Assembly (NCBI GenBank): GCA_033549025.1
Contig: JAWSUS010000020.1
Span: forward strand, 1-63,124
DNA: 63,124 bases
Origin: Desulfuromonadales bacterium
GTDB lineage: Bacteria > Desulfobacterota > Desulfuromonadia > Desulfuromonadales > SZUA-540
Direction: 5' to 3'
Shown: in pieces, positions 1 through 63,124 of the stretch
Numbering within the stretch: position 1 is the stretch's first letter
Layout: each line of letters begins with the position of its first letter
Position numbers and translations under genes: made by a program
Notes under the pieces: model-generated
The model's database searches: none
What the model saw: only the letters and a program-made list of their open reading frames with translations
Told to the model about the DNA's origin: nothing

Positions 1-55
1 GGTGATTTGCTATCAATACCGGGCCTTGGAGGTTGTCATCTTCAGGCAAATTTTC

Positions 56-129
<74 letters not shown>

Positions 130-139
130 ATTGAAAGCC

Positions 140-166
140 AAGCCAGCCTTTCCGGCTGGCTTTTTT
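140..166 (+). terminator. Intrinsic terminator after tRNA-Cys
   Basis: AGCCAGCC-tttcc-GGCTGGCT followed by a T run. Confidence 0.8.
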
Positions 167-181
167 CGTTGTGCGTGACAG

Positions 182-1009
182 ATGTCTCTTTTCTCCCTCC
201 CCATTGTCGCCACCTTTATGCTGCTGGGTTCCACTGCCGGTTTTTTAGCCGGTCTTCTGGGCATCGGCGGCGGCGTGATTCTGGTTCCGCTTTTTCTCTG
301 GGCCTTTCCCCTGGCCGGCGTACATGCAGATGTTGTCGCTCATCTGGCCTTCGGCACCAGCCTGGCCATCATCATTCCCACAGCCATCAGCAGCACCCTG
401 ATGCATCGCCGTCATGGCAACGTCAATTGGCATCAGGTGCTCTGGTTGACGATTGGTGGGGTGTTGGGCGCCTTCCTTGGTGGGACCGCGGCCTCTTTTT
501 TGTCCGGACCCTGGCTCAAAGGTCTATTTGGGGTGATGCTCATTACCGTGGCCGTGCGCATGTTTTTCACCAAGCCTTACCTGCCGCCGGAACGAGAGAC
601 CGGCGTGCCCCGCTCTCACCTTTGGGGGGTCGGGCTTGTCGGCGGCACTTTCAGCGCTTTTTTCGGTATCGGCGGCGGGGTCGTCGCGGTGCCGCTGATG
701 GTGATTCTTCTGCAGATGCCCGCCCATCTGGCGGTCGGCAACTCGAGTGCCCTCATCGTTACCTCTTCGCTATTCGGGACGCTGACCTATGTGGTTCACG
801 GTCTGGGAAATCCCCTTGTTCCCCCATATTCCCTCGGATTTGTCAGTGCTCCTGTCGCTACCCTCATCGCGCCCCTGTCCATTATTTTTGCCAGCCTCGG
901 CGTTCGGGTTGCCCGCCGGGTGGATCATGGTAAACTCTTAAGGATTTTTGCGTTTTTGCTAATCATTATTGGCTTTAGAATGGCTTTAATCCTTCTGTTG
1001 GAACGCTAG
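182..1009 (+). CDS. Sulfite exporter TauE/SafE family membrane protein
   Basis: Two repeats of the G(L/F)xGIGGG motif, very hydrophobic, 275 aa. Confidence 0.9.
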   Translation: MSLFSLPIVATFMLLGSTAGFLAGLLGIGGGVILVPLFLWAFPLAGVHADVVAHLAFGTSLAIIIPTAISSTLMHRRHGNVNWHQVLWLTIGGVLGAFLGGTAASFLSGPWLKGLFGVMLITVAVRMFFTKPYLPPERETGVPRSHLWGVGLVGGTFSAFFGIGGGVVAVPLMVILLQMPAHLAVGNSSALIVTSSLFGTLTYVVHGLGNPLVPPYSLGFVSAPVATLIAPLSIIFASLGVRVARRVDHGKLLRIFAFLLIIIGFRMALILLLER

Positions 1010-1031
1010 TCCTCTTGCAGGGAGGCTTACG

Positions 1032-1853
1032 ATGGCTCGTCATCCCGCCGTCGCCGGGCAGTTTTACCCCGGCACTCTCACCGAACTGAAAACCCTTCTC
1101 GATCGCCTGATCCCGTCAGAAGAATTTAAAACAGAGGCCTACGGGCTGGTTTCACCCCATGCCGGCTATCTCTATTCGGGCGCCATCGCCGGCAAAACCT
1201 TTTCTCAGGTCAAAATCCCCCCCAAGGTCATTATTTTGGGACCCAATCACCATGGCTACGGTCATGACGCCGCCATTTATTCCCACGGGGAATGGCAGAC
1301 CCCTCTGGGGAACACGCCTGTTGCCACGGACCTTGTCCAGGAAATCCTCACAGCTGGACCTGATTTTGTCGCCGATGAGCTGGCCCATCGTTTTGAGCAT
1401 TCGCTGGAAGTGCAGCTCCCCTTTATTCAGTATCTGGCCCCTGAGGCCGCCATTGTCCCCATCTGTGTCGGGCACCTGGCCTTAAATACGCTCATCGCCT
1501 TAGGAGAGGCCCTGGGGGAGGTGATCAGCCGACATGGCCGGGAGATCCTGATGGTGGCCAGCTCCGACATGACCCACTACGAGTCAGGCAAGTCGGCCCG
1601 TGAAAAGGACGCCCTGGCCATCGAAAAAATGCTGGAAATCGATCCGGTCGGACTGTATCGCACAGTCACCGATAACCGCATCAGCATGTGCGGCGTCATG
1701 CCGGTCACCCTCATGCTGATCGCTGCCCGCAAGGCCGGGGCCCAAAGGGCCCGGCTCGTGGAGTACGGCAACTCGGGAGACGTCACCGGGGACCAGTCGG
1801 AGGTCGTCGGTTATGCCGGTCTCGTCATTGAACGGGACGGCGCGGCCGGATAA
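1032..1853 (+). CDS. amrB: AmmeMemoRadiSam system protein B (MEMO1 family)
   Basis: RHPAVAGQFYP, SPHAGYLYSG, GPNH, EHSLEVQLPF, SSDMTHY, SMCG, VVGYA motifs; GGAGG RBS. Confidence 0.93.
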   Translation: MARHPAVAGQFYPGTLTELKTLLDRLIPSEEFKTEAYGLVSPHAGYLYSGAIAGKTFSQVKIPPKVIILGPNHHGYGHDAAIYSHGEWQTPLGNTPVATDLVQEILTAGPDFVADELAHRFEHSLEVQLPFIQYLAPEAAIVPICVGHLALNTLIALGEALGEVISRHGREILMVASSDMTHYESGKSAREKDALAIEKMLEIDPVGLYRTVTDNRISMCGVMPVTLMLIAARKAGAQRARLVEYGNSGDVTGDQSEVVGYAGLVIERDGAAG

Positions 1854-1885
1854 AAAACTTGTCAATGCATCGGAGATTACAGTAT

Positions 1886-1922
1886 AAAAAACCGGGCCGT
1901 CTGCGTGGCGGCCCGGTTTTTT
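1886..1922 (+). terminator. Intrinsic (possibly bidirectional) terminator between amrB and gltX
   Basis: A run, CCGGGCCG..CGGCCCGG stem, T run. Confidence 0.75.
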
Positions 1923-1947
1923 ATCGTCTTGCCCCAAGGAGTTTTTC

Positions 1948-3342
1948 ATGTCTGATCTGCGCGTTCGCTTTGCCCCCAGCCCGACGGGGTACCTGCATAT
2001 TGGCGGTGCCCGTACGGCACTTTTCAACTACCTGCTGGCCCAAAAAGAAAAAGGAACCTTCGTCCTGCGGATCGAAGATACCGATGTAGCCCGCTCCACC
2101 CAGGAGTCGGTCGACGCCATTCTGCAGGCCATGGACTGGCTCGGGCTCTCCTACGATGAAGGGCCCTTCTATCAGTCGGACCGTTTCGACCTGTACAAGG
2201 AAAAGGTGCAGCAACTGCTCGACGAAGGCAAGGCCTACCGCTGCTATTGTACGGCGGAGGAGCTCGAAGCCAAACGGGAGGCGGCGCTCAAAAGCGGCGG
2301 CAAACCCAAGTACGACGGCACCTGCCGGGACCGTCAGGATGTGCTTGAAGGGCAGCCCTATGTCGTTCGCTTTCGGTCGCCCGAAGAAGGGGTGACGGAA
2401 TTCATCGACCGCATCAAGGGGAAAATCAGTTTTCAGAACAACGAACTCGATGACGTCATTATTCAACGCACTGACGGTACGCCGACCTACAATTTTGTCG
2501 TGGTCGTCGATGACGCCACCATGAACATCACCCTGGTGCTGCGTGGCGATGACCACATCAACAATACGCCCCGCCAGATTCTCATGTACCAGGCCCTCGG
2601 CTATCCCGTGCCCGAATTCGGCCATGTGCCCATGATTCTGGGCGCCGACAAGAGCCGCCTGTCCAAGCGCCATGGCGCTACCTCGGTCATGGCCTACAAA
2701 GAGATGGGCTATCTGCCCGAGGCCATGGTGAACTATCTGGTGCGACTGGGCTGGTCCTTCGGCGACGAGGAGATCTTCTCCCTGGCCGAACTGATCGAGA
2801 AATTCAGCCTGGAAAATGTCGGCCGCTCCGCCGGCGTCTTTAATCCGGACAAACTGCTGTGGCTCAACGCCCATTACATCAAGACGGGCGACCCGGTTCG
2901 CCTCGGGCAGCTGCTGCAGGAGTTTCTGCAGAAGGATGGCATCGATACCTCTGCCGGCCCTGAGCTGATCGCTGTCGTTAAAACCCTGCAGGATCGCGCC
3001 AAAACGTTGGTGGAGATGGCGCAGGGTGCGGCCTTTTACTTCAAGCCGGAGGTGGAGTTTGAGCCGGCGGCCGTGGAGAAATTCCTCACAGCCGACAAGA
3101 AGCCGGTTCTGGAATCTGTCCTGCGCCACCTAGACCTCGTCAACGAGTGGAACGAAGGCACTATTGAAGCGGCTTTTGGGACCGTGATGGAAGAAACCGG
3201 GCTCAAACTCGGCAAGATCGGTCCTTCCGTCCGTGTGGCCCTGGTCGGCGGCACCACCAGCCCGGGCATCTTCGATGTTCTCGCTGTGCTGGGTAAAGAA
3301 GCCAGCCTGAAACGCCTGCAGATCGCCCTGGATAGGTTGTAA
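1948..3342 (+). CDS. gltX: Glutamate--tRNA ligase
   Basis: [16 protein letters not shown] (HIGH), LSKRHG (KMSKS-like), RGDDH. Confidence 0.98.
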
Positions 3343-3371
3343 TCGCGAAAATGATATGGGACCGGATGTCA

Positions 3372-3411
3372 AAAAATCCCCTGCAAACCAATCGGCCTGC
3401 AGGGGATTTTT
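3372..3411 (+). terminator. Intrinsic terminator after gltX
   Basis: AAAAATCCCCTGCA..TGCAGGGGATTTTT inverted repeat. Confidence 0.8.
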
Positions 3412-3482
3412 GCGACAGGGTGAAAATTTGCTTGTGCATTAAATCTTGATGATACATTATGATAGCATAGATATCAGGAGGT

Positions 3483-3764
3483 ATGAAAATGGCACTGGAC
3501 AAACAAATCAATCTCAGGCTAGACGGCACAGACGAAAAAAACCTCAAGTTTATAGCGGAAGCCCAGGGACGCTCTGAGCAGGATGTGTTGAGGCATTCAT
3601 TTCGGAAATACGCCAAAGACTTTCAGGACCAAATGGACTTTATTCAATCTGTGGAGCGTGGATGGGTTGAGCTAAAGTCAGGTCTTGGTGAAGTCGTGAC
3701 CGAAGATGACACTTTTTTTGAAGAGGTTATGGAAGAGATCAGGAATGAGTCAACGTCAGCTTAA
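3483..3764 (+). CDS. Ribbon-helix-helix antitoxin (type II TA)
   Basis: N-terminal KQINLRLD..LKFIAEAQGRSEQDVLR RHH pattern, acidic C-terminus, AGGAGG RBS, overlaps the toxin start. Confidence 0.75.
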   Translation: MKMALDKQINLRLDGTDEKNLKFIAEAQGRSEQDVLRHSFRKYAKDFQDQMDFIQSVERGWVELKSGLGEVVTEDDTFFEEVMEEIRNESTSA

Positions 3765-4086
3765 GCGGTCTCTTGAATACAAACAAAAAGTCCGTGAATA
3801 TGCCAGAAATCTTTCGAGCCGTTTTCGGCCTGAAATAGCTGCCGTGTTCCTCCGGGACCTTGGGTCGGCCCAGAAAAGAATTTTTGAAAATAACGAGGTT
3901 GGCACGCTTGCACCATATGTTTTGTTGGGTCAAAAAATCATATTGAGAGAGTTGTACTTTACGTCCGGGCCAGCAAAATACTGTGTGGTATATGACATAT
4001 TTGATGACTATGTGGGCCTCGTTACCCTTTGGCACGGAATGGGAAGCAGGGCCTCAGAAGACCTGATCCGCCTTTGGGACCAATGA
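3745..4086 (+). CDS. RelE/ParE family toxin (divergent)
   Basis: 113 aa; helix-helix N-terminus and C-terminal YCVVYDI..VGLVTLWHG..R strand pattern of the RelE/ParE fold; 20-nt overlap with the antitoxin. Confidence 0.7.
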   Translation: MSQRQLKRSLEYKQKVREYARNLSSRFRPEIAAVFLRDLGSAQKRIFENNEVGTLAPYVLLGQKIILRELYFTSGPAKYCVVYDIFDDYVGLVTLWHGMGSRASEDLIRLWDQ

Positions 4087-4189
4087 TAAGCCGATAGACG
4101 TAGAGAGTCCGTTCGCCAGGCGAAAAGATTCCTCCTGTGTGCTGGCTGGAAATGAGTTCACTTCCTTTTGGGCCTGCGTCCACTCTCCT

Positions 4190-5050
4190 TCAGTCAATTG
4201 CCTTGAATACGGCCGCAAAATCCTCATCCGACAAACCCCGTTGACGGGCTCTTTTGAAGGTCTCGTTGGCGGCGGCGGCGCTGGAAAGCGGCTGACCGAG
4301 CTTGTCTCCCAAGGCGATGGCCAGGCGCAGATCTTTCTGCATGTGCTGCAGGGGGAAGCTGGTCGGATACTCTCCCTGCAGGATCATCGCGCCCTTGCCG
4401 GCAAACATGGGGTTGGCCAGCGCCCCGGCCATGAGAATTTCCAGAATCTGCTGTCCGTCCAGACCGCTTTTTCGCCCGAGAGCCAGTCCTTCGCAGAAGG
4501 CTGTCATCATGCCCCCCATGATCATGTTGACGACCAGTTTCATGTGCGCCGCCTGGCCGATTTCACCCAGATAGGGGGAGAGCTTGCCCATCTTGTCAAA
4601 GGCGGGCAGTGCCTGCTCGTAGAGGGATTGATCGCCGGCGGCCAGGATGATCAGGGTACCGTCTTCGGCCGGTTTCTTGGTGCCGGAGACCGGCGCCTCA
4701 AGGAAGCGCCCGCCGGCCTGCCGGATAGCGGCTTCGATGGCCGTAGAGGTCTCGGCATCGACGGTGGACATATCGACGTAGCCGCGGCCGTCGCCGATAC
4801 CGGCCTGCACACCATCCGGCCCGTGAACAACCGCCGTGGCCGCATTCGGGTCGGCCAGCATGGCGAAGGTGACATCGCAGGTCTCAGCCACTTCGCGGGG
4901 GCTGCCGGCTTGGTGCGCCCCCAATTCGACCAGCGGCGCACATTTGTCCGGAGTGCGGTTCCAGACGCTGACCTCGAATCCTGCCTTTACCAAGTTGCTC
5001 GCCATCGCTTTGCCCATGATGCCGAGCCCCAGAAAACCATATTTCGCCAT
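4190..5050 (-). CDS. NAD(P)-dependent oxidoreductase, beta-hydroxyacid dehydrogenase family (glyoxylate/succinic semialdehyde reductase-like)
   Basis: GFLGLGIMG, WNRT, DMSTV, EAPVSG, KLVVN, KDLRLA; start moved to the ATG after AGGAGG. Confidence 0.93.
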   Translation of the reverse strand: MAKYGFLGLGIMGKAMASNLVKAGFEVSVWNRTPDKCAPLVELGAHQAGSPREVAETCDVTFAMLADPNAATAVVHGPDGVQAGIGDGRGYVDMSTVDAETSTAIEAAIRQAGGRFLEAPVSGTKKPAEDGTLIILAAGDQSLYEQALPAFDKMGKLSPYLGEIGQAAHMKLVVNMIMGGMMTAFCEGLALGRKSGLDGQQILEILMAGALANPMFAGKGAMILQGEYPTSFPLQHMQKDLRLAIALGDKLGQPLSSAAAANETFKRARQRGLSDEDFAAVFKAID

Positions 5051-5189
5051 AAAGCTCTCCTCCTGATAGGAACTATTATGCCCGCTATTGTTTCGAAAGT
5101 TTTTTTGTTTGTCAATGTGGCAAGGTCTCGGCAATCTTCTACAATATGGGGCAGAGACGACCACGGCAGGTTGGCCAGGGGAGGTGTGC

Positions 5190-6944
5190 ATGTTCCGAAT
5201 CCGCCGCATTTTCGATGATATCCTGCCGGCCAACGCCGAAGCCCTCCACCAGGTCCGCCAGATTCTGCAGGATCAGTTTCCGGCGCTGCGACCTTCGGAG
5301 ATCGACAAACTTCCCGACCTGCTCAAAAACCCGCTCAAACATCGCTTCAAATCCATCCTCTATGTCGCCGAGAACTTCAAGGGGCTGGTTAAAGGCTTCG
5401 CGCTCCTTTCTTTTGAACCGGAGCTGCGATTCTGCTACCTCGATTACATCTCGACCGCCAAAAATATCACCGGCGGCGGCATCGGCGGCGCTCTTTACGA
5501 ACGCCTGCGGGAGGAAGCCCTGCTTTTAGGGGCGGTCGGCATCTTCTTCGAATGTTTGCCTGACGATCCGGGTCTGTGCCAGGATCCCGGCATTCTCAAG
5601 CAGAACCGGGCCCGGCTGAAATTCTATGAAAAGTACGGGGCGTTTCCCATTGTCGGCACTGCCTATGAGACGCCTGTGAAGGAGGGGGACGACAATCCGC
5701 CGTACCTGGTGTTTGATCCTCTCGGCCGAAAAGTGGAATTGGCCAGGGCACAGGCCCGGAAGATCGTCAGGTCGATTCTGGAAAACCGCTATGGGGATCT
5801 GTGTTCCCCCGAGTATATTCTCAAAGTCGTCGAGTCCTTTGAGGATGACCCGGTTCGTCTGCGCGCGCCCCGCTATCTCAAAACGGAGCGGATCGTCGCG
5901 TCTTTTCAAAAATCGGGTCTGGAGCACCGGCAGGCGGCACTGGTAGTCAACGACCGCCACGAGATCCACCACGTGCGCGAACGGGGCTACGTCGAGGCGC
6001 CGGTGCGGATCCGCAGTATTTTGAAAGAGCTCGAGCGGTTGCCGATTTTTACCGCTGTCACCCCGAAGGAATATCCCGAAAAGCACATTCTGGCTGTACA
6101 TGATCCGGATTACGTCCGCTATTTCAGGCGGGTCTGTGCCCAGCTTGAGCCGGGTAAATCGGTCTATCCCTATGTCTTTCCCATCCGCAATGCCGCCCGT
6201 CCCCCCAAAGAGCTGGCCGTGCGCGCCGGTTATTACTGTATCGACACCTTTACCCCGCTGAATCAGAACGCCTATCTGGCCGCAAAGCGGGCCGTCGATT
6301 GCGCCCTGACCGCGGCGGACCATCTGCTGGCCGGCAACCGGCTGGCCTACGCTCTGGTGCGCCCCCCTGGGCATCACGCCGAATACCGCGCCTTCGGAGG
6401 ATTCTGCTATTTCAACAATGCCGCCGTGGCCGCTCATTATCTCTCCCGATTTGGCCGGGTGGCCATACTCGATGTGGATTATCATCACGGCAACGGACAG
6501 CAGAATATCTTCTATCAACGTCGCGACGTGCTGACCCTGTCGATTCACGGCCACCCCAGCTTCGCCTATCCCTATTTCAGCGGTTTTGAGGAAGAGACGG
6601 GCGAGGGGGCAGGGGAGGGGTTCAATCTGAATATGCCGCTGCCGGAGGCGGTCGATGGCGAGAAGTACCTCAAGACCCTGGCCAGAGCCCTGAAGAAAAT
6701 CGCTTATTATGCGCCTGACTTTCTCATCGTCTGCCTCGGCCTGGATACGGCCAAAGGCGATCCCACCGGCACCTGGACCCTGAACGCGGCTGATTTTTCG
6801 CAGGTCGGCCAGATGATCGGCCGTCTGCGTCTGCCGACGGTGGTTGTCCAGGAAGGGGGCTATCGCAACCGTGTGCTGGGCGTCAATTGCCGATCCTTTT
6901 TTACCGGCCTGTGGCAGGGGCTGTATCCTGATGTCAGAAGCTAG
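5190..6944 (+). CDS. GNAT acetyltransferase-like domain fused to a histone-deacetylase/acetylpolyamine amidohydrolase domain
   Basis: N-terminal YLDYI..GGGIGGALY..FYEKYG (GNAT); C-terminal RPPGHHA, GGFCYFNN, DVDYHHGNG, GLDT..GDP, EGGY (HDAC); GGAGG RBS before ATG 5190. Confidence 0.88.
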   Translation: MFRIRRIFDDILPANAEALHQVRQILQDQFPALRPSEIDKLPDLLKNPLKHRFKSILYVAENFKGLVKGFALLSFEPELRFCYLDYISTAKNITGGGIGGALYERLREEALLLGAVGIFFECLPDDPGLCQDPGILKQNRARLKFYEKYGAFPIVGTAYETPVKEGDDNPPYLVFDPLGRKVELARAQARKIVRSILENRYGDLCSPEYILKVVESFEDDPVRLRAPRYLKTERIVASFQKSGLEHRQAALVVNDRHEIHHVRERGYVEAPVRIRSILKELERLPIFTAVTPKEYPEKHILAVHDPDYVRYFRRVCAQLEPGKSVYPYVFPIRNAARPPKELAVRAGYYCIDTFTPLNQNAYLAAKRAVDCALTAADHLLAGNRLAYALVRPPGHHAEYRAFGGFCYFNNAAVAAHYLSRFGRVAILDVDYHHGNGQQNIFYQRRDVLTLSIHGHPSFAYPYFSGFEEETGEGAGEGFNLNMPLPEAVDGEKYLKTLARALKKIAYYAPDFLIVCLGLDTAKGDPTGTWTLNAADFSQVGQMIGRLRLPTVVVQEGGYRNRVLGVNCRSFFTGLWQGLYPDVRS

Positions 6945-7046
6945 GACCCCTGTTTCGAATTTGGCTTTTTTCTCGATGTTTCAGGCGGCAGCAAAGTGGT
7001 GTATATGGTTGAATTTTAAAGAGTAAAAATGGCTCAAAAATTTTGT

Positions 7047-7075
7047 TTGACAGAAAAATTACGGAGGCGTATATG
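7047..7075 (+). promoter_or_regulatory. Candidate sigma70 promoter for the ATP-grasp operon
   Basis: TTGACA-N17-TATATG; overlaps the uORF RBS and start. Confidence 0.45.
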
Positions 7076-7126
7076 CAATCCAAAGTGATCTGTTTCAGGC
7101 GGGCCGGCGCAAGACGAACAAGCTAA
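7073..7126 (+). CDS. Putative leader peptide MQSKVICFRRAGARRTS (17 aa)
   Basis: GGAGG 5 nt before ATG; Arg codons AGG CGG and AGA CGA; stop 6 nt before an anti-RBS helix. Confidence 0.35.
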   Translation: MQSKVICFRRAGARRTS

Positions 7127-7132
7127 AAAAGA

Positions 7133-7231
7133 AACCCCTTTTTATAGCCCCAGCCCCAGGCCATCCCGTCCCAGGAAGCAGATGTTCCCCACCCGGGGAA
7201 GCTTAACTATTGCTGGCTTTTAAAAGGGGTT
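7133..7231 (+). promoter_or_regulatory. Structured 5' leader sequestering the RBS of the first ATP-grasp gene
   Basis: AACCCCTTTT (7133-7142) is the perfect reverse complement of AAAAGGGGTT (7222-7231), extendable with mismatches; internal hairpin TTCCCC-accc-GGGGAA (7185-7200). Confidence 0.55.
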
Positions 7232-7235
7232 ACAT

Positions 7236-8306
7236 ATGCACATCGTCCTCGCGTTCAATCTGCGGGAGGAGTCCGCCGTGGCGGACGACCAACCTCCGTC
7301 CGAACCTCCCTCTTTACCCACCGAAGATCTCTATGCCGAATGGGATGATATTCATACCATTCGTGCCGTCGAAGCCGCCCTGGCCAGCCGACATGAGGTA
7401 ACCCTCGTCAACGCCGATCTGGAGGCTTTTGCCCGCTTTCGCGCCCTGCAACCCGATCTGGTCTTCAATATAGCCGAAGGTCTGCACGGCGCCAGCCGCG
7501 AGGCCCAGATTCCCGCCATGCTCGACATGCTGGGCATTCCCTACACGGGCAGCGATCCTGTGACGCTGGGCATCTGCCTGGACAAGCGCCGCACCAAGGA
7601 GATCCTTTCCTGCCATCGTATCGCCACACCGCGTTTTGCGGTGGTTTCCACTCTGGCCGACATCCCCGCGCGCCTGCGCTACCCCCTCATCGTCAAACCG
7701 ACCCTGGAAGGCTCCAGCAAGGGAGTGACCGACAAGGCCCTGGTTCATGATCGCAAAGCCTTGGTTCGTCAGGTTGAGTGGGTGCTGACTACCTATGGTC
7801 AGCCGGCCCTGGTCGAAGAGTTTCTGCCTGGTCGCGAGTTCACAGTGGCAATGCTTGGCAATGGGGATGACCTGCAGGTATTGCCCATTGTGGAAATCAA
7901 CCTGCATACCCTGCCGGCGGGGGTCAATCCCATCTATTCCTTCGAGGCCAAGTGGATCTGGGATCAGGAAGAGAATCCCCTGGAGATTTTTACCTGCCCG
8001 GCCAGGCTCGATCCCTTTTTGCAGCGAAACATCGAAGAACTCTGTAAGAAAACATTCCGTGCGCTGGGATGTCGGGATTGGTGCCGCATCGACGTGCGGC
8101 TGGATGGACGGGGGCTGCCTCATGTCATCGAACTCAACCCTCTGCCCGGCATTCTGCCCCGACCGGAACAGAACAGCTGCTTTCCCAAGGCGGCGCGGGC
8201 TGCCGGTCTGAGCTATGAACAGATGATTCTTGGCGTGGTCGATGCTGCCAGCAGGCGACTCCAGCTCACCGAGAAGGGGTATCATGAAAATCGCTGTCTG
8301 CTTTAA
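7236..8306 (+). CDS. ATP-grasp peptide ligase, D-Ala-D-Ala ligase-like (non-canonical) 1
   Basis: PYTGS, DK..TK, IVKP..EGSS, EEFLPGREF, RIDVR, ELNPLPG; FNIAEG replaces the Ddl LHG..GEDG motif. Confidence 0.88.
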   Translation: MHIVLAFNLREESAVADDQPPSEPPSLPTEDLYAEWDDIHTIRAVEAALASRHEVTLVNADLEAFARFRALQPDLVFNIAEGLHGASREAQIPAMLDMLGIPYTGSDPVTLGICLDKRRTKEILSCHRIATPRFAVVSTLADIPARLRYPLIVKPTLEGSSKGVTDKALVHDRKALVRQVEWVLTTYGQPALVEEFLPGREFTVAMLGNGDDLQVLPIVEINLHTLPAGVNPIYSFEAKWIWDQEENPLEIFTCPARLDPFLQRNIEELCKKTFRALGCRDWCRIDVRLDGRGLPHVIELNPLPGILPRPEQNSCFPKAARAAGLSYEQMILGVVDAASRRLQLTEKGYHENRCLL

Positions 8307-9309
8307 CCGCGTTCCGCCCCAACTGCTCAAAGGGGAGGAGGGGGACCGCATCTCGGAAGAGGGGGCCGAACTCGAAGCCGCTGCCGTTCGCATGGCGCTG
8401 GAGCGCCTGGGCTACACGGCGAAGGTCGTTCCTCTGGGAGAGAGCATTTCCGCCTTCATCGAAGAGCTGCGGACGGTAGATCCCGAACTCGTTTTCAACC
8501 TGTGCGAGGGCTACTGGGGGAACAGCCGGCAGGAAATGCATGTGGCCGCCCTGTTCGACCTTCTCGGTTATGCCTTTACCGGCGCAGGCCCGCTCTGTCT
8601 CGGGCTCGTCCAGGACAAGGTCCGCACCAAGGATCTGCTGATGCGCCATGGCCTGCCCACCCCCAAGTATGTGCTGGTGCGGCCGGGGGAAGCGCATCCC
8701 CGGGTGAGGGATATGCGTTTTCCCCTGATCGTCAAGCCGCGCTTCGAAGACGCCTCTTTGGGCATCACCTCTGAAAGCATTGTGGAGGACGAACGGCGCC
8801 TGAAGCGACGGATCGATTATGTGCACCAGACCTACCGCCAGGGGGCTCTGGTGGAAGAGTTTATCGAGGGGCGGGAAATCAACGCCGCCATTATCGGCAA
8901 CGGCCCTTATCAAGGACTTCCCCTTGCCGAGATTCAATTCAAAAAGGGGCTCAAACACGCCATTGTCAGCTATGACGGCAAATGGCTGGAAAACTCCGAC
9001 GAGTTTGCCCTGACCGAACCGGTCTGCCCGGCGACAGTCAAGGCTCGCGAAGAGATCCTGATCAAGGATGTGGCCTTGCGCGCTTTCAAAATTCTGGAAT
9101 GCCGCGATTACGCCCGGGTCGACATTCGTCTGCGGGAAGGGGTTCCCTATATTCTGGAAGTCAACGCCAACCCGGACATCTCGCCTACGGCCGGACTGGC
9201 CCGGGCGGCGGAGGCGGCCGGCCTGAACTATCCCAAACTGATCGAACGTATTGTGCTCATGGCCCAGAAACGCAAGGAGAACCTTCATGCGCGACCTAAA
9301 ACGCTCTGA
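8284..9309 (+). CDS. ATP-grasp peptide ligase, D-Ala-D-Ala ligase-like (non-canonical) 2
   Basis: FNLCEG, FTG, DKVRTK, IVKP..EDAS, EEFIEGREI, RVDIR, EVNANPD; overlaps the upstream paralogue. Confidence 0.88.
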   Translation: MKIAVCFNRVPPQLLKGEEGDRISEEGAELEAAAVRMALERLGYTAKVVPLGESISAFIEELRTVDPELVFNLCEGYWGNSRQEMHVAALFDLLGYAFTGAGPLCLGLVQDKVRTKDLLMRHGLPTPKYVLVRPGEAHPRVRDMRFPLIVKPRFEDASLGITSESIVEDERRLKRRIDYVHQTYRQGALVEEFIEGREINAAIIGNGPYQGLPLAEIQFKKGLKHAIVSYDGKWLENSDEFALTEPVCPATVKAREEILIKDVALRAFKILECRDYARVDIRLREGVPYILEVNANPDISPTAGLARAAEAAGLNYPKLIERIVLMAQKRKENLHARPKTL

Positions 9310-9772
9310 CCTGCCGGATCTCCAGAGAATCCTGGAGGAGACGAAAGCTTTTACCGATGCCGAAGTCGACTGCGCCATGGAGTTGTTCCATACGGTGCTC
9401 GACAACCCGGCCCAAAAGGACTACATCGTCGTGGTCGCCGAAGAGGGCGGCCTCCCCGCCGGCTATATTCTCTACGGACCGGTCCCCTTGACGGAAGGGA
9501 CCTTCGACATTTACTGGATCGCTACGGACCCCGCTCATCAGGGCAGAGGGGTAGGGCAGCGGCTGCTGCTTTACGCCGAGACGGACATTCAGCTGCGGGG
9601 CGGCCGCCTGGTCTGTCTGGAAACCTCGTCGCAGGGGAGCTATGAAAGAACCCGTCGGTTTTATGACCGGGCCGGCTATGTCCAGGCCGCGGTCATTCCC
9701 GATTTCTACCGACCCGGAGACGACCGCATCACCTATATTAAGAACCTCACCACCGTTGTGGAGGGATTGTAG
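9287..9772 (+). CDS. GNAT family N-acetyltransferase
   Basis: YWIATDPAHQGRGVGQRLL (acetyl-CoA motif A), FYDRAGY; AAGGAG RBS. Confidence 0.92.
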   Translation: MRDLKRSDLPDLQRILEETKAFTDAEVDCAMELFHTVLDNPAQKDYIVVVAEEGGLPAGYILYGPVPLTEGTFDIYWIATDPAHQGRGVGQRLLLYAETDIQLRGGRLVCLETSSQGSYERTRRFYDRAGYVQAAVIPDFYRPGDDRITYIKNLTTVVEGL

Positions 9773-10858
9773 ATGGAAATCTGGCAGAAACTGCTGCAGA
9801 CCAGTTTGACCCGACCCGCCGAGGTTACCCGCCGCTTTGGCGTGAATCCCACGGATCTTGAAGAGGTGGCTGACCGCTATCCCATGCGCATCCCGGCCTA
9901 CTACCTGAATCTAATCAAGGAAGTCGGCGATCCGATCTGGCGGCAGGCCGTGCCGGATGCGGCCGAGCTGAGCGATTCCGTCTGCTGCAGCGATCCCCTG
10001 GACGAGGAAAACCAGAGTCCGGTGCCGAACCTCGTCCACCGCTATCCCGACCGGGTGCTGTTTCTCGTTTCCAGCGAGTGCGCCATGTACTGCCGTTTCT
10101 GCACCCGCAAACGCAAGGTGGGGGGGGACAATATGGTCATCAACCGCCAGACCCTCGAGCAAGGACTGGAATACATCCGGCAGCATCCTCAGGTTCGCGA
10201 TGTCATTCTCTCGGGTGGGGACCCGCTGCTGCTCTCTGATGAACGCCTGGAGTGGATTCTCAAGGAGCTGCGGGCGATTCCCAGTGTCGAAATCATTCGC
10301 ATTGGCACCCGGGTGCCGGTGGTCCTGCCTCAGCGCATCACCATCGGTCTGGTGCGCATGCTGCGGCGTTATCACCCGCTGTTCATCAATACCCATTTCA
10401 ATCACCCGGATGAAATCACCGAGACCTCGGGCAAGGCCTGCATGCGACTGGCCGACGCCGGCATCCCCATGGGCAACCAGACGGTGCTGCTACGGGGTGT
10501 CAATGACGATCCTCAGGTCATGAAGCGGCTCATGCAGAAACTGCTGGCCATCCGGGTCAAGCCCTACTATATCTATCAGGCCGATCTGGTCGAGGGCACC
10601 GATCATTTCAGGACGACGGTCGAGGAGGGAATCGAGGTCATGCGTGCCCTGCGCGGCCACACCTCTGGGATGGGCGTGCCCGCCTATGTCATCGACGCGC
10701 CTGGCGGCGGTGGGAAGATTCCCATTCTGCCCGATTACCTGCAGAGTATGGGCGATGAAGTCGTCCTGAAAAACTATCGCGGCCAGACCTTTTCCTACGC
10801 CAATGCCGAGGTGAAAATCGTGGAAAATCGCCAGACTGCCGTCAACGATCATCACTGA
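9773..10858 (+). CDS. KamA family radical SAM/PLP 2,3-aminomutase (lysine-type active site)
   Basis: HRYPDRVL, CAMYCRFC, SGGDPL, HFNHP, NQTVLL, YQAD, VIDAPGGGGK (PLP lysine). Confidence 0.93.
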   Translation: MEIWQKLLQTSLTRPAEVTRRFGVNPTDLEEVADRYPMRIPAYYLNLIKEVGDPIWRQAVPDAAELSDSVCCSDPLDEENQSPVPNLVHRYPDRVLFLVSSECAMYCRFCTRKRKVGGDNMVINRQTLEQGLEYIRQHPQVRDVILSGGDPLLLSDERLEWILKELRAIPSVEIIRIGTRVPVVLPQRITIGLVRMLRRYHPLFINTHFNHPDEITETSGKACMRLADAGIPMGNQTVLLRGVNDDPQVMKRLMQKLLAIRVKPYYIYQADLVEGTDHFRTTVEEGIEVMRALRGHTSGMGVPAYVIDAPGGGGKIPILPDYLQSMGDEVVLKNYRGQTFSYANAEVKIVENRQTAVNDHH

Positions 10859-10945
10859 CAGTCAGAGGCAAAACAAATTTTCGTTTACGGAGCAAAAATA
10901 GTATTGACTCGGTTGGGAATCTCTGTTAAAAAACGGCTCCTGTCT

Positions 10946-11020
10946 TGGGGCGTCGCCAAGCGGTAAGGCACTGGACTCTGACTCCAGCATCCCAAGGTTC
11001 GAATCCTTGCGCCCCAGCCA
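10946..11020 (+). tRNA. tRNA-Gln(CTG)
   Basis: TGGGGCG..CGCCCCA-GCCA; anticodon arm CTGGA-CTCTGAC-TCCAG; GTTCGAATC. Confidence 0.97.
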
Positions 11021-11051
11021 TCGGCTTGAAGCGGAAGCTTTACATAGAAAT

Positions 11052-11127
11052 GGTCCCTTCGTCTAGCGGTCTAGGACACCGGCCTTTCACGTCGGTAACA
11101 CGGGTTCGATTCCCGTAGGGATCACCA
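11052..11127 (+). tRNA. tRNA-Glu(TTC)
   Basis: GGTCCCT..AGGGATC-ACCA; anticodon arm CCGGC-CTTTCAC-GTCGG; GTTCGATTC. Confidence 0.97.
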
Positions 11128-11154
11128 GTCAACGCACTCCCGAGGGGGTGCACC

Positions 11155-11183
11155 AGGGTGGAACGAAAGTTCCACCCTTTTTC
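11155..11183 (+). terminator. Intrinsic terminator after the tRNA pair
   Basis: AGGGTGGAAC-gaaa-GTTCCACCCT followed by a T run. Confidence 0.88.
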
Positions 11184-11289
11184 TTTATTATCAACCCTTT
11201 TTACGTCCTTACCCCAGTGTCCTTCTCTGTCTCAATCCCATTGACCCCGCGGCTTTGACCGTGTAAAAAGAGGTGGGGAGAGGTAATGC

Positions 11290-12423
11290 ATGGGTAATCG
11301 TTCCGCTTTTATTTATTCGAGTCGCTTCGCCGACTACTCCTTCGGAGAGGATCACCCCTTCAAGGTTCAGCGTTATCAGCTTACCCATGAGCTTATCCGG
11401 CAACTGGGATTGCTGGACTCCACCGAGATCAAAATCGTCGAAGCGCCGCTGGCCGAAGAAGAGTCCCTGTTAAGTTTTCATCGGGGCGACTACCTGCAGA
11501 CTCTCAAGGAGTTCAGCAGCCAGGCAACCCCCCGGGCCAATTTCTTCTTTAATCTCGGTGATGTCGAAAATCCTGTTTTCCCGGGACTTTACGACTGGGC
11601 TCGGCTGGGATGCGGTGGAACCATCGAAGCCGCTCGCCAGGTCGTGCGTGACGGCTGCCGGGTTGCCTTCAACATGGCAGGCGGCTATCATCATGCCCAT
11701 GCCGCCCGCGCTTCCGGTTTCAGCTATCTCAACGATGCGGTTATCGCCATCAACGAACTGGTTGACCAGGGCCTGCGCGTGGCCTACGTCGACATCGATG
11801 CCCATCACGGCGACGGCGTGCAGGAGGCCTTCTATCGCACCGATCGGGTGTTGACGATTTCCCTGCACGAGAGCGGGGAGGACTTTTTCCCGCATACCGG
11901 TTTTCCTTGGGAGATGGGCGAGGGCAAGGGTTTTGGGTATTCCGTCAATGTCCCTTTCCGGCCGCATTCGGACGACCTGATCTTCGAGCAGGCCTTTCGC
12001 CGCGTTGTTCTGCCGCTGCTCGATCGTTACGCCCCGGATGTGCTGGTCACCCAGCTCGGGGTGGACAGCCTGCGGACCGACCCTCTGACCCGTCTCGAAA
12101 TGACGACGGGAAGTATCGAGCTGGCCGCCCGGGCCTTCTTGGACACCGGGATTCCCTGGGTGGCTATCGGCGGGGGAGGGTATGACAAATTCAATGTGTG
12201 CCGAGGCTGGGCTCTGGCCTGGGCCATTATGACGGGGAAAACTGTCGGTGACGATCTCCCCCCCGATTTCGTACACCTCGTGCGTGACCTGGGAATGAAA
12301 GGGACACAGTTGCGCGATCGGCCGCATCTGGCCCTGCCTGACGATTTCAGCCGGGCTGAAAAGACCCTGGAGAAGGTTCTTCGCACCCTGGAGAGCCGAC
12401 TTTTCCCGCTGTTCGGACTGTAG
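11290..12423 (+). CDS. AcuC-like class I zinc-dependent deacetylase
   Basis: YSFGEDHPF, GGYHHA, SGFSYLND, DIDAHHGDG, SLHESG, QLGVD..DPL, GGGGY. Confidence 0.92.
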   Translation: MGNRSAFIYSSRFADYSFGEDHPFKVQRYQLTHELIRQLGLLDSTEIKIVEAPLAEEESLLSFHRGDYLQTLKEFSSQATPRANFFFNLGDVENPVFPGLYDWARLGCGGTIEAARQVVRDGCRVAFNMAGGYHHAHAARASGFSYLNDAVIAINELVDQGLRVAYVDIDAHHGDGVQEAFYRTDRVLTISLHESGEDFFPHTGFPWEMGEGKGFGYSVNVPFRPHSDDLIFEQAFRRVVLPLLDRYAPDVLVTQLGVDSLRTDPLTRLEMTTGSIELAARAFLDTGIPWVAIGGGGYDKFNVCRGWALAWAIMTGKTVGDDLPPDFVHLVRDLGMKGTQLRDRPHLALPDDFSRAEKTLEKVLRTLESRLFPLFGL

Positions 12424-12433
12424 GAGGCCCGGG

Positions 12434-13264
12434 ATGGGACGTCTAGGAACCGCGCATCTGCTCGACCCTGATGGGCTGCCCCTGTTTTCTTTGCGGGAAA
12501 TCAACAATCTGCCTGTCGCCCGCAAGGAGGCTATCTACGCCGCTCTGGTTCCCGTTCCTCTTTTTCCGCGATACGGCATCGACCCCTTGACCTTCCAAGG
12601 GCCGGACGGGCGCCGGAAAATCGCCTTTATCTGCCCGCGCGGCTTGGGTTTGCTGCGCATCGAGGTTCGCCTTCGTCCCGCCGACCGGGATTGCGTCTTT
12701 TTTGTCGAAATCGCCGATACGCCCTACCGGCAGATTGAACTCTCCTTCTGCCTGATTAACGACCCGGACGCGCCCCGGTATGACATCGACATGGACGAGA
12801 AGGGGCGAGACAACTATTTCGGGACCTTGCGGCGCAATATTCCCGAGGAAATCAAGGCGATGAAGGCCGGCCTGTCCCCCAATCAGGTGCGAAGGGGCCT
12901 TGCCCTTTTTTCCGATTTTTTTCAGCAGTTCGAGCGGTTTGTCGATTCCCTGGGGATCGACACCATTGTGGCGGAACCTCTGTCCTACAATAACGCCGTC
13001 CGTTACGAAAAGTACGGCTTTGACTACCTGACCGGCAAGAAGCTGATGCAGTGGATCGATCGGGAATTTCAACCGGGAGGAGAGCTCTTTCGACGACTCG
13101 ATGGCTCGACACCCTTTCGCCAGCCCGGCCTGGAGAAGACCATTAGGGGTCGCAGTTGGGCTATTCACGACGGTATCCTCCATCAACCCTGGGATGACGT
13201 CAAAATCTACAAGACCCTGGGTGTCGATGCGGGCATCGATACCTTTGCCGACCGAATTTTCTAG
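12434..13264 (+). CDS. Conserved hypothetical protein, possible divergent GNAT-fold acetyltransferase
   Basis: AGGAGG RBS; QVRRGLALF and EPLSYNNAVRYEKYGF resemble GNAT motifs A and B. Confidence 0.6.
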   Translation: MGRLGTAHLLDPDGLPLFSLREINNLPVARKEAIYAALVPVPLFPRYGIDPLTFQGPDGRRKIAFICPRGLGLLRIEVRLRPADRDCVFFVEIADTPYRQIELSFCLINDPDAPRYDIDMDEKGRDNYFGTLRRNIPEEIKAMKAGLSPNQVRRGLALFSDFFQQFERFVDSLGIDTIVAEPLSYNNAVRYEKYGFDYLTGKKLMQWIDREFQPGGELFRRLDGSTPFRQPGLEKTIRGRSWAIHDGILHQPWDDVKIYKTLGVDAGIDTFADRIF

Positions 13265-13292
13265 TTCACGTACTTTGTCAAGGATGAGCCCC

Positions 13293-14261
13293 ATGATATT
13301 GAAAACACAAAACGAAGAATCACTCGCACCGCATGCCTATATTCTGTGGACCCCTCAGGAACCCCCTGTTGTTCATGTAGGGCCCGAACAGAGACCTGTC
13401 ACGCTGCCCCTCATCCCGCTGCCGCTGCATAGCCGGAGGAAGAAGAGTGAAGAACCCACGGCCGTGGAGATAGGGCAGGGGGTTTACGATTATCTTCGCC
13501 AGTTTCCCGACTGCCCCTACAATGTACAATATGCCGAAATACTGCGGGACGCCTATCCTCACTTTCTGGCCGATCTCGGCTCTCAGGTCGCCATGCTCGA
13601 CCACAAGGATGTCGACGCCGACTACGTCAAACGGAAGATCTCCTACTTGAAAATCTTCGCCCTGCTCGAACCGGCCAAGGTTTCCCTGCTGCAGACCATC
13701 GGTATCGCCTATTACGATCTGGCCCTGACCTTCAGCGAGCTGCGCCACTGCTATCGTCACCTGGTGTCGGCCTCCGCCTTCCTGCAGAAGGCCGGCAGCC
13801 TGAAACCGGGTGATGTCGCCGTGCAGAACTACCTGGGACAGATCGACTATCTCATGGGTGATTATCCGAACGCCATCCGTCGCTGGTCGCAGCTGATTCC
13901 CTCGCTCGCCGATGAAAAGGCCCGGGCCCTGTTTACCGAAAAGGTGACCCGTCTCGAGCAGGAAGGTCTGCCCGACGAACCGATGGTCAGCCACCTTGAG
14001 GCTATCGGTGCCGCCATGGCGGCCTACGGCCAGGGTTCCGTTCGCGAGGCTCTGGAGATCATGGAGTATCTGGAAGAGCAGACCCCTGTCACGCAGGAAT
14101 TTCCCTCCGCGCAGTTTTACGTGCTCCTTGCCCTCTGCCGTCGTCAAAGCGACGATACGGGCGGGGCGGTGGTGGCCCTGCAAAAAGCCCTGGAACTCGA
14201 TCCCGACTTTGCACCGGCCAAAGAAGAGATGGAAGCCCTTACCTCCAAAGAGACGATGTGA
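13293..14261 (+). CDS. Tetratricopeptide repeat protein
   Basis: TPR-like segments (NYLGQIDYLMGDYPNAIRRW; ALQKALELDPDFAPA); start approximate. Confidence 0.75.
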   Translation: MILKTQNEESLAPHAYILWTPQEPPVVHVGPEQRPVTLPLIPLPLHSRRKKSEEPTAVEIGQGVYDYLRQFPDCPYNVQYAEILRDAYPHFLADLGSQVAMLDHKDVDADYVKRKISYLKIFALLEPAKVSLLQTIGIAYYDLALTFSELRHCYRHLVSASAFLQKAGSLKPGDVAVQNYLGQIDYLMGDYPNAIRRWSQLIPSLADEKARALFTEKVTRLEQEGLPDEPMVSHLEAIGAAMAAYGQGSVREALEIMEYLEEQTPVTQEFPSAQFYVLLALCRRQSDDTGGAVVALQKALELDPDFAPAKEEMEALTSKETM

Positions 14262-14375
14262 TATGATGCTTCTTTGGTCTGAAGACACCCTTTTGATGGC
14301 CTTGTCGGCGCAAGAAGGGAATCTGGGGCCGTCGAAGTCGTAACCACTGACTCGAACCGAAGGAGGACTTGAGCC

Positions 14376-14783
14376 ATGTCCCAAAACGAGACCGATATCC
14401 GAAATATCCTCTCCATCCATAAAACCATTGCCATGGTTGGCGCCTCCTCCAATCCCGAGCGGCCCAGCAACCATGTCTTTGAATATCTGCTGCAGGCCGG
14501 CTATACGGTCATCCCTGTCAACCCCAAGGACGAAGAACTCTTCGGCCAAAAAGTCTATCGTCGCCTTGAAGACATCCCCCAGCCCATCGATATCGTCGAT
14601 GTCTTTCGCAACCCCTCCGACGCCCCGGCGGTCGCCCGTGAAGCCGTTGAAGCCGGCGCCAAAGTGCTGTGGCTGCAGGAAGGAGTCATCAGCGAAGAGG
14701 CCGCCCGGATCGCTGCCGAAGGCGGTCTGCGTGTCGTGATGGACCGTTGCATGCTCAAAGAACATCAACGACTTAAGATCTGA
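14376..14783 (+). CDS. CoA-binding protein (YccU-like)
   Basis: IAMVGASSNPERPS, IPVNP, DIVDVFR, LWLQEG, DRC. Confidence 0.93.
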   Translation: MSQNETDIRNILSIHKTIAMVGASSNPERPSNHVFEYLLQAGYTVIPVNPKDEELFGQKVYRRLEDIPQPIDIVDVFRNPSDAPAVAREAVEAGAKVLWLQEGVISEEAARIAAEGGLRVVMDRCMLKEHQRLKI

Positions 14784-14793
14784 ATTTTTCCGG

Positions 14794-16284
14794 TTGGTTA
14801 TCAGGGTGATTTCCTTGTTACGTACAGGCTGCCTCGTTCTTATCCTCAGTGCCTTCGTTATTCTGAAGCCCGCCAGCGGCCTGGCCATGGAAGGGGTCTT
14901 CACGCTGTGGCCTCTGGTGGATTACCGGACCTCGGAAAATGAAGGCTACGCCAGCCTGAATATTTTGGGCCCGCTCATCAACCTCGACAGGATGGGGCCG
15001 GAGCGTGAGCTGGCTCTGCGTCCCCTCTATTCCCGGCGCTGGCTTGACCCTGGCGACTATGTTTCCAGCGAGTTTCTCTATCCCGTCGCCTCGAAGAAGA
15101 AAACCTCGGATCAGTCCCTTTTTCAGGGGCTCCGTTTGCTGAACTGGGATTTTCCGGCCCATGAAGAAGAGGAAGAGGAATTTCAGCTTTTTCCTTTTAT
15201 TTTTTCTGGCACAGATGAGGAAAAAGGGCGCTATTTCGCCTTTTTTCCGTTCGGCGGCAAAATCTACAATCTCTTTGGCCGCGATGAAATCCGCTTTACG
15301 CTCTTTCCGCTTTACGCCGTCACCCAGAAAAAAGACACCACCGTCACCAATGTACTCTGGCCTTTTTTCGCCAGGATCCGCGGGGAAAACGAGCGGGGCT
15401 TCAAGGCGTGGCCTCTTTACGGCCATAGCCGCAAAGAGGGGGTCTACGACAAGACGATGTTCCTGTGGCCCATCTTCTTCCGCTACGACCTGGGCCTGGA
15501 TACCGCCAATCCGTTGCAGCGCCGAACCGTTTTTCCCTTTTATCTTTCGGATGAATCGCCCAATTATTCATCCCGCATTTATCTCTGGCCCTTTTTCCGT
15601 CACATAGAGGACCGGCAAAAGGACTATGAGCTCTGGGAATTCCCCTGGCCGATCTTCCGCATTGCGCGCGGGTCCTATCGGGAGGCTACGACTTTTCTGC
15701 CCTTTTATGCCAATGAACGCCTGGGGAAGGAAAAGAAGCGCTGGTACCTCTGGCCCCTCTATAAAATCGAGGAAAGGCAAGCGGATGGTTACGAAAGACG
15801 CCGCTCCCGCGTCCTTTTTTTTCTATACTCCAACATGGAAGAAAGGCTATACATACAGGGGGCCGAGCCCAAGAAGAGGGTGGCTTTGTGGCCGCTGTTC
15901 ACCTATGAACGGATAGACGGGATCTCGCATTTTTATACCCTGTCTCTTCTTGAGCCCATCCTGCCTGAACAGGATGGTATCCGCCGCAACTGGGCGCCCT
16001 TGTGGTGGATCTACCAGAAGCAGTGGAAAGGCTCCGATTCAGCCGAAAGTCTGTTGTGGAACCTCTACTGGCGTCAGAAAAGAGGCGAGGATCTCGCCTG
16101 GGAACTCTTCCCCCTGTTCAGCTACAGTCGTGAGCAGTCCAAAGGGAAAGATTTTCGTTTCATCAAGGGACTGCTGCGATACCGCAGCGGCCCGCAAGGC
16201 AAAACCCTGAATCTGCTTTATCTGCCCTGGGGGATTCACTGGGGCGGGCCGGAGAGTGCAATCGCTGAGGATGACAGTCAATGA
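14794..16284 (+). CDS. Exported aromatic-rich repeat protein of the MCE operon
   Basis: Signal-peptide-like N-terminus; many [LF][WF]P[FL][FY] repeats; ATGA overlap with mlaE; start uncertain. Confidence 0.7.
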   Translation: MVIRVISLLRTGCLVLILSAFVILKPASGLAMEGVFTLWPLVDYRTSENEGYASLNILGPLINLDRMGPERELALRPLYSRRWLDPGDYVSSEFLYPVASKKKTSDQSLFQGLRLLNWDFPAHEEEEEEFQLFPFIFSGTDEEKGRYFAFFPFGGKIYNLFGRDEIRFTLFPLYAVTQKKDTTVTNVLWPFFARIRGENERGFKAWPLYGHSRKEGVYDKTMFLWPIFFRYDLGLDTANPLQRRTVFPFYLSDESPNYSSRIYLWPFFRHIEDRQKDYELWEFPWPIFRIARGSYREATTFLPFYANERLGKEKKRWYLWPLYKIEERQADGYERRRSRVLFFLYSNMEERLYIQGAEPKKRVALWPLFTYERIDGISHFYTLSLLEPILPEQDGIRRNWAPLWWIYQKQWKGSDSAESLLWNLYWRQKRGEDLAWELFPLFSYSREQSKGKDFRFIKGLLRYRSGPQGKTLNLLYLPWGIHWGGPESAIAEDDSQ

Positions 16285-17048
16285 TTGAGAAAATAGGCAC
16301 GCGCATTCTGAGCTTCGCCGAAACGGCGGGGGAGATGTTGCTGCTTTTTCTAAAAACGGTCTTCTATTTCAAGGAAGCCCCTCGGAATCTGCCGGCCATT
16401 TTCCGGCAACTCTACGACATCGGCATCGGCACCCTGCCGATTGCGGCCCTGATGAGTCTTTTTGTCGGTATGGTTCTGGCGCTGCAGACCGGTTCGGAGC
16501 TCGCCCTTTACGGCACCCAGGAAGCGATTGGCGCCATTGTGGGACTTTCCCTGGTCAAGGAATTGGGCCCGGTCATGACCAGTCTGCTGGTAGCGGGCCG
16601 CATCGGATCGGCCATGTCCGCCGAGGTCGGGGCCATGAAGGTCTATGAAGAAATCGACGCCCTTAAAACCCTGCAGATCGACCCGATCCGCTATCTGGCC
16701 ATGCCCAGACTGCTCGGCTGCCTGTTTGCCGTACCGGCCCTGGTCGTTTTTTCCATGATTATCGGCATCATTGGCGGCGGCATCGTCAGTGACGTCAACC
16801 CTGAAATCAACGTTCCTTTCAATGTGTATTATGACAACCTCATCCGTTCGTTGAACTACAAGGATATTCTTAAAGGCCTGGTCAAGGCGACGGTTTTTGG
16901 CGGCATCGTGGCGCACGTCGGCTGCTATATCGGCTTTAAAACCTCCGGCGGCGCCCGGGGTATCGGGCAATCGACGACGGAATCTGTGGTCATGTCCTTT
17001 CTGTTGATCTTTATTGCCGACTACTTTCTCACCCGGCTTATGATGTAA
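16281..17048 (+). CDS. mlaE: MlaE family ABC transporter permease
   Basis: KELGPVMTSLLVAGRIGSAMSAEVGAMKVYEEIDAL, PRLL, GARGIGQSTT. Confidence 0.95.
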   Translation: MIEKIGTRILSFAETAGEMLLLFLKTVFYFKEAPRNLPAIFRQLYDIGIGTLPIAALMSLFVGMVLALQTGSELALYGTQEAIGAIVGLSLVKELGPVMTSLLVAGRIGSAMSAEVGAMKVYEEIDALKTLQIDPIRYLAMPRLLGCLFAVPALVVFSMIIGIIGGGIVSDVNPEINVPFNVYYDNLIRSLNYKDILKGLVKATVFGGIVAHVGCYIGFKTSGGARGIGQSTTESVVMSFLLIFIADYFLTRLMM

Positions 17049-17061
17049 GTGGATCCATGCG

Positions 17062-17928
17062 ATGACAGATAGCGCTCAAAAAAAACAAGGGGACGGTTTC
17101 TTTAGCCGGTGGTTCCCCGGCCGCAAGAAGAAAGGTCGGGATGGGTGCGAGTGCAGCAGCAGCTACGAAGATTCTCATGGGGTTGAGATCCGCATCGAAG
17201 GATTAAACAAGTCCTTCAATGGCAACCACGTTCTCAGGGACATCAGTCTGGACATTCAGCCCGGCGAGACTTTCTCCATCATCGGGCCCTCGGGCACCGG
17301 CAAAAGTGTCCTTCTCAAGCATATCGTCAAGCTGCTGAAACCGGACAGCGGGCGGATTCTCATTGACGGACAGGATATCTTCGACAATAACAACCGCCAA
17401 GAGAAACCCCCGTATCGCTACAGTATGGTGTTCCAGACTTCCGCTCTCTTCAATTCCCTGTCCGTCGGTGATAATGTCGGTTTATGGCTGCGTGAAAACA
17501 GGATTTGCACCGAAGCGCGCATCCGCAGGATCATCCGGGAAAAGCTCAGACTCGTCGGCCTGGGGGGCAAAGAAAATCTCATGCCCTCGGAACTTTCCGG
17601 GGGCATGAAAAAGCGTGTGGCCATCGCGCGCTCTCTGGCCATGAACCCCGATCTGATTCTTTACGATGAGCCGACAGCCGAACTCGATCCGGTGACCTCC
17701 GACGAATTGGCCAGGGTGATCATGAATCTTAAAAACAGAGTCAATCTGACGACGATTATCGTCAGCCATGACTTGAACTTCGCCCTTTATCTGTCTGATC
17801 GCGTGGCGATGATGAATGACCAGGGCATTGTCGAGGTTGGGACCCCTGCGGAGATCAAGGCCAGCCAGAACCCGGCCATCCGCAAATTCATCTACACGAC
17901 GACCAAAGGCATTCAAGGAGAAAAGTAA
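17062..17928 (+). CDS. mlaF: MlaF family ABC transporter ATP-binding protein
   Basis: GPSGTGKS, LSGGMKKRVAIAR, LYDEPT, SHD. Confidence 0.95.
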   Translation: MTDSAQKKQGDGFFSRWFPGRKKKGRDGCECSSSYEDSHGVEIRIEGLNKSFNGNHVLRDISLDIQPGETFSIIGPSGTGKSVLLKHIVKLLKPDSGRILIDGQDIFDNNNRQEKPPYRYSMVFQTSALFNSLSVGDNVGLWLRENRICTEARIRRIIREKLRLVGLGGKENLMPSELSGGMKKRVAIARSLAMNPDLILYDEPTAELDPVTSDELARVIMNLKNRVNLTTIIVSHDLNFALYLSDRVAMMNDQGIVEVGTPAEIKASQNPAIRKFIYTTTKGIQGEK

Positions 17929-17929
17929 T

Positions 17930-19018
17930 ATGGGTCTTTCCATTGAAAAAAAAGTAGGGGGGTTCTTCCTGATCGCCCTTTTTGCTCTTGGCGTCTTTAT
18001 CGAACTGGTGGAAGACTGGAATCCCTTTGTCGAGCAGAGGGACTATTTTACCTATTTCACTTCTGCCGTCGGCATCAAACTGGGGGATCCCGTCCGCATC
18101 GCCGGTGTCGAAGTGGGTAAAGTCAAAACCATCGGCATCGAAGACAGCAAGGTCCGCATCGACTTTTACGTCCTCGATGGAACGGTCATCAAGACCGATT
18201 CGTATGCCGAGATCCGGCAGACCAACCTTTTGGGCGGGCAATTTCTCGGAGTGACCTTCGGATCCGCCGAGGCCCAGCCCCTGCCATCGGGGTCGGAAAT
18301 CCCCAGCCTCGAAAAAACCAATATCGATCAGTTGATATCCAATTTCGATCGCAACCAGGAACGGGTGCTGGGCACTCTGGGGGATATCCTCGAAAAAAGT
18401 GAAGGCCCCATTGTGGAGTCCGTTCAACGTATTGAAAATATCGTGGCCAAGATCGACATGGGCGAAGGGATGCTTGGAAAACTGGTTAACGACGCCGCCC
18501 TTTATGAAGACCTTCAGACTACCGTGGCCAGTCTGAATCAGGTTCTGCGGCGCATCGAAAGCGGGGAGGGCACCTTGGGGCGTCTGGTAACCGATCCCGC
18601 CCTTTATGAGGAAACCGCCGCGACCATGGCCAACCTTCGGGTATTGTCCGACTCCCTGCGAAATGGTGAAGGAACCCTTGGCAAGCTCTTCACCGATGAC
18701 GCGCTCTATGCCGATGCGTCGGACACCCTGGCCGAGTTGCGGGCTATCACCCGAAAAATAAACGCGGGAGAAGGGACGCTCGGCAAACTGGTCAACGAGG
18801 ACAGCCTTTACGTCGAAGGTGAAAAAACTCTCGCCAACCTCAGCAGCATTACGGCCAAAATCAATGAAGGGGAGGGGACGCTCGGTAAGCTCGTGAATGA
18901 AGATGATCTCTATCGCGATACCCAATCCGCCGTTAAAAAAGTGGAAAAAGCGGTGGATTCCATGGGCGACAGCGGTCCCATCTCCGTTTTGGGAACGGCC
19001 GTCGGCACCCTGTTCTAG
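17930..19018 (+). CDS. mlaD: MCE/MlaD family protein with extended helical repeats
   Basis: N-terminal TM, GIKLGDPVRIAGVEVGKV MCE motif, LLGGQFL, five GEGxLG[KR]L repeats. Confidence 0.92.
   Translation: MGLSIEKKVGGFFLIALFALGVFIELVEDWNPFVEQRDYFTYFTSAVGIKLGDPVRIAGVEVGKVKTIGIEDSKVRIDFYVLDGTVIKTDSYAEIRQTNLLGGQFLGVTFGSAEAQPLPSGSEIPSLEKTNIDQLISNFDRNQERVLGTLGDILEKSEGPIVESVQRIENIVAKIDMGEGMLGKLVNDAALYEDLQTTVASLNQVLRRIESGEGTLGRLVTDPALYEETAATMANLRVLSDSLRNGEGTLGKLFTDDALYADASDTLAELRAITRKINAGEGTLGKLVNEDSLYVEGEKTLANLSSITAKINEGEGTLGKLVNEDDLYRDTQSAVKKVEKAVDSMGDSGPISVLGTAVGTLF
18461..18912 (+). repeat. Five 102-nt (34-aa) period coding repeats GEGxLG[KR]LxxDxxLY in mlaD
   Basis: Repeat motif starts at 18461, 18563, 18665, 18767, 18869. 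Confidence 0.9.
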
Positions 19019-19042
19019 GTCTTTTCCACAAGCACATGCGTG

Positions 19043-19080
19043 AAAAAGCGCCGTTTCCCTCGAAGGAAACGGCGCTTTTG
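19043..19080 (+). terminator. Intrinsic terminator of the MCE operon
   Basis: AAAAGCGCCGTTTCC-ctcgaa-GGAAACGGCGCTTTT. Confidence 0.85.
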
Positions 19081-19192
19081 CGTAATATCACCCAATCTGT
19101 ACCCGAACATCAATCCCCCTGTCTTGATCGGACGACCACAAAATCCCCGCAGAGCGCCGTTTTCCTCCTTTTGCGCAGCTTGTTTGCGAAAC

Positions 19193-19210
19193 TTTTGAAA
19201 TATTTCACAG
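19193..19210. promoter_or_regulatory. Palindromic operator, Rex-box-like
   Basis: TTTTGAAATATTTCACAG; 2 mismatches to TTGTGAANNNNTTCACAA; core TGAAATATTTCA is a perfect palindrome. Confidence 0.5.
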
Positions 19211-19282
19211 TTTTTGCATGACAAAGGTTCGGCCGATGCTAAAGTTTTGGTGCTTTTCTGAGCTTCTTACAGGGGGAATGTC

Positions 19283-20257
19283 TTGATCAGAACGATCTTT
19301 TTGCTGATAGCCCTTGGTCTTTTGTACGCCTGTAGTGACCTGCCCGCGTTACGGGCTGATCACCCCCTTTTGCCCGTTCGGGCCTACGAGCAGCTCATTG
19401 TCGGCCGTCTCGACGCCGATTATGTCGGCGATGCCAACTGTCTCGCTCAGTGCCATAAGCATGACGAGATTCACCGCGACTTTCAAATGTCCGTCCACGG
19501 AGAGCAGATTTCACCGGAAACGGGTCTGCCGCTCGTCAACTGCGAATCCTGTCACGGCCCTGGCAGCCTGGCCATCTTAAACGCCAAGGAAAACGACAAG
19601 TGTGATTTCAAAACGCTCTTGCAGCTAGAAGAACTCCCCGCCCAGGCCCAATCCCTGATCTGCCTCAAATGTCATTCGGCGGCGTCAACGCCCAACCTGC
19701 ATTACTGGAACGGCAGCATCCATGCCAGCAGTGACGTCAGCTGTTTCGACTGTCACAAGCTTCACCAGGGGCCGCAGCAGAAGGTGAGCCGGCAGGAAAT
19801 GGACGAGATGTGCTATGCTTGCCATATCAACGCGCGCATGGAGTTTGCCCAGTTTTCCCGTCACCCTGTACGCGAACGGAAAATGGCCTGTGTCGATTGC
19901 CACGAACCCCACGGTTCCGCGCAAAAATATGATCTTAAAGGAATCACGGTCAAAGACCTGTGTACCCGCTGCCACATGGACAAGCAGGGTCCCTTTGTCT
20001 ATGAGCACGCCGACCTTGCCGATAATTGCCTCACCTGCCATTCTCACCATGGCTCGGCCAACAACAGCCTGCTGAGAACATCCGAGCCCTTTCTCTGCCT
20101 CCAGTGCCATGCCGGCCATCAGGACTACTCGCACCCATCGCTGGCCACCGATGGGCTCAAAGGGGCTTTTTATTCACGTTGCACCAGTTGCCACTCGTCC
20201 ATTCACGGAACAGATGTTCCATCGGCCAAAGGCAGAGGGACCTTCATTGCGCGCTGA
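19283..20257 (+). CDS. Decaheme c-type cytochrome lipoprotein (MtrA/DmsE-like)
   Basis: Lipobox LYAC; nine CxxCH plus one CxxxCH (CLAQCH); GPFVYEH, CxxCHxxHGS and CTSCHSSIHG typical of MtrA/DmsE. Confidence 0.92.
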   Translation: MIRTIFLLIALGLLYACSDLPALRADHPLLPVRAYEQLIVGRLDADYVGDANCLAQCHKHDEIHRDFQMSVHGEQISPETGLPLVNCESCHGPGSLAILNAKENDKCDFKTLLQLEELPAQAQSLICLKCHSAASTPNLHYWNGSIHASSDVSCFDCHKLHQGPQQKVSRQEMDEMCYACHINARMEFAQFSRHPVRERKMACVDCHEPHGSAQKYDLKGITVKDLCTRCHMDKQGPFVYEHADLADNCLTCHSHHGSANNSLLRTSEPFLCLQCHAGHQDYSHPSLATDGLKGAFYSRCTSCHSSIHGTDVPSAKGRGTFIAR

Positions 20258-20299
20258 TGTGGTCCCAGTGCTGTTGGTGATGTCAGGAGGGGGATTTCG

Positions 20300-22366
20300 G
20301 TGATTAAAACGAGAATCCATGCTCTACTGCAAATATGTGCCCTTGTGTTGACGGGGATGTTTTTCCCCGTTTATTCCGCGATGGATTGTGAGGATCCGGA
20401 TCCACGGATTCAGGAGAGTGCTTTCTCCTTGGGATACCGCGTGGTCGATTCCCAGAAAAATACGCAGAGAGCCGGAGAATACAGCTTCCTCGATTCGGGA
20501 ACGGTCGCCGGCATCATTATCAAGGATCTGAAAACGACCCAGCGCTTTCGCTTTGAAGCGGACTACTTTGACCAAACGGACTACAACGCCGCAGTGGACT
20601 TCGACTATCGTGGCCTCTTCCGTCTGCACGCCACCAGCGAAACCTTTAACCACCAGCTTGAACATTTCCCTGGCATTGACGCTACCCTGACGGCTCCCCT
20701 GGTCACCTTCACCGACCAGAACCCCGGGGAAGAGTACGCCATTGAAGTCAAGAAAGACGAAGTGAGTTTGCGAGCAAGGCTTCCTGAGTTCCCGGCTCAC
20801 TTCAATCTCGCCTACTGGCGTCTGCAGCGACAGGGAACCCGGCAGGGATGTTTTGTCGATGAAGGCGGCGCCCAAACCGCCGATTGCACGTCCTGCCATC
20901 TGCAGTCGCGAACCGAAACGGTCAATCAGGTCACCGAAGAAATCAGGGGTGGGTTTGATGCGCATCTGGGACTGGTCGATATAAGCTATTCGAGTTTTTA
21001 CCGCGAGTTCCGCGATAAAACCCGCACCCCCCTGGATCCTTTCGGTGAACTGGTCGACATCTCAACCGAGCCTGACACTCTCTACCGTCATGCGGGAGAG
21101 TACGAGCACGATGCTGTCCCCGAATCACGCCACATCGCCCATTCTTTGGGCCTTCACACCTCTCTTTCCGGCGGTCTGACGGCCGGTGGCATGGTCAGCG
21201 TGGGCGAGATGAAGAGCTCCTCCAAGCTAAGCGATGTGTCTCCCGTCACCTCCAAGAGCGATTACTGGAAAGCCGCAGGTGACTTTACGCTGACCCCTTC
21301 GAGCCAGTGGACCCTTGCTCTGCGCTATCGCCTGCTCGACATGGATACCCGGAATCCGAACCAGATCACGGCAAGCGGGCTGCCTAATGGGGCGGTGTCT
21401 GTTCGAGACAGCATGGATGTCAAGCGTACGCACTACGGGTCACGGCTTTCCTATCGCCCGCATTATCGGTTGACGCTGCAGGGGGACTGGGAACGGGAAG
21501 AAATTGAACGCACCGCGACCGGACCGAGTCTGGATGATCCCAACGACCCGTTTTGGCATCTGCCCGTCCAGGAACATAAATCATCCTACAAATTCAGCCT
21601 CATCGCCCGTCCTCTTGGCACCCAAAAGCTCCGGCTCAACCTTTCCTACAGATATCTCACCTCGGATGACCCCTCGTACAACACCTCCTTGAAATGCGGT
21701 CATCAGGGATTCGCCGGCGCCACCCTGACCTTGGCCGACCGAGCGGGAATGACGGCCAATATTCAGGTCATTCGGGAAGAAAACAACCGTAGCGAACGCA
21801 GCCTCTTTCACGATTCGGCTACCCTCAACCGCTATCGCCTGAGCCGCCAACTCGACCAGGAAAACGCCACCGTCGGTGTCTGGCTCATTCCGCATCCGAG
21901 TCTTCAGGTCAATCTCCGTTACGGCTTTCTGCACAGTCGAACAGAACAGGGTGTTCTTTTCGGCAATGACCATTATCCCGATTACGTCATTCAGGACGAA
22001 AACGCCGAGTTCGAGCAGACTGTTCACACCGCAGAGTTCTCTTCTGCCTGGCATGTAAGCAAGCAGGTTTCCTTGCTAGGAGAAGCCCGGCTCACCCGAT
22101 CGGCCAGCCGTTTTGATCCCAGTTTTGCCTTTCAGCCCCTCGAGTACTACGGCATTGGCAGCACGGCGGTGGATTCAACGGTTTTGCGGCAACTGAGTGA
22201 GCTGCAGATTCTGCAGACGGCGTACAAGGTGGGTGTGGACTGGAAATTCAAGGATGAATGGAAATGCTCGGCCCGCTACACCTTCGACCGCTATGAAGAC
22301 CTGGAGGGCGCGGTTCTTGACGGCACCGTGCAGAGCTATCTGCTTTCCCTGACGAGGGCCTGGTAA
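20300..22366 (+). CDS. MtrB/PioB-like outer-membrane beta-barrel with a CxxCH motif
   Basis: Signal peptide, amphipathic beta-strand pattern, terminal Trp, directly follows the decaheme gene; CTSCH at 20885-20899; AGGAGG RBS. Confidence 0.85.
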   Translation: MIKTRIHALLQICALVLTGMFFPVYSAMDCEDPDPRIQESAFSLGYRVVDSQKNTQRAGEYSFLDSGTVAGIIIKDLKTTQRFRFEADYFDQTDYNAAVDFDYRGLFRLHATSETFNHQLEHFPGIDATLTAPLVTFTDQNPGEEYAIEVKKDEVSLRARLPEFPAHFNLAYWRLQRQGTRQGCFVDEGGAQTADCTSCHLQSRTETVNQVTEEIRGGFDAHLGLVDISYSSFYREFRDKTRTPLDPFGELVDISTEPDTLYRHAGEYEHDAVPESRHIAHSLGLHTSLSGGLTAGGMVSVGEMKSSSKLSDVSPVTSKSDYWKAAGDFTLTPSSQWTLALRYRLLDMDTRNPNQITASGLPNGAVSVRDSMDVKRTHYGSRLSYRPHYRLTLQGDWEREEIERTATGPSLDDPNDPFWHLPVQEHKSSYKFSLIARPLGTQKLRLNLSYRYLTSDDPSYNTSLKCGHQGFAGATLTLADRAGMTANIQVIREENNRSERSLFHDSATLNRYRLSRQLDQENATVGVWLIPHPSLQVNLRYGFLHSRTEQGVLFGNDHYPDYVIQDENAEFEQTVHTAEFSSAWHVSKQVSLLGEARLTRSASRFDPSFAFQPLEYYGIGSTAVDSTVLRQLSELQILQTAYKVGVDWKFKDEWKCSARYTFDRYEDLEGAVLDGTVQSYLLSLTRAW

Positions 22367-22379
22367 ACAATTTCTCCCC

Positions 22380-23378
22380 ATGATGTTCAATGGTGCTTCT
22401 TTGATCTGCTTGTTCCGACATCCTCGCATTTTGATTCCGCTGGTGGCGGCCTGTCTGCTGCTCCTGACACCCGTTGTCGGTTGGTGTAAAAAAGACGGCC
22501 TGGTGGCGGTGGTGATCACCGGCGACCTTCCCAGGTACCAGCTTGCCCACGAGGCTTTTGTTTACAAACTGGACGAACTCACTGAGGGGAGGGGCGAGGT
22601 GACGGTTTATGTTCAGCGCCCCAATCCGGATGTCATGTCCTGGATAAACAGTATCCGCAAGGCCGTTGGTATCGGAGCCGACATTATCGTAACCTATGGT
22701 GCTCCTGCCACCTTGGCCGGCAAAAACGAAGGAAGGAACATCCCGATTGTTTTTGCGGACGTCTATGACCCTGTTGCCCTGGGGCTTGTTGCGGATATCG
22801 GCAAGCCGGGAGGAAATCTCACGGGAATGGCCGGGCAAACGCCTCTGGAGACCCTGTTGCACGCCTACTATCTATCGAAGGACGTGCGCAAAATCGGCGT
22901 GCTTTTTTCCCCCGAAGACCAGGCCTCCATCTACCAGAAAAATAAACTGGTGGAGATTGCCGAGAAAAAGGGGATTACGGTGCTGCCGGCGGAAGTCAAT
23001 GGACCCGGTGATCTGTGGAAAGAGCTCCAGACGCTGTCTCCCCACATCGATTCTCTGTTTGTGGCGGAAAGCGCTGTCCTCGAGATGTCCGCCACGAAAA
23101 TCATGGATTTTTCCAGAAAAAACAAGATCCCTGTCATTTCACAGATTCACGGCTTTTGTGAAATGGGTGCCTTGATGACCCTTGAGGCCGATCCTGCCGA
23201 GCAGGGCAGCCACATCGCCGGCTATGTGGCGGAAATACTGTCGGGTAAAAAGCCGGGTGAACTCCCGGTTCGCACGCCTCGCAATGTAGCCCTGGTCATT
23301 AATCTGAACACCGCCCGCGAACTTGGCCTTAAAATTCCTTTCCAAGCCCTGACCCTCGCCACACGCGTCATCCGTTGA
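22380..23378 (+). CDS. ABC transporter substrate-binding protein (ABC_sub_bind family)
   Basis: IPIVFADVYDPVALGLV..KPGGNLTG, GKKPGELPV, INLNTARELGLKIP; start uncertain. Confidence 0.88.
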   Translation: MMFNGASLICLFRHPRILIPLVAACLLLLTPVVGWCKKDGLVAVVITGDLPRYQLAHEAFVYKLDELTEGRGEVTVYVQRPNPDVMSWINSIRKAVGIGADIIVTYGAPATLAGKNEGRNIPIVFADVYDPVALGLVADIGKPGGNLTGMAGQTPLETLLHAYYLSKDVRKIGVLFSPEDQASIYQKNKLVEIAEKKGITVLPAEVNGPGDLWKELQTLSPHIDSLFVAESAVLEMSATKIMDFSRKNKIPVISQIHGFCEMGALMTLEADPAEQGSHIAGYVAEILSGKKPGELPVRTPRNVALVINLNTARELGLKIPFQALTLATRVIR

Positions 23379-23399
23379 TCCTGCTCCGTTTTACAATCC

Positions 23400-24296
23400 C
23401 TAACCCTGCAGCAGATAGAGAATAATCGTCAGACTTCCGGCGCTTAGCAGGGTGGTGACAAAGATCGTGCCGGCGACCAGATCGGGCCGCATGCCGAAGC
23501 GAAGAGCATACAGCAAGGGCAGGACGGCAGATGGCGTGCTGGTCTGCAGGATGATCACGTTACGGCTTGTTCCGTCGATAGCGAGAAGCGCGGTGATCGC
23601 CCAGGCGACCAGTGGAGCTACGGCCAGGCGGATAAGGGTGGCCAGTGACAGAAAACCCCAGTGGGATTCCAGCCTGGTTCTCGCCAGCTGCATGCCTAAA
23701 AGGACAAGCATCAGAGGAATGGCCGCGTCCCCGAGAAGCTCGACGGCCCGCAGGATGAAGAAGGGAACGGAAAGGTCAACGGCTTTCAAAAGAAAAGCCA
23801 GGGCCACGGCATGGAAAATGGGGATCTTGAAGGTGTTGATCAGGGCTTTGCCCAGAGGAACTTCTCCTCCCTGCGCGACCACAATGGCCAGGGTGGACAA
23901 AGGAATATTGAACAGAACAAAAGTCAGTACGGAAACGTTGAGCCCCTGTTCGCCAAAGGCAAAATAAGCCAGGGGGAGTCCGAAGTTCCCCACGTTCATG
24001 ACGACCGTGGTCAGCACGAGGGCGCCGCTGTTTTCCCGACTCAGGGCGGTTCCCGCCGCAATCAGGCGCACCAGCAGATAGAGGGTGAGGGTGTAGAGGA
24101 CCATGAAAAAAAAGATATTCAGGGTCAGCGACAGCTGCAGCGTCTGACGGGTAAGAGATGAGAAGACGAGGGCCGGCGTGAAGAGATAGAGCGAGCAGTT
24201 GGTCAGTGTCCGAAAGTCGAGGCCAATCTTCTTCTCGGCCAGGTAGCCGCAGAAAATCAGAATAAAGACGGGAAGAATGATGTTGACGAAGAGCAT
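23400..24296 (-). CDS. AEC (auxin efflux carrier) family transporter
   Basis: NVGNFGLPL, AAIPLMLVLLGMQL, TPSAV; about 10 TM segments. Confidence 0.92.
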   Translation of the reverse strand: MLFVNIILPVFILIFCGYLAEKKIGLDFRTLTNCSLYLFTPALVFSSLTRQTLQLSLTLNIFFFMVLYTLTLYLLVRLIAAGTALSRENSGALVLTTVVMNVGNFGLPLAYFAFGEQGLNVSVLTFVLFNIPLSTLAIVVAQGGEVPLGKALINTFKIPIFHAVALAFLLKAVDLSVPFFILRAVELLGDAAIPLMLVLLGMQLARTRLESHWGFLSLATLIRLAVAPLVAWAITALLAIDGTSRNVIILQTSTPSAVLPLLYALRFGMRPDLVAGTIFVTTLLSAGSLTIILYLLQG

Positions 24297-24488
24297 AGAT
24301 TCCCCTTGGAAAGGTTCCGTAGAAGCTAGCACGGAGACGCTTTTTCTTCAATGGCCGACAGGTATCCGCGTGAAAAGGGAAGGCCTGGAAATATCATTGA
24401 CAAACGTATGGTTAAGTTGCTTAAATAACCAGCTGTTCTTACTGGCGCCATATCCGGCGAACCTTCTTTACCCTTTGCGGAGGACATC

Positions 24489-25793
24489 ATGAATCCATTG
24501 GCTGCTGAACTGAATGATCTGCTCGCCCAACACAACCCTCATGTTCTGGAAATGCTTTCCGATCTGGGGAAAAATCTCTTCTTCCCCAAGGGCATTCTGA
24601 CCCAGTCCGCCGAAGCCAAGGACAAGGCTCATAAATATAACGCTACCATCGGGATTGCCACTGAAAAGGGCGGCCCTATGTTCCTGCAGTGCATCCAGGA
24701 CAAGCTGTCGGCCTTCGACCCCAAGGATATCTACCCCTACGCGCCGCCCGCCGGCAAGCCGGAACTGCGCGCCCTCTGGAAAGAGAAGATGCTGCGGGAG
24801 AACCCGAGTATGGCCGGCAAGCACATCAGCAACCCCATCGTCACCAACGCGCTGACCCATGGTCTTTCCATCGTCGGAGACATGTTTGTTGGAGTCGGCG
24901 ACCATGTGGTGCTGCCTGACATGCTCTGGGGCAACTACAATCTGACTTTCGGTACCTGTAATGGCGGGGTTGTCAAAAAGTTCCCGACCTTTACCTCGAC
25001 CGGCGGCTACGATGTCGACGCCTTCAAGGCCGTTCTCAAGAACAGCGCCGCCGAAAAAGGGAAGGCCGTCGTCATCCTGAACTTCCCCAACAACCCCAGC
25101 GGCTACACCCCCACGGTCCCCGAAGGCGACGCTATTGTCGCCGTTATCAAGGAGGTCGCTGAGGAAGGCTGCAACGTCGTGGTCGTCACCGATGACGCCT
25201 ACTTTGGCCTCTTCTACGAAAATTCGCTTAAAGAGTCCCTGTTCGGCAAACTGGCCAATCTGCACCCGCGCATCCTGGCCATCAAGCTTGACGGGGCCAC
25301 CAAGGAAGAATTTGTCTGGGGCTTCCGGACCGGCTTCGTCACTTTTGCCGACGGCAACAGCTACGAAAATGCCCAGGTGATCGCCGCCCTGGAAAAGAAG
25401 ACCATGGGGATCATCCGTGCCAAGATATCCAACTGTCCTCATCCTTCCCAGACCTTTGTCATCGAAGCGCTTCGTTCGCCCCAGTTTCTTGCCCAGAAGG
25501 AAGAGAAATTCCAGATCATGAAAGGGCGGGCCCTCAAGACCAAGGAAGTGCTCGACAGCGGCAAATACGACCAGGAATGGGACTACTATCCCTTCAACTC
25601 GGGCTATTTTATGTGCCTGAAGCTTAAAACGGTCGATGCCGAAAAGCTGCGTGTGCACCTGCTGGACAAATACGGGGTAGGGACGATCTCCATCGGCAAA
25701 ACCGACCTGCGCATCGCCTTCTCCTGCATTGCCGAAGAAAACATTCAGGAACTCTTTGACCTGATCCATCAGGCCGTTCTCGATCTGGCCTGA
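24489..25793 (+). CDS. PLP-dependent aminotransferase class I/II
   Basis: NATIG, NFPNNPSGY, DDAY, DGATKE..WGFRTGF, LRIAFS. Confidence 0.92.
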   Translation: MNPLAAELNDLLAQHNPHVLEMLSDLGKNLFFPKGILTQSAEAKDKAHKYNATIGIATEKGGPMFLQCIQDKLSAFDPKDIYPYAPPAGKPELRALWKEKMLRENPSMAGKHISNPIVTNALTHGLSIVGDMFVGVGDHVVLPDMLWGNYNLTFGTCNGGVVKKFPTFTSTGGYDVDAFKAVLKNSAAEKGKAVVILNFPNNPSGYTPTVPEGDAIVAVIKEVAEEGCNVVVVTDDAYFGLFYENSLKESLFGKLANLHPRILAIKLDGATKEEFVWGFRTGFVTFADGNSYENAQVIAALEKKTMGIIRAKISNCPHPSQTFVIEALRSPQFLAQKEEKFQIMKGRALKTKEVLDSGKYDQEWDYYPFNSGYFMCLKLKTVDAEKLRVHLLDKYGVGTISIGKTDLRIAFSCIAEENIQELFDLIHQAVLDLA

Positions 25794-25817
25794 TCAACCT
25801 GAGGAATCATCCCTGGG

Positions 25818-25847
25818 AAGGGCCCGCTTTGGCGGGCCCTTTTTCTT
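25818..25847 (+). terminator. Intrinsic terminator
   Basis: AAGGGCCCGC-tttg-GCGGGCCC-TTTTT. Confidence 0.85.
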
Positions 25848-25854
25848 ATACACC

Positions 25855-27177
25855 ATGAACGATCTCAGGCCTCAGCTCGATAAAGCGCGCATTCTGCCTC
25901 AGCTTTTGTCCTGTCTCCAGCTTGGGCAATCCTGCCATCTGGTCGGCGGCGCTCTGCGCGATTTTCTGCTGGGCCGCCCCATCACCGATTTCGACTTGGC
26001 CACCTCCTTCGATCCAACCGACCTCGCCAGAACTTTCGCCAGGCGGATCGACGGCCACTGGTTCATGCTCGATGAAGTCCGCCGACAGAGTCGCGTCCTA
26101 TTTAACGGGGATGGATTCACCTATACTTATGATTTTGCGCCCTTCAGGGCGTCCACCCTGGTTGAAGACCTATCTCTTAGGGATTTCACGGTCAATGCGA
26201 TCGCCCTAGATCTGGCCAGTTTGAGCACATCGCCCCACCTGACCGATCCCCTTGGCGGCCGGGAGGACTTGAAAAAAACCATTTTGCGAGCCTGCTCGCC
26301 CGGCGTGTTTGAGGATGATCCCCTGCGCATTTTGCGGGGAGTGCGACTGGCCCGTATTTTGAATTTCGGCCTGGAGCCCGGCACCCTCAAGCTGATGAAA
26401 AACTCGGTTGCCGGCCTGGAGCGGGTCGCCCCGGAAAGAATAGGGAGTGAACTCGCCCAAATAATCCGTGTTGATGACGGCACGCGTTCGTTGCCCCTCA
26501 TGGATGACCTCGGTCTCTTTCCGGCCCTTTTTGGCAAAGAGAACAGTCCCCAGGACCTCGGCGCCGGCATCGAGCAGGTTCAGATCGTCTCCCGGCAACT
26601 TAAACTGCTGGCCAAGGATGGTCTGAGCATGCCGTCTGAATTCACCGTTGATGGCTTTTCCTGGTTGGCCATCATTCGCCTGGCCGCTTTTTTGTCCGGC
26701 AGCGGCCTGCTGACCCGGCACAGGGATTTGTTGCGTACCATGCGATTTAGCCGGCGGGTCGAGTCTATTCTGAAAAATCTGGTTTCCCTGGGGCCCGATG
26801 ACGGCCAAAAACTCCTCCATCTCGAAACCTCGGACAGGGGTTACGCTCTATGGGTGAATCAACTGGGCCCGGCACCGCCGCTAAGCCTTCTGTACCTGGC
26901 CTCCCAGGTGGAGCTCCCAGACCCATTTCGCCAGAGGGCGCGTGTGGCCATGGCCGCGTACCACACCCACGCGCACAATGGTCGCGTGCCCGACCTGGTA
27001 GATGGTTCCACGCTGCGCTCCACTCTGGGGCTGGCCGAAGGGGTTCTTGTCGGACAGTTGCTGACCGCCCTGCGAAACGAAGAGATTGATGGTCGGGTGC
27101 GAAACCTCTCTGAGGCACATAAGTATTTGAAATTATATATGGAAAAAATTATTGACAAACCGGCGGATCATTCATAG
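25855..27177 (+). CDS. Class II tRNA nucleotidyltransferase / poly(A) polymerase family, probably CC-adding type
   Basis: VGGALRD..DFD, EDLSLRDFTVNAIA, DPLGG..DL, EDDPLRILR, ERI..EL. Confidence 0.88.
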   Translation: MNDLRPQLDKARILPQLLSCLQLGQSCHLVGGALRDFLLGRPITDFDLATSFDPTDLARTFARRIDGHWFMLDEVRRQSRVLFNGDGFTYTYDFAPFRASTLVEDLSLRDFTVNAIALDLASLSTSPHLTDPLGGREDLKKTILRACSPGVFEDDPLRILRGVRLARILNFGLEPGTLKLMKNSVAGLERVAPERIGSELAQIIRVDDGTRSLPLMDDLGLFPALFGKENSPQDLGAGIEQVQIVSRQLKLLAKDGLSMPSEFTVDGFSWLAIIRLAAFLSGSGLLTRHRDLLRTMRFSRRVESILKNLVSLGPDDGQKLLHLETSDRGYALWVNQLGPAPPLSLLYLASQVELPDPFRQRARVAMAAYHTHAHNGRVPDLVDGSTLRSTLGLAEGVLVGQLLTALRNEEIDGRVRNLSEAHKYLKLYMEKIIDKPADHS

Positions 27178-27180
27178 AAT
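27152..27180 (+). promoter_or_regulatory. sigma70 promoter for tRNA-Gly
   Basis: TTGACA-N17-TAGAAT, 11 nt before the tRNA. Confidence 0.85.
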
Positions 27181-27191
27181 GCCACTCCTAT

Positions 27192-27266
<75 letters not shown>

Positions 27267-27278
27267 TACAAAACAAGA

Positions 27279-27311
27279 GGCCCTGGCTGCTCCGGCATCC
27301 AGGGCTTTTTT
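27279..27311 (+). terminator. Terminator after tRNA-Gly
   Basis: GCCCTGG..CCAGGGC followed by a T run. Confidence 0.75.
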
Positions 27312-27401
27312 CTATTTTCACCCCGTACCGTTGAGGCAACTTTCCCTCTGTGCTACATTTTGCCAGGTACGACTTGCGATAGACTGATTGGAGGAACCCT
27401 C

Positions 27402-27599
27402 ATGACGGATCGCCAAACCATCCGCTGCCCGCGCTGTCGCCAGGAGGCCTTATGGCAGGATAACCCTTTCAGGCCGTTCTGCTCCCAGAAATGCCAGTTG
27501 ATCGACCTTGGTCGATGGGCTCAGGAGGAATACAAGGTGCCGGGCCAGAAACTGATGGACCATGATAATCTGCTTGAATTTCCAAACGAAAGAGATTGA
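27402..27599 (+). CDS. yacG: DNA gyrase inhibitor YacG
   Basis: CPRC..RPFCSQKCQLIDLGRWAQEEYKVP; GGAGG RBS. Confidence 0.93.
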   Translation: MTDRQTIRCPRCRQEALWQDNPFRPFCSQKCQLIDLGRWAQEEYKVPGQKLMDHDNLLEFPNERD

Positions 27600-27616
27600 A
27601 TTCTAAAGGAGAATTT

Positions 27617-27988
27617 ATGTATCGCCTCACCATTTATACACACTTTTCCGCCGCCCACAATCTGATGCATTACCAGGGTGACTGTGAAAACCTGCACGGC
27701 CACAACTGGAAAGTCGAAGTGACGGTAGCAGCCAAAGAGCTGGACAAAGCCGGTCTGGGAATCGACTTCAAAATCCTCAAAAGGGAAACGAAGAAAGTTT
27801 TGGGCACGCTCGACCACAAATATCTCAACGAACTGGCTCCCTTTATCGACCTGAGCCCCTCTTCGGAGAATATCTCCCGCTTCCTGTTTGAAGAGTTGGG
27901 CAAGGTTCTAAACAGCGAGAACGTCCAGATCGACAAAGTCACCGTCTGGGAGTCTGATAATGCCTGTGCAACCTACTCCAAAGACTGA
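27617..27988 (+). CDS. queD: 6-carboxytetrahydropterin synthase
   Basis: FSAAH, CENLHGHNW, IDF, LDHKYLN, PSSEN, WES. Confidence 0.95.
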   Translation: MYRLTIYTHFSAAHNLMHYQGDCENLHGHNWKVEVTVAAKELDKAGLGIDFKILKRETKKVLGTLDHKYLNELAPFIDLSPSSENISRFLFEELGKVLNSENVQIDKVTVWESDNACATYSKD

Positions 27989-28721
27989 TACTCCCCTGGT
28001 CGAACTCTTCAGTTCGATTCAGGGCGAGGGAATTCTCGTCGGCAAACGCCAGATTTTTATCCGTTTTCCTGGCTGCAATCTCAATTGCGCCTATTGCGAT
28101 ACGGATTTCTCCTCACCTGGTTCCTGCCGGGCCGAAGAGGCGCCAGGCTCCGGGATATTCCGCAACCTGGCCAATCCCGTGTCTCTAGATGTTCTCGCCA
28201 GCATCCTGGCGAACTGGGTACATCTTTTGCCAGGCGTTCACCACTCCATCAGCCTCACGGGAGGCGAGCCCCTGCTGCACAGTGATGTGCTGCAGCAATG
28301 GCTACCTGTCCTGCGAGACATCTGCCCCCTTTTTCTCGAAACGAACGGCACGCTGCCGAGCCACCTTGAGCCGTTGCTCCCCTATCTAGAATGGGTTTCC
28401 ATGGATATCAAGCTGGCCTCCATGACCGGTGCGGACACCCCGTGGAGCCTGCACCGGGACTTCCTCAGCCTGATGGCCCACCACAAAGGCCAGGTGAAGG
28501 CTGTCGTCGGAGAGGAGACCCCCATGGAGGAGATCCTGCAGGCCGCCGGTCTGGTCGAAGAGTGCGCACCGGAATTGCCGCTGATCCTGCAGCCACGCAC
28601 AGAAGGGGGACGAATTTCTCTGACCGGCCGGATGTTGCTCGACATGCAGGCCCGTGCCTCCGTCATCCATAGCGATGTGCGCATTATCCCGCAAACCCAC
28701 CGCTTCATCTCTGTGCTCTGA
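27960..28721 (+). CDS. queE: 7-carboxy-7-deazaguanine synthase (radical SAM)
   Basis: ELFSSIQGEG, FIRF.GCNLNCAYCDT, TGGEP, ETNG, PQTH. Confidence 0.93.
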   Translation: MPVQPTPKTDTPLVELFSSIQGEGILVGKRQIFIRFPGCNLNCAYCDTDFSSPGSCRAEEAPGSGIFRNLANPVSLDVLASILANWVHLLPGVHHSISLTGGEPLLHSDVLQQWLPVLRDICPLFLETNGTLPSHLEPLLPYLEWVSMDIKLASMTGADTPWSLHRDFLSLMAHHKGQVKAVVGEETPMEEILQAAGLVEECAPELPLILQPRTEGGRISLTGRMLLDMQARASVIHSDVRIIPQTHRFISVL

Positions 28722-28751
28722 TTCGCCGGCTCTGTTCCAGGAAGGATTCGC

Positions 28752-29471
28752 ATGATACTCGAACAGTTGACCATGGATGAGTTCGCCCAAGGGCTCCATA
28801 AAACCAGGACGGTTTTGATTCCTTTTGGTTCCACGGAAGAACATGGCAGCCATCTGCCCCTGTCCACCGATACCCTGCAGGCATATGATGTCTGTTGCCG
28901 CTTGGCGCAAAGGCGGCCTCTCTTTGTGGCGCCTCCTGTCCACTACGGCGTCTGCCGCTCGACAGCCAACCATCCCGGCACGGTAAGTATACGCACGTCG
29001 ACCCTCAAAGCCCTGGCCACTGATATCGTCACCTCCCTGTACAGGCAGGGACTGCGCCATTTTGTCTTGCTGACCGGACATGCGGGCGGAACGCACACCT
29101 CGGCCCTGATCGATGCCGGGGAAGAGCTGCTGGAGCGTTTTGCCGATCTTGAAATAGCGGTTCTGACCGAGTATATGCTGGCGGCCAAGGAAGGGCGGGC
29201 GATCATCGAGACGGCGAATGATTCTCACGCCGGCGAGATAGAGACTTCGCGCATGCTGCATGCGCATCCGCATCTGGTCAAAGGGGAGGGCCGGTGTGAG
29301 TACCCGAGTTTCCCCGCCGGCATTTTGGTGCGAGACAAGCAGAAATACTGGCCTGGCGGCGTCTGGGGGGATCCGAGCAAAGCGTCGGCGGAAAAAGGGG
29401 CCCAGATTGAAAAGCTGGTGGTAGATGCCCTGGAGCGGGTCGTCGGTCTGCTGGAAGAGAAGGGACGATAA
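28752..29471 (+). CDS. Creatininase family amidohydrolase
   Basis: PFGSTEEHGSHLPLSTD, GHAGG, HAGEIETS, GVWGDP..AS.EKG. Confidence 0.93.
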   Translation: MILEQLTMDEFAQGLHKTRTVLIPFGSTEEHGSHLPLSTDTLQAYDVCCRLAQRRPLFVAPPVHYGVCRSTANHPGTVSIRTSTLKALATDIVTSLYRQGLRHFVLLTGHAGGTHTSALIDAGEELLERFADLEIAVLTEYMLAAKEGRAIIETANDSHAGEIETSRMLHAHPHLVKGEGRCEYPSFPAGILVRDKQKYWPGGVWGDPSKASAEKGAQIEKLVVDALERVVGLLEEKGR

Positions 29472-29474
29472 GCC

Positions 29475-29669
29475 CTATTTTTTGATGGCGCTGTTCAGTT
29501 CACTGATCAGCGCGTCTGTGTCGACCTGATGGACTTCGGCACCGGATTCGACCGATTCAAGAGAAGCGATCTGGCAGGTGTGGCAGTCCAATCCGAATCG
29601 TTTGAAAACTGCGATTGTTTCAGGATGTTCGCACAATATTTGGCCGATAGTCATTTCCTTGGTGATCAT
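29475..29669 (-). CDS. DUF1858 domain small protein
   Basis: ITKEMTIG..HPE..VF..GLDCHTC...ES...GA.VH. Confidence 0.88.
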   Translation of the reverse strand: MITKEMTIGQILCEHPETIAVFKRFGLDCHTCQIASLESVESGAEVHQVDTDALISELNSAIKK

Positions 29670-29695
29670 CCTGTCCCTTTCTGGGTCCGCACCCG

Positions 29696-30184
29696 TTACC
29701 TGTTGCTGAATTTCTTTTCCAGCGCCTCCTTGACCGCTGCCGGCACGAAGGTGTCGATCGGCCCTTTGAGCGAGGCGACCTCCTTGACGATGGATGAACT
29801 CAGATAACCATAGGGAACCGAAGTCATCATGAAAAGGGTCTCGACTTCTTTCTGCACGGTGTGATTCATCTGGGCAATCTGAAACTCATACTCAAAGTCG
29901 GAGACGGCCCGCAAACCGCGCAGAATCACTTTGGCACCCCGGTTGATGGCGTAATCGACCAGCAACCCCTCGAAGGTGTCGATTTCCAGCCTCGGATTGT
30001 CGCCTACCGTCTGCCGGATCATGTCGATGCGTTCATCGATGGTAAAAAGCGCGTTTTTCTCCGAGTTTCTGGCGACGGCCACAATAAGGCGGTCAAAAAC
30101 CTGCAGCCCGCGGGAAATGATGTCCAGATGGCCATTGGTGATGGGGTCGAAGGAACCGGGATAGATGGCGGTGGGATTCGGCAT
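29696..30184 (-). CDS. coaD: Phosphopantetheine adenylyltransferase
   Basis: YPGSFDPITNGHLDI, RGLRAVSDFEYE, SSSIVKE. Confidence 0.97.
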   Translation of the reverse strand: MPNPTAIYPGSFDPITNGHLDIISRGLQVFDRLIVAVARNSEKNALFTIDERIDMIRQTVGDNPRLEIDTFEGLLVDYAINRGAKVILRGLRAVSDFEYEFQIAQMNHTVQKEVETLFMMTSVPYGYLSSSIVKEVASLKGPIDTFVPAAVKEALEKKFSNR

Positions 30185-30197
30185 GGCAAAAAAAACC

Positions 30198-30761
30198 TTA
30201 CTCAGGCTGGTGGCTAAAAAAGTAAATGGACGTCGACCCGTAGGCTCGCTCCTGAACCTTCGTTAAAGAGCCAAAGTTTTCTGCAACTTCGTCTGATTTG
30301 GCAGCCTCAGCGCAAATAATACCCCGAGGAGATAAACAGTTCAATGCGGAGAGCCTCTCCAGAATGCGATTGACCAGATCCTGTCCATAGGGCGGGTCCA
30401 GGAAGATGACATCGAAAGAGGCCGACTTATTTAAGGATTCCAGTGCCTTGAATGCGTCCAGATGGATCAGGCGCGCCCGGGATTCGAATCCGCAAGCCCG
30501 CAGATTGTTCTGGATCACCTTGGCCGACTGCGCTCCCTGATCGACGAACGTGGCGTGTTCGGCCCCGCGACTCAATGCCTCGATCCCCATGGCCCCGCTG
30601 CCGGCAAAAAGATCCAGAACGGTCTGTCCCTGCCAGGAACCCAGGCGGCTGAACAGGCTGCTGAAAACAGCCTCACGAACGCGGTCGGGCGTCGGTCGAA
30701 TGGTCCCTCCTGTGAAAGAGGCCAGTTTTTTTCCTCTCGCTGTTCCGCCAATTACCCGCAT
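30198..30761 (-). CDS. rsmD: 16S rRNA m2G966 methyltransferase
   Basis: MRVIGG..RG, RPTPDRVREAVF, LDLFAGSG, DPPY. Confidence 0.95.
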   Translation of the reverse strand: MRVIGGTARGKKLASFTGGTIRPTPDRVREAVFSSLFSRLGSWQGQTVLDLFAGSGAMGIEALSRGAEHATFVDQGAQSAKVIQNNLRACGFESRARLIHLDAFKALESLNKSASFDVIFLDPPYGQDLVNRILERLSALNCLSPRGIICAEAAKSDEVAENFGSLTKVQERAYGSTSIYFFSHQPE

Positions 30762-30937
30762 TGAACACTTCGCCTTTCCACCGGACAATCCCCTAAAGGG
30801 GTAAAAACACTGTTCGATTTTCTAGCATGGGGTCGAATCCAGGTCAAGGCCAATGATTCCCAACTCTTGACAACGCCGTGGGCGGGAGAGTTTAATACTG
30901 AGCACATCGTCTTGAAAAATGCCACGAGGAACCTCCA

Positions 30938-32074
30938 ATGAACAACGACAACCTGCTTGCCCCCTATGCGGCCCGAAGTGCGGCCAGTCGCGGACGCAAA
31001 CACGAAGAGCCCTACAAGGATTCCAGGCCGGTCTTCGAGCGCGACCGCGACCGGATCATCCACTGCGCCGCCTTCCGTCGCCTCGAATACAAGACGCAGG
31101 TTTTCGTCAATCACGAAGGGGATTACTACCGAACCCGCTTGACCCATTCGCTGGAGGTGGCCCAGATCGGCCGGGGCATTGCCCGCCGTCTGCATTTGAA
31201 CGAAGATCTGGTGGAAGCTCTGGCCTTGGCCCACGACCTCGGCCACACCCCTTTCGGTCATACGGGAGAAGTGGTATTGAATCGGTTGATGGCCGACCAC
31301 GGTGGGTTCGAACACAACCGCCAGTCCCTGCGCATCGTCGAACTTCTGGAAGAAAGATATCCCGGCTTCGATGGTTTGAACCTCGCCTGGGAAACCCGCG
31401 AGGGCATCATCAAGCATTCGTCCCAGTACGATCACCCCGGACATCCCGAGGACGACGCCTATGAGCCCCACACGCGGCCGACCCTCGAGGCGCAGATCAT
31501 CGATCTGGCCGATGAAATCGCCTACAACAATCACGACATTGACGATGGTCTCAAGGCGGGCTATATCACCCTGGATGAACTGGGCTCCCTCGAGATCTGG
31601 CAGGATATGTCCACCCTGGTATCCCGTAAATATCCCCATCTTCGCGGCGAACGTCTGGCCTACCAGACCATCAGTCATCTGATCGGCCATCTCATCGATG
31701 ACCTGGTGCAGACAACGACTGAAAATTTGAAGGCCCACCACATCGACAGCCGGGAGGCAGTGTGCTCCCACCCGGATTATCTGGTCAGGCTCAGTGCGGA
31801 AACCGCCCGAAAGAACAAACAGCTCAAAACCTTTTTGTATCGCCAGCTGTATCGGCACTACAAGGTCGAGCGCATGCGCATCAAGGCGGAGCGCTTTGTG
31901 ACGCTGCTATTTACCAGCTATCAGGAAAACCCCACGCTGCTGCCCCGGAAGCTGCAGCAGCGTTTCGATGAACATGGCAAGGAGAGGGTGATCTGCGACT
32001 ATATCGCGGGGATGACGGACCGTTCCGCTCTTGACGAGTACAAGCGGCTCTACGAGCCTTACGAAAGGGTGTGA
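30938..32074 (+). CDS. dgt: dGTP triphosphohydrolase
   Basis: FERDRDRI, FRRL..KTQVF, RTRLTHSLEV, HDLGHTPFGH, DYIAGMTD. Confidence 0.96.
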   Translation: MNNDNLLAPYAARSAASRGRKHEEPYKDSRPVFERDRDRIIHCAAFRRLEYKTQVFVNHEGDYYRTRLTHSLEVAQIGRGIARRLHLNEDLVEALALAHDLGHTPFGHTGEVVLNRLMADHGGFEHNRQSLRIVELLEERYPGFDGLNLAWETREGIIKHSSQYDHPGHPEDDAYEPHTRPTLEAQIIDLADEIAYNNHDIDDGLKAGYITLDELGSLEIWQDMSTLVSRKYPHLRGERLAYQTISHLIGHLIDDLVQTTTENLKAHHIDSREAVCSHPDYLVRLSAETARKNKQLKTFLYRQLYRHYKVERMRIKAERFVTLLFTSYQENPTLLPRKLQQRFDEHGKERVICDYIAGMTDRSALDEYKRLYEPYERV

Positions 32075-32080
32075 GGCGGC

Positions 32081-32374
32081 TCAGGGCAGGTCGATTTTCG
32101 GCTCATCGCTGCGGCGATAGAGAAGAATGGTTTTTCCGAGAATCTGGACGACGGCCGCCCCGCAGCGACTGGACAGGAGCTCAGCCACTTCATGGCGCGT
32201 CAGGTCGCAGCCTTCCTGGATTTTGACCTTGATCAGTTCATGCGTGTTCAGCGCCTGGTCGACCGAGCTCAGCAGCGTCTCGCTGATCTCGCTTTTGCCG
32301 ACCATGACAACGGGGTTGAGATGATGTCCGAGGGAGCGGAGGTAACGAACCTGTTTTCCTTTTAAGCTTTCCAT
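32081..32374 (-). CDS. yhbY: Ribosome assembly RNA-binding protein YhbY (CRM domain)
   Basis: YLRSLGHHLNPVV.VGK, HELIKVK, QILG..ILLYR. Confidence 0.95.
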   Translation of the reverse strand: MESLKGKQVRYLRSLGHHLNPVVMVGKSEISETLLSSVDQALNTHELIKVKIQEGCDLTRHEVAELLSSRCGAAVVQILGKTILLYRRSDEPKIDLP

Positions 32375-32500
32375 ACGGGCTTTCCTTGTTTGTTTCGAAA
32401 TGATTGAATACCGTGAACCGCGGATTATATAGACCTATCGGGGTCTTGAGAAGAAAAATCGTGCGTCGGTATGGTTCCACCCTTCCATGAAGAGGTCTCC

Positions 32501-33142
32501 ATGCAGAATGAAGGAGTCATTAAATTCGACCTGGTCTTTGAACCGGGAGCGCCTGCAGGCAGTGAGGTCATCCGTGACATCAACGCCTGGCGGCGCATTT
32601 TCTACCAGCTGCAGCTGATCGGACAGGAGTCGGATCGCTACGGCGGTTACGGTTTCGGCAATATCAGTCAGCGCCTTCCCCCCTATGAGGCGCCAGCTCA
32701 GCACCGCGCCTTCTTGATCAGCGGTACCCAGACCGGCAGCCTGGCCCAGCTTGACGAGAATCACTACACCCAGGTTGTCGCCTACGATTGCGGGCAAAAT
32801 CGCGTGGCGGCCAGGGGACCGGTCAAGCCCTCCTCGGAAGCCTTGACTCACGCCATGCTCTACGATCTGGACGCGGAGCTTCAGTGCGTCATCCACGGCC
32901 ATTCGCCGGACATCTGGCAAAATCGGCATCGACTGCATTTGCCCGTAACCGATGAAGCGGCCGATTACGGCACGCCTGCGATGGCCGAAGAGGTGTCCCG
33001 ACTTTATCAGGATGCCGCTGTACGCGCTGGCGGCATCATCGTCATGGGTGGGCATGAGGACGGCGTCCTGTCCTTTGGACGAACCCTGGCCGAGGCCGGC
33101 TCCATCCTGACCTGCGCCCTGGCCCGGGCGCTGGCCCTGTAA
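32501..33142 (+). CDS. Class II aldolase/adducin family protein
   Basis: GNISQR, ISGTQ, PSSE..TH..LY, IHGHS, YGT, GHEDG. Confidence 0.88.
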   Translation: MQNEGVIKFDLVFEPGAPAGSEVIRDINAWRRIFYQLQLIGQESDRYGGYGFGNISQRLPPYEAPAQHRAFLISGTQTGSLAQLDENHYTQVVAYDCGQNRVAARGPVKPSSEALTHAMLYDLDAELQCVIHGHSPDIWQNRHRLHLPVTDEAADYGTPAMAEEVSRLYQDAAVRAGGIIVMGGHEDGVLSFGRTLAEAGSILTCALARALAL

Positions 33143-33145
33143 ACC

Positions 33146-34240
33146 ATGAAGAAGCGCTCGTATCTTTTCCTCTTGCTCTCTGTCGCCGTGGTGGCCATGC
33201 TGCTCAGTTCGTGCACGGAAATCCCCTATATGGTCCATTGCGCCAAAGGCCACCTCCAGCTTTTGTCCAAGCGGCAACCGGTGGAAAAGGTGCTTAACGA
33301 TCCCGGCTGTCCGCCCCAACTCAAACATCAGCTGGAAACCAGTCAGCTTATTCGGGATTTCGCCAGCCACGAGCTTTTGCTGCCGGATAATGGTAGCTAC
33401 CGCTCCTATGCCGACCTTGAGCGACCCTATGCCGTCTGGAATGTCGTTGCGGCGCCCGAATTCTCGCTGACGCCGGTGCAATGGTGTTTTCCCTTCGCGG
33501 GGTGTGTCTCCTATCGAGGCTATTACACCCAGGAGAAAGCCCGGAGGTTCGCCGAAAAGCTGCAAGAACAGGGGCAGGATGTCTATCTCTACGGGGTGGC
33601 GGCCTACTCGACCTTGAACTGGTTTGACGACCCGCTTCTCAATACCTTCTCCAACGATCCTGCTCCCGACCTGGCAGGTCTTATCTTTCATGAACTGGCT
33701 CACCAGCTTCTGTATGTCAAAGGGGACAGCGCCTTCAATGAAGCCTTTGCCAAGACGGTGGAAAGGGAAGGGGTGCTGCGCTGGCTCGACACCTATGGCA
33801 CCGCGGAGGAACAGACACTGCACGCGCACAGATCCCGGCGGGAAGAAGACTTCCTGGCACTGATAGGGCATACCAGGCAGGAATTGGCGGATCTTTATGG
33901 CGCCGGTCTCCCCGAGGAGGCCATGCGGCAAGGCAAGGAGGACATCCTGAAAACCCTGCGGCTTCGTTACGAGGAGTTGCGCCAGGACTGGGGGGGCTAC
34001 CGGGGATATGACCGCTGGTTCGAGAAAGATCTCAATAATGCCCGCTTTGTTTCCATCGACACCTACCGCCGGTATGTGCCGGCCTTTGAGGCCCTGCTGC
34101 GGCAAAGCGGCGGTGATTTGCCGCAATTCTATGCGTTGAGCCGCAGCCTATCCGAGCTCTCGCAAGCCGACCGGAGTGTTCGTCTGGAGGCCCTGCTCAG
34201 GGAAGCCGGGGAGGGTGAGGTCCTTGCGGCCGTGCCCTAG
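33146..34240 (+). CDS. Zinc-dependent aminopeptidase-like lipoprotein
   Basis: Lipobox LSSC; WCFPFAGCVSYRGY, AYSTL.WFDDP, HELAH..FNE zincin motif. Confidence 0.88.
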   Translation: MKKRSYLFLLLSVAVVAMLLSSCTEIPYMVHCAKGHLQLLSKRQPVEKVLNDPGCPPQLKHQLETSQLIRDFASHELLLPDNGSYRSYADLERPYAVWNVVAAPEFSLTPVQWCFPFAGCVSYRGYYTQEKARRFAEKLQEQGQDVYLYGVAAYSTLNWFDDPLLNTFSNDPAPDLAGLIFHELAHQLLYVKGDSAFNEAFAKTVEREGVLRWLDTYGTAEEQTLHAHRSRREEDFLALIGHTRQELADLYGAGLPEEAMRQGKEDILKTLRLRYEELRQDWGGYRGYDRWFEKDLNNARFVSIDTYRRYVPAFEALLRQSGGDLPQFYALSRSLSELSQADRSVRLEALLREAGEGEVLAAVP

Positions 34241-34260
34241 CGGTCGGTGGCCCCATGGCA

Positions 34261-34306
34261 AACGGCAAATGGCCCGACAGAGAAATCTGCCGGGCCATTT
34301 GCCGTT
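34261..34306. terminator. Long inverted repeat between convergent genes
   Basis: AACGGCAAATGGCCCG..CGGGCCATTTGCCGTT, perfect 16-bp arms, no T run. Confidence 0.65.
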
Positions 34307-34325
34307 CAGAGAATGATTGGCTCGC

Positions 34326-36191
34326 CTATTCCGTGGCGGCGATTTGCGCTTCCACCGCAAAGCGTTTGATTTTTCGTGTGGTTGTTTTGGGGAACTCGTC
34401 TTCGCGCACGGTGAATTTTTTGACCCGCTTGTAATCGGCCAGGCGTTTGCCTGCCTCAAGGACTTCTTCCCGAATCAGCTTTTCAACCTGCTCGGTACTC
34501 ATGGGGGATATGCCCTTTTCGCGGGCGTAATTGTCCACGGCCTCCTGATCGGGGAAGATGCTGGCGTGAACTTCTTCGGCGTTGGCGTCCACCTTGTGTC
34601 CGTACACCATGACCTCGGCGATGTAGGGGCTCTGCAGCAGCTCGTTTTCCACCTCTTCGGGATAGACGTTTTTCCCGTTGGGAGTGACAATCAGGTTTTT
34701 GACCCGTCCACAGATACTCAGATACCCTTCAGCATCAATCTTGCCGAGATCGCCGGTCGCGTACCAGCCCTCTTGTAAGACCTCGTCGGTCGCCGTTGTA
34801 TTCTTAAAATAGCCCTTCATGACGTTGGGGCCTCGTACGACGATTTCACCGACCCCTTCGTCATTGGGTTGGTGGATTTTCACATCAACCCCCTGCAACG
34901 GACGCCCGACCGTGCCGATTCGGGTTTTTCCCGGTGACTCCAGAGAGATGACGGGGGATGTCTCGGTGATGCCATATCCCTGATAGATTTGTATCCCCAG
35001 GTTTTTGAACCCCTGGGCGATGGTCGGGTCGAGGGCCGCGCCGCCGCTGACGAAGATGGTATCACCGCCGAGGCGGGCCCGGACCTTGCTGGCCACCATG
35101 CTCCGGGTCAAGGGCAGGTTGAAGAGCGTTTTGGACAGCGGGTTGCCTTCGACCATTTTGAGGATGCGGTCGTAGAAAAGACGATATACGGCGGGAACGC
35201 CCAGGAAAAAGGTCGGCTTGACCTCGGCCAGATTCTCGCCCAGTTTCTTGAGGGATTCGGCAAAGGAAACCTTGCCGCCGACGGAGAGCGGCAACAGCAC
35301 GCCGCACACCTGCTCGAAGACATGGTTGATGGGCAGAAAGGAGAGGGTGTGGATGGTGCTGTCGAGACCGAAGGCGGTCTGCAGGGCGAGGATATTGGAG
35401 ACAACGTTCCCATGGCAGAGCATGGCGCCCTTGGAGCGCCCCGTGGTACCTGAGGTATAGAGGATGACGGCGATATCGTCAGCCTGCCGTGGCGAGGGCT
35501 CGGGAACCATATCGACCAGAAGCTCGTCAAAGGTGAGCAGTTTGCCTTTTTTGAGCAGGTGCTGCTTGATATGGCTCAGGGGAGAGAAAATGTCGATCTT
35601 CGATGACACCTTGCTTTCCTCGGCCCGATTGCTGGTCAGGGCCTGATGGGCCCGGTTGGCGAGCGCCTCAAGAGCCGCCTTCTTGTCGCCGGGCAGGTTG
35701 AATTCTTCCGACAGGGTTCTCCACTCCTGCACCAGAGCGTCCACCGCCGCCAGGGCATCGCGGTTCGGCAGAAACTTGTCCGCACTGGCATCAATAAGGA
35801 CGATTTGTTCGAGGTGAGGCAAATCGAGTTTCAGATCGAGCAGCATATCGAGGTACGACTGTGACGTGAAGATCAGCTTCGCCTCGCAGTCGGAAAGGAT
35901 ATGTTTCAGTTCGGAAGATTTCAGTTCTTTATCGACCGGAACGGCGACGCCGCCGGCCTTGAGGATTCCCAGGTAGGAGCAGACCCATTGGGGTGAGGAA
36001 GGCGCCAGCAGGGCGGCGTGAAACCCGGCCTTCATGCCTTGTTTCTGCAGGCCGGCGGCCACCTGGCTGCTGAAATCAAGGAGTTGGGCATGGGTCGTTT
36101 CCTGCCAGGTGCCGGCCACCTTCTGGCGAAGGGCGACATTCTTGGAGTATTTTCGGCAACTGTAATCAAAAAGTGTATTAACGGTATCCAC
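34326..36191 (-). CDS. Long-chain fatty acid--CoA ligase (AMP-binding)
   Basis: YTSGTTGRSKG, GYGITET, TGDLG, GRVKNLI..GKNVYPEE, KIKR; GTG start after AAGGAG. Confidence 0.93.
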   Translation of the reverse strand: MDTVNTLFDYSCRKYSKNVALRQKVAGTWQETTHAQLLDFSSQVAAGLQKQGMKAGFHAALLAPSSPQWVCSYLGILKAGGVAVPVDKELKSSELKHILSDCEAKLIFTSQSYLDMLLDLKLDLPHLEQIVLIDASADKFLPNRDALAAVDALVQEWRTLSEEFNLPGDKKAALEALANRAHQALTSNRAEESKVSSKIDIFSPLSHIKQHLLKKGKLLTFDELLVDMVPEPSPRQADDIAVILYTSGTTGRSKGAMLCHGNVVSNILALQTAFGLDSTIHTLSFLPINHVFEQVCGVLLPLSVGGKVSFAESLKKLGENLAEVKPTFFLGVPAVYRLFYDRILKMVEGNPLSKTLFNLPLTRSMVASKVRARLGGDTIFVSGGAALDPTIAQGFKNLGIQIYQGYGITETSPVISLESPGKTRIGTVGRPLQGVDVKIHQPNDEGVGEIVVRGPNVMKGYFKNTTATDEVLQEGWYATGDLGKIDAEGYLSICGRVKNLIVTPNGKNVYPEEVENELLQSPYIAEVMVYGHKVDANAEEVHASIFPDQEAVDNYAREKGISPMSTEQVEKLIREEVLEAGKRLADYKRVKKFTVREDEFPKTTTRKIKRFAVEAQIAATE

Positions 36192-36425
36192 AAAAAACTC
36201 CTTTTGGCGAACTGGGCGAGGGAAGACCCTGATTTTCCATGGGTCGAAAGGAATTAATCTTAGCGTTGGCCTCCCGGATAAATCAAGAAAAAACCCGTAT
36301 ACGGTTACGAACACCCTGGCCTGGGCAAGCACCTGATCCCGGGGTTTTGTCCTTTACAAACCTAGAAATAATCTATATTTTATTCGTTTGCGAAAAAGAC
36401 AAAACAAGGACAGCTTCGGAGACTT

Positions 36426-38225
36426 ATGAACAAAGAGTTGATTCGAAATTTCTCCATAATCGCCCACATCGACCACGGCAAATCCACCCTGGCCGACCGG
36501 CTGCTTGAAGAGACAGGCACCCTCAGTGCCCGGGAAAAAACGGCCCAGTTCCTCGACAAGATGGACCTGGAAAGGGAGCGGGGGATCACCATTAAGGCCC
36601 AGGCCGTACGGCTGAAGTACAGGGCGGCGGATGGCAAGGATTATATTCTCAACCTGATCGACACCCCCGGTCACGTCGATTTTACCTACGAAGTCAGCCG
36701 CTCCCTGTCCGCCTGCGAGGGCGCCCTGCTGGTCGTGGACGCCTCCCAGGGCGTCGAGGCCCAGACTCTGGCCAATGTCTATCTGGCCATCGATCAAAAC
36801 CTCGAAGTTTTTCCCGTGCTCAACAAAATCGATCTGCCCAGCGCCGAACCCGAGCGGGTCAAGGAGGAAATTGAGGAAATCATCGGCCTCGACACCCGCG
36901 ATGCGGTGGGAGCCAGTGCCAAGGAAGGGATCGGCATCCAGGAGATTCTGGAGCAGATTGTTCAAAAAATACCGCCGCCCAGCGGCGACGAGACAGCCCC
37001 CCTCAAGGCCCTGATTTTCGACTCCTGGTACGATTCCTACCAGGGGGTCATCATTCTCGTCCGCGTCATGGAGGGGACCCTGAAAAAGGGGGACAAGATC
37101 CAGCTCATGTCGAACCGCAAGAGCTACGAGATCCTCAAACTCGGAGTCTTTTCGCCGCATCCTTTGGAAATGCAATCCCTGTCGGCGGGTGAGGTCGGCT
37201 TTATGATCGCCGGTATCAAGGTGGTACAGGACGCCAAGGTCGGCGATACCGTCACCCACCTGCACCAGCCGGCGGCCGCGCCCCTGCCTGGCTTCAAGGA
37301 AGTCAAGCCCATGGTCTTTTCGGGCCTCTACCCGATCGATACGGCCGATTACGACCTGCTGCGGGACGCCCTGGAAAAACTTCGTCTCAACGACTCCTCC
37401 TTCTCCTTCGAGCCGGAAAATTCTCTCGCTCTGGGTTTCGGCTTTCGCTGCGGCTTCCTCGGGCTGCTCCACATGGAGATCATCCAGGAGCGCCTCGAAC
37501 GCGAGTTCGGCGTCGACCTGATCACCACGGCGCCAACCGTCGTCTATAAGGTGACAACGGTCAAGGGCGATCTTCTCCGGGTCGAGAGTGCCAACAAGCT
37601 GCCCGAGGTTCAGCATATCCAGACCATCGAGGAACCCTTTATTCTGGCCTCGATCCACGTTCCCAATGAGTTTGTCGGGACTGTGCTGGCCCTGTGTGAA
37701 GAGAAAAGGGGAGTCCAGCGCGAAATCAAGTACCTGACCGCCAACCGCGTCATGGTGGTTTACGAACTGCCCCTCAATGAAATCGTTCTCGATTTTTACG
37801 ACCGCCTCAAGTCCATTACCCGCGGCTATGCTTCCTTCGACTATGAGCACCTCGACTATCGGGAAAGCAAACTGGTGCGCCTCAACGTTCTGATCAACGG
37901 GGAACCCGTCGACGCGCTGTCCCTCATTGTCCACCAGGACAAGGCCCAGTCGCGCGGGCGCGAACTGGCCGCCAAAATGAAGGAATTCATCCCGCGTCAG
38001 CAGTACGAAGTGGCCATACAGGCCGCCATCGGCAATAAGGTTGTGGCCCGGGAAACCGTCAAGGCTCTGCGGAAAGACGTTACCGCCAAATGTTATGGCG
38101 GCGATATCACCAGGAAGCGGAAGCTTCTGGAGAAACAGAAAGAAGGCAAAAAGAGGATGAAACAGGTGGGCAGCGTCGAGTTGCCCCAGGAAGCCTTCCT
38201 GGCCATTCTGAAAGTGAAAGAGTAA
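36426..38225 (+). CDS. lepA: Elongation factor 4
   Basis: [46 protein letters not shown]. Confidence 0.99.
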
Positions 38226-38231
38226 ATAGAC

Positions 38232-38891
38232 ATGACCTCATCTGCTGGCACTTCCCTTCAGGGCAAAGCACCCAAATCCAAGCTGCGCGAATACGCCGAA
38301 GCGTTGATCGTCGCCGCCATTCTGGCCCTTTTTATCCGCACCTTCGTGGTCCAGGCCTTCAAGATTCCTTCGGGCTCGATGGAAGATACGCTCCTGATAG
38401 GCGACCACCTGCTGGTCAATAAATTTCTTTACGGCATCAAGATCCCCTTTACCGACAGCCGCTTCTTGACCATCAGGCATCCTGAGAGGGGAGATATTGT
38501 CGTCTTTGAATTCCCCGAAGACAAGGACAAGGGGTACTTTCAGCGCCGGGATTTCATCAAGCGTGTCATCGGTACGCCTGGGGATGTGATAGAAGTGCGC
38601 AACAAGCAGGTCTATCTCAACGGCGAGCTTTACACCATCCCACAGGAAATCCATAAGGAATCGGAAATCCTCGGGGAAAAATACGGCCCCAGGGACTTTA
38701 TGAAGCCCGTGACGGTGCCGGAAGGCAAGTACTTCGTGATGGGGGACAACCGTGACCGCTCCTACGACAGCCGCTTCTGGGGTTTCGTCGACGAAGAGGC
38801 GATCAAGGGACTGGCGTTCATCAAATACTGGTCCTGGGATCGGGATGATCTCAAGCCGCGCTGGAGCCGCATCGGTAGACCTATCCACTGA
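38232..38891 (+). CDS. lepB: Signal peptidase I
   Basis: IPSGSM.DTL..GD, FIKRVIG.PGD, MGDNRDRSYDSR.WG. Confidence 0.97.
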   Translation: MTSSAGTSLQGKAPKSKLREYAEALIVAAILALFIRTFVVQAFKIPSGSMEDTLLIGDHLLVNKFLYGIKIPFTDSRFLTIRHPERGDIVVFEFPEDKDKGYFQRRDFIKRVIGTPGDVIEVRNKQVYLNGELYTIPQEIHKESEILGEKYGPRDFMKPVTVPEGKYFVMGDNRDRSYDSRFWGFVDEEAIKGLAFIKYWSWDRDDLKPRWSRIGRPIH

Positions 38892-38918
38892 TATTCTGTC
38901 CCGACCGTCACTTTACCA

Positions 38919-38948
38919 TTGACTTGGATAAAGCGGTCCTGATACAGT
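38919..38948 (+). promoter_or_regulatory. sigma70 promoter of the pyr operon
   Basis: TTGACT-N18-TACAGT with extended -10 TG. Confidence 0.6.
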
Positions 38949-38969
38949 CCGAAAAATTTGGTTTTACAA

Positions 38970-39661
<692 letters not shown>

Positions 39662-39679
39662 TTTTCAGGGGGGTCCGTC

Positions 39680-40624
39680 ATGGCTTTTCCACACAAACAC
39701 ATTCTGGGCACGGAGCAGCTTTCCAAGGAAGACATCATCCAGATTCTGGATACGGCGGAAAGTTTCCGGGAAATAAATGCCCGCGCTATCAAAAAAGTAC
39801 CGACCCTGCGGGGGAAAACCATCGTCAATCTTTTCTACGAGGCCAGCACCCGCACCCGCACCTCCTTTGAAATTGCCGGAAAGCGCCTTTCCGCTGACAC
39901 CATCAATATCAGCGCCAGTTCGTCCTCCGTGGTCAAAGGGGAAACCCTCGAAGATACCGCCCGCAACATCGAGGCCATGAAACCCGATATCATCGTCATG
40001 CGACATTCGGCTTCGGGCGCCCCCAACTACCTGGCCCAGCGTCTGGATTGTTCGGTGATCAATGCCGGCGACGGGGCGCATGAGCATCCGAGCCAGGCGT
40101 TGCTTGACCTGCTCACCATTCGCCAGCACAAAGGGAAAATAGAGGGGCTCAAGGTCGCCATCATCGGGGATATCGCCCACAGCCGGGTGGCGCGTTCGGA
40201 TCTGTACGCCCTGGTCAAAATGGGCGCGACCGTGCGGCTGGCCGGTCCCGGCACCATGATTCCTCCCGGCATTGAACGCCTGGGGGCCGAGGTCTATACG
40301 GACATCAACCAGGCCCTGGACGGGGCCGACGTCGTGATGATGCTGCGCATTCAGTTGGAGCGTCAGGGCAAAACGCTGCTTCCCACCTTGCGTGAATACG
40401 CGCGCTTCTACGGCCTGAACAAAGACAATCTCAAGCGCGCCAAGAAGGATGCCATCATCATGCATCCCGGCCCCATGAACCGCGGCGTGGAAATTTCCTC
40501 TATCGTCGCCGATGGCGATCAGAACGTTATTCTGGAGCAGGTGGAAAACGGCGTGGCGGTTCGCATGGCCCTGCTGTACCTGGTCGCTGGCGGCGAGGCC
40601 GCCGAGGCGGCTCCCGAAGCCTGA
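39680..40624 (+). CDS. pyrB: Aspartate carbamoyltransferase catalytic subunit
   Basis: EASTRT, NAGDG.HEHPSQ, RIQ.ER, HPGP.NRG. Confidence 0.98.
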
Positions 40625-40661
40625 CCATCAGCCCATCATTTACCCATCTAGTGAGGAGAGT

Positions 40662-41939
40662 ATGGATATATTGATCAAGAACGGCCGCGTTATCGACCCC
40701 GCCAATAAAGTGGATCAGCAGCTGGACGTGCTTATTCGCGACGGCAAGATTGCCCGCATCGAAAAGGAGATTACCGACGCAGACGCCCGTGTACTGGATG
40801 CCAAGGGCTGTCTCGTTGTGCCGGGTCTGGTGGATATGCATGTCCATCTGCGCGATCCCGGTCTGGAATACAAGGAGGACATTGTCAGCGGCACCCGCGC
40901 CGCGGCGGCCGGGGGATTTACCTCGGTGGCCTGCATGCCCAACACCAAACCGGTCAACGATAACAAGGCGGTCACCCTTTACATCCGCAATAAAGCCAAA
41001 GAAGAAGGTTTTGCCAATGTGTTCCCTATCGGCGCCATCACCAAGGGGCAGAAGGGGGAATCCCTGTCGGAAATCGGCGAGCTCAAGGATGCCGGCTGTG
41101 TCGGCCTCTCGGATGATGGCGTTCCCGTCGGCAGCGGCGAACTGATGCGTCGCGCCATGGAATATGCGCGTCCCTTCGACCTGCCGATCATCAGCCACGC
41201 CGAAGATCTTTCTTTGGTGGGGGAGGGGGTCATGAATGACGGTTTCGTGGCGACGGAACTGGGACTCAAGGGCATTCCCTGGGTCGCTGAAGATGCCGCC
41301 ACGGCTCGCGAGGTCATGCTCTGCGAATTCACCGGAGCTCGCCTGCATGTGGCGCATGTTTCCACCCGCGGTTCGGTCGAGATCGTACGCGCCGCCAAGA
41401 AGCGTGGCGTGAACGTCACCTGTGAAGCGACCCCTCACCACTTTACCCTGACGGAAGAAGCGGTGCGCGGCTATGATACCAACGCCAAGATGAATCCGCC
41501 CTTGCGCACCGCCGATGATGTGGCGGCCATTCGGGACGGCCTGGCCGACGGGACCATCGACGCTGTCGCCACCGATCATGCTCCTCACCACTACGATGAA
41601 AAAAATGTGGAGTTCAATATTGCCCTCAACGGCATTGTCGGTCTGGAGACCGCCTTGCCTCTGACCCTCCGTCTGGTCGAGGACGGGGTCCTTTCGCTCA
41701 ATCAGGCCATCTCACTCCTGACCGACCGGCCGGCCCGCATCCTCGGACTTAACCGAGGCACCCTGGGCATCGGCTCTCCGGCTGATGTCACGGTCATTGA
41801 TCCCGACCAAAAATGGGTCATCGACGCCAGTCGCTTTGAATCGAAAAGCAGAAATACTCCTTTTGACGGCTGGAATGTCAAAGGGCGGGTACTTTTTACC
41901 GTATGCAACGGACGTCTTACCTTCGAACATATGGTTTAA
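40662..41939 (+). CDS. pyrC: Dihydroorotase
   Basis: [29 protein letters not shown]. Confidence 0.97.
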
Positions 41940-41992
41940 CATCAGGTCGTTACGGATATTTATTAAAGTTGTTTCCAGGGAGTTTTGCAGTT

Positions 41993-43120
41993 ATGAATGC
42001 TATTTTGGCTCTTGCTGACGGCAGGGTCTTTCGCGGTAAGTCTTTTGGGGCGCCGGGCGAAGTAAGCGGAGAGGTTGTCTTCAATACCAGCATGAGCGGG
42101 TATCAGGAAATATTGACGGACCCTTCCTACCGGGGGGAAATTGTCACCATGACCTATCCGCTTATCGGCAATTGCGGCGTCAACCCTGAGGACGTCGAAT
42201 CGTCCCGACCCCATCTTGCCGGTTTTGTCGTCAAGGAAGCTTGCGAAATGCCCAGCAACTGGCGCTCCACCATGTCTCTTGACGCCTACCTGAAAGAAAA
42301 TGGGGTTGTCGGCATTCAGGGCATCGATACCCGGGCCCTGGTTCGGCATATTCGGGACAAAGGGGCGCAGACAGGCATCATTTCCTCCCTGGATCAGGAT
42401 CCGGAGAGCCTCGTGGCCAAGGCACGTCAGGCGCCGTCGATTGTAGGCAGGGATCTTGTCAGGGAAGTCACCTGCCAAAAGCCCTATGAATGGACCGAAG
42501 GGGGATGGGACCTTGAAACCGGTTATCGTCAGGCCGGAGCCTCACCGAGATTCCATGTGGTGGCCTATGATTTCGGGATCAAGCGCAACATTCTGCGCAA
42601 CCTGGTCGACGCCGATTGCCGCGTCACCGTGGTGCCGGCCCATACACCGGCAGAAGAGGTGCTCCGCCTGAATCCCGACGGCATCTTCCTGAGCAATGGT
42701 CCGGGCGACCCTGAACCCATCACCTATGCCCAGGAAAATATCAGGAAGCTTCTCGGGGAAAAACCGATTTTTGGGATCTGTCTGGGCCACCAGCTTCTGG
42801 CCATTGCCCTGGGCGGCAAGACCTACAAGCTCAAGTTTGGACACCGCGGCGGCAACCAGCCGGTTCGCCGCGACGAAACGGGACGGGTGGAAATCACGTC
42901 GCAAAATCACGGTTTTGCCGTGGATGCGGCCTCCATCAAAAACACCGCTGTCCTGACCCACATCAATCTGAACGACAATACGGTGGAAGGGCTGACGCAC
43001 GCGACCTGTCCGGCCTTTTCGGTGCAGTACCACCCCGAAGCGTCTCCAGGACCACACGATGCGCGGTATCTTTTCGCCAAGTTTGTAGACATGATGGCGC
43101 AGTCGAAAAACAGCAAGTAG
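41993..43120 (+). CDS. carA: Carbamoyl-phosphate synthase small subunit
   Basis: [33 protein letters not shown]. Confidence 0.98.
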
Positions 43121-43204
43121 AGGGTGGCGAGTGGCGCCCCTGTTTTCATTGATATCGACCGCTACCGATTCACCAAACACTGATTCCCCATAACGGATTT
43201 GCAT

Positions 43205-46200
43205 ATGCCCAAGCGTACTGACATCAAGAAGATCCTCATTATCGGCGCCGGTCCCATTGTGATCGGGCAGGCCTGTGAGTTCGACTACTCCGGCACCCAG
43301 GCCTGCAAGGCGCTTAAAGAAGAGGGATACACCGTCGTTCTTCTCAACTCCAACCCGGCCACCATCATGACCGACCCGGGTTTTGCCGACCGCACTTATA
43401 TCGAGCCCGTGACGCCGGAAGCTTTGACGCGCATCATCGAGAAGGAGCGCCCTGACGCCGTGCTGCCCACTCTGGGCGGACAGACGGCGCTCAACACCGC
43501 TGTTGCCGTCGCCAAAAATGGCACCCTGGAAAAATACGGGGTGGAATTGATCGGGGCCAAGCTGCCGGCCATCGAAAAAGCCGAAGATCGCACTCTGTTT
43601 AAACGGGCGATGGAAAAAATCGGGATACCCGTCCCCCGGTCCGGTCTGGCGCATAATTTCCAGGAGGCGATGGAGATTATCGAACATGTCAAGTTCCCGG
43701 CCATTATCCGGCCTTCCTTCACCCTGGGCGGCACGGGCGGCGGCATTGCCTACAACATGGAAGAATATGAAACCATGGCCATAGCCGGCATTGACGCCTC
43801 GCCGACTGATGAAATCCTGGTGGAAGAATCGGTGATCGGCTGGAAGGAGTACGAACTCGAGGTCATGCGCGACCTGGCCGACAACGTGGTCATCATCTGT
43901 TCGATCGAGAATCTGGATCCCATGGGGGTTCACACGGGGGATTCCATCACCGTCGCGCCGGCGCAAACGCTGACGGACAAGGAGTATCAGCTGCTTCGGG
44001 ATGCTTCCATTAAAATCATCCGTGAAATTGGCGTCGAAACGGGCGGGTCCAATATCCAGTTCGGCATCAACCCCGCTGACGGGCGCATGGTCGTCATCGA
44101 GATGAATCCCCGTGTTTCCCGTTCGTCGGCGCTGGCTTCCAAGGCAACCGGTTTCCCTATCGCCAAGATCGCCGCCAAGCTTTCCGTCGGCTATACCCTC
44201 GACGAAATTTCCAACGACATCACCCGGGAAACGCTGGCCTCTTTCGAGCCCACGATCGATTATGTCGTAACCAAAATTCCCCGGTTCACCTTTGAAAAGT
44301 TTCCGCAGGCCGACGCCACCCTGACGACCCAGATGAAATCCGTCGGCGAAGTCATGGCCATCGGCCGCACCTTCAAAGAAAGTCTGCAGAAGGCTCTTCG
44401 CTCTCTGGAAATCGGCTCTCACGGATTTGAGAGTCGCCTCTTTGATCTCGCGGACGATCAGCGCCGCGCCTTAACTGGCGAGGAAGAGGACCTCCTGCGC
44501 GGCAAATTGCGGACTCCCGGTTGGGACCGCCTCTGGTATGTCGCCGATGCTTTTCGGGCGGGCTTCAGCCTGGAAGAGATCCATCAGCTGACCTATATAG
44601 ACCCCTGGTTTTTGCACAATATTCAGCAGATCCTCGCCATGGAAGATTTGCTTCTGAACCAGCGCCACAAAGGCATCAGGCAGGGAGACGAGGTCAAGGT
44701 TCTTCTGCGCACGGCGAAGCAATACGGGTTCTCTGACAAGCGTCTGGCGGTTCTTTGGGGCATTACCGAAAATGATCTCCGGCAGATCCGTCTGGGATTC
44801 GGCATCCGCCCCGTCTATAAACGGGTCGATACCTGCGGTGCCGAGTTCGAGGCCTATACGCCCTACCTGTATTCTTGCTACGAAACCGAATGTGAAGCTG
44901 CTCCGAGCGACCGTAAAAAGGTGATGATCCTCGGTGGTGGTCCCAACCGGATCGGCCAGGGGATCGAATTCGACTACTGCTGCGTCCATGGGGTTTTTGC
45001 TCTGGCCAAAGACGGTTATGAAACCATTATGGTCAACTGTAATCCCGAAACGGTGTCGACGGATTACGACACCTCTGACCGCCTCTACTTCGAGCCGCTA
45101 ACGCTGGAAGATGTCCTGGAAATCGTCGAGGTGGAAAAACCCGTTGGCGTCATCGTCCAGTTTGGTGGCCAGACCCCCTTGAAGCTCGCCGTGGCGCTGG
45201 AGAAAGCCGGCGTTCCCATCATCGGCACCTCGCCTGACGCCATCGACCGCGCTGAAGACCGCGAACGCTTCCAGGCTCTGCTGCACAAACTCGACCTGCT
45301 GCAGCCGGACAACGGTATTGCCCGCTCCGTTGAGGAATCGGAAAAAATCGCCGAACGCATCGGCTACCCGGTGGTCGTACGTCCGTCCTATGTTCTTGGC
45401 GGGCGGGCGATGGAGATCGTCTACAGCTCCGAGCAACTGCGAAACTACATGAAATACGCTGTCGAGGCCTCGCCGGAGCACCCCATCCTGATCGACAAAT
45501 TTCTGGAGGAGGCCATCGAGGTCGATGTCGATGCCCTTTCCGACGGCAAGGACGTGATTATCGGCGGCATCATGCAGCACATCGAAGAAGCCGGCATCCA
45601 CTCTGGAGATTCGGCCTGCGCCCTGCCACCTTTTTCTCTGGCCCCCGAAACCTTGGAGGAAATCAGGCGGCAGACCGTCGAGCTGGCCCTCGAATTGAAT
45701 GTGGTCGGGCTGATGAACATTCAGTACGCCATCAAGGGGCAAACGATCTATCTTCTTGAAGTCAACCCGCGCGCCAGCCGGACCGTCCCCTTTGTCTCCA
45801 AGGCCACCGGTCGCCCGCTGGCCCAGATCGCCGCCCGGATCATGGCCGGCAAAAGCCTGCAGGAACTTGGCGTATCGGGTGAGATTGTTCCCCAGCACAC
45901 GGCTGTTAAGGAGTCTGTCTTCCCCTTTGTCAAATTCCCGGGTGTCGATACGCTGTTAGGTCCTGAAATGAAATCGACCGGGGAGGTCATGGGGCTGGAC
46001 ATGGATTTTGGCAAGGCCTTCGCAAAAGCCCAACTGGCGGCTGGAGTGAAACTGCCGCTGGAGGGAAAAGTTTTCATCAGCGTCAAAGATGCCGACAAAA
46101 AGGGGATTCTGGAGGCTGCCCGCAAACTGGTTTCGGCCGGATTCGAGCTGGTGGCGACAGCGGGAACCGCCAGTTTTCTTCAGGAGAAGGACATCCCCGT

Positions 46201-46462
46201 TCAGAGAATCAATAAGGTGAAGGAAGGCAGACCGCACTGTGTTGACGCAATAAAAAGTCATGAAATTGCTATGGTTTTCAACACGACTTTTGGCGCCCAG
46301 TCCGTGGCCGACTCCTACTCGATCCGGCGGTCATCGCTTATGTACAACGTCGCCTACTACACCACCGTGGCCGGCATGATCGCCGCAGTGGACGGTATTT
46401 TGGCCATGAAGAGAGAAACTCTTGACGTAAAACCTCTTCAAGAGTATCATTTCGACCAATGA
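43205..46462 (+). CDS. carB: Carbamoyl-phosphate synthase large subunit
   Basis: [19 protein letters not shown], duplicated ATP-grasp halves, C-terminal MGS domain. Confidence 0.99.
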
Positions 46463-46500
46463 CGGCCTGAAGACAGGCATAAAAAAGAAAAATATCTTTT

Positions 46501-46532
46501 TCGGGCGGGGTAACCCGCCCGATGATTTTTTT
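46501..46532 (+). terminator. Hairpin/terminator between carB and greA
   Basis: CGGGCGGG-gtaa-CCCGCCCG followed shortly by a T run. Confidence 0.6.
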
Positions 46533-46557
46533 AAGGAGCGAAAAGGATCAAGGATTC

Positions 46558-47034
46558 ATGACTGACTCAGTACCTATGACTCGTGAAGGCTACCAACGCC
46601 TCCAGGAAGAACTTAAAAACCTTATTCGTGTCGAACGCCCCAAAGTGGTCCAGGATATTGCCGAAGCACGCGGCCACGGGGACCTTTCCGAAAACGCCGA
46701 ATATGACGCGGCCAAGAACCGTCAAGGATTCATCGAAGGGCGTATCAAGGAACTCAACGACAAGATTGCCAGGGCCCAGGTGATCAACCCGGCTGAACTG
46801 GACACCGACAAAGTGGTCTTTGGGGCCAAGGTGACCCTCTTTGACGTGGATTCCGGCGTCGAGACGACCTACCAGATTGTCGGCGAAGATGAAGCCGATA
46901 TCAAATTTGGCAAAATCTCCATTACTTCCCCCGTGGGGAAGTCACTGATAGGACATCAACTCGACGAAGAAGTGCGCATCAAAGTACCCTCCGGTCTTAA
47001 AGTGTACGAAATCATCGATATCAAATACGAATAG
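46558..47034 (+). CDS. greA: Transcription elongation factor GreA
   Basis: GDLSENAEY, IVGEDEAD, SPVG..L.G. Confidence 0.97.
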   Translation: MTDSVPMTREGYQRLQEELKNLIRVERPKVVQDIAEARGHGDLSENAEYDAAKNRQGFIEGRIKELNDKIARAQVINPAELDTDKVVFGAKVTLFDVDSGVETTYQIVGEDEADIKFGKISITSPVGKSLIGHQLDEEVRIKVPSGLKVYEIIDIKYE

Positions 47035-47045
47035 AGGAGAAACAC

Positions 47046-47249
47046 ATGAGCGACAAAATTACCAAGGATATGACCTTTCACCAGGTTCTTCAGATGAGCC
47101 CCGAAGTGGCTAAAGTACTGCGCAACTACAACCTGGGTTGCGTCGGTTGCATGGGCGCCATGAATGAAACCCTGGAGCAGGGTTCCATTGCCCACGGGCT
47201 GGACGTCAACGACATCCTCAGAGACCTGAACGCCATTTTCGCCGAATAA
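47046..47249 (+). CDS. DUF1858 domain small protein
   Basis: ITKDMT, LGCVGC, ETLEQG..AHG; GAGGAG RBS. Confidence 0.88.
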   Translation: MSDKITKDMTFHQVLQMSPEVAKVLRNYNLGCVGCMGAMNETLEQGSIAHGLDVNDILRDLNAIFAE

Positions 47250-47261
47250 AGGGGAGGGGAG

Positions 47262-49415
47262 ATGCCCCCGATCCTTTCCTACCAAAGCAGTCGATCCATT
47301 CTCACAACCCCCCTGGACCAGATCCGGGGGGTTGGACCCCGCCTTCTGGAAAAACTACGTCAAATGGGTGTTTCCTCACTGGAGGATGCCCTCTATACGC
47401 TGCCCCACCGCTATGAAGACCGCCGGGAAATACGCAAAATTGCCCATTTACGCCCCGGCAGAAGCGAAGTCTTCTATGGGGAGGTCCTTGCGGCCAGCGA
47501 AACGCTGACGCCCAGAGCCCGCAAGAAAATCTTCGAAGTCATTGTCTCTGACGGTAGCGGGCAGGTTTCCCTGAAATGGTTCCGCTATCAACGAAACTGG
47601 ATCAAAAGTCGCTTTTCCCCGGGGAAGAAAGGGCTGTTCAACGGCGAAGTAAAGCGGTTCGGAGCCCGCTCCGAGGTTCATCATCCCGATGTGGACTTTC
47701 TGCCCGACGAGGTCTCCCTGCAGGACCATCTGGCCTCGGACCCTCTCAATTTTGGCCGCATTCTGCCTGTGTATCCTTTAACCGAAGGTCTGTCGCAAAA
47801 AGTCGCCAGGAAAATATGGAAAGACATTATCGAGACCTACGCCCCCAGGCTGGTATCGCCAATCCCTGTTGACATCCTAAAGAAATACCGGTTGCTGCCC
47901 CTGGCCCCGGCCGTAGAACAGGTACACTGGCCTGATGACAAGGCCTCTGTGGAAGATCTGGAGGAGGGGAGGGACCAGGGCCGCCGATCCATCGTATTTG
48001 ATGAGTTTTTCTTTCTCGAGCTGGGTTTGGCGCTGCGTCGCCAGGGCCTGATTCTTGAGCAGGGCATTCCTTTTCAGGTAAATCACCTGTATACGAAGCC
48101 CCTGGCGGAAATGCTGCCTTTCAGACTGACGGCGGCCCAAAAAAGGGTTCTGGGAGAGATCAAAAGAGATGTGATGCGCCCGCACCCGATGAACCGTCTG
48201 GTGCAGGGGGATGTCGGCAGCGGCAAAACCATCGTCGCCCTGATGGCTGCCTTGCTGGCTATCGAGAACGATACCCAGGTTGCTGTGGTCGCCCCGACCG
48301 AAATACTGGCTGAACAGCACTACCTTAACTTTCGCCCTTGGCTCGAAGCGCTCAACCTTCAGGTCGGTCTTCTTTCGGGATCATCATCTCCGGCGGATCG
48401 CCGGAACCTCCTCGAAGGTCTTCGTGCCGGCACGATTCATCTCTTGGTGGGGACTCACGCCGTTCTGCAGGAGAATGTCGAGTTCAAACGACTGGGGCTC
48501 GGTATCATCGACGAACAGCATCGATTCGGAGTGAAGCAAAGGGCTGTTCTCCGCAGGAAAGGGGAAAATCCACATATTCTGGTCATGACCGCCACTCCCA
48601 TTCCCCGAACTCTTTCCCTGACCCTTTACGGGGACCTGGCTCTGTCCGTGATCGATGAACTACCTCCCGGCCGAACACCGATCACCACCCGGATCATTGC
48701 GGAAAATCCCCAAAATACAGCTTATGACATCATTTCGCGCGAACTGGAGGCGGGCCGGCAGGCCTACATCGTCTATCCGTTGGTGGAAGAGTCCGAAAAA
48801 AGCGATCTGAAAGCCGCCACCGAAGCGGCCCAACAGCTGGCTACGGAAATTTTTCCTCAACATCGGATTGGCCTGCTTCATGGGCGTCTGAAGACAGAGG
48901 AAAAAGAAACCGTGATGAATGCCTTCAAAAATCACCAAATCGATATCCTGGTATCCACCACGGTCATCGAGGTGGGCATTGATGTGCCTAACGCCACGGT
49001 GATGCTGGTTGAGCACGCGGAAAGGTTCGGGCTGGCCCAACTGCACCAGCTGCGCGGGCGGGTAGGGCGGGGCGAACATCGGGGACATTGCCTGTTGGTA
49101 CACTCCTCTCGGTATACGGAAGACGCCAGACAGCGACTGGAAGTCATGGCCAAAACTACCGATGGATTCCAGATTGCCGAGGCCGATCTGCACATTCGAG
49201 GGCCGGGCGAACTGATGGGGACCCGACAGGCCGGACTGCCGGACTTCAGGGTGGCCAATCTGCTGCGGGATGGTTATCTCCTTGACCAGGCCCGAGAAGA
49301 AGCCTTTAATCTGGCTGAAAAAGAGGATTTTTTACGAAACCCCGAGTATCAGGAGCTGCGAGAGGCGCTCATGGATCGCTGGGGGGATCGACTGGAGTTG
49401 GCTACGGTCGCCTGA
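47262..49415 (+). CDS. recG: ATP-dependent DNA helicase RecG
   Basis: QGDVGSGKT, DEQHRFG, TATPIPRT, QLRGRVGRG, RGPGE..G.RQ.G. Confidence 0.98.
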   Translation: MPPILSYQSSRSILTTPLDQIRGVGPRLLEKLRQMGVSSLEDALYTLPHRYEDRREIRKIAHLRPGRSEVFYGEVLAASETLTPRARKKIFEVIVSDGSGQVSLKWFRYQRNWIKSRFSPGKKGLFNGEVKRFGARSEVHHPDVDFLPDEVSLQDHLASDPLNFGRILPVYPLTEGLSQKVARKIWKDIIETYAPRLVSPIPVDILKKYRLLPLAPAVEQVHWPDDKASVEDLEEGRDQGRRSIVFDEFFFLELGLALRRQGLILEQGIPFQVNHLYTKPLAEMLPFRLTAAQKRVLGEIKRDVMRPHPMNRLVQGDVGSGKTIVALMAALLAIENDTQVAVVAPTEILAEQHYLNFRPWLEALNLQVGLLSGSSSPADRRNLLEGLRAGTIHLLVGTHAVLQENVEFKRLGLGIIDEQHRFGVKQRAVLRRKGENPHILVMTATPIPRTLSLTLYGDLALSVIDELPPGRTPITTRIIAENPQNTAYDIISRELEAGRQAYIVYPLVEESEKSDLKAATEAAQQLATEIFPQHRIGLLHGRLKTEEKETVMNAFKNHQIDILVSTTVIEVGIDVPNATVMLVEHAERFGLAQLHQLRGRVGRGEHRGHCLLVHSSRYTEDARQRLEVMAKTTDGFQIAEADLHIRGPGELMGTRQAGLPDFRVANLLRDGYLLDQAREEAFNLAEKEDFLRNPEYQELREALMDRWGDRLELATVA

Positions 49416-49440
49416 TCCTGAGCTTTTCGGGAGAAATCAC

Positions 49441-50016
49441 ATGGAACCTCAACAGATCGAATTAATAACCGCTATTCTCATTGGCATAGGCCTGAGTGCA
49501 GCCAGCGGATTCAGGGTTTTTGTGCCCCTGCTTGGCGTCAGCATTGCCGCACATTACGGTCTGTTGTCATTGTCTCCCCAGTTCTCCTGGCTTGGCAGCG
49601 AATCAGCGCTGGTAGCGCTGGCCTTTGCCACCGTGCTTGAAGTCGCAGCCTATACGATTCCCTTCATTGACAATCTGGTCGATTCCATCACGACCCCGGC
49701 CGCTGTTATCGCGGGGACACTGCTGATGGCATCCCTGCTCGGCGATGTCTCACCATTTCTTCAGTGGTCGCTCGCCATCATTGCCGGAGGGGGTACGGCA
49801 GGGTTAGTGCAGATGAGCAGCGTTATGGTTCGCGGGGGATCTAGTCTTATCACCGGCGGCCTCGGTAATCTCCTCATAGGGGGACTGGAACTTATCGGGT
49901 CCATACTCATGACCGTTCTGGCCCTGATGGCTCCGGTTATAGCCGTGACCGGCCTGTTGATCTGTTTGCTTCTGGTTTTTCGGTTTTTTTACACAAAACG
50001 ATCGGCGCGATACTAA
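49441..50016 (+). CDS. DUF4126 family membrane protein
   Basis: GLSAASGFRVFVPL, E..AY.IP..DN..D. Confidence 0.85.
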   Translation: MEPQQIELITAILIGIGLSAASGFRVFVPLLGVSIAAHYGLLSLSPQFSWLGSESALVALAFATVLEVAAYTIPFIDNLVDSITTPAAVIAGTLLMASLLGDVSPFLQWSLAIIAGGGTAGLVQMSSVMVRGGSSLITGGLGNLLIGGLELIGSILMTVLALMAPVIAVTGLLICLLLVFRFFYTKRSARY

Positions 50017-50027
50017 TGTGAGTTAGT

Positions 50028-52664
50028 TTACTGCGAGGAGCCATCAGTCTTGAGATCTTTTCCAGGGCCCATGGCATCTCTCATGTTGTCTGTTTCGCCA
50101 ATAGAACATGCCGGCAGATTGGGAAAGGCGCTGAGGATGGAAACCACCAAGGTTGCAGCATACGGAATCCCCTGGACCAGCAGCATAATGCACCATACAA
50201 GCAGGTCCGGCGATTCAGATCCCATTCGGATAAAGATGGCACCGGACGCCAGGCAGAGACCGAAAAGTAAAAGGCTTTCTTCCCGGGCGGCCTGCAACGC
50301 CTTGATCAGGGCCTGTTTGCTGGCCTTTTTGGGAGTGCGGAAAAAAGGCAGGCCGGTTTTGAAAAACCCGGTCAATACGGCGATACCGATCGTATGGGAC
50401 AGCGCCAGGCCTGCTAACGCTGCGGCACCTATCTGAATACCTCTTGCCCCAACGCGAGTCTCGTACAGGTAGATGAGTTTAGCTACCTTGAATGCGAAAA
50501 GAATCAGCGGCAAAACAGCGAATATCAGCAATGGCGGCGGAACTCGGGTGGGTGCCAGAACCATTGCCGCCGACCAGAACAAGGCCGCCAAGTTGAAAAT
50601 CACATTGATGCCGTCGGCAACCCACGGCAGCCAACCGGCCAAAAAGTGGTACCGCTGCCCGACAGTCAATTTCCCCTCGGTTCCTAAGAACAGTGTCCGG
50701 CTATGCCGACGCATGATCTGCACCGCGCCGTAGGCCCAACGAAAACGCTGCTTTTTGTAGTCGATGAAGGTGTCAGGCATCAGTCCGCGGCCATAGCTTC
50801 GGGGGATATAGGTTGCCTTCAGCCCCGCCTCAAAAATCCGCAGGCCCAGATCCGCATCCTCGGTGATGCACCATTCCGCCCAGCCATTCACCTGCTCCAG
50901 AACCTTTCGGCGCACCATAGTCATGGTGCCATGCTGAATAATGGCATTGCGTTCGTTGCGGACGATCATGCCGATATAGAAAAACCCTCTGTATTCCACA
51001 TAGGCCATGGCTTTGAAGGCGTTTTCCTGGCTGTCGCGATAATCCTGCGGCGCCTGAACGATAGCTATCTCCTCATTCAGGAATTGCGGGCTAAGGTCAC
51101 GCAGCCAGTGGGGATGAACCTTGTAATCGCTGTCAATGACCGCCACGATCTCTGCTTCGGCAGCAGTTTGTCGCATGGTAAAATTAAGTGCGCCCGCCTT
51201 GTATCCGGCTAAAGGTGATTTGTGGAAAAACCGGAACCGGGGACCGAGCTTGGCGCAATGGGCTTCGACAGGTTGCCATACCGCTGGGTCCTTGGTGTTG
51301 TTGTCAATTACCAGAACTTCATAACGAGGATAATCGAGAACCGCCAGGGCATCCAGGGTCTCGATCACCATCTCGGGCGGTTCGTTATAAGTCGGCACGT
51401 GAATGGAAACCATGGGCAGCATGTCGTCAGTCACCTCATGCGGCACAAACGGGCGGCGGTGTTCTCGTACCCATATTGCTTCGGCCCATTCATGGGCCTC
51501 GGCCAACAGTACAATCATGACGCCCAACATGCCGGATATCAACAGCACCCCGACCACGATGCTGACCGGACTCTGGTATTGGTTGGTGTAGTCGTAGATG
51601 ATCCAGACCACTGCGGTTGCAGCCACGTAGGCGATCACGGCGAGAAAGCTGCGGCCGCGTTTTCGCAGATGCCGACTGTCGATGAGCAGTACGGCGAAGG
51701 TAAGTAATGCCGCGATTACGGAAATGGCTGCGAGCACTGGCCATTCTGGAACCTTTACAATGGGCTCGTCAAAAGTGAACTTGGGCTCCCGCTTGTTATC
51801 GTATACGCCCCAGTAGGCACCGACAGACCCTTCCAATTCCTTCTTCCAGGGCTGATCAAAGGCTTCCATTACGTAATAGATATAGTCTTCCGCAGTGGCA
51901 CGTGCCAGGAAACGGCGCAAGAAGGCTGCCTGGTTTGACTCCGAAGCCACGGCTTGTTTAATTGTGCGGCCGTTGCTCGGCCAACCGACTTCGGTGATGA
52001 CGATCCGTTTGCCAGGGAAGTGTCTTTTGAGTTCGTGCATGCGCTCCACCACATAATCAACCGCCCTGTCGACTGGCACACCCTCCCAGTAGGGGAGCAT
52101 GTGCACGGCGATATAGTCGACGTGATTGGCAATTTCAGGGTGGTCAATCCAGACATGCCACGGTTCCGCCGTGCTCACGGGAATGTCCGTTAAAGAGCGG
52201 ACATGTTCCAGATGAGAGGCCAGTTCCTGGACGGAAAGGTTGCCGCGCAGCAGTACCTCGTTCCCGACAATGATGCGCACCACATTGTGTGCCTGGGAGG
52301 CGACCTTCAGCAGACGGGAGACTTCCTGCGCGTTCCTGTCCAGATCCTCATCGAGCCACGCGCCCAAGGCAACATTGATCCTGTGCTTGCGGGCCAATGC
52401 GGGAATATCCCCCAAAATACCATCCACACTGTACGTACGCACCGCGTGGGTGAGGCCGGAAAGCAGCGCCAGATCATCATCAATTTGTTCCAGGCTGGGA
52501 TATGTCCGGGAGATAGCCGACTGTCCTTCATGATAGGGGGCAAAAGAGAAACCCTGAATCGTCGAAGGCCATGGCGGTTCCGCTTCGGGGCGGTTGGCCA
52601 GAGCCCAGAACATAATAGTTATTACAGCAACAGTGAAAGCAATGGTAAAACTGTCTTTGCGCAT
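50028..52664 (-). CDS. GH17 + GT2 fusion glucosyltransferase (NdvB-like beta-1,3-glucan synthesis)
   Basis: GH17: VRTYS, VGNEV, TAEPW, TEVGWPS, EAFDQPWK; GT2: DSD, TEDAD, QRFRW; multiple TM segments. Confidence 0.9.
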   Translation of the reverse strand: MRKDSFTIAFTVAVITIMFWALANRPEAEPPWPSTIQGFSFAPYHEGQSAISRTYPSLEQIDDDLALLSGLTHAVRTYSVDGILGDIPALARKHRINVALGAWLDEDLDRNAQEVSRLLKVASQAHNVVRIIVGNEVLLRGNLSVQELASHLEHVRSLTDIPVSTAEPWHVWIDHPEIANHVDYIAVHMLPYWEGVPVDRAVDYVVERMHELKRHFPGKRIVITEVGWPSNGRTIKQAVASESNQAAFLRRFLARATAEDYIYYVMEAFDQPWKKELEGSVGAYWGVYDNKREPKFTFDEPIVKVPEWPVLAAISVIAALLTFAVLLIDSRHLRKRGRSFLAVIAYVAATAVVWIIYDYTNQYQSPVSIVVGVLLISGMLGVMIVLLAEAHEWAEAIWVREHRRPFVPHEVTDDMLPMVSIHVPTYNEPPEMVIETLDALAVLDYPRYEVLVIDNNTKDPAVWQPVEAHCAKLGPRFRFFHKSPLAGYKAGALNFTMRQTAAEAEIVAVIDSDYKVHPHWLRDLSPQFLNEEIAIVQAPQDYRDSQENAFKAMAYVEYRGFFYIGMIVRNERNAIIQHGTMTMVRRKVLEQVNGWAEWCITEDADLGLRIFEAGLKATYIPRSYGRGLMPDTFIDYKKQRFRWAYGAVQIMRRHSRTLFLGTEGKLTVGQRYHFLAGWLPWVADGINVIFNLAALFWSAAMVLAPTRVPPPLLIFAVLPLILFAFKVAKLIYLYETRVGARGIQIGAAALAGLALSHTIGIAVLTGFFKTGLPFFRTPKKASKQALIKALQAAREESLLLFGLCLASGAIFIRMGSESPDLLVWCIMLLVQGIPYAATLVVSILSAFPNLPACSIGETDNMRDAMGPGKDLKTDGSSQ

Positions 52665-52826
52665 CTGCGCTTACCTCACGTATGTTCCATTCTAGGGGTG
52701 TAGGTGAATCACTCTCTGATGAGCGAATATCCAAAAAAGTTGTGCCAAATTTCGGCGCATTTTAGTCTACTTTTCAGGAACTTAGCAAGTGAACTGAAAA
52801 GGAGAGGCGAATCGTGGCGAAATTAG

Positions 52827-53030
52827 TCCAAAAAATTTCCAACCTGTAGAGCTAGGTTTATTCAAGAAACCTATTGCTTCCTAGCCGAAATGAGTTGGAT
52901 GAAAACCATAGATGCTGCCGTAAACGGGCTATTTTTTTAAAAAACTATTTACACCCAGAAGGAAGAGGGCGTAGTTGAAGGTTACAGCCAAGAGCACTAT
53001 CGAGAAATTTGTGAAAAAGTGATCGAATAG
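52827..53030 (+). pseudogene. Possible AT-rich gene remnant with one in-frame TAA
   Basis: Frame reads ..MSWMKTIDAAVNGLFF*KTIYTQKEEGVVEGYSQEHYREICEKVIE*; no recognisable family. Confidence 0.2.
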
Positions 53031-53257
53031 TTAACAATTTTTTGCACAAGACCTACTCAGACGTCCCGTCGAGAATTTAATAGTCCATAAAATGGATGGG
53101 CTCCAAATTTGCCATGTAAGCGACTTTTATACACACGTGAAGGGAAAGGCATGCCTAGAAATATGTCTTTCTTGTTGGGTTAAACAGTTAGGAATTGCTG
53201 GTCAAAACATTTTAGCAAACATTTGATTTTTAATCCCAGACTTCTGATCCCGCTCCA

Positions 53258-53285
53258 TGTTTACATAATATATCTTATCCGACGA
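53258..53285 (-). other. Chromosomal dif site (XerC/XerD recombination site)
   Basis: Minus strand TCGTCGGATAA-GATATA-TTATGTAAACA, the 11-6-11 layout of E. coli dif GGTGCGCATAA-TGTATA-TTATGTTAAAT; gene orientation and KOPS flip here. Confidence 0.85.
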
Positions 53286-53628
53286 TAACTATGGCGACCG
53301 ATCAAGGTTACAGTCCATAGGGAGTGAAGGCCGACAGGCCTTTAGCGGGCAGTGGTCGACCAGGGCGAACGCAACGAAGTTTTGCGTTCGTCGCCCTGGA
53401 CGATCACGTCGGCCTGCCCGCGTCTCCCTGTGGGCTGTGTTGGTGCCGGTGGTCGGCGAAGCCGGCCACGGTGCCAATGCAGCACGTGCGAGTCTAGTAA
53501 CACTGCACTTTTGTCTCATTTTTGATACTCATTTTTTGCCTGTTTTTTCACTTAACTGTTCGAAACTAGACGGGAAAAGCCTCTTTTCCCTCCGTCCGAC
53601 AATGTCCGACGCTTTTTAGGGGGATTTT

Positions 53629-53862
53629 ATGCGCAAAAACCGGGTTCGGAAATCGACTCTTGACACAAAAATTACCGTTCGCCTTGACCCTTCCCAACTG
53701 CAAAAGCTGGAACGGTTCGCCGATGGTGAAGGGATCACCGTGTCGTTCATGGTTCGTCACTTGGTCAGGCGCTTCCTTGAGGAAAAAGACCGCTCCATGC
53801 CGATGCAATTTGGCGCTGTTCAAACTTTTTCCTCGCCGATGGATGACTGGGACGACGATTGA
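53629..53862 (+). CDS. CopG/ribbon-helix-helix DNA-binding protein
   Basis: TKITVRLD..QLQKLERFADGEGITVSFMVRHLVRRFL; AGGGGG RBS. Confidence 0.78.
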   Translation: MRKNRVRKSTLDTKITVRLDPSQLQKLERFADGEGITVSFMVRHLVRRFLEEKDRSMPMQFGAVQTFSSPMDDWDDD

Positions 53863-53873
53863 GGGGGCCGTTT

Positions 53874-54383
53874 ATGCAGAAAAATCAGGGGCAAGCGCCC
53901 TACTCCACAACCCGTTTTGAGGCCGATATCTCCAGAGCCTTGAGTGAAGCAAACCGCGTGTTTAACCCGCTTCACAAGGATTGCGAGGTGTCTTACCGGG
54001 TCTTTGACCAGAAGAACGGCTTTGTGGTTCTGCAAGTCGCCCCGCCTTCGGGCATGACTCGGGCCTTCGTCGCTCTGCTCGAATCACTCCACGGGCTGTT
54101 TCGATTCATGGACAACAAGGCCAGAATCACGACTCTTGGCTCTGCTCCGGTGGATCTGTCGGAACTGGAACAGCAAAAGCAGTTCCAAAAAAACTTTCAA
54201 TCGAAGGTTTGCGCCCTCTTCGATGGTTTTACAGGTCAGGGACTAGCACGAAATGAGGCCGTTAAACGCACGAATGCCGCCCTTAAAGCGGAAAAACACC
54301 CATGGGCCAATCATGCAACCGTCTCGGACGTCTTGAGGGCTTCAGGGCGATTTAAGAAGGCCAAAACGGGAAAAAGGGTTTGA
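53874..54383 (+). CDS. Hypothetical protein (169 aa), possible C-terminal helical DNA-binding domain
   Basis: GAGGGGG RBS, follows the RHH gene, basic C-terminus; no HUH or tyrosine-recombinase motifs seen. Confidence 0.65.
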   Translation: MQKNQGQAPYSTTRFEADISRALSEANRVFNPLHKDCEVSYRVFDQKNGFVVLQVAPPSGMTRAFVALLESLHGLFRFMDNKARITTLGSAPVDLSELEQQKQFQKNFQSKVCALFDGFTGQGLARNEAVKRTNAALKAEKHPWANHATVSDVLRASGRFKKAKTGKRV

Positions 54384-54460
54384 CAATTTGACCGACAACA
54401 GCCCAACAATGTCTGACAGTCACAAGTCGACGTTTTGGGATTGGGGAGATTGTAGGTTTG

Positions 54461-54473
54461 CAACTACTTGATT
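54461..54473. promoter_or_regulatory. IHF consensus site abutting the dif-like site
   Basis: CAACTACTTGATT = YAANNNNTTGATW; a second match CAAACATTTGATT at 53216-53228. Confidence 0.55.
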
Positions 54474-54501
54474 TTATTAACAAATATATCTTATCCGACG
54501 T
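54474..54501 (-). repeat. Second, dif-like site with a degenerate XerD arm
   Basis: Minus strand ACGTCGGATAA-GATATA-TTTGTTAATAA. Confidence 0.8.
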
Positions 54502-54718
54502 TTGCTATGCCGGACAGGCAGGCGAAATAAGAACACCGTAGGCTCCCCCCTTCAGGGAGATCGTACAACACACGCCCTCTCGAGGTGCCCCCTCCTGAAA
54601 CACATCCGAAAAGATATTCTCCTGTTGACCGAAAGATTGTGGTAGGTTTCGGTCTTGAGGTGTAGTAACCACCTCATGTCAGGCTTTAGAATGGATCTTG
54701 CAGACGGGAGCACATTTT

Positions 54719-55039
54719 ATGATTTTTGATTTCTATGTATCAAACATGCCTTTTGACGCCACCGAGGAGGATTTGCGTAAACTCTTTGAAGTTGCCGGCA
54801 AGGTGAAAGCTGTCAACCTGGTCACCGATCGCAAAACGGGTCTCTTTAAAGGGAGCGGTTTCGTCAAGATGATTGATGTCAAGGTCCGCGAGGTGGTCGA
54901 AACGCTGGATGGCGCCCTTCTTGGCAATCGGCCGATTTCGGTTTCAGAGGCGCTGCCACAAAAACCTGGCGCGGCAAATACGGGCGGAGGTCGCGAACGC
55001 TCAGGTCGCGGGAATCGGCCCGATCGGCGCAGGAACTAG
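54719..55039 (+). CDS. RRM domain RNA-binding protein
   Basis: RNP2 FYVSNM, RNP1 KGSGFVKM, Gly/Arg-rich tail. Confidence 0.9.
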   Translation: MIFDFYVSNMPFDATEEDLRKLFEVAGKVKAVNLVTDRKTGLFKGSGFVKMIDVKVREVVETLDGALLGNRPISVSEALPQKPGAANTGGGRERSGRGNRPDRRRN

Positions 55040-55050
55040 TTGAAAACTTT

Positions 55051-55079
55051 AAAAAAAGGCGACCATCGGTCGCCTTTTT
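55051..55079. terminator. Bidirectional intrinsic terminator
   Basis: A run, GGCGACC-atc-GGTCGCC, T run, between convergent genes. Confidence 0.85.
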
Positions 55080-55090
55080 AATACTTTCAC

Positions 55091-56848
55091 CTACTTGTCT
55101 TTTGGACCCCGTCGCCCGGAAGGAACTTTTTTCCTCGTCGGACTGAATGGTCGCGCCCCCTTCCCCTTCATCGGCGGTTTTTTCCGGTGGCCCTCCCCTG
55201 AGCTTGTCCCCGGCTTGCCCGTATCGACGCGAAGCTGCAGCTGCTGTCCGCAAACCCACACATTCTGCAACACCCGCATGGTTTCCTTTGGTAGATCCTC
55301 AGGTAAATCGACCAGGCTGAAGGTGTCGAACAGCTTGATTTGTCCGATATCACTGCTGCTGAGTTGGGCCTCGTTGCTAATGGCTCCGACAATATGACGT
55401 GGCTCCACACCGTGTATACGGCCGACTTCGATTCGATATCGCGTCATGGCACCCGCCGATGTTTTGGCCTTTCGACTGCCGGAGGCGGTCGTCATTGGTG
55501 AGGCATCCAGAACCTCCTCAGTTGCGGCCCCTTCGATCTGCAGGGGTTTGTCTTTTTGAACCAGGTAAGCGAGTGTAGCGGCGATACGCCGCAAACCGAC
55601 ATCGTATTCATCCTGGTAGTTGTCGATCAGCTCCTCAAAAAACTCCAGATCCTGTGACTCCATCGCCTCGGCGATCATCTCCTTGAAAAGACCGATACGC
55701 CTGTCCGTGATATCCTTTCGGGTCGGCAGAGTCATGGGGGTGATGGGCTGGCGAGTCGCCTGTTCAATGGCATAGAGCATGCGGCGCTCACGAGGCGCGA
55801 CAAAGAGGATAGCCTTCCCTTCCCGGCCCGCCCTACCCGTCCGGCCAATGCGGTGAATATAGGCTTCGGTGTCATAAGGGATGTCGTAATTGACGACATG
55901 ACTGATGCGCTTGACATCCAGACCGCGGGCGGCCACATCCGTCGCCACCACAATGTCCAGAGACCCGTTCTTTAGGCGTTCGATCGTTTTCTCACGCATG
56001 GCCTGGGTCATGTCGCCGTTGAGGGGAGCGCTGGAGAATCCGCGTGCTTCAAGCTTTTCAGATAATTCGATTGTGGCTAGCTTGGTGCGAACGAAGATGA
56101 TCATCGCTTCGATCTCTTCCGCCTCCAAAATGCGGGTAAGCGCATCCAGTTTGTGCAGGCCTTTGACCTGCCAGAAGCGCTGACTGATGGTCTCCACCGT
56201 CGAGGTCTTGCTTTTGATGCGAATCTCTACGGGATTCTGTAGGTGACGGCGGGCCACCTGCAGCACTTCCCTGGGGATCGTGGCGGAAAAGAGGACGGTC
56301 TGCCGCTCTGCCGGGGTATGTTCGAGTATCTGTTCAACCTCTTCGATGAAACCCATTTTGAGCATTTCATCCGCTTCATCCACCACAACAGCCAGCAGGC
56401 GATCGAGCTTGAGGGTGCCGCGCCGAAGGTGATCCTGGATGCGGCCCGGCGTACCCACTACAGCGTGGACTCCTCGCTGCAGTTGCCGAAGCTGCTGACT
56501 CATATTTTGCCCACCATATACCGGCAAAACCTGGAATCCCTTGAGGTGCCGGGCATAGGTCTGCATGGCTTCGGCTACCTGCAAGGCCAGTTCCCGCGTT
56601 GGCGTCAACACAAGGATCTGGGGGATCTTTTTATCCAGATCAATGCGACTCAACAGGGGCAGGGAAAATGCGGCAGTTTTACCCGTGCCAGTTTGGGCCT
56701 GCCCAAGCAGATCCCTGCCCTCCAGCAGCGGGGGAATGCTTTGAGCCTGGATAGGTGACGGGGTTTCGTAACCCACCTCGTCGATAACCTTGAATATTGC
56801 GGGGTGAAGTTCTAACTGGGCAAAGCTGACGATGTCATTTTCGTTCAT
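55091..56848 (-). CDS. deaD: DEAD-box RNA helicase (DeaD/CsdA)
   Basis: AQTGTGKT, PTRELA, DEAD, SAT, HRIGRTGRAG, C-terminal DbpA-type RNA-binding domain. Confidence 0.95.
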   Translation of the reverse strand: MNENDIVSFAQLELHPAIFKVIDEVGYETPSPIQAQSIPPLLEGRDLLGQAQTGTGKTAAFSLPLLSRIDLDKKIPQILVLTPTRELALQVAEAMQTYARHLKGFQVLPVYGGQNMSQQLRQLQRGVHAVVGTPGRIQDHLRRGTLKLDRLLAVVVDEADEMLKMGFIEEVEQILEHTPAERQTVLFSATIPREVLQVARRHLQNPVEIRIKSKTSTVETISQRFWQVKGLHKLDALTRILEAEEIEAMIIFVRTKLATIELSEKLEARGFSSAPLNGDMTQAMREKTIERLKNGSLDIVVATDVAARGLDVKRISHVVNYDIPYDTEAYIHRIGRTGRAGREGKAILFVAPRERRMLYAIEQATRQPITPMTLPTRKDITDRRIGLFKEMIAEAMESQDLEFFEELIDNYQDEYDVGLRRIAATLAYLVQKDKPLQIEGAATEEVLDASPMTTASGSRKAKTSAGAMTRYRIEVGRIHGVEPRHIVGAISNEAQLSSSDIGQIKLFDTFSLVDLPEDLPKETMRVLQNVWVCGQQLQLRVDTGKPGTSSGEGHRKKPPMKGKGARPFSPTRKKVPSGRRGPKDK

Positions 56849-56960
56849 GGAAATCCTGTGTAATGGGTATGTAGTGAGATATTTGGGTTGAACCAAAGAT
56901 GATTGAAGAGTTTAAAAAGTACCCCAATAGATTGTATAGCGCAATTCTCTCCAGAGGGTT

Positions 56961-56995
56961 AAAAAAAAAGGGAGTGACTGAGTCACTCCCTCTTT
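56961..56995 (-). terminator. Terminator after tRNA-Pro
   Basis: GGGAGTGAC..GTCACTCCC stem with a 9-T run on the minus strand. Confidence 0.85.
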
Positions 56996-57000
56996 CCTCG

Positions 57001-57078
<78 letters not shown>

Positions 57079-57192
57079 TCAATCAACGAGACCGGATTAT
57101 GGTTTATTTGATATGGAATGTCAAGGGAAAATTATCAAAAAAATAACTGGCTATTGGCCTCAAACCGACTGTTTTTTCAGGTGGTTACACAA

Positions 57193-58494
57193 TCATATTT
57201 TTCGGCGGTCAATTACGCGATTGGCTTTTCCTTCGTGTCTTTGAATGGAGGAAGGCTCAACGAGCTTTACCTTGGCCCCAACTCCCAAACTGGAGGCCAG
57301 ACGTTTTTCAACCATTTCAACAAAGGCCCGCTGTCTTTTCATTTCGTCAAAGAAAATACCTTCATTGACCTCGACATGCACCTCCAGAGTGTCCATGGTC
57401 CCTTCCCTGTCCACGACCAACTGATAATGAGGCTCACAGCCTTCGACCTGAAAGAGGATCTCCTCAATCTGGGTCGGGAAGACGTTGACCCCCTTGATAA
57501 TGAGCATGTCATCGGAGCGTCCGGCAGTTTTCTGCATTCTGGCCAGGGTTCTGCCACAGGCGCAGGGCTCGTAGATGAGGCGGGTAATATCGCGGGTACG
57601 GTAACGGATCATCGGGAAAGCTTCTTTGGTGATGCTGGTCAGCACCAGTTCCCCCATCTCTCCCTCTGGCAGAACTTCACCGGTATCCGGATTGATGATT
57701 TCGGCAATGAAATGGTCTTCAAACAGATGCATGCCGCATTGGTGCTCGCATTCACCGGCAATACCCGGTCCCATGACTTCCGAGAGCCCGTAATTGTCTG
57801 TCGCCAGAATTCCCAGGCGCTTCTCGATCTCCTTGCGCATCTCCTCGCTCCAGGGTTCCCCGCCGAAGAGACCGAACTTGAGTGCCATGGACTCAGGTGA
57901 AATACCCTGCTTCTCCATGCGATCAGCCAGGGTCAGGGCGTATGAGGGAGTACAGACCAGGGCCGTGGAACGGTAGTCCTGCATGATCATGAGCTGCTTG
58001 TCCGTATTGCCGCTCGAAATAGGAATCACTGAAGCCCCAATGCGCTCAGCGCCATAATGAAGACCGAAGGCCCCCGTGAAGAGGCCATAGCCGAAAGCAA
58101 TCTGCACTATGTCGTCGGCACTCACGCCGGCGGCCGTCATGAATCGGGCCACCAACTCTGTCCAGGTATTGAGATCGTTGCGGGTATATCCCACAACGGT
58201 AGGCTTTCCGGTTGTGCCCGAAGAGGAATGGATGCGAACCACCTGCCGCATGGGAACGGCAAACATGCCGTAGGGGTAGTTGAGGCGCAGATCCTCTTTG
58301 GTCGTAAAGGGGAGCTTGGACAGGTCAGACAAGCTGGAAATACTTTCGGGGGTGAGCTTCAAGCCGCTGAACTTGTTCTGGTAGCAGGGAACGTGTTCAA
58401 AAACGCGACGAACCGTATTTTTCAGCCCTTCCAGTTGAAGCTCTTTTAAAGCACTTCGGTCAAGACATTCTTTTTCGGGATTCCAAATGGGCAT
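57193..58494 (-). CDS. paaK: Phenylacetate--CoA ligase family protein
   Basis: [37 protein letters not shown]. Confidence 0.93.
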
Positions 58495-58561
58495 CAGGGG
58501 CTCCAACCCTAAAGCTTTTTCTAGCTTCGGGGCTCATTCATTCAATATTAAACAGGTTTTC

Positions 58562-58993
58562 CTACATGGAGTAAATGCGTTCTCCCTGCAGAACATTCAC
58601 GTTGTTCTGGGTCAGAACCCTTATGGCTTCTTCGGGATTGTCGAAACGGAAAATAATGACGGCATTTCCGCCGCAGCGCTCAACGAAGGCATACATGTAT
58701 TCGACATTGACGGCAGCACGATCCAGAATTTGCAGGATACCGTAAAGTCCCTTGGGACGATCAGGCACCTCAACAGCCACAACCTCCGTCTTGTTGACCG
58801 TAAATCCTCGTTCTTTTAAGGTATTTTTGGCCAGATCCGTTTTGTCGACAATCAGTCGCAGGATACCGAAGTCCGAGGTGTCGGCAAGCGACAGGGCCCG
58901 GATATTGACGCCGGCGTCCCCCAGGGCTTCGGTGACCTCTGCCAAACGGCCAGACTTGTTTTCTATGAAAATGGAAATCTGCTCTACCTTCAT
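58562..58993 (-). CDS. Tandem ACT domain protein
   Basis: [23 protein letters not shown]; second ACT repeat [14 protein letters not shown]. Confidence 0.93.
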
Positions 58994-59022
58994 CGATCTA
59001 CCTCCCTTGCGAGCTGAAGCGG

Positions 59023-60330
59023 TCACTGATTCTCTTTGCGCCGATCGATAACCCGCTTGGCTTTTCCTTCGCTGCGAGCAATCGTTTTGGGTTCAACCAG
59101 GCGGACCTTACAGGTAATTCCAAGCAGATCCTTGATTTCATGACGAATGCGGTTTGAAAGATCCTGAAGGACCTTGATTTCGTCCGAGAAGGTTTGTTCG
59201 TTGACCTCAACCTGGATCTCCAGCGTATCAAGGTTCTCTTCCCGTTCAACAATTAGCTGATAGTGAGGTTCAACCCCTTCTATACTGACCAGGACGCTTT
59301 CGATCTGAGAAGGAAAGACGTTGACGCCGCGAATAATCAGCATGTCATCGGAGCGGCCACTCATACGGGCGATGCGTCTGTGAGTACGGCCACAGACGCA
59401 GGGTTCGGCAATCAGTCGGGTGATGTCCCGCGTGCGGTAACGGATCATCGGGATCCCTTCTTTAGTGATGGTGGTAACCACCAACTCACCCAGTTCGCCG
59501 TCGGGCAACACTTCACCGGTATCGGGATTGATAATTTCCGGGATGAAGTGATCCTCCCAAATGTGCAGGCCATGTTGCGCCTCATGACATTCGATGGCCA
59601 CCCCGGGACCGAGTATTTCGGACAGCCCGTAGATGTCGATCGCCTTGATATTAAGCTTGGCTTCGATCTCGCGGCGCATCTCTTCCGTCCAGGGCTCGGC
59701 CCCGAAGATCCCCACTCTAAGCTTGAGATCCTGGATATTGATGCCTTCTTCGGCGGCTGCTTCCGCCAGATAGAGGCTGTAGGACGGGGTACAGGTCAGC
59801 ACTGTTGAACCGAAGTCCTGCATGATCATGATCTGTTTGCGGGTATTGCCCCCCGACATGGGGATGACGGAGGCCCCCAGCTTTTCGGCTCCATAGTGCG
59901 CACCTAATCCGCCGGTAAAAAGGCCGTATCCATACGCATTATGAATGACATCACCCCGATGAGCCCCGGCGGCCACAAAGGAACGGGCCATTAATTCAGC
60001 CCACATCTCGATATCCCGGCGCGTATAGCCCACCACAGTTGGTTTGCCTGTTGTGCCGGAGGAGGCGTGAATGCGAACGATCTCATCCAGCGGGACGGCA
60101 AAAAGACCATAGGGATAGTTGTCCCGCATATCGCTCTTGAGGGTAAAGGGCAATCGCCGCAGATCGTCCAGCGACTTGATGTCCTCCGGCGCAACCTTGG
60201 CCTTTTTGAAGCTGTCGCGATAAAAAGGCACCGTGGCACTTACCCGCTCAAGGGTCTGCTGGAGGCGCTTGAGTTGAAGCGACCTGATCGCCTCTCGCGG
60301 GAGGGTTTCAAATTCATCATTCCATATCAT
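59023..60330 (-). CDS. paaK: Phenylacetate--CoA ligase family protein (second paralogue)
   Basis: [31 protein letters not shown]. Confidence 0.93.
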
Positions 60331-60372
60331 CGTTCCCTGCCTTTCCCTCTGCAACCTGAAGAAAAATCTTTG

Positions 60373-60954
60373 CTACTGCGCTGACCTGCCCAGTTCAAAA
60401 GCCTGGAGATTTTCCTCGATGAAACGTTCGGGCACCAGCTTTCTGATCGCCTCTTTCCACATATCTTCCGGAATGTCCAGCGATTTGGACAAGGCTCCCA
60501 GCAAAACCGTGTTGACGGTGCGGGCATTGCCGGTTTCCAGGGCCAAAGTAAGACCCTGAATTATTTTTGACTGCGGGAAGGCGCTCATGATTTTTTCCGG
60601 AATATCCTTTGGGTACGATTCCTGCCCAAGCGCAACCGCCGGAGGCAGAATCTTCAGGTCATTTACGATGGCCCGGCCCGTTTGACGCAACAGGGGAAGA
60701 TAGCGATAAGACTCCAGCAGTTCGAAGCCAAAAAGGATGTCGGCCTCCCCTTCCGGGATGATTTCCGAGTAGACTTTTTTGCCGAAACGGACATGACTGA
60801 CCACGCTGCCACCTCGCTGGGCCATACCATGCACCTCGGCTTTCTTGACATCGTAGCCGGCCATCATCAGAACTTCGCTAAGCACTTCACTGGCGAGCAG
60901 GGTTCCCTGCCCTCCCACGCCGACAAGCAGAATATTGGTCACTTTATTTGTCAT
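60373..60954 (-). CDS. iorB: Indolepyruvate:ferredoxin oxidoreductase beta subunit
   Basis: GVGGQG, EVHGMAQRGGSV, N..LLGA. Confidence 0.95.
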   Translation of the reverse strand: MTNKVTNILLVGVGGQGTLLASEVLSEVLMMAGYDVKKAEVHGMAQRGGSVVSHVRFGKKVYSEIIPEGEADILFGFELLESYRYLPLLRQTGRAIVNDLKILPPAVALGQESYPKDIPEKIMSAFPQSKIIQGLTLALETGNARTVNTVLLGALSKSLDIPEDMWKEAIRKLVPERFIEENLQAFELGRSAQ

Positions 60955-62710
60955 CACTCACTCCAAACGCTCCAAACTTGCACACCTGTTCACAGACCCC
61001 ACACCCCACGCAGATCAGGGGGTCAACCTGGGCCTTGCCTTTTTCGCCCGCCGAATCATTCCAGATGATGGCGGGGCACCCCAGTTTCAGGCAGGCCTTG
61101 CAGGCGGTGCATTTATGGATATCGACGACCAGGGGCGGTTTGCGTTTGACCACATCCCGTTTCATGAGCATGCAGGGGCGACGGGTGATGATAACGGACG
61201 GCTCAGGCCTTTCCATTTCTTCGCGGATCGTGGCACGGGTCAGGTCAAGGTCATAGGGATCGATCACCTTGACGTGCCGGACCCCGACAGACAGGCAAAG
61301 CTGCTCCAGATTGACTTCAGGAGCCGGTTCCCCCATCAGCGTATAGCCTGAAGAAGGGTTTTCCTGGCGCCCGGTCATGCCTGTTATGCGGTTGTCCAGG
61401 ATGATGACGGTCCCCTGGGACCGGTTGTAGACCATGTCGATCAAACCGTTAATACCGGTATGCAAAAAGGTGGAGTCGCCGATAACGGCCACGACTTTCT
61501 TGCGATCCTCGGGACTGAGGATTTTCCCCAGTCCTGTCGCGTTGCCGATGCTGGCCCCCATGCAGACACAGGTATCCATGGCGGACAAGGGCGGCATGAA
61601 ACCGAGCGTGTAGCACCCGATATCGCCGCTCACAAAGGCTTTAAGCCGGTTAAGGGCAAGAAAGACGCCGCGGTGAGGACAGCCGGGACACATGTTGGGG
61701 GGACGGTTCGGCAACGGTTCCTCATGTTGAAAAGCGACCGTGGCGTCCTCGCCGGTCAAACCCTTCTTTACCCGACCGGGGGTCAATTCGCCGCAAATGG
61801 GGAAAAGCTCTTTGCCCTTGACCTGGATGCCCATCGCCAGAATCTGTTCTTCCAGGAAAGGGTCGAGTTCTTCGATGACGTAAAGGGTTTTGAAACGCGC
61901 TGCGAATTCGCGAATCAGGCGTTTGGGCAGCGGATAAACCAGACCGAGTTTAAGGATGCTGGCATCAGGCAGAACCTCTTTGGCGTACTGATAGGACACA
62001 CCGGAGGTGATGACCCCCACCTCTTTGGAGCCTTCCTCGATGCTGTTAAAGGGCTGCTCGCTGGCCCATTCCTCCATATCGAGCAGTCGCTGCTCAATGA
62101 TGGGGTGACGTCGCCTGGCGTTACCCGGCAACATGACGAATTTGGGTGGATCCTTGACCAGTCCAATCTCGGGTGTTTCAGAGACGGGTTCGCCCAATTC
62201 CACGATGGACTTGGAATGGGAAATGCGGGTGGTCGTGCGCAAAAACACGGGCGTGTCGAATTTTTCACTTACCTCAAAGGCAAGGCGCGTGTAGGTGAGA
62301 GCTTCCTGACTGTCGCTCGGCTCGAACATGGGGATTTTGGCAAATTTGGCATAATTGCGGTTATCCTGTTCATTCTGAGACGAGTGCATTTCTGGATCGT
62401 CGGCAGTAACCAGGACGAGCCCGCCTCGAACCCCCGTATAGGTCAGGGTGAACAAGGGGTCGGCCGCCACATTCACCCCGACGTGCTTCATGGTGACCAG
62501 AGACCGGGCTCCACCAAAGCAGGCGCCAATGCCGACTTCAAGGGCCACCTTTTCATTGGGAGCCCAAGAGGCATCGATACCTTTGTATTGAACGATGTTT
62601 TCGAGAATTTCCGTGCTCGGTGTACCCGGATAAGCCGAGGCCACCTTGACCCCGGCCTCAAAAGCGCCACGGGCAATTGCTTCATTTCCTGAGAGAATGG
62701 CTTTTTCCAT
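60944..62710 (-). CDS. iorA: Indolepyruvate:ferredoxin oxidoreductase alpha subunit
   Basis: YPGTPSTE, CPGCPHR, GDIGCY, GDSTF.H.G, two C-terminal 4Fe-4S motifs. Confidence 0.96.
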   Translation of the reverse strand: MEKAILSGNEAIARGAFEAGVKVASAYPGTPSTEILENIVQYKGIDASWAPNEKVALEVGIGACFGGARSLVTMKHVGVNVAADPLFTLTYTGVRGGLVLVTADDPEMHSSQNEQDNRNYAKFAKIPMFEPSDSQEALTYTRLAFEVSEKFDTPVFLRTTTRISHSKSIVELGEPVSETPEIGLVKDPPKFVMLPGNARRRHPIIEQRLLDMEEWASEQPFNSIEEGSKEVGVITSGVSYQYAKEVLPDASILKLGLVYPLPKRLIREFAARFKTLYVIEELDPFLEEQILAMGIQVKGKELFPICGELTPGRVKKGLTGEDATVAFQHEEPLPNRPPNMCPGCPHRGVFLALNRLKAFVSGDIGCYTLGFMPPLSAMDTCVCMGASIGNATGLGKILSPEDRKKVVAVIGDSTFLHTGINGLIDMVYNRSQGTVIILDNRITGMTGRQENPSSGYTLMGEPAPEVNLEQLCLSVGVRHVKVIDPYDLDLTRATIREEMERPEPSVIITRRPCMLMKRDVVKRKPPLVVDIHKCTACKACLKLGCPAIIWNDSAGEKGKAQVDPLICVGCGVCEQVCKFGAFGVSDDK

Positions 62711-62784
62711 GAGGATCCTTGTTGTTTTTGAGATCAGAAAATTCGATATGGGACTTGGATTAGAAGATGCGAAAACAGCTTGAA

Positions 62785-62814
62785 ATTATAAATGAACAGC
62801 GGAAGAATTGTCAA
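62785..62814 (-). promoter_or_regulatory. sigma70 promoter of the ior-paaK operon
   Basis: Minus strand TTGACA-N18-TATAAT, both hexamers perfect. Confidence 0.8.
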
Positions 62815-62819
62815 TTTAT

Positions 62820-63124
62820 CAAAGCACACCGTAAAACCCGGTCAGTTCACGGCCGGGATATAAGGTGCCGGGCCGTTTAGGTCCGTTGGTTTTTGATGTA
62901 CTGCCTGATGATGGAGATCGGAGCGCCGCCGCAGGAAGCGGCGAAGTAGGAAGGGGACCAGAGGCCACCCTTCCAGTAGTGTCGCTCGATCTCCGGATGT
63001 TTCTTTCGCAGTAGGCGCGAAGAAACACCTTTCAAGCTGTTGACCAACTTTGAGACCGATACCGTGGGCGGATAGTTCACCAACAAGTGAACATGATCCT
63101 TTTCCCCGTCCGTTTCCATGAGTT
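62820..63124. mobile_element. IS200/IS605 family element, left end (runs out of the window)
   Basis: TTAT target (62816-62819), then CAAAGCACACCGTAAAA and the subterminal hairpin CCCGGTCAGTTCACGGCCGGG; tnpA points toward this end. Confidence 0.85.
62877..63124 (-). CDS. tnpA: IS200/IS605 Y1 transposase TnpA (C-terminal part; 5' end outside the window)
   Basis: DHVHLLV (HUH), LVNSLKGVSSR, WSPSYF, YIKNQ. Confidence 0.95.
   Translation of the reverse strand, partial: LMETDGEKDHVHLLVNYPPTVSVSKLVNSLKGVSSRLLRKKHPEIERHYWKGGLWSPSYFAASCGGAPISIIRQYIKNQRT

Follow-up and report, generated by a model that had tools for sequence, protein, structure and literature searches.

A 1216-bp unit at the chromosomal dif site of a Desulfuromonadales bacterium is almost certainly a Xer-integrated mobile element, and comparison with related sequences suggests, as the best reading, that it belongs to an old family of Rep-less elements of 0.7-1.8 kb in the class Desulfuromonadia. 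Taken as a whole, it is reasonably likely that the element is a non-autonomous TLC-like IMEX, replicated in trans and a satellite of plasmid-like IMEXs. The window analysed is the whole contig stretch of 63,124 nucleotides, and all positions refer to it; the features of the element are collected in Table 1.

Table 1. Features of the dif-integrated element, in window positions
Feature	Position	Strand	Remarks
Intact dif, left junction	53258..53285	-	XerD arm 53258-53268, XerC arm 53275-53285
Large branched hairpin	53310..53438	+	z -9.3; candidate single-strand origin or packaging signal (inferred)
Second hairpin	53437..53479	+	z -3.8
Motif-A hairpin	53486..53508	+	Loop 53493-53502; candidate double-strand origin for a Rep_trans initiator acting in trans
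Two TGTCnGAC-type palindromes	53594..53611	.	Just 5' of the RHH gene; candidate RHH operator
RHH/CopG-type DNA-binding protein	53629..53862	+	77 aa; Pfam DUF6364 E 4e-4 and RHH_1 E 0.0016, both below cut-off
Protein X	53874..54383	+	169 aa; dif-linked family; candidate Xer helper (inferred)
TGTCTGACA palindrome	54410..54418	.	55 bp ahead of the degenerate XerD arm; candidate accessory or operator site
Right junction	54474..54501	-	Degenerate XerD arm 54474-54484, dif-identical centre, XerC arm

The dif site and its junctions

Regarding the boundaries, an earlier sequence-only reading had reported two direct copies of an 18-mer 1216 bp apart, and this is confirmed by the coordinates (53267-53284 and 54483-54500) and by a search of the whole genome of 3,387,423 bases (G000), where the 18-mer occurs exactly twice, with no further copy at up to three mismatches. 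That the left copy lies within a full dif was borne out too: the site is composed of the XerD arm TGTTTACATAA, the centre TATATC and the XerC arm TTATCCGACGA, the dif pattern was found in 176 of the 233 genomes of the order, almost always once per genome (a reversed control pattern gave 0), and the arm assignment matches the Geobacter sulfurreducens dif as listed in Table 1 of PMC2731167. The right site, as had been described, keeps the same centre and the XerC arm, the latter with one difference, and has a degenerate XerD arm that departs from the left one at 5 of 11 positions.

At the left junction the XerD arm is chromosomal and the XerC arm would derive from the element, and at the right junction the XerD arm comes from the element and the XerC arm from the chromosome. 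The last base of the XerC arm is A at the left junction and T both at the right junction and in the same-genus genomes G001 and G002, a distribution that would fit such a crossover. As for the proposal that the right XerD arm is a dif arm minus one base, it did not hold up: when the two ends of related elements are compared, the degenerate arm departs from its counterpart at 4-10 of its 11 positions and follows no shared pattern, which makes a chance likeness probable. A both-strand scan for two inverted dif-like sites, as in the folded attP of CTX type, returned only the two direct sites.

Element junctions were examined in 4 of the 16 public runs listed; runs with small shares (X7, X9-X14) contribute nothing to the results. 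A contig of run X1 has the XerD arm of dif directly before the right flank, that is, the empty configuration; it reaches 8 letters beyond the shared core, its right flank differs from the window by one letter and one gap across 711 bases, and contigs of the element are present in the same run. In run X2, the read check suggested earlier for a junction of a 1216-bp circle found the joint: a contig connects 54482 to 53267, with a short side of 42 letters and 18 shared letters. Either a circle or a tandem pair would give this end-to-end joint at its attachment site; the chromosomal flanks of the window had no cover in X2, which proves neither a free circle nor another host. The empty site and the joined ends both exist, and the element comes and goes as a unit.

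Conservation of the interval across relatives, which the sequence-only reading had named as evidence against insertion, did not appear: among 40 relatives, the inter-site DNA matched dif and one 58-bp patch in G039, and nothing else. An empty site is seen in the dif-to-right-flank join of X1; G001 was dropped as a pristine one once the alignment revealed a relic of another element, about 400 bp long, after its dif. At the same place G002 holds a different element, of 2406 bp. The ndvB-like gene does not adjoin dif in either genome and is therefore a poor anchor for such comparisons. The segment 50028-53257 of the window consists of this ndvB-like glucan synthase gene (GH17 + GT2) and an AT-rich stretch preceding dif; it is missing at that place from G001 and G002, where a homologue of window 49270-50016 adjoins dif instead, and its best DNA match lies in another family (G019, 83%). 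It is probably a separate insertion. Farther along, a partial ORF at the contig end (62877-63119) resembles, by eye, an IS200-family transposase.

The host encodes XerD above cut-off (closest named match: Desulfuromonas sp. AOP6, 96%), XerC at cut-off and FtsK-gamma. The ORFs of the element and their Pfam matches include no integrase and no Rep; PF02486 and PF23343 are absent from G000, and a Zot prophage was not found there.

Genes of the element

The inventory given earlier for the DNA between the sites, namely a structured non-coding block, an RHH gene and a gene for a 169-aa protein, stands, with the RHH_1 match just under the Pfam cut-off. Homologues of the RHH gene stand upstream of X in the Rep-less elements. 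Associated with them is the TGTCnGAC palindrome, which occurs in the window at 53594, 53603 and 54410, and in 24 of 31 Rep-less sequences of type T (defined below) vs 2 of 16 comparison rows; its density is 1.74 per kb in the T sequences vs 0.08 per kb in the genome. In T elements the palindromes are placed either 5' of the RHH gene or in the interval from X to the degenerate arm, and many Rep-less relatives have a copy between X and the right junction. The simplest reading of these positions is that the palindromes would be the operator of the RHH protein; T-type X could conceivably bind them as well.

As for protein X, it has no named family in Pfam, PHROGs, PADLOC or NCBIfam; 126 relatives were collected at E 0.001 among cluster representatives. 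X is present in 44 of the 233 genomes of the order and, in a sample of the phylum, in 7 of 401 genomes, all within the class except for one weak match; Desulfuromusa kysingii DSM 7343, a type strain available in culture, also carries related elements. Phage and plasmid collections and IMG/VR did not contain X, and IMG/VR had no match to the dif-plus-hairpin pattern. The expected placement of homologues beside dif-like sites was found: X lies within 150 bp of such a site in 38 of the 44 genomes and within 400 bp in 40, and in the other four the site is at 802 bp, at about 2 kb (two genomes), or nowhere in the 12 kb fetched.

The structural model of X, built on an alignment of 89 rows, had pLDDT 90 and pTM 0.60; the predicted order is a helix, a beta-hairpin, a long helix, a C-terminal three-helix HTH-like bundle with an HPW motif, and a basic tail. 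With VIA-align, residues 94-166 gave generic helical HTH or winged-helix matches only, with Z up to 6.9, which is a common level; the N-terminal half was barely covered by the structure search, and no new fold is claimed. Foldseek returned no match at E 0.001 in the PDB and viral models, and the ESM Atlas gave unnamed clusters, all under 0.9. A comparison of the X profile with host FtsK-gamma gave a probability of 0.1, and the predicted complex of two X with host XerD scored 0.00 vs a mark of 0.32, which is no answer, neither for nor against. DUF3653 and HTH_XRE had no match in the 89 members of the X family at E 0.05.

Distribution and types of related elements

X loci show three ARRANGEMENTS, named T, R and O; the 68 hits, in 48 genomes, are divided into 14 Rep-less, 18 Rep-linked, 32 other and 4 at contig ends. 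Type T, to which the window belongs, has dif, the non-coding block, the RHH gene, X and the degenerate site, with complete units of 702-1818 bp. Type R, of 2.2-2.7 kb, has dif, a short X, a rolling-circle rep (PF23343 or Rep_trans PF02486), an RHH gene of a second kind and the degenerate site. Type O, which was assigned automatically and includes fragments, is X alone adjoining dif or past the last site of an array. In the tree of X, built from 53 rows that each cover at least 95 model positions, all 13 rows of type T make up one side of a branch (support 95/91), and the R and O rows are mixed; this placement argues that T elements are a lineage and not the product of repeated decay of R.

Among the 25 complete elements, the central 6 bp are the same at both ends in 23, though they vary with the host; the arm that differs between the ends is XerD in 18 and XerC in 5, and 2 are internal tandem units. 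The attachment site has a degenerate XerC arm and an intact XerD arm, the mirror of TLC, at L101, L025, L035, L124 and L118, and both arm designs are found with X. Rep-less copies lie side by side at L094 and in G398, where two X genes are 1697 bp apart; of the 13 genomes with a Rep-less element, three (G039, G151, G485) have a Rep-bearing element next to it, and G485 also has a frameshifted X. Extra small ORFs, a second RHH gene or cargo of 50-200 aa, are present in the left block at L078, L076, L103, L082 and L094. In 18 short metagenome contigs, no terminal repeats were found.

Plasmid-like dif elements of 2.2-2.7 kb with a PF23343 or Rep_trans initiator were located at L022:7838-10271, L025:3731-5986, L035:4273-6523, L113:5486-8051, L123:6180-15955 and L124:3728-6080, and G183 has four tandem copies of 2437 bp each. 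In these elements, integration parts the RHH end from the X-rep run and may silence rep. Orphan X genes (L109, L111, L112, L114, L115, L126, L128, L030, L108) are intact, code for 133-146 aa and start 25-60 bp from a single dif, with host genes after them and neither a rep nor a second site; they mix with the Rep-linked copies in the tree, and hosts may have retained them repeatedly.

Some Rep elements at dif are without X (G002, G021, G207) and have an unrelated 72-aa gene in its slot. Members of this 72-aa family (L022:7896-8114, L025:5707-5925, L021:3886-4104, L027, L100, L085, L188) lie 5' of rep in the slot of X, and also alone beside dif or after an element; the protein has no likeness to X, and the libraries searched gave weak matches only.

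Five genomes of the order have a Zot + Rep_trans prophage at dif. These are filamentous prophages of 6-7.6 kb (L180-L184, in G143, G097, G090, G096 and G122) that extend from dif to a half-degenerate site; an X gene is found at the same locus in four of the five genomes, three of them of one genus.

Non-coding block and origin-like motifs

The block at 53287-53500 folds strongly (z -7.9); Rfam had no match within the element, and a promoter scan gave nothing exceeding chance. Two Rep-bearing dif elements have the fold of the branched hairpin as well, downstream of rep (z -8.4 and -9.9) and with identities of 48/58 and 85/125, and four sequences of the hairpin have two-sided changes in 12 of 43 pairs.

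Two further motifs were defined from these sequences post hoc, some rows being close kin: motif A, a small hairpin with the loop nnnnGTAAYA, and motif B, CTTGTT-N8-CATATCT. Both mark the 5' end of rep in Rep-bearing elements. Motif A, with the same loop and stem, is there in 4 of 4 small X-Rep_trans elements, and motif B in 11 of 11 PF23343-Rep elements, two further rows of that set being without Rep, and in 2 of 3 close held-out ones. The Rep-less elements with an intact left end (n=21) have A in 10, B in 5 and either one in 14, vs a mean of 0.02 and a maximum of 1 in dinucleotide shuffles; 7 have neither under the strict rule, and ten T sequences that are open-ended or truncated, 2 of them with a motif, were left out. 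Motif A was found in 3 of 3 held-out elements, from two genomes outside the definition of the rule; a fourth fetched element was a duplicate of an earlier locus, with a frameshifted X and neither motif. In the host genome, the rule for A has 4 matches and that for B has 0.

The stem pairs of motif A alternate between G-C and C-G over 18 copies, 4 of which are bulged, that of the window included; the window copy is weak, with 6 bp, one bulge, -3 kcal/mol and z 0.4. Its putative G/T nick would fall between 53497 and 53498; RstA, the CTX initiator (pfam02486), is described in PMC4439123 as cutting a hairpin loop at the step from G to T. The motifs sit in non-coding DNA in Rep-less elements and inside the rep reading frame in Rep-bearing ones, where their conservation may owe something to coding constraint as well. 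A further 8 Rep_trans loci lack motif A, among them four filamentous prophages linked to dif, and so does the Rep_trans element of G485. Finally, the window pairs motif A, of Rep_trans type, with the branched hairpin known from PF23343-Rep elements, so the type of helper is not clean. A Rep-less element in G039 (L035:3024-4300) has both A and B and adjoins a PF23343-Rep element.

Two proposals were tried on motif A and not retained. The Reps of the filamentous prophages were rejected as replication helpers, since the motif is absent from their loci, and an origin of the orphan X genes by deletion from an origin nick had little support, the hairpin being kept in G142 only, out of 22.

Proposed mechanism and alternative explanations

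In the proposed mechanism, the 1216-bp unit, having a good XerC arm, a host-matched centre and a bad XerD arm, recombined with dif to leave one intact dif and one crippled site, the outcome seen in both the sequence and the runs. The exchange would be carried out by host XerC and XerD, with the bad arm keeping the insert stable, as established for TLC and the gonococcal genetic island. The motifs shared with Rep-bearing elements suggest that the excised circle would then be nicked at the motif-A hairpin by the Rep_trans initiator of a co-resident X-Rep element of 2.4-2.7 kb and copied by rolling circle, and that the branched hairpin might prime the second strand or mark the single strand for packaging. 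The weakest step assigns to X a function like that of XafT, namely aiding XerCD at the imperfect site, while the RHH protein, acting at the TGTCnGAC palindromes, would govern the RHH-X operon. For passage from cell to cell a further helper would be needed, most plausibly the dif-sited filamentous prophages of the order.

Integration of Xer type of a tiny element with neither integrase nor Rep, which the sequence-only reading had put forward, is upheld by the anatomy of the sites, the empty configuration in X1, the joint in X2 and the dif-linked family. The origin-like hairpins, the RHH-linked palindromes and the Rep-bearing candidate helpers were not part of that reading. Judged by the origin-like motifs, replication in trans through an origin mimic is likely; the missing helper in G000 counts against it. 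As for a role of X in Xer recombination, two things count for it, namely that X flanks that site under either of two gene orders, like xafT and xafV, and that the attachment sites here have no good second arm; the Rep elements that have the 72-aa gene instead of X count against X as a Xer activator; on these sequence patterns such a role falls a little short of an even chance.

A regulatory X is the rival with the most in its favour, though it is rather unlikely: X would be a DNA-binding regulator or anti-repressor, with a role like that of RstC, of the helper or of its own rep and would have no part in recombination, and its proximity to dif would reflect the gene order of the circle, integration cutting the operon at the attachment site. 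The modelled HTH-like domain with its basic tail would suit a regulator equally well, X is the first gene of the X-rep run in Rep-bearing elements, and integration still occurs in elements without X. However, X adjoins the attachment site whichever of two gene orders is present, it is also retained where there is no rep for it to regulate, and every element already carries an RHH regulator.

The sequence-only reading had left the choice between a satellite and a reduced remnant; the satellite is favoured, because the Rep-less copies form one clade and have the origin-like motifs of Rep-bearing elements. That the element is instead a decayed Rep-bearing dif element, which lost rep after integration and is now immobile, is improbable. 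Decay at dif sites is indeed common, as the relic in G001, the orphan X genes and the frameshifted X of G485 attest, and G000 holds no helper; yet both junctions and both genes are intact here, the clade of Rep-less copies is set apart from Rep-linked and orphan X, these copies have an RHH gene and palindrome of their own and may lie side by side, and the end-to-end joint is present in another run.

Still less credible is an autonomous mini-replicon, with X as a new type of initiator or with host proteins alone copying the circle. By definition X belongs to every Rep-less element, there are origin-like hairpins, and the same genome usually lacks a helper, but X is unlikely to be a covalent nicking enzyme, because tyrosine reaches at most 45% in any column of the 89-row alignment and is invariant at no position in the 10 closest rows; moreover, X is also located 5' of true Reps, and the smallest elements retain just its C-terminal domain of about 70 aa. 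Finally, a Xer-mobilised cassette that carries an RHH antitoxin with its toxin and persists through addiction is very improbable: the second gene does follow the RHH gene closely and there are weak RelB-like RHH matches (E 6e-4, far below cut-off), but X has no upstream RHH gene in 54 of 68 hits, apart from JetA at E 0.002 it had no match among toxin and defence families, and the origin-like motifs would be left unexplained.

If the satellite reading is true, IMEXs of 0.7-1.8 kb that have dropped Rep and retain just the origin of a helper would represent satellites of a satellite in minimal form, down to a unit of 702 bp; the IMEXs of the literature, as far as the available sources go, are large islands or else encode an initiator of replication themselves. 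X would also be a candidate answer to the question raised in PMC6744903 about which factors, DUF3653 proteins aside, make sites with a dead XerD arm usable by XerCD. A broader and speculative extension, itself doubtful, is a stack of three tiers, in which filamentous prophages would package the 2.2-2.7-kb IMEXs, these would replicate Rep-less satellites of 0.7-1.8 kb copying either class of helper origin, and all tiers would use new Xer activation factors (X, or the unrelated 72-aa protein), often kept by the host as a lone gene at the side of dif; if true, it would be a bacterial, integrating counterpart of the betasatellites of plant viruses. In practical terms, the 28-bp site with one small gene could serve as a neutral integration tool in Geobacter and Desulfuromonas.

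Comparison with known systems

The gonococcal genetic island is large and has transfer genes, unlike the two-gene unit of 1.2 kb described here. The beta- and delta-satellites of geminiviruses are Rep-less circles of about 0.7-1.4 kb, with one gene or none, that copy the origin hairpin of the helper and are replicated in trans. They are a functional analogy only, being associated with plant viruses and having no chromosomal integration, and no homology is claimed.

The largely open-access literature searched, at the level of titles and abstracts, yielded neither an IMEX from Desulfuromonadia nor a Rep-less IMEX that mimics an origin. LME-1 is described as an IMEX of XerL (PMC9765430), and the accessible part of a review of helper-dependent elements (PMC11389934) mentions neither TLC nor Xer.

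Like the RS1 satellite and the CTX and VGJ phages (PMC4439123; bioRxiv 10.64898/2026.06.12.731946), the elements of this family form multi-element arrays at dif. The Rep_trans initiator of those systems is reported to nick G/T in a hairpin loop; here the loop is shared and nicking would follow by analogy. Unlike the present element, RS1, CTX and VGJ encode their own Rep, and the attP of CTX is a folded single strand, in contrast to the two direct sites with a host-matched centre found here.

The closest likeness is to the TLC-phi satellite of Vibrio cholerae (PMC6744903, PMC9226527), which, according to those accounts, also integrates at dif with no integrase and no capsid genes, has an attachment site with an intact XerC arm, a matching centre and a degenerate XerD arm (5 of 11 positions in the present element), forms tandem arrays and has a small gene beside attP. 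TLC is recombined by XerCD at a site that XerD binds poorly and is stable after integration (PMC9226527). The genes xafT and xafV lie directly beside attP, and XafV indicates that Xer activators vary widely in sequence (bioRxiv 10.64898/2026.06.12.731946); XafT homologues are known from gamma- and beta-proteobacteria, with activators of other families allowed for (PMC6744903, whose DUF3653 lists could bear on host range), and XafT-like genes are used by Vibrio inoviruses and double jelly-roll prophages (PMC12715192). Unlike the window element, which is without Rep, TLC has its own rolling-circle initiator, Cri; XafT is HTH_XRE + DUF3653, X is without DUF3653, and the host phylum differs. In conclusion, apart from a Rep of its own and DUF3653, in which it departs from the type, the element has those IMEX features that can be tested, and as far as its sequence indicates its behaviour is that of a TLC-type IMEX.

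Follow-up and report, generated by a model that had tools for sequence, protein, structure and literature searches.

A protein family of small dif-integrated elements in Geobacter-like bacteria and its candidate role in borrowing host Xer recombinases

The window, that is, the whole stretch of 63,124 nucleotides that was analysed, carries an element of 1,216 bp bounded on the left by the chromosomal dif site and on the right by a second dif-like site in direct repeat (Table 1). These are the only dif-like sites recovered by two scans of the 3.39-Mb assembly (9,464 bases left out). When the two sites are aligned, the spacers are identical, and mismatches are found at 5 of 11 positions in the XerD arm and at 1 of 11 in the XerC arm; arms were assigned by their likeness to the dif consensus. 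The left site was identified as chromosomal dif because the polarity of GGGNAGGG, the KOPS motif of E. coli, flips there: of 19 plus-strand copies 18 are on the left, and of 9 minus-strand copies 8 are on the right. The host encodes a XerD scoring above the TIGR02225 cut-off as well as a XerC-like paralogue, and no recombinase is found among the open reading frames of the element. To the left of dif lies an AT-rich, non-coding stretch (52700-53250) that has no counterpart in two sister genomes and is not bounded by a second dif-like site. A tRNA-like sequence is located at about 56925-57030 on the minus strand, upstream of a DEAD-box helicase gene; a similar tRNA and paaK-like genes are present near dif at locus L002, and at L081:5809 / L157 (G102) dif is situated directly downstream of xerC.

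Table 1. Features of the 1,216-bp element and its junctions, in window coordinates
Feature	Position	Strand	Remarks
Left junction (chromosomal dif)	53258-53285	+	site shared with sister genomes G056 and G120; KOPS polarity switch
Left junction, host XerD arm	53258-53268	+	intact
Left junction, spacer	53269-53274	+	6 bp
Left junction, XerC arm	53275-53285	+	element-derived
Non-coding hairpin region	53310-53481	+	DNA fold z = -7.7; 0/200 shuffles as stable
Two operator-like TGTCNGACA-type repeats	53593-53611	+	directly 5' of RHH gene
RHH (CopG-like) gene, 77 aa	53629-53862	+	homologues precede or fuse to X in Rep-less elements
Gene X, 169 aa	53874-54383	+	ATG start; candidate Xer integration/excision factor
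att-proximal box	54380-54445	+	TTGACA over X stop codon; two operator-like repeats; GGG-N2/3-GGG
Right junction	54474-54501	+	element-derived degenerate XerD arm, identical spacer, host XerC arm

Part of the hairpin region (53380-53437) shares 83% identity over 58 nt (E 2e-10) with non-coding DNA of a satellite encoding a HUH-type Rep (L070), and the region matches locus L089 more weakly. This likeness suggests mobilisation in trans, and the hairpin may act in cis as a rolling-circle origin or as a packaging signal used by a helper. The RHH gene matches PF01402 just under the curated cut-off (E 0.0016) and PHROG repressors at E 3e-5; the TGTCNGACA-type repeats are a candidate site for its autoregulation. 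Gene X, the last gene of the element, is a genuine gene. A GGGGG run resembling a Shine-Dalgarno sequence lies 5' of its start, and an alternative TTG start at 53859 would yield a protein of 174 aa. The first-pass annotation had placed X behind an RHH gene and about 90 bp ahead of a degenerate dif-like site; both statements hold, the interval between the X stop codon and the second site being exactly 90 bp. The att-proximal box has its operator-like repeats at 54389 and 54410, 21 bp apart, and its GGG-N2/3-GGG at 54437-54445. A consensus promoter scan of the element, the box included, called no promoter, so that a promoter reading of the box rests on visual comparison. In RNA run X11, coverage extends over parts of the hairpin and its flanks but not over X, which is uninformative on expression.

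A helical, basic C-terminus and the lack of HUH or tyrosine-recombinase motifs had also been ascribed to X, and closer analysis bore this out. The quoted peptide is present, helices are predicted at residues 95-121, 126-139 and 147-156, and the last 75 residues contain 15 K/R versus 6 D/E. The sole tyrosines, Y10 and Y41, lie outside the positions conserved in at least 60% of 122 aligned family members, so that X lacks the active site of HUH, Rep_trans and tyrosine-recombinase proteins. The structural model (mean pLDDT 90, pTM 0.60) predicts an N-terminal part (about residues 14-92) composed of a helix, a beta-hairpin and a long helix, and a basic three-helix, HTH-like C-terminal domain (about 95-165) in which H142-P-W, R155, G158 and R159 are conserved. 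Structure prediction combined with Foldseek, as the first-pass annotation had proposed, confirmed the helical C-terminus but provided no relative, since X matched neither PDB nor BFVD at E <= 0.001. Using VIA-align, the C-terminal unit reached Z values up to 6.8 against HTH and winged-helix domains, which corresponds to the background of common arrangements, and the N-terminal part a best Z of 4.6; only common HTH or coiled-coil arrangements were retrieved, FtsK-gamma not being among the best 50 matches listed. A sequence search of the PDB yielded a best E of 0.84, and all matches in the ESM Atlas stayed below 0.9. Co-folding of host XerD (31-sequence alignment) with X residues 90-167 (122-sequence alignment) scored 0.00 with the controls not folded, which counts neither way. 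Searches with 101-122 members revealed no consistent family in Pfam, PHROG, NCBIfam or PADLOC (at most 2 members per family), nor any Pfam Rep match. A match to UPF0181/YoaH, from 1 of 101 members (E 3e-4) and one JGI name, is no more than a lead.

Clustering at 50% divides the X family into 126 clusters. A profile of 101 sequences matches 80 of the 401 genomes of the class, related genomes among these not being independent, and named homologues stem from Syntrophotaleaceae, Geobacteraceae and Desulfuromusa, which suggests Desulfuromonadia as the class of the host. In a phylum-wide sample, a single genome outside the class (G418) gave a match; this was weak (E 8e-5), had no dif-like site within 10 kb and was not accepted. 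No match was found in 50,697 phage and 72,556 plasmid records. The search for related loci found no X in genome contigs or viral contigs; they were found by the whole-genome profile search. Longer fused forms of X (407-2000 aa) did not turn up in what is a weak test.

The distance between X and dif or an att site was determined in 78 of the 80 X-positive genomes (without G030 and G187), and was at most 200 bp in 54 of them, at most 1 kb in 66 and at most 2.5 kb in 75. Two of the three remaining genomes have X near contig ends (15 and 547 bp), and in the third a near-match, which the site rule excludes, lies at a distance of 819 bp. Applied to the window's own genome, the same rule returns the two ends of the element and nothing else. 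A reverse test covered 80 of the 321 genomes without X. The pattern of spacer plus XerC arm occurred in 52 of them, and only one (G120) had two copies within 10 kb; visible to this test are only elements with a degenerate XerD arm that are closed on a single contig, and it misses those with a degenerate XerC arm, those split between contigs and some variants of dif. The X family is confined almost wholly to small dif-inserted mobile elements of Geobacter-like bacteria. This near-exclusive location makes it most likely that X helps the elements to borrow the host Xer recombinases. The protein family itself is what is new here. Searches of main texts in the open-access literature found no description of it or of X-bearing dif elements in Desulfuromonadia, and passages on IMEXs (integrative mobile elements exploiting Xer) of other taxa (PMC12715192, PMC9765430, PMC7307601) name no X-like family. 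The family also serves as a marker for dif-integrated inoviruses, satellites and mini-satellites.

Mobility was checked by aligning contigs from 4 of 18 listed public runs to the region. One contig of run X2 joins position 54482 to 53267 (its shorter side has 42 nt, with 18 shared), as a circle or a tandem copy would. A contig of run X1 continues into the right host flank after 8 letters of the intact XerD arm, a weak indication of an empty site. Each of the two signals is a single contig. X is missing from the two sister species of the genus, which carry other inserts at the same dif. With its paired sites, no recombinase of its own, a joined form and a weakly indicated empty site, the element is a mobile unit with the testable features of an IMEX.

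Both junctions and X could be delimited by hand in 46 elements, which were picked for X from genome and metagenome loci. A rolling-circle Rep is encoded in 15 of these, belonging to Rep_trans, REP_ORF2-G2P or Phage_CRI (9 assigned by Pfam, 6 by BLAST clustering), and three of the 15 are filamentous prophages in which a Zot-family gene was recognised, by Pfam in two and by clustering in one. The other 31 elements, including that of the window, are Rep-less and measure 0.7-2.2 kb. In most Rep-less elements an RHH gene precedes X, and in seven elements, as well as in database fusions, an RHH domain is fused to X residues about 95-165 as a single protein. These natural fusions keep about 70 residues of X and so delimit a minimal domain of roughly that size; they identify the C-terminal domain as the constant module of the protein. 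In Rep satellites and inoviruses X is coupled to rep without an upstream RHH gene, overlapping or abutting rep on its up- or downstream side in the Rep satellites and in two inoviruses. X is the gene that all the dif-integrated element types examined have in common, whether inoviruses, Rep satellites or Rep-less mini-elements, its C-terminal domain being invariant. Since it occurs alongside three Rep families or none, X tracks the mode of integration and not the mode of replication.

Several of the elements have individual features. The sole evident gene of three elements of about 0.7-0.8 kb (L035:7167-7872, L095:5517-6246 and L097:5354-6173) is a fusion of RHH with the C-terminal domain of X. 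At L034:7180-16955 (G278), near-identical Rep_trans satellites of 2,437 bp are arranged in tandem at dif with five copies of X, and one further copy lies across dif from the array. Dif-integrated filamentous prophages with Rep, Zot-family genes and X are found at L050:7256-13066, L104:896-7130 and L077:6371-15376, the first two having coat and SSB-like genes and the last an aspartyl-protease-like gene. A XerC-degenerate Rep satellite (L053:7726-8439) carries an FRG-domain cargo gene (PF08867). In the Rep satellites at L034, L036, L041, L051, L052, L071 and L074, X starts about 30-35 bp past att and overlaps the start of rep. This leaves no room for a promoter, and X may need the joined form, circular or tandem, to be expressed.

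In every one of the 46 elements one arm is near-intact and the other is changed at 3-10 of its 11 positions. The degenerate arm is that of XerD in 38 elements and that of XerC in 8, and the spacer is identical at both ends in 43. No two of the 38 degenerate XerD arms are alike, and a locus with two intact sites was not seen. The XerC-degenerate elements (L035, L049, L053, L062, L070, L072, L077 and L089) lie on the XerD side of dif and keep their XerD arm. Some genomes have arrays flanking dif on both sides. On the mostly unresolved tree of the C-terminal domain (32 of 43 branches open), the eight XerC-degenerate carriers do not cluster, requiring 7 changes, with 201 of 500 shuffles as low. 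A strictly XerD-specific activator fails to explain these scattered carriers.

The sequences next to the degenerate arm differ between the element classes. Operator-like repeats 21 bp apart occur there in 27 of the 31 Rep-less versus none of the 15 Rep-coding elements, and the G-box in 25 of 31 versus none of 15. The att-proximal box goes with the RHH domain, and may serve either as a tether site or as a promoter that faces att and is under RHH control. The G-box was considered as a canonical KOPS and rejected, as only 1 of 46 matched.

To our knowledge, FtsK-free activation of XerCD by mobile elements is represented by one structural family, XafT/XafV of gamma- and beta-proteobacteria, whose mechanism has so far the status of a model. 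According to the TLC papers, the degenerate att sites of TLC in Vibrio cholerae recombine only with XafT (PMC6744903, PMC9226527), a two-part protein of HTH and DUF3653 (PMC6744903) that tolerates almost any XerD arm and for which a dimeric bridge was proposed (PMC9226527). Like X, XafT is encoded by a small element gene beside att, consists of two parts and belongs to a dif-concentrated family, and the att of TLC resembles that of the window's element in its intact XerC arm, matching spacer and degenerate XerD arm (PMC6744903; PMC9226527). The swappable N-terminal domain of X parallels the two-part layout of XafT (PMC6744903). In contrast to XafT, X has its conserved HTH-like module at the C-terminus. 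The carriers also differ from those of XafT/TLC in that they include XerC-arm-degenerate elements, whose sites are the mirror image of the TLC att, and Rep-less ones down to about 0.7 kb. Contact with XerD has been shown for XafT and would be assumed for X by analogy. PF12375 (DUF3653) matched none of 101 X members at E 0.05 and none of the 401 class genomes, and no XRE-family HTH/HTH_3 was found among X members. By domain-profile searches, X appears to stand apart from the XafT/XafV family, no link to it being found. XafV (ORF136) of VGJ-type IMEXs is a Xer activator of filamentous phage that aids XerC-initiated reactions; xaf genes adjoin attP and XafV is structurally related to XafT (bioRxiv 10.64898/2026.06.12.731946), whereas X has no sequence link to annotated phage records. 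Satellites of the RS1/TLC type resemble the X elements in being small, dif-integrated, helper-dependent and arranged in tandem arrays. RS1 encodes its own Rep. The same applies to TLC (Cri; PMC6744903), unlike the window's element, which is without Rep.

On balance, the context makes it rather probable that X is a factor by which the element enables host XerCD to carry out recombination between dif and a half-degenerate att without FtsK. The first-pass annotation had named a XafT analogue and a directionality factor among its options, and these appear strongly supported by the tie to dif, the variety of element types and the freely drifting arms. X would be the element's own integration/excision factor, acting through host XerC/XerD. 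It may dimerise via its N-terminal part, or via RHH in the fusions, and its C-terminal domain would assemble or activate the XerCD synapse where one recombinase binds poorly. The element would thereby integrate and excise without FtsK, in line with the dimer-bridge model put forward for XafT (PMC9226527). The Rep-less element of the window would presumably be replicated or packaged in trans, via its hairpin, by a Rep satellite or a filamentous helper phage. However, the support for such a Xer helper is one of association, and any gene essential to the element family, for example a regulator, would give the same pattern. The 46 elements were picked for X, which makes it their common gene partly by construction. 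Moreover, X is not universal, as an unrelated 72-aa family, termed Y, occupies the same slot in 15 of the 401 genomes, and a basic HTH-like C-terminal domain fits DNA binding as well as protein contact.

Accessory proteins that bind beside att are known, such as Xis, or ArgR and PepA at cer. Accessory sequences are likewise a feature of psi, with ArcA and PepA. It is unlikely, though by no means negligible, that X is a protein of this kind, that is, a DNA-binding accessory, directionality or regulatory factor acting at att or on transcription with no direct activation of a recombinase. Besides the conserved residues of the basic HTH-like domain, the RHH fusions and the box, whose spacing to the degenerate arm is constant in Rep-less elements, agree with such a role. 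As in cer and psi, a conserved sequence and an imperfect Xer core are separated by a constant spacing (cer: PMC9226527). In cer and psi host proteins serve the resolution of plasmid dimers, whereas here the box tracks the element-encoded RHH and the element is integrated at dif. It is this association with RHH that speaks against X as the binding protein, the box being absent from 15 of 15 Rep-coding X carriers. Furthermore, the elements already own RHH or HTH_17 regulators, and no X-specific DNA motif conserved across the element classes was evident by eye.

That X is a helper of rolling-circle replication or packaging, comparable to RstB/RstC or hijacking the Rep of a helper, is improbable. 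The proximity of X to rep in Rep satellites and two inoviruses and the resemblance of the window hairpin to a Rep-satellite stretch would fit this role, but X pairs with three Rep families or does without Rep, and its location is nearly exclusive to dif. Non-integrating users of such a helper would be expected among the phage and plasmid records and viral contigs, in which the searches found no X.

An RHH gene followed by a partner gene, with near-overlapping stop and start, is a typical layout of type II toxin-antitoxin pairs. The RHH-then-X operon of the window shares this layout, and X had been considered as a toxin paired with the RHH protein. Such a role of X, in addiction or abortive infection with RHH as the neutralising partner, is very improbable. 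The seven RHH-X fusions argue against a toxin-antitoxin pair, and elsewhere X is coupled to rep in Rep satellites and inoviruses that have no upstream RHH gene. Nor did Pfam, NCBIfam, PHROG or PADLOC assign the 101-122 members consistently to any family, and a restriction to dif would be unexpected for addiction modules. Hardly any likelihood is left for X as a non-canonical replication initiator: although it is the only sizeable gene in the 31 Rep-less elements, genuine Reps of three families stand beside it in 15 of 46 elements, it has no conserved tyrosine or HUH motif, the fusions keep only about 70 of its residues, and its presence in inoviruses, satellites and Rep-less mini-elements alike argues that it is not an initiator. 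The analogy with the dso-copG-rep arrangement of pMV158 breaks down.

Within the preferred reading of X as a Xer helper, a more far-reaching version is put forward tentatively. X could be a third independently evolved Xer activator next to FtsK-gamma and XafT/XafV, an arm-agnostic dimeric bridge that recruits either XerD or XerC where the arm for it is lacking and is tethered by RHH in Rep-less mini-elements, with Y as another activator. The tether would be RHH, fused or as a partner, on operators that lie some 60-85 bp away from the degenerate arm. Hyper-satellites of roughly 0.7-1.2 kb would integrate at dif in this way, the smallest consisting of att, a cis site and the fused gene. With carriers degenerate in either arm, one could test directly if XerD specificity is required of a bridging factor. 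If X is an unrelated Xer helper, hijacking of Xer has evolved convergently, and its traces mark about a fifth of the sampled class genomes. X might also provide a compact tool for site-specific integration in Geobacter and Desulfuromonas relatives.

The Y family is unannotated and shows no similarity to X (hhalign probability 0.2). At 14 of 16 loci Y starts about 30 bp from dif/att, the site lying within about 60 bp, and we consider it a candidate alternative Xer helper. Y is found at L183:1896-2114 (G120) and at L186-L201, for example L187 (G056) and L190 (G290). In G120, Y heads an element of the order Y-Rep(HUH)-RHH with a degenerate XerD arm.
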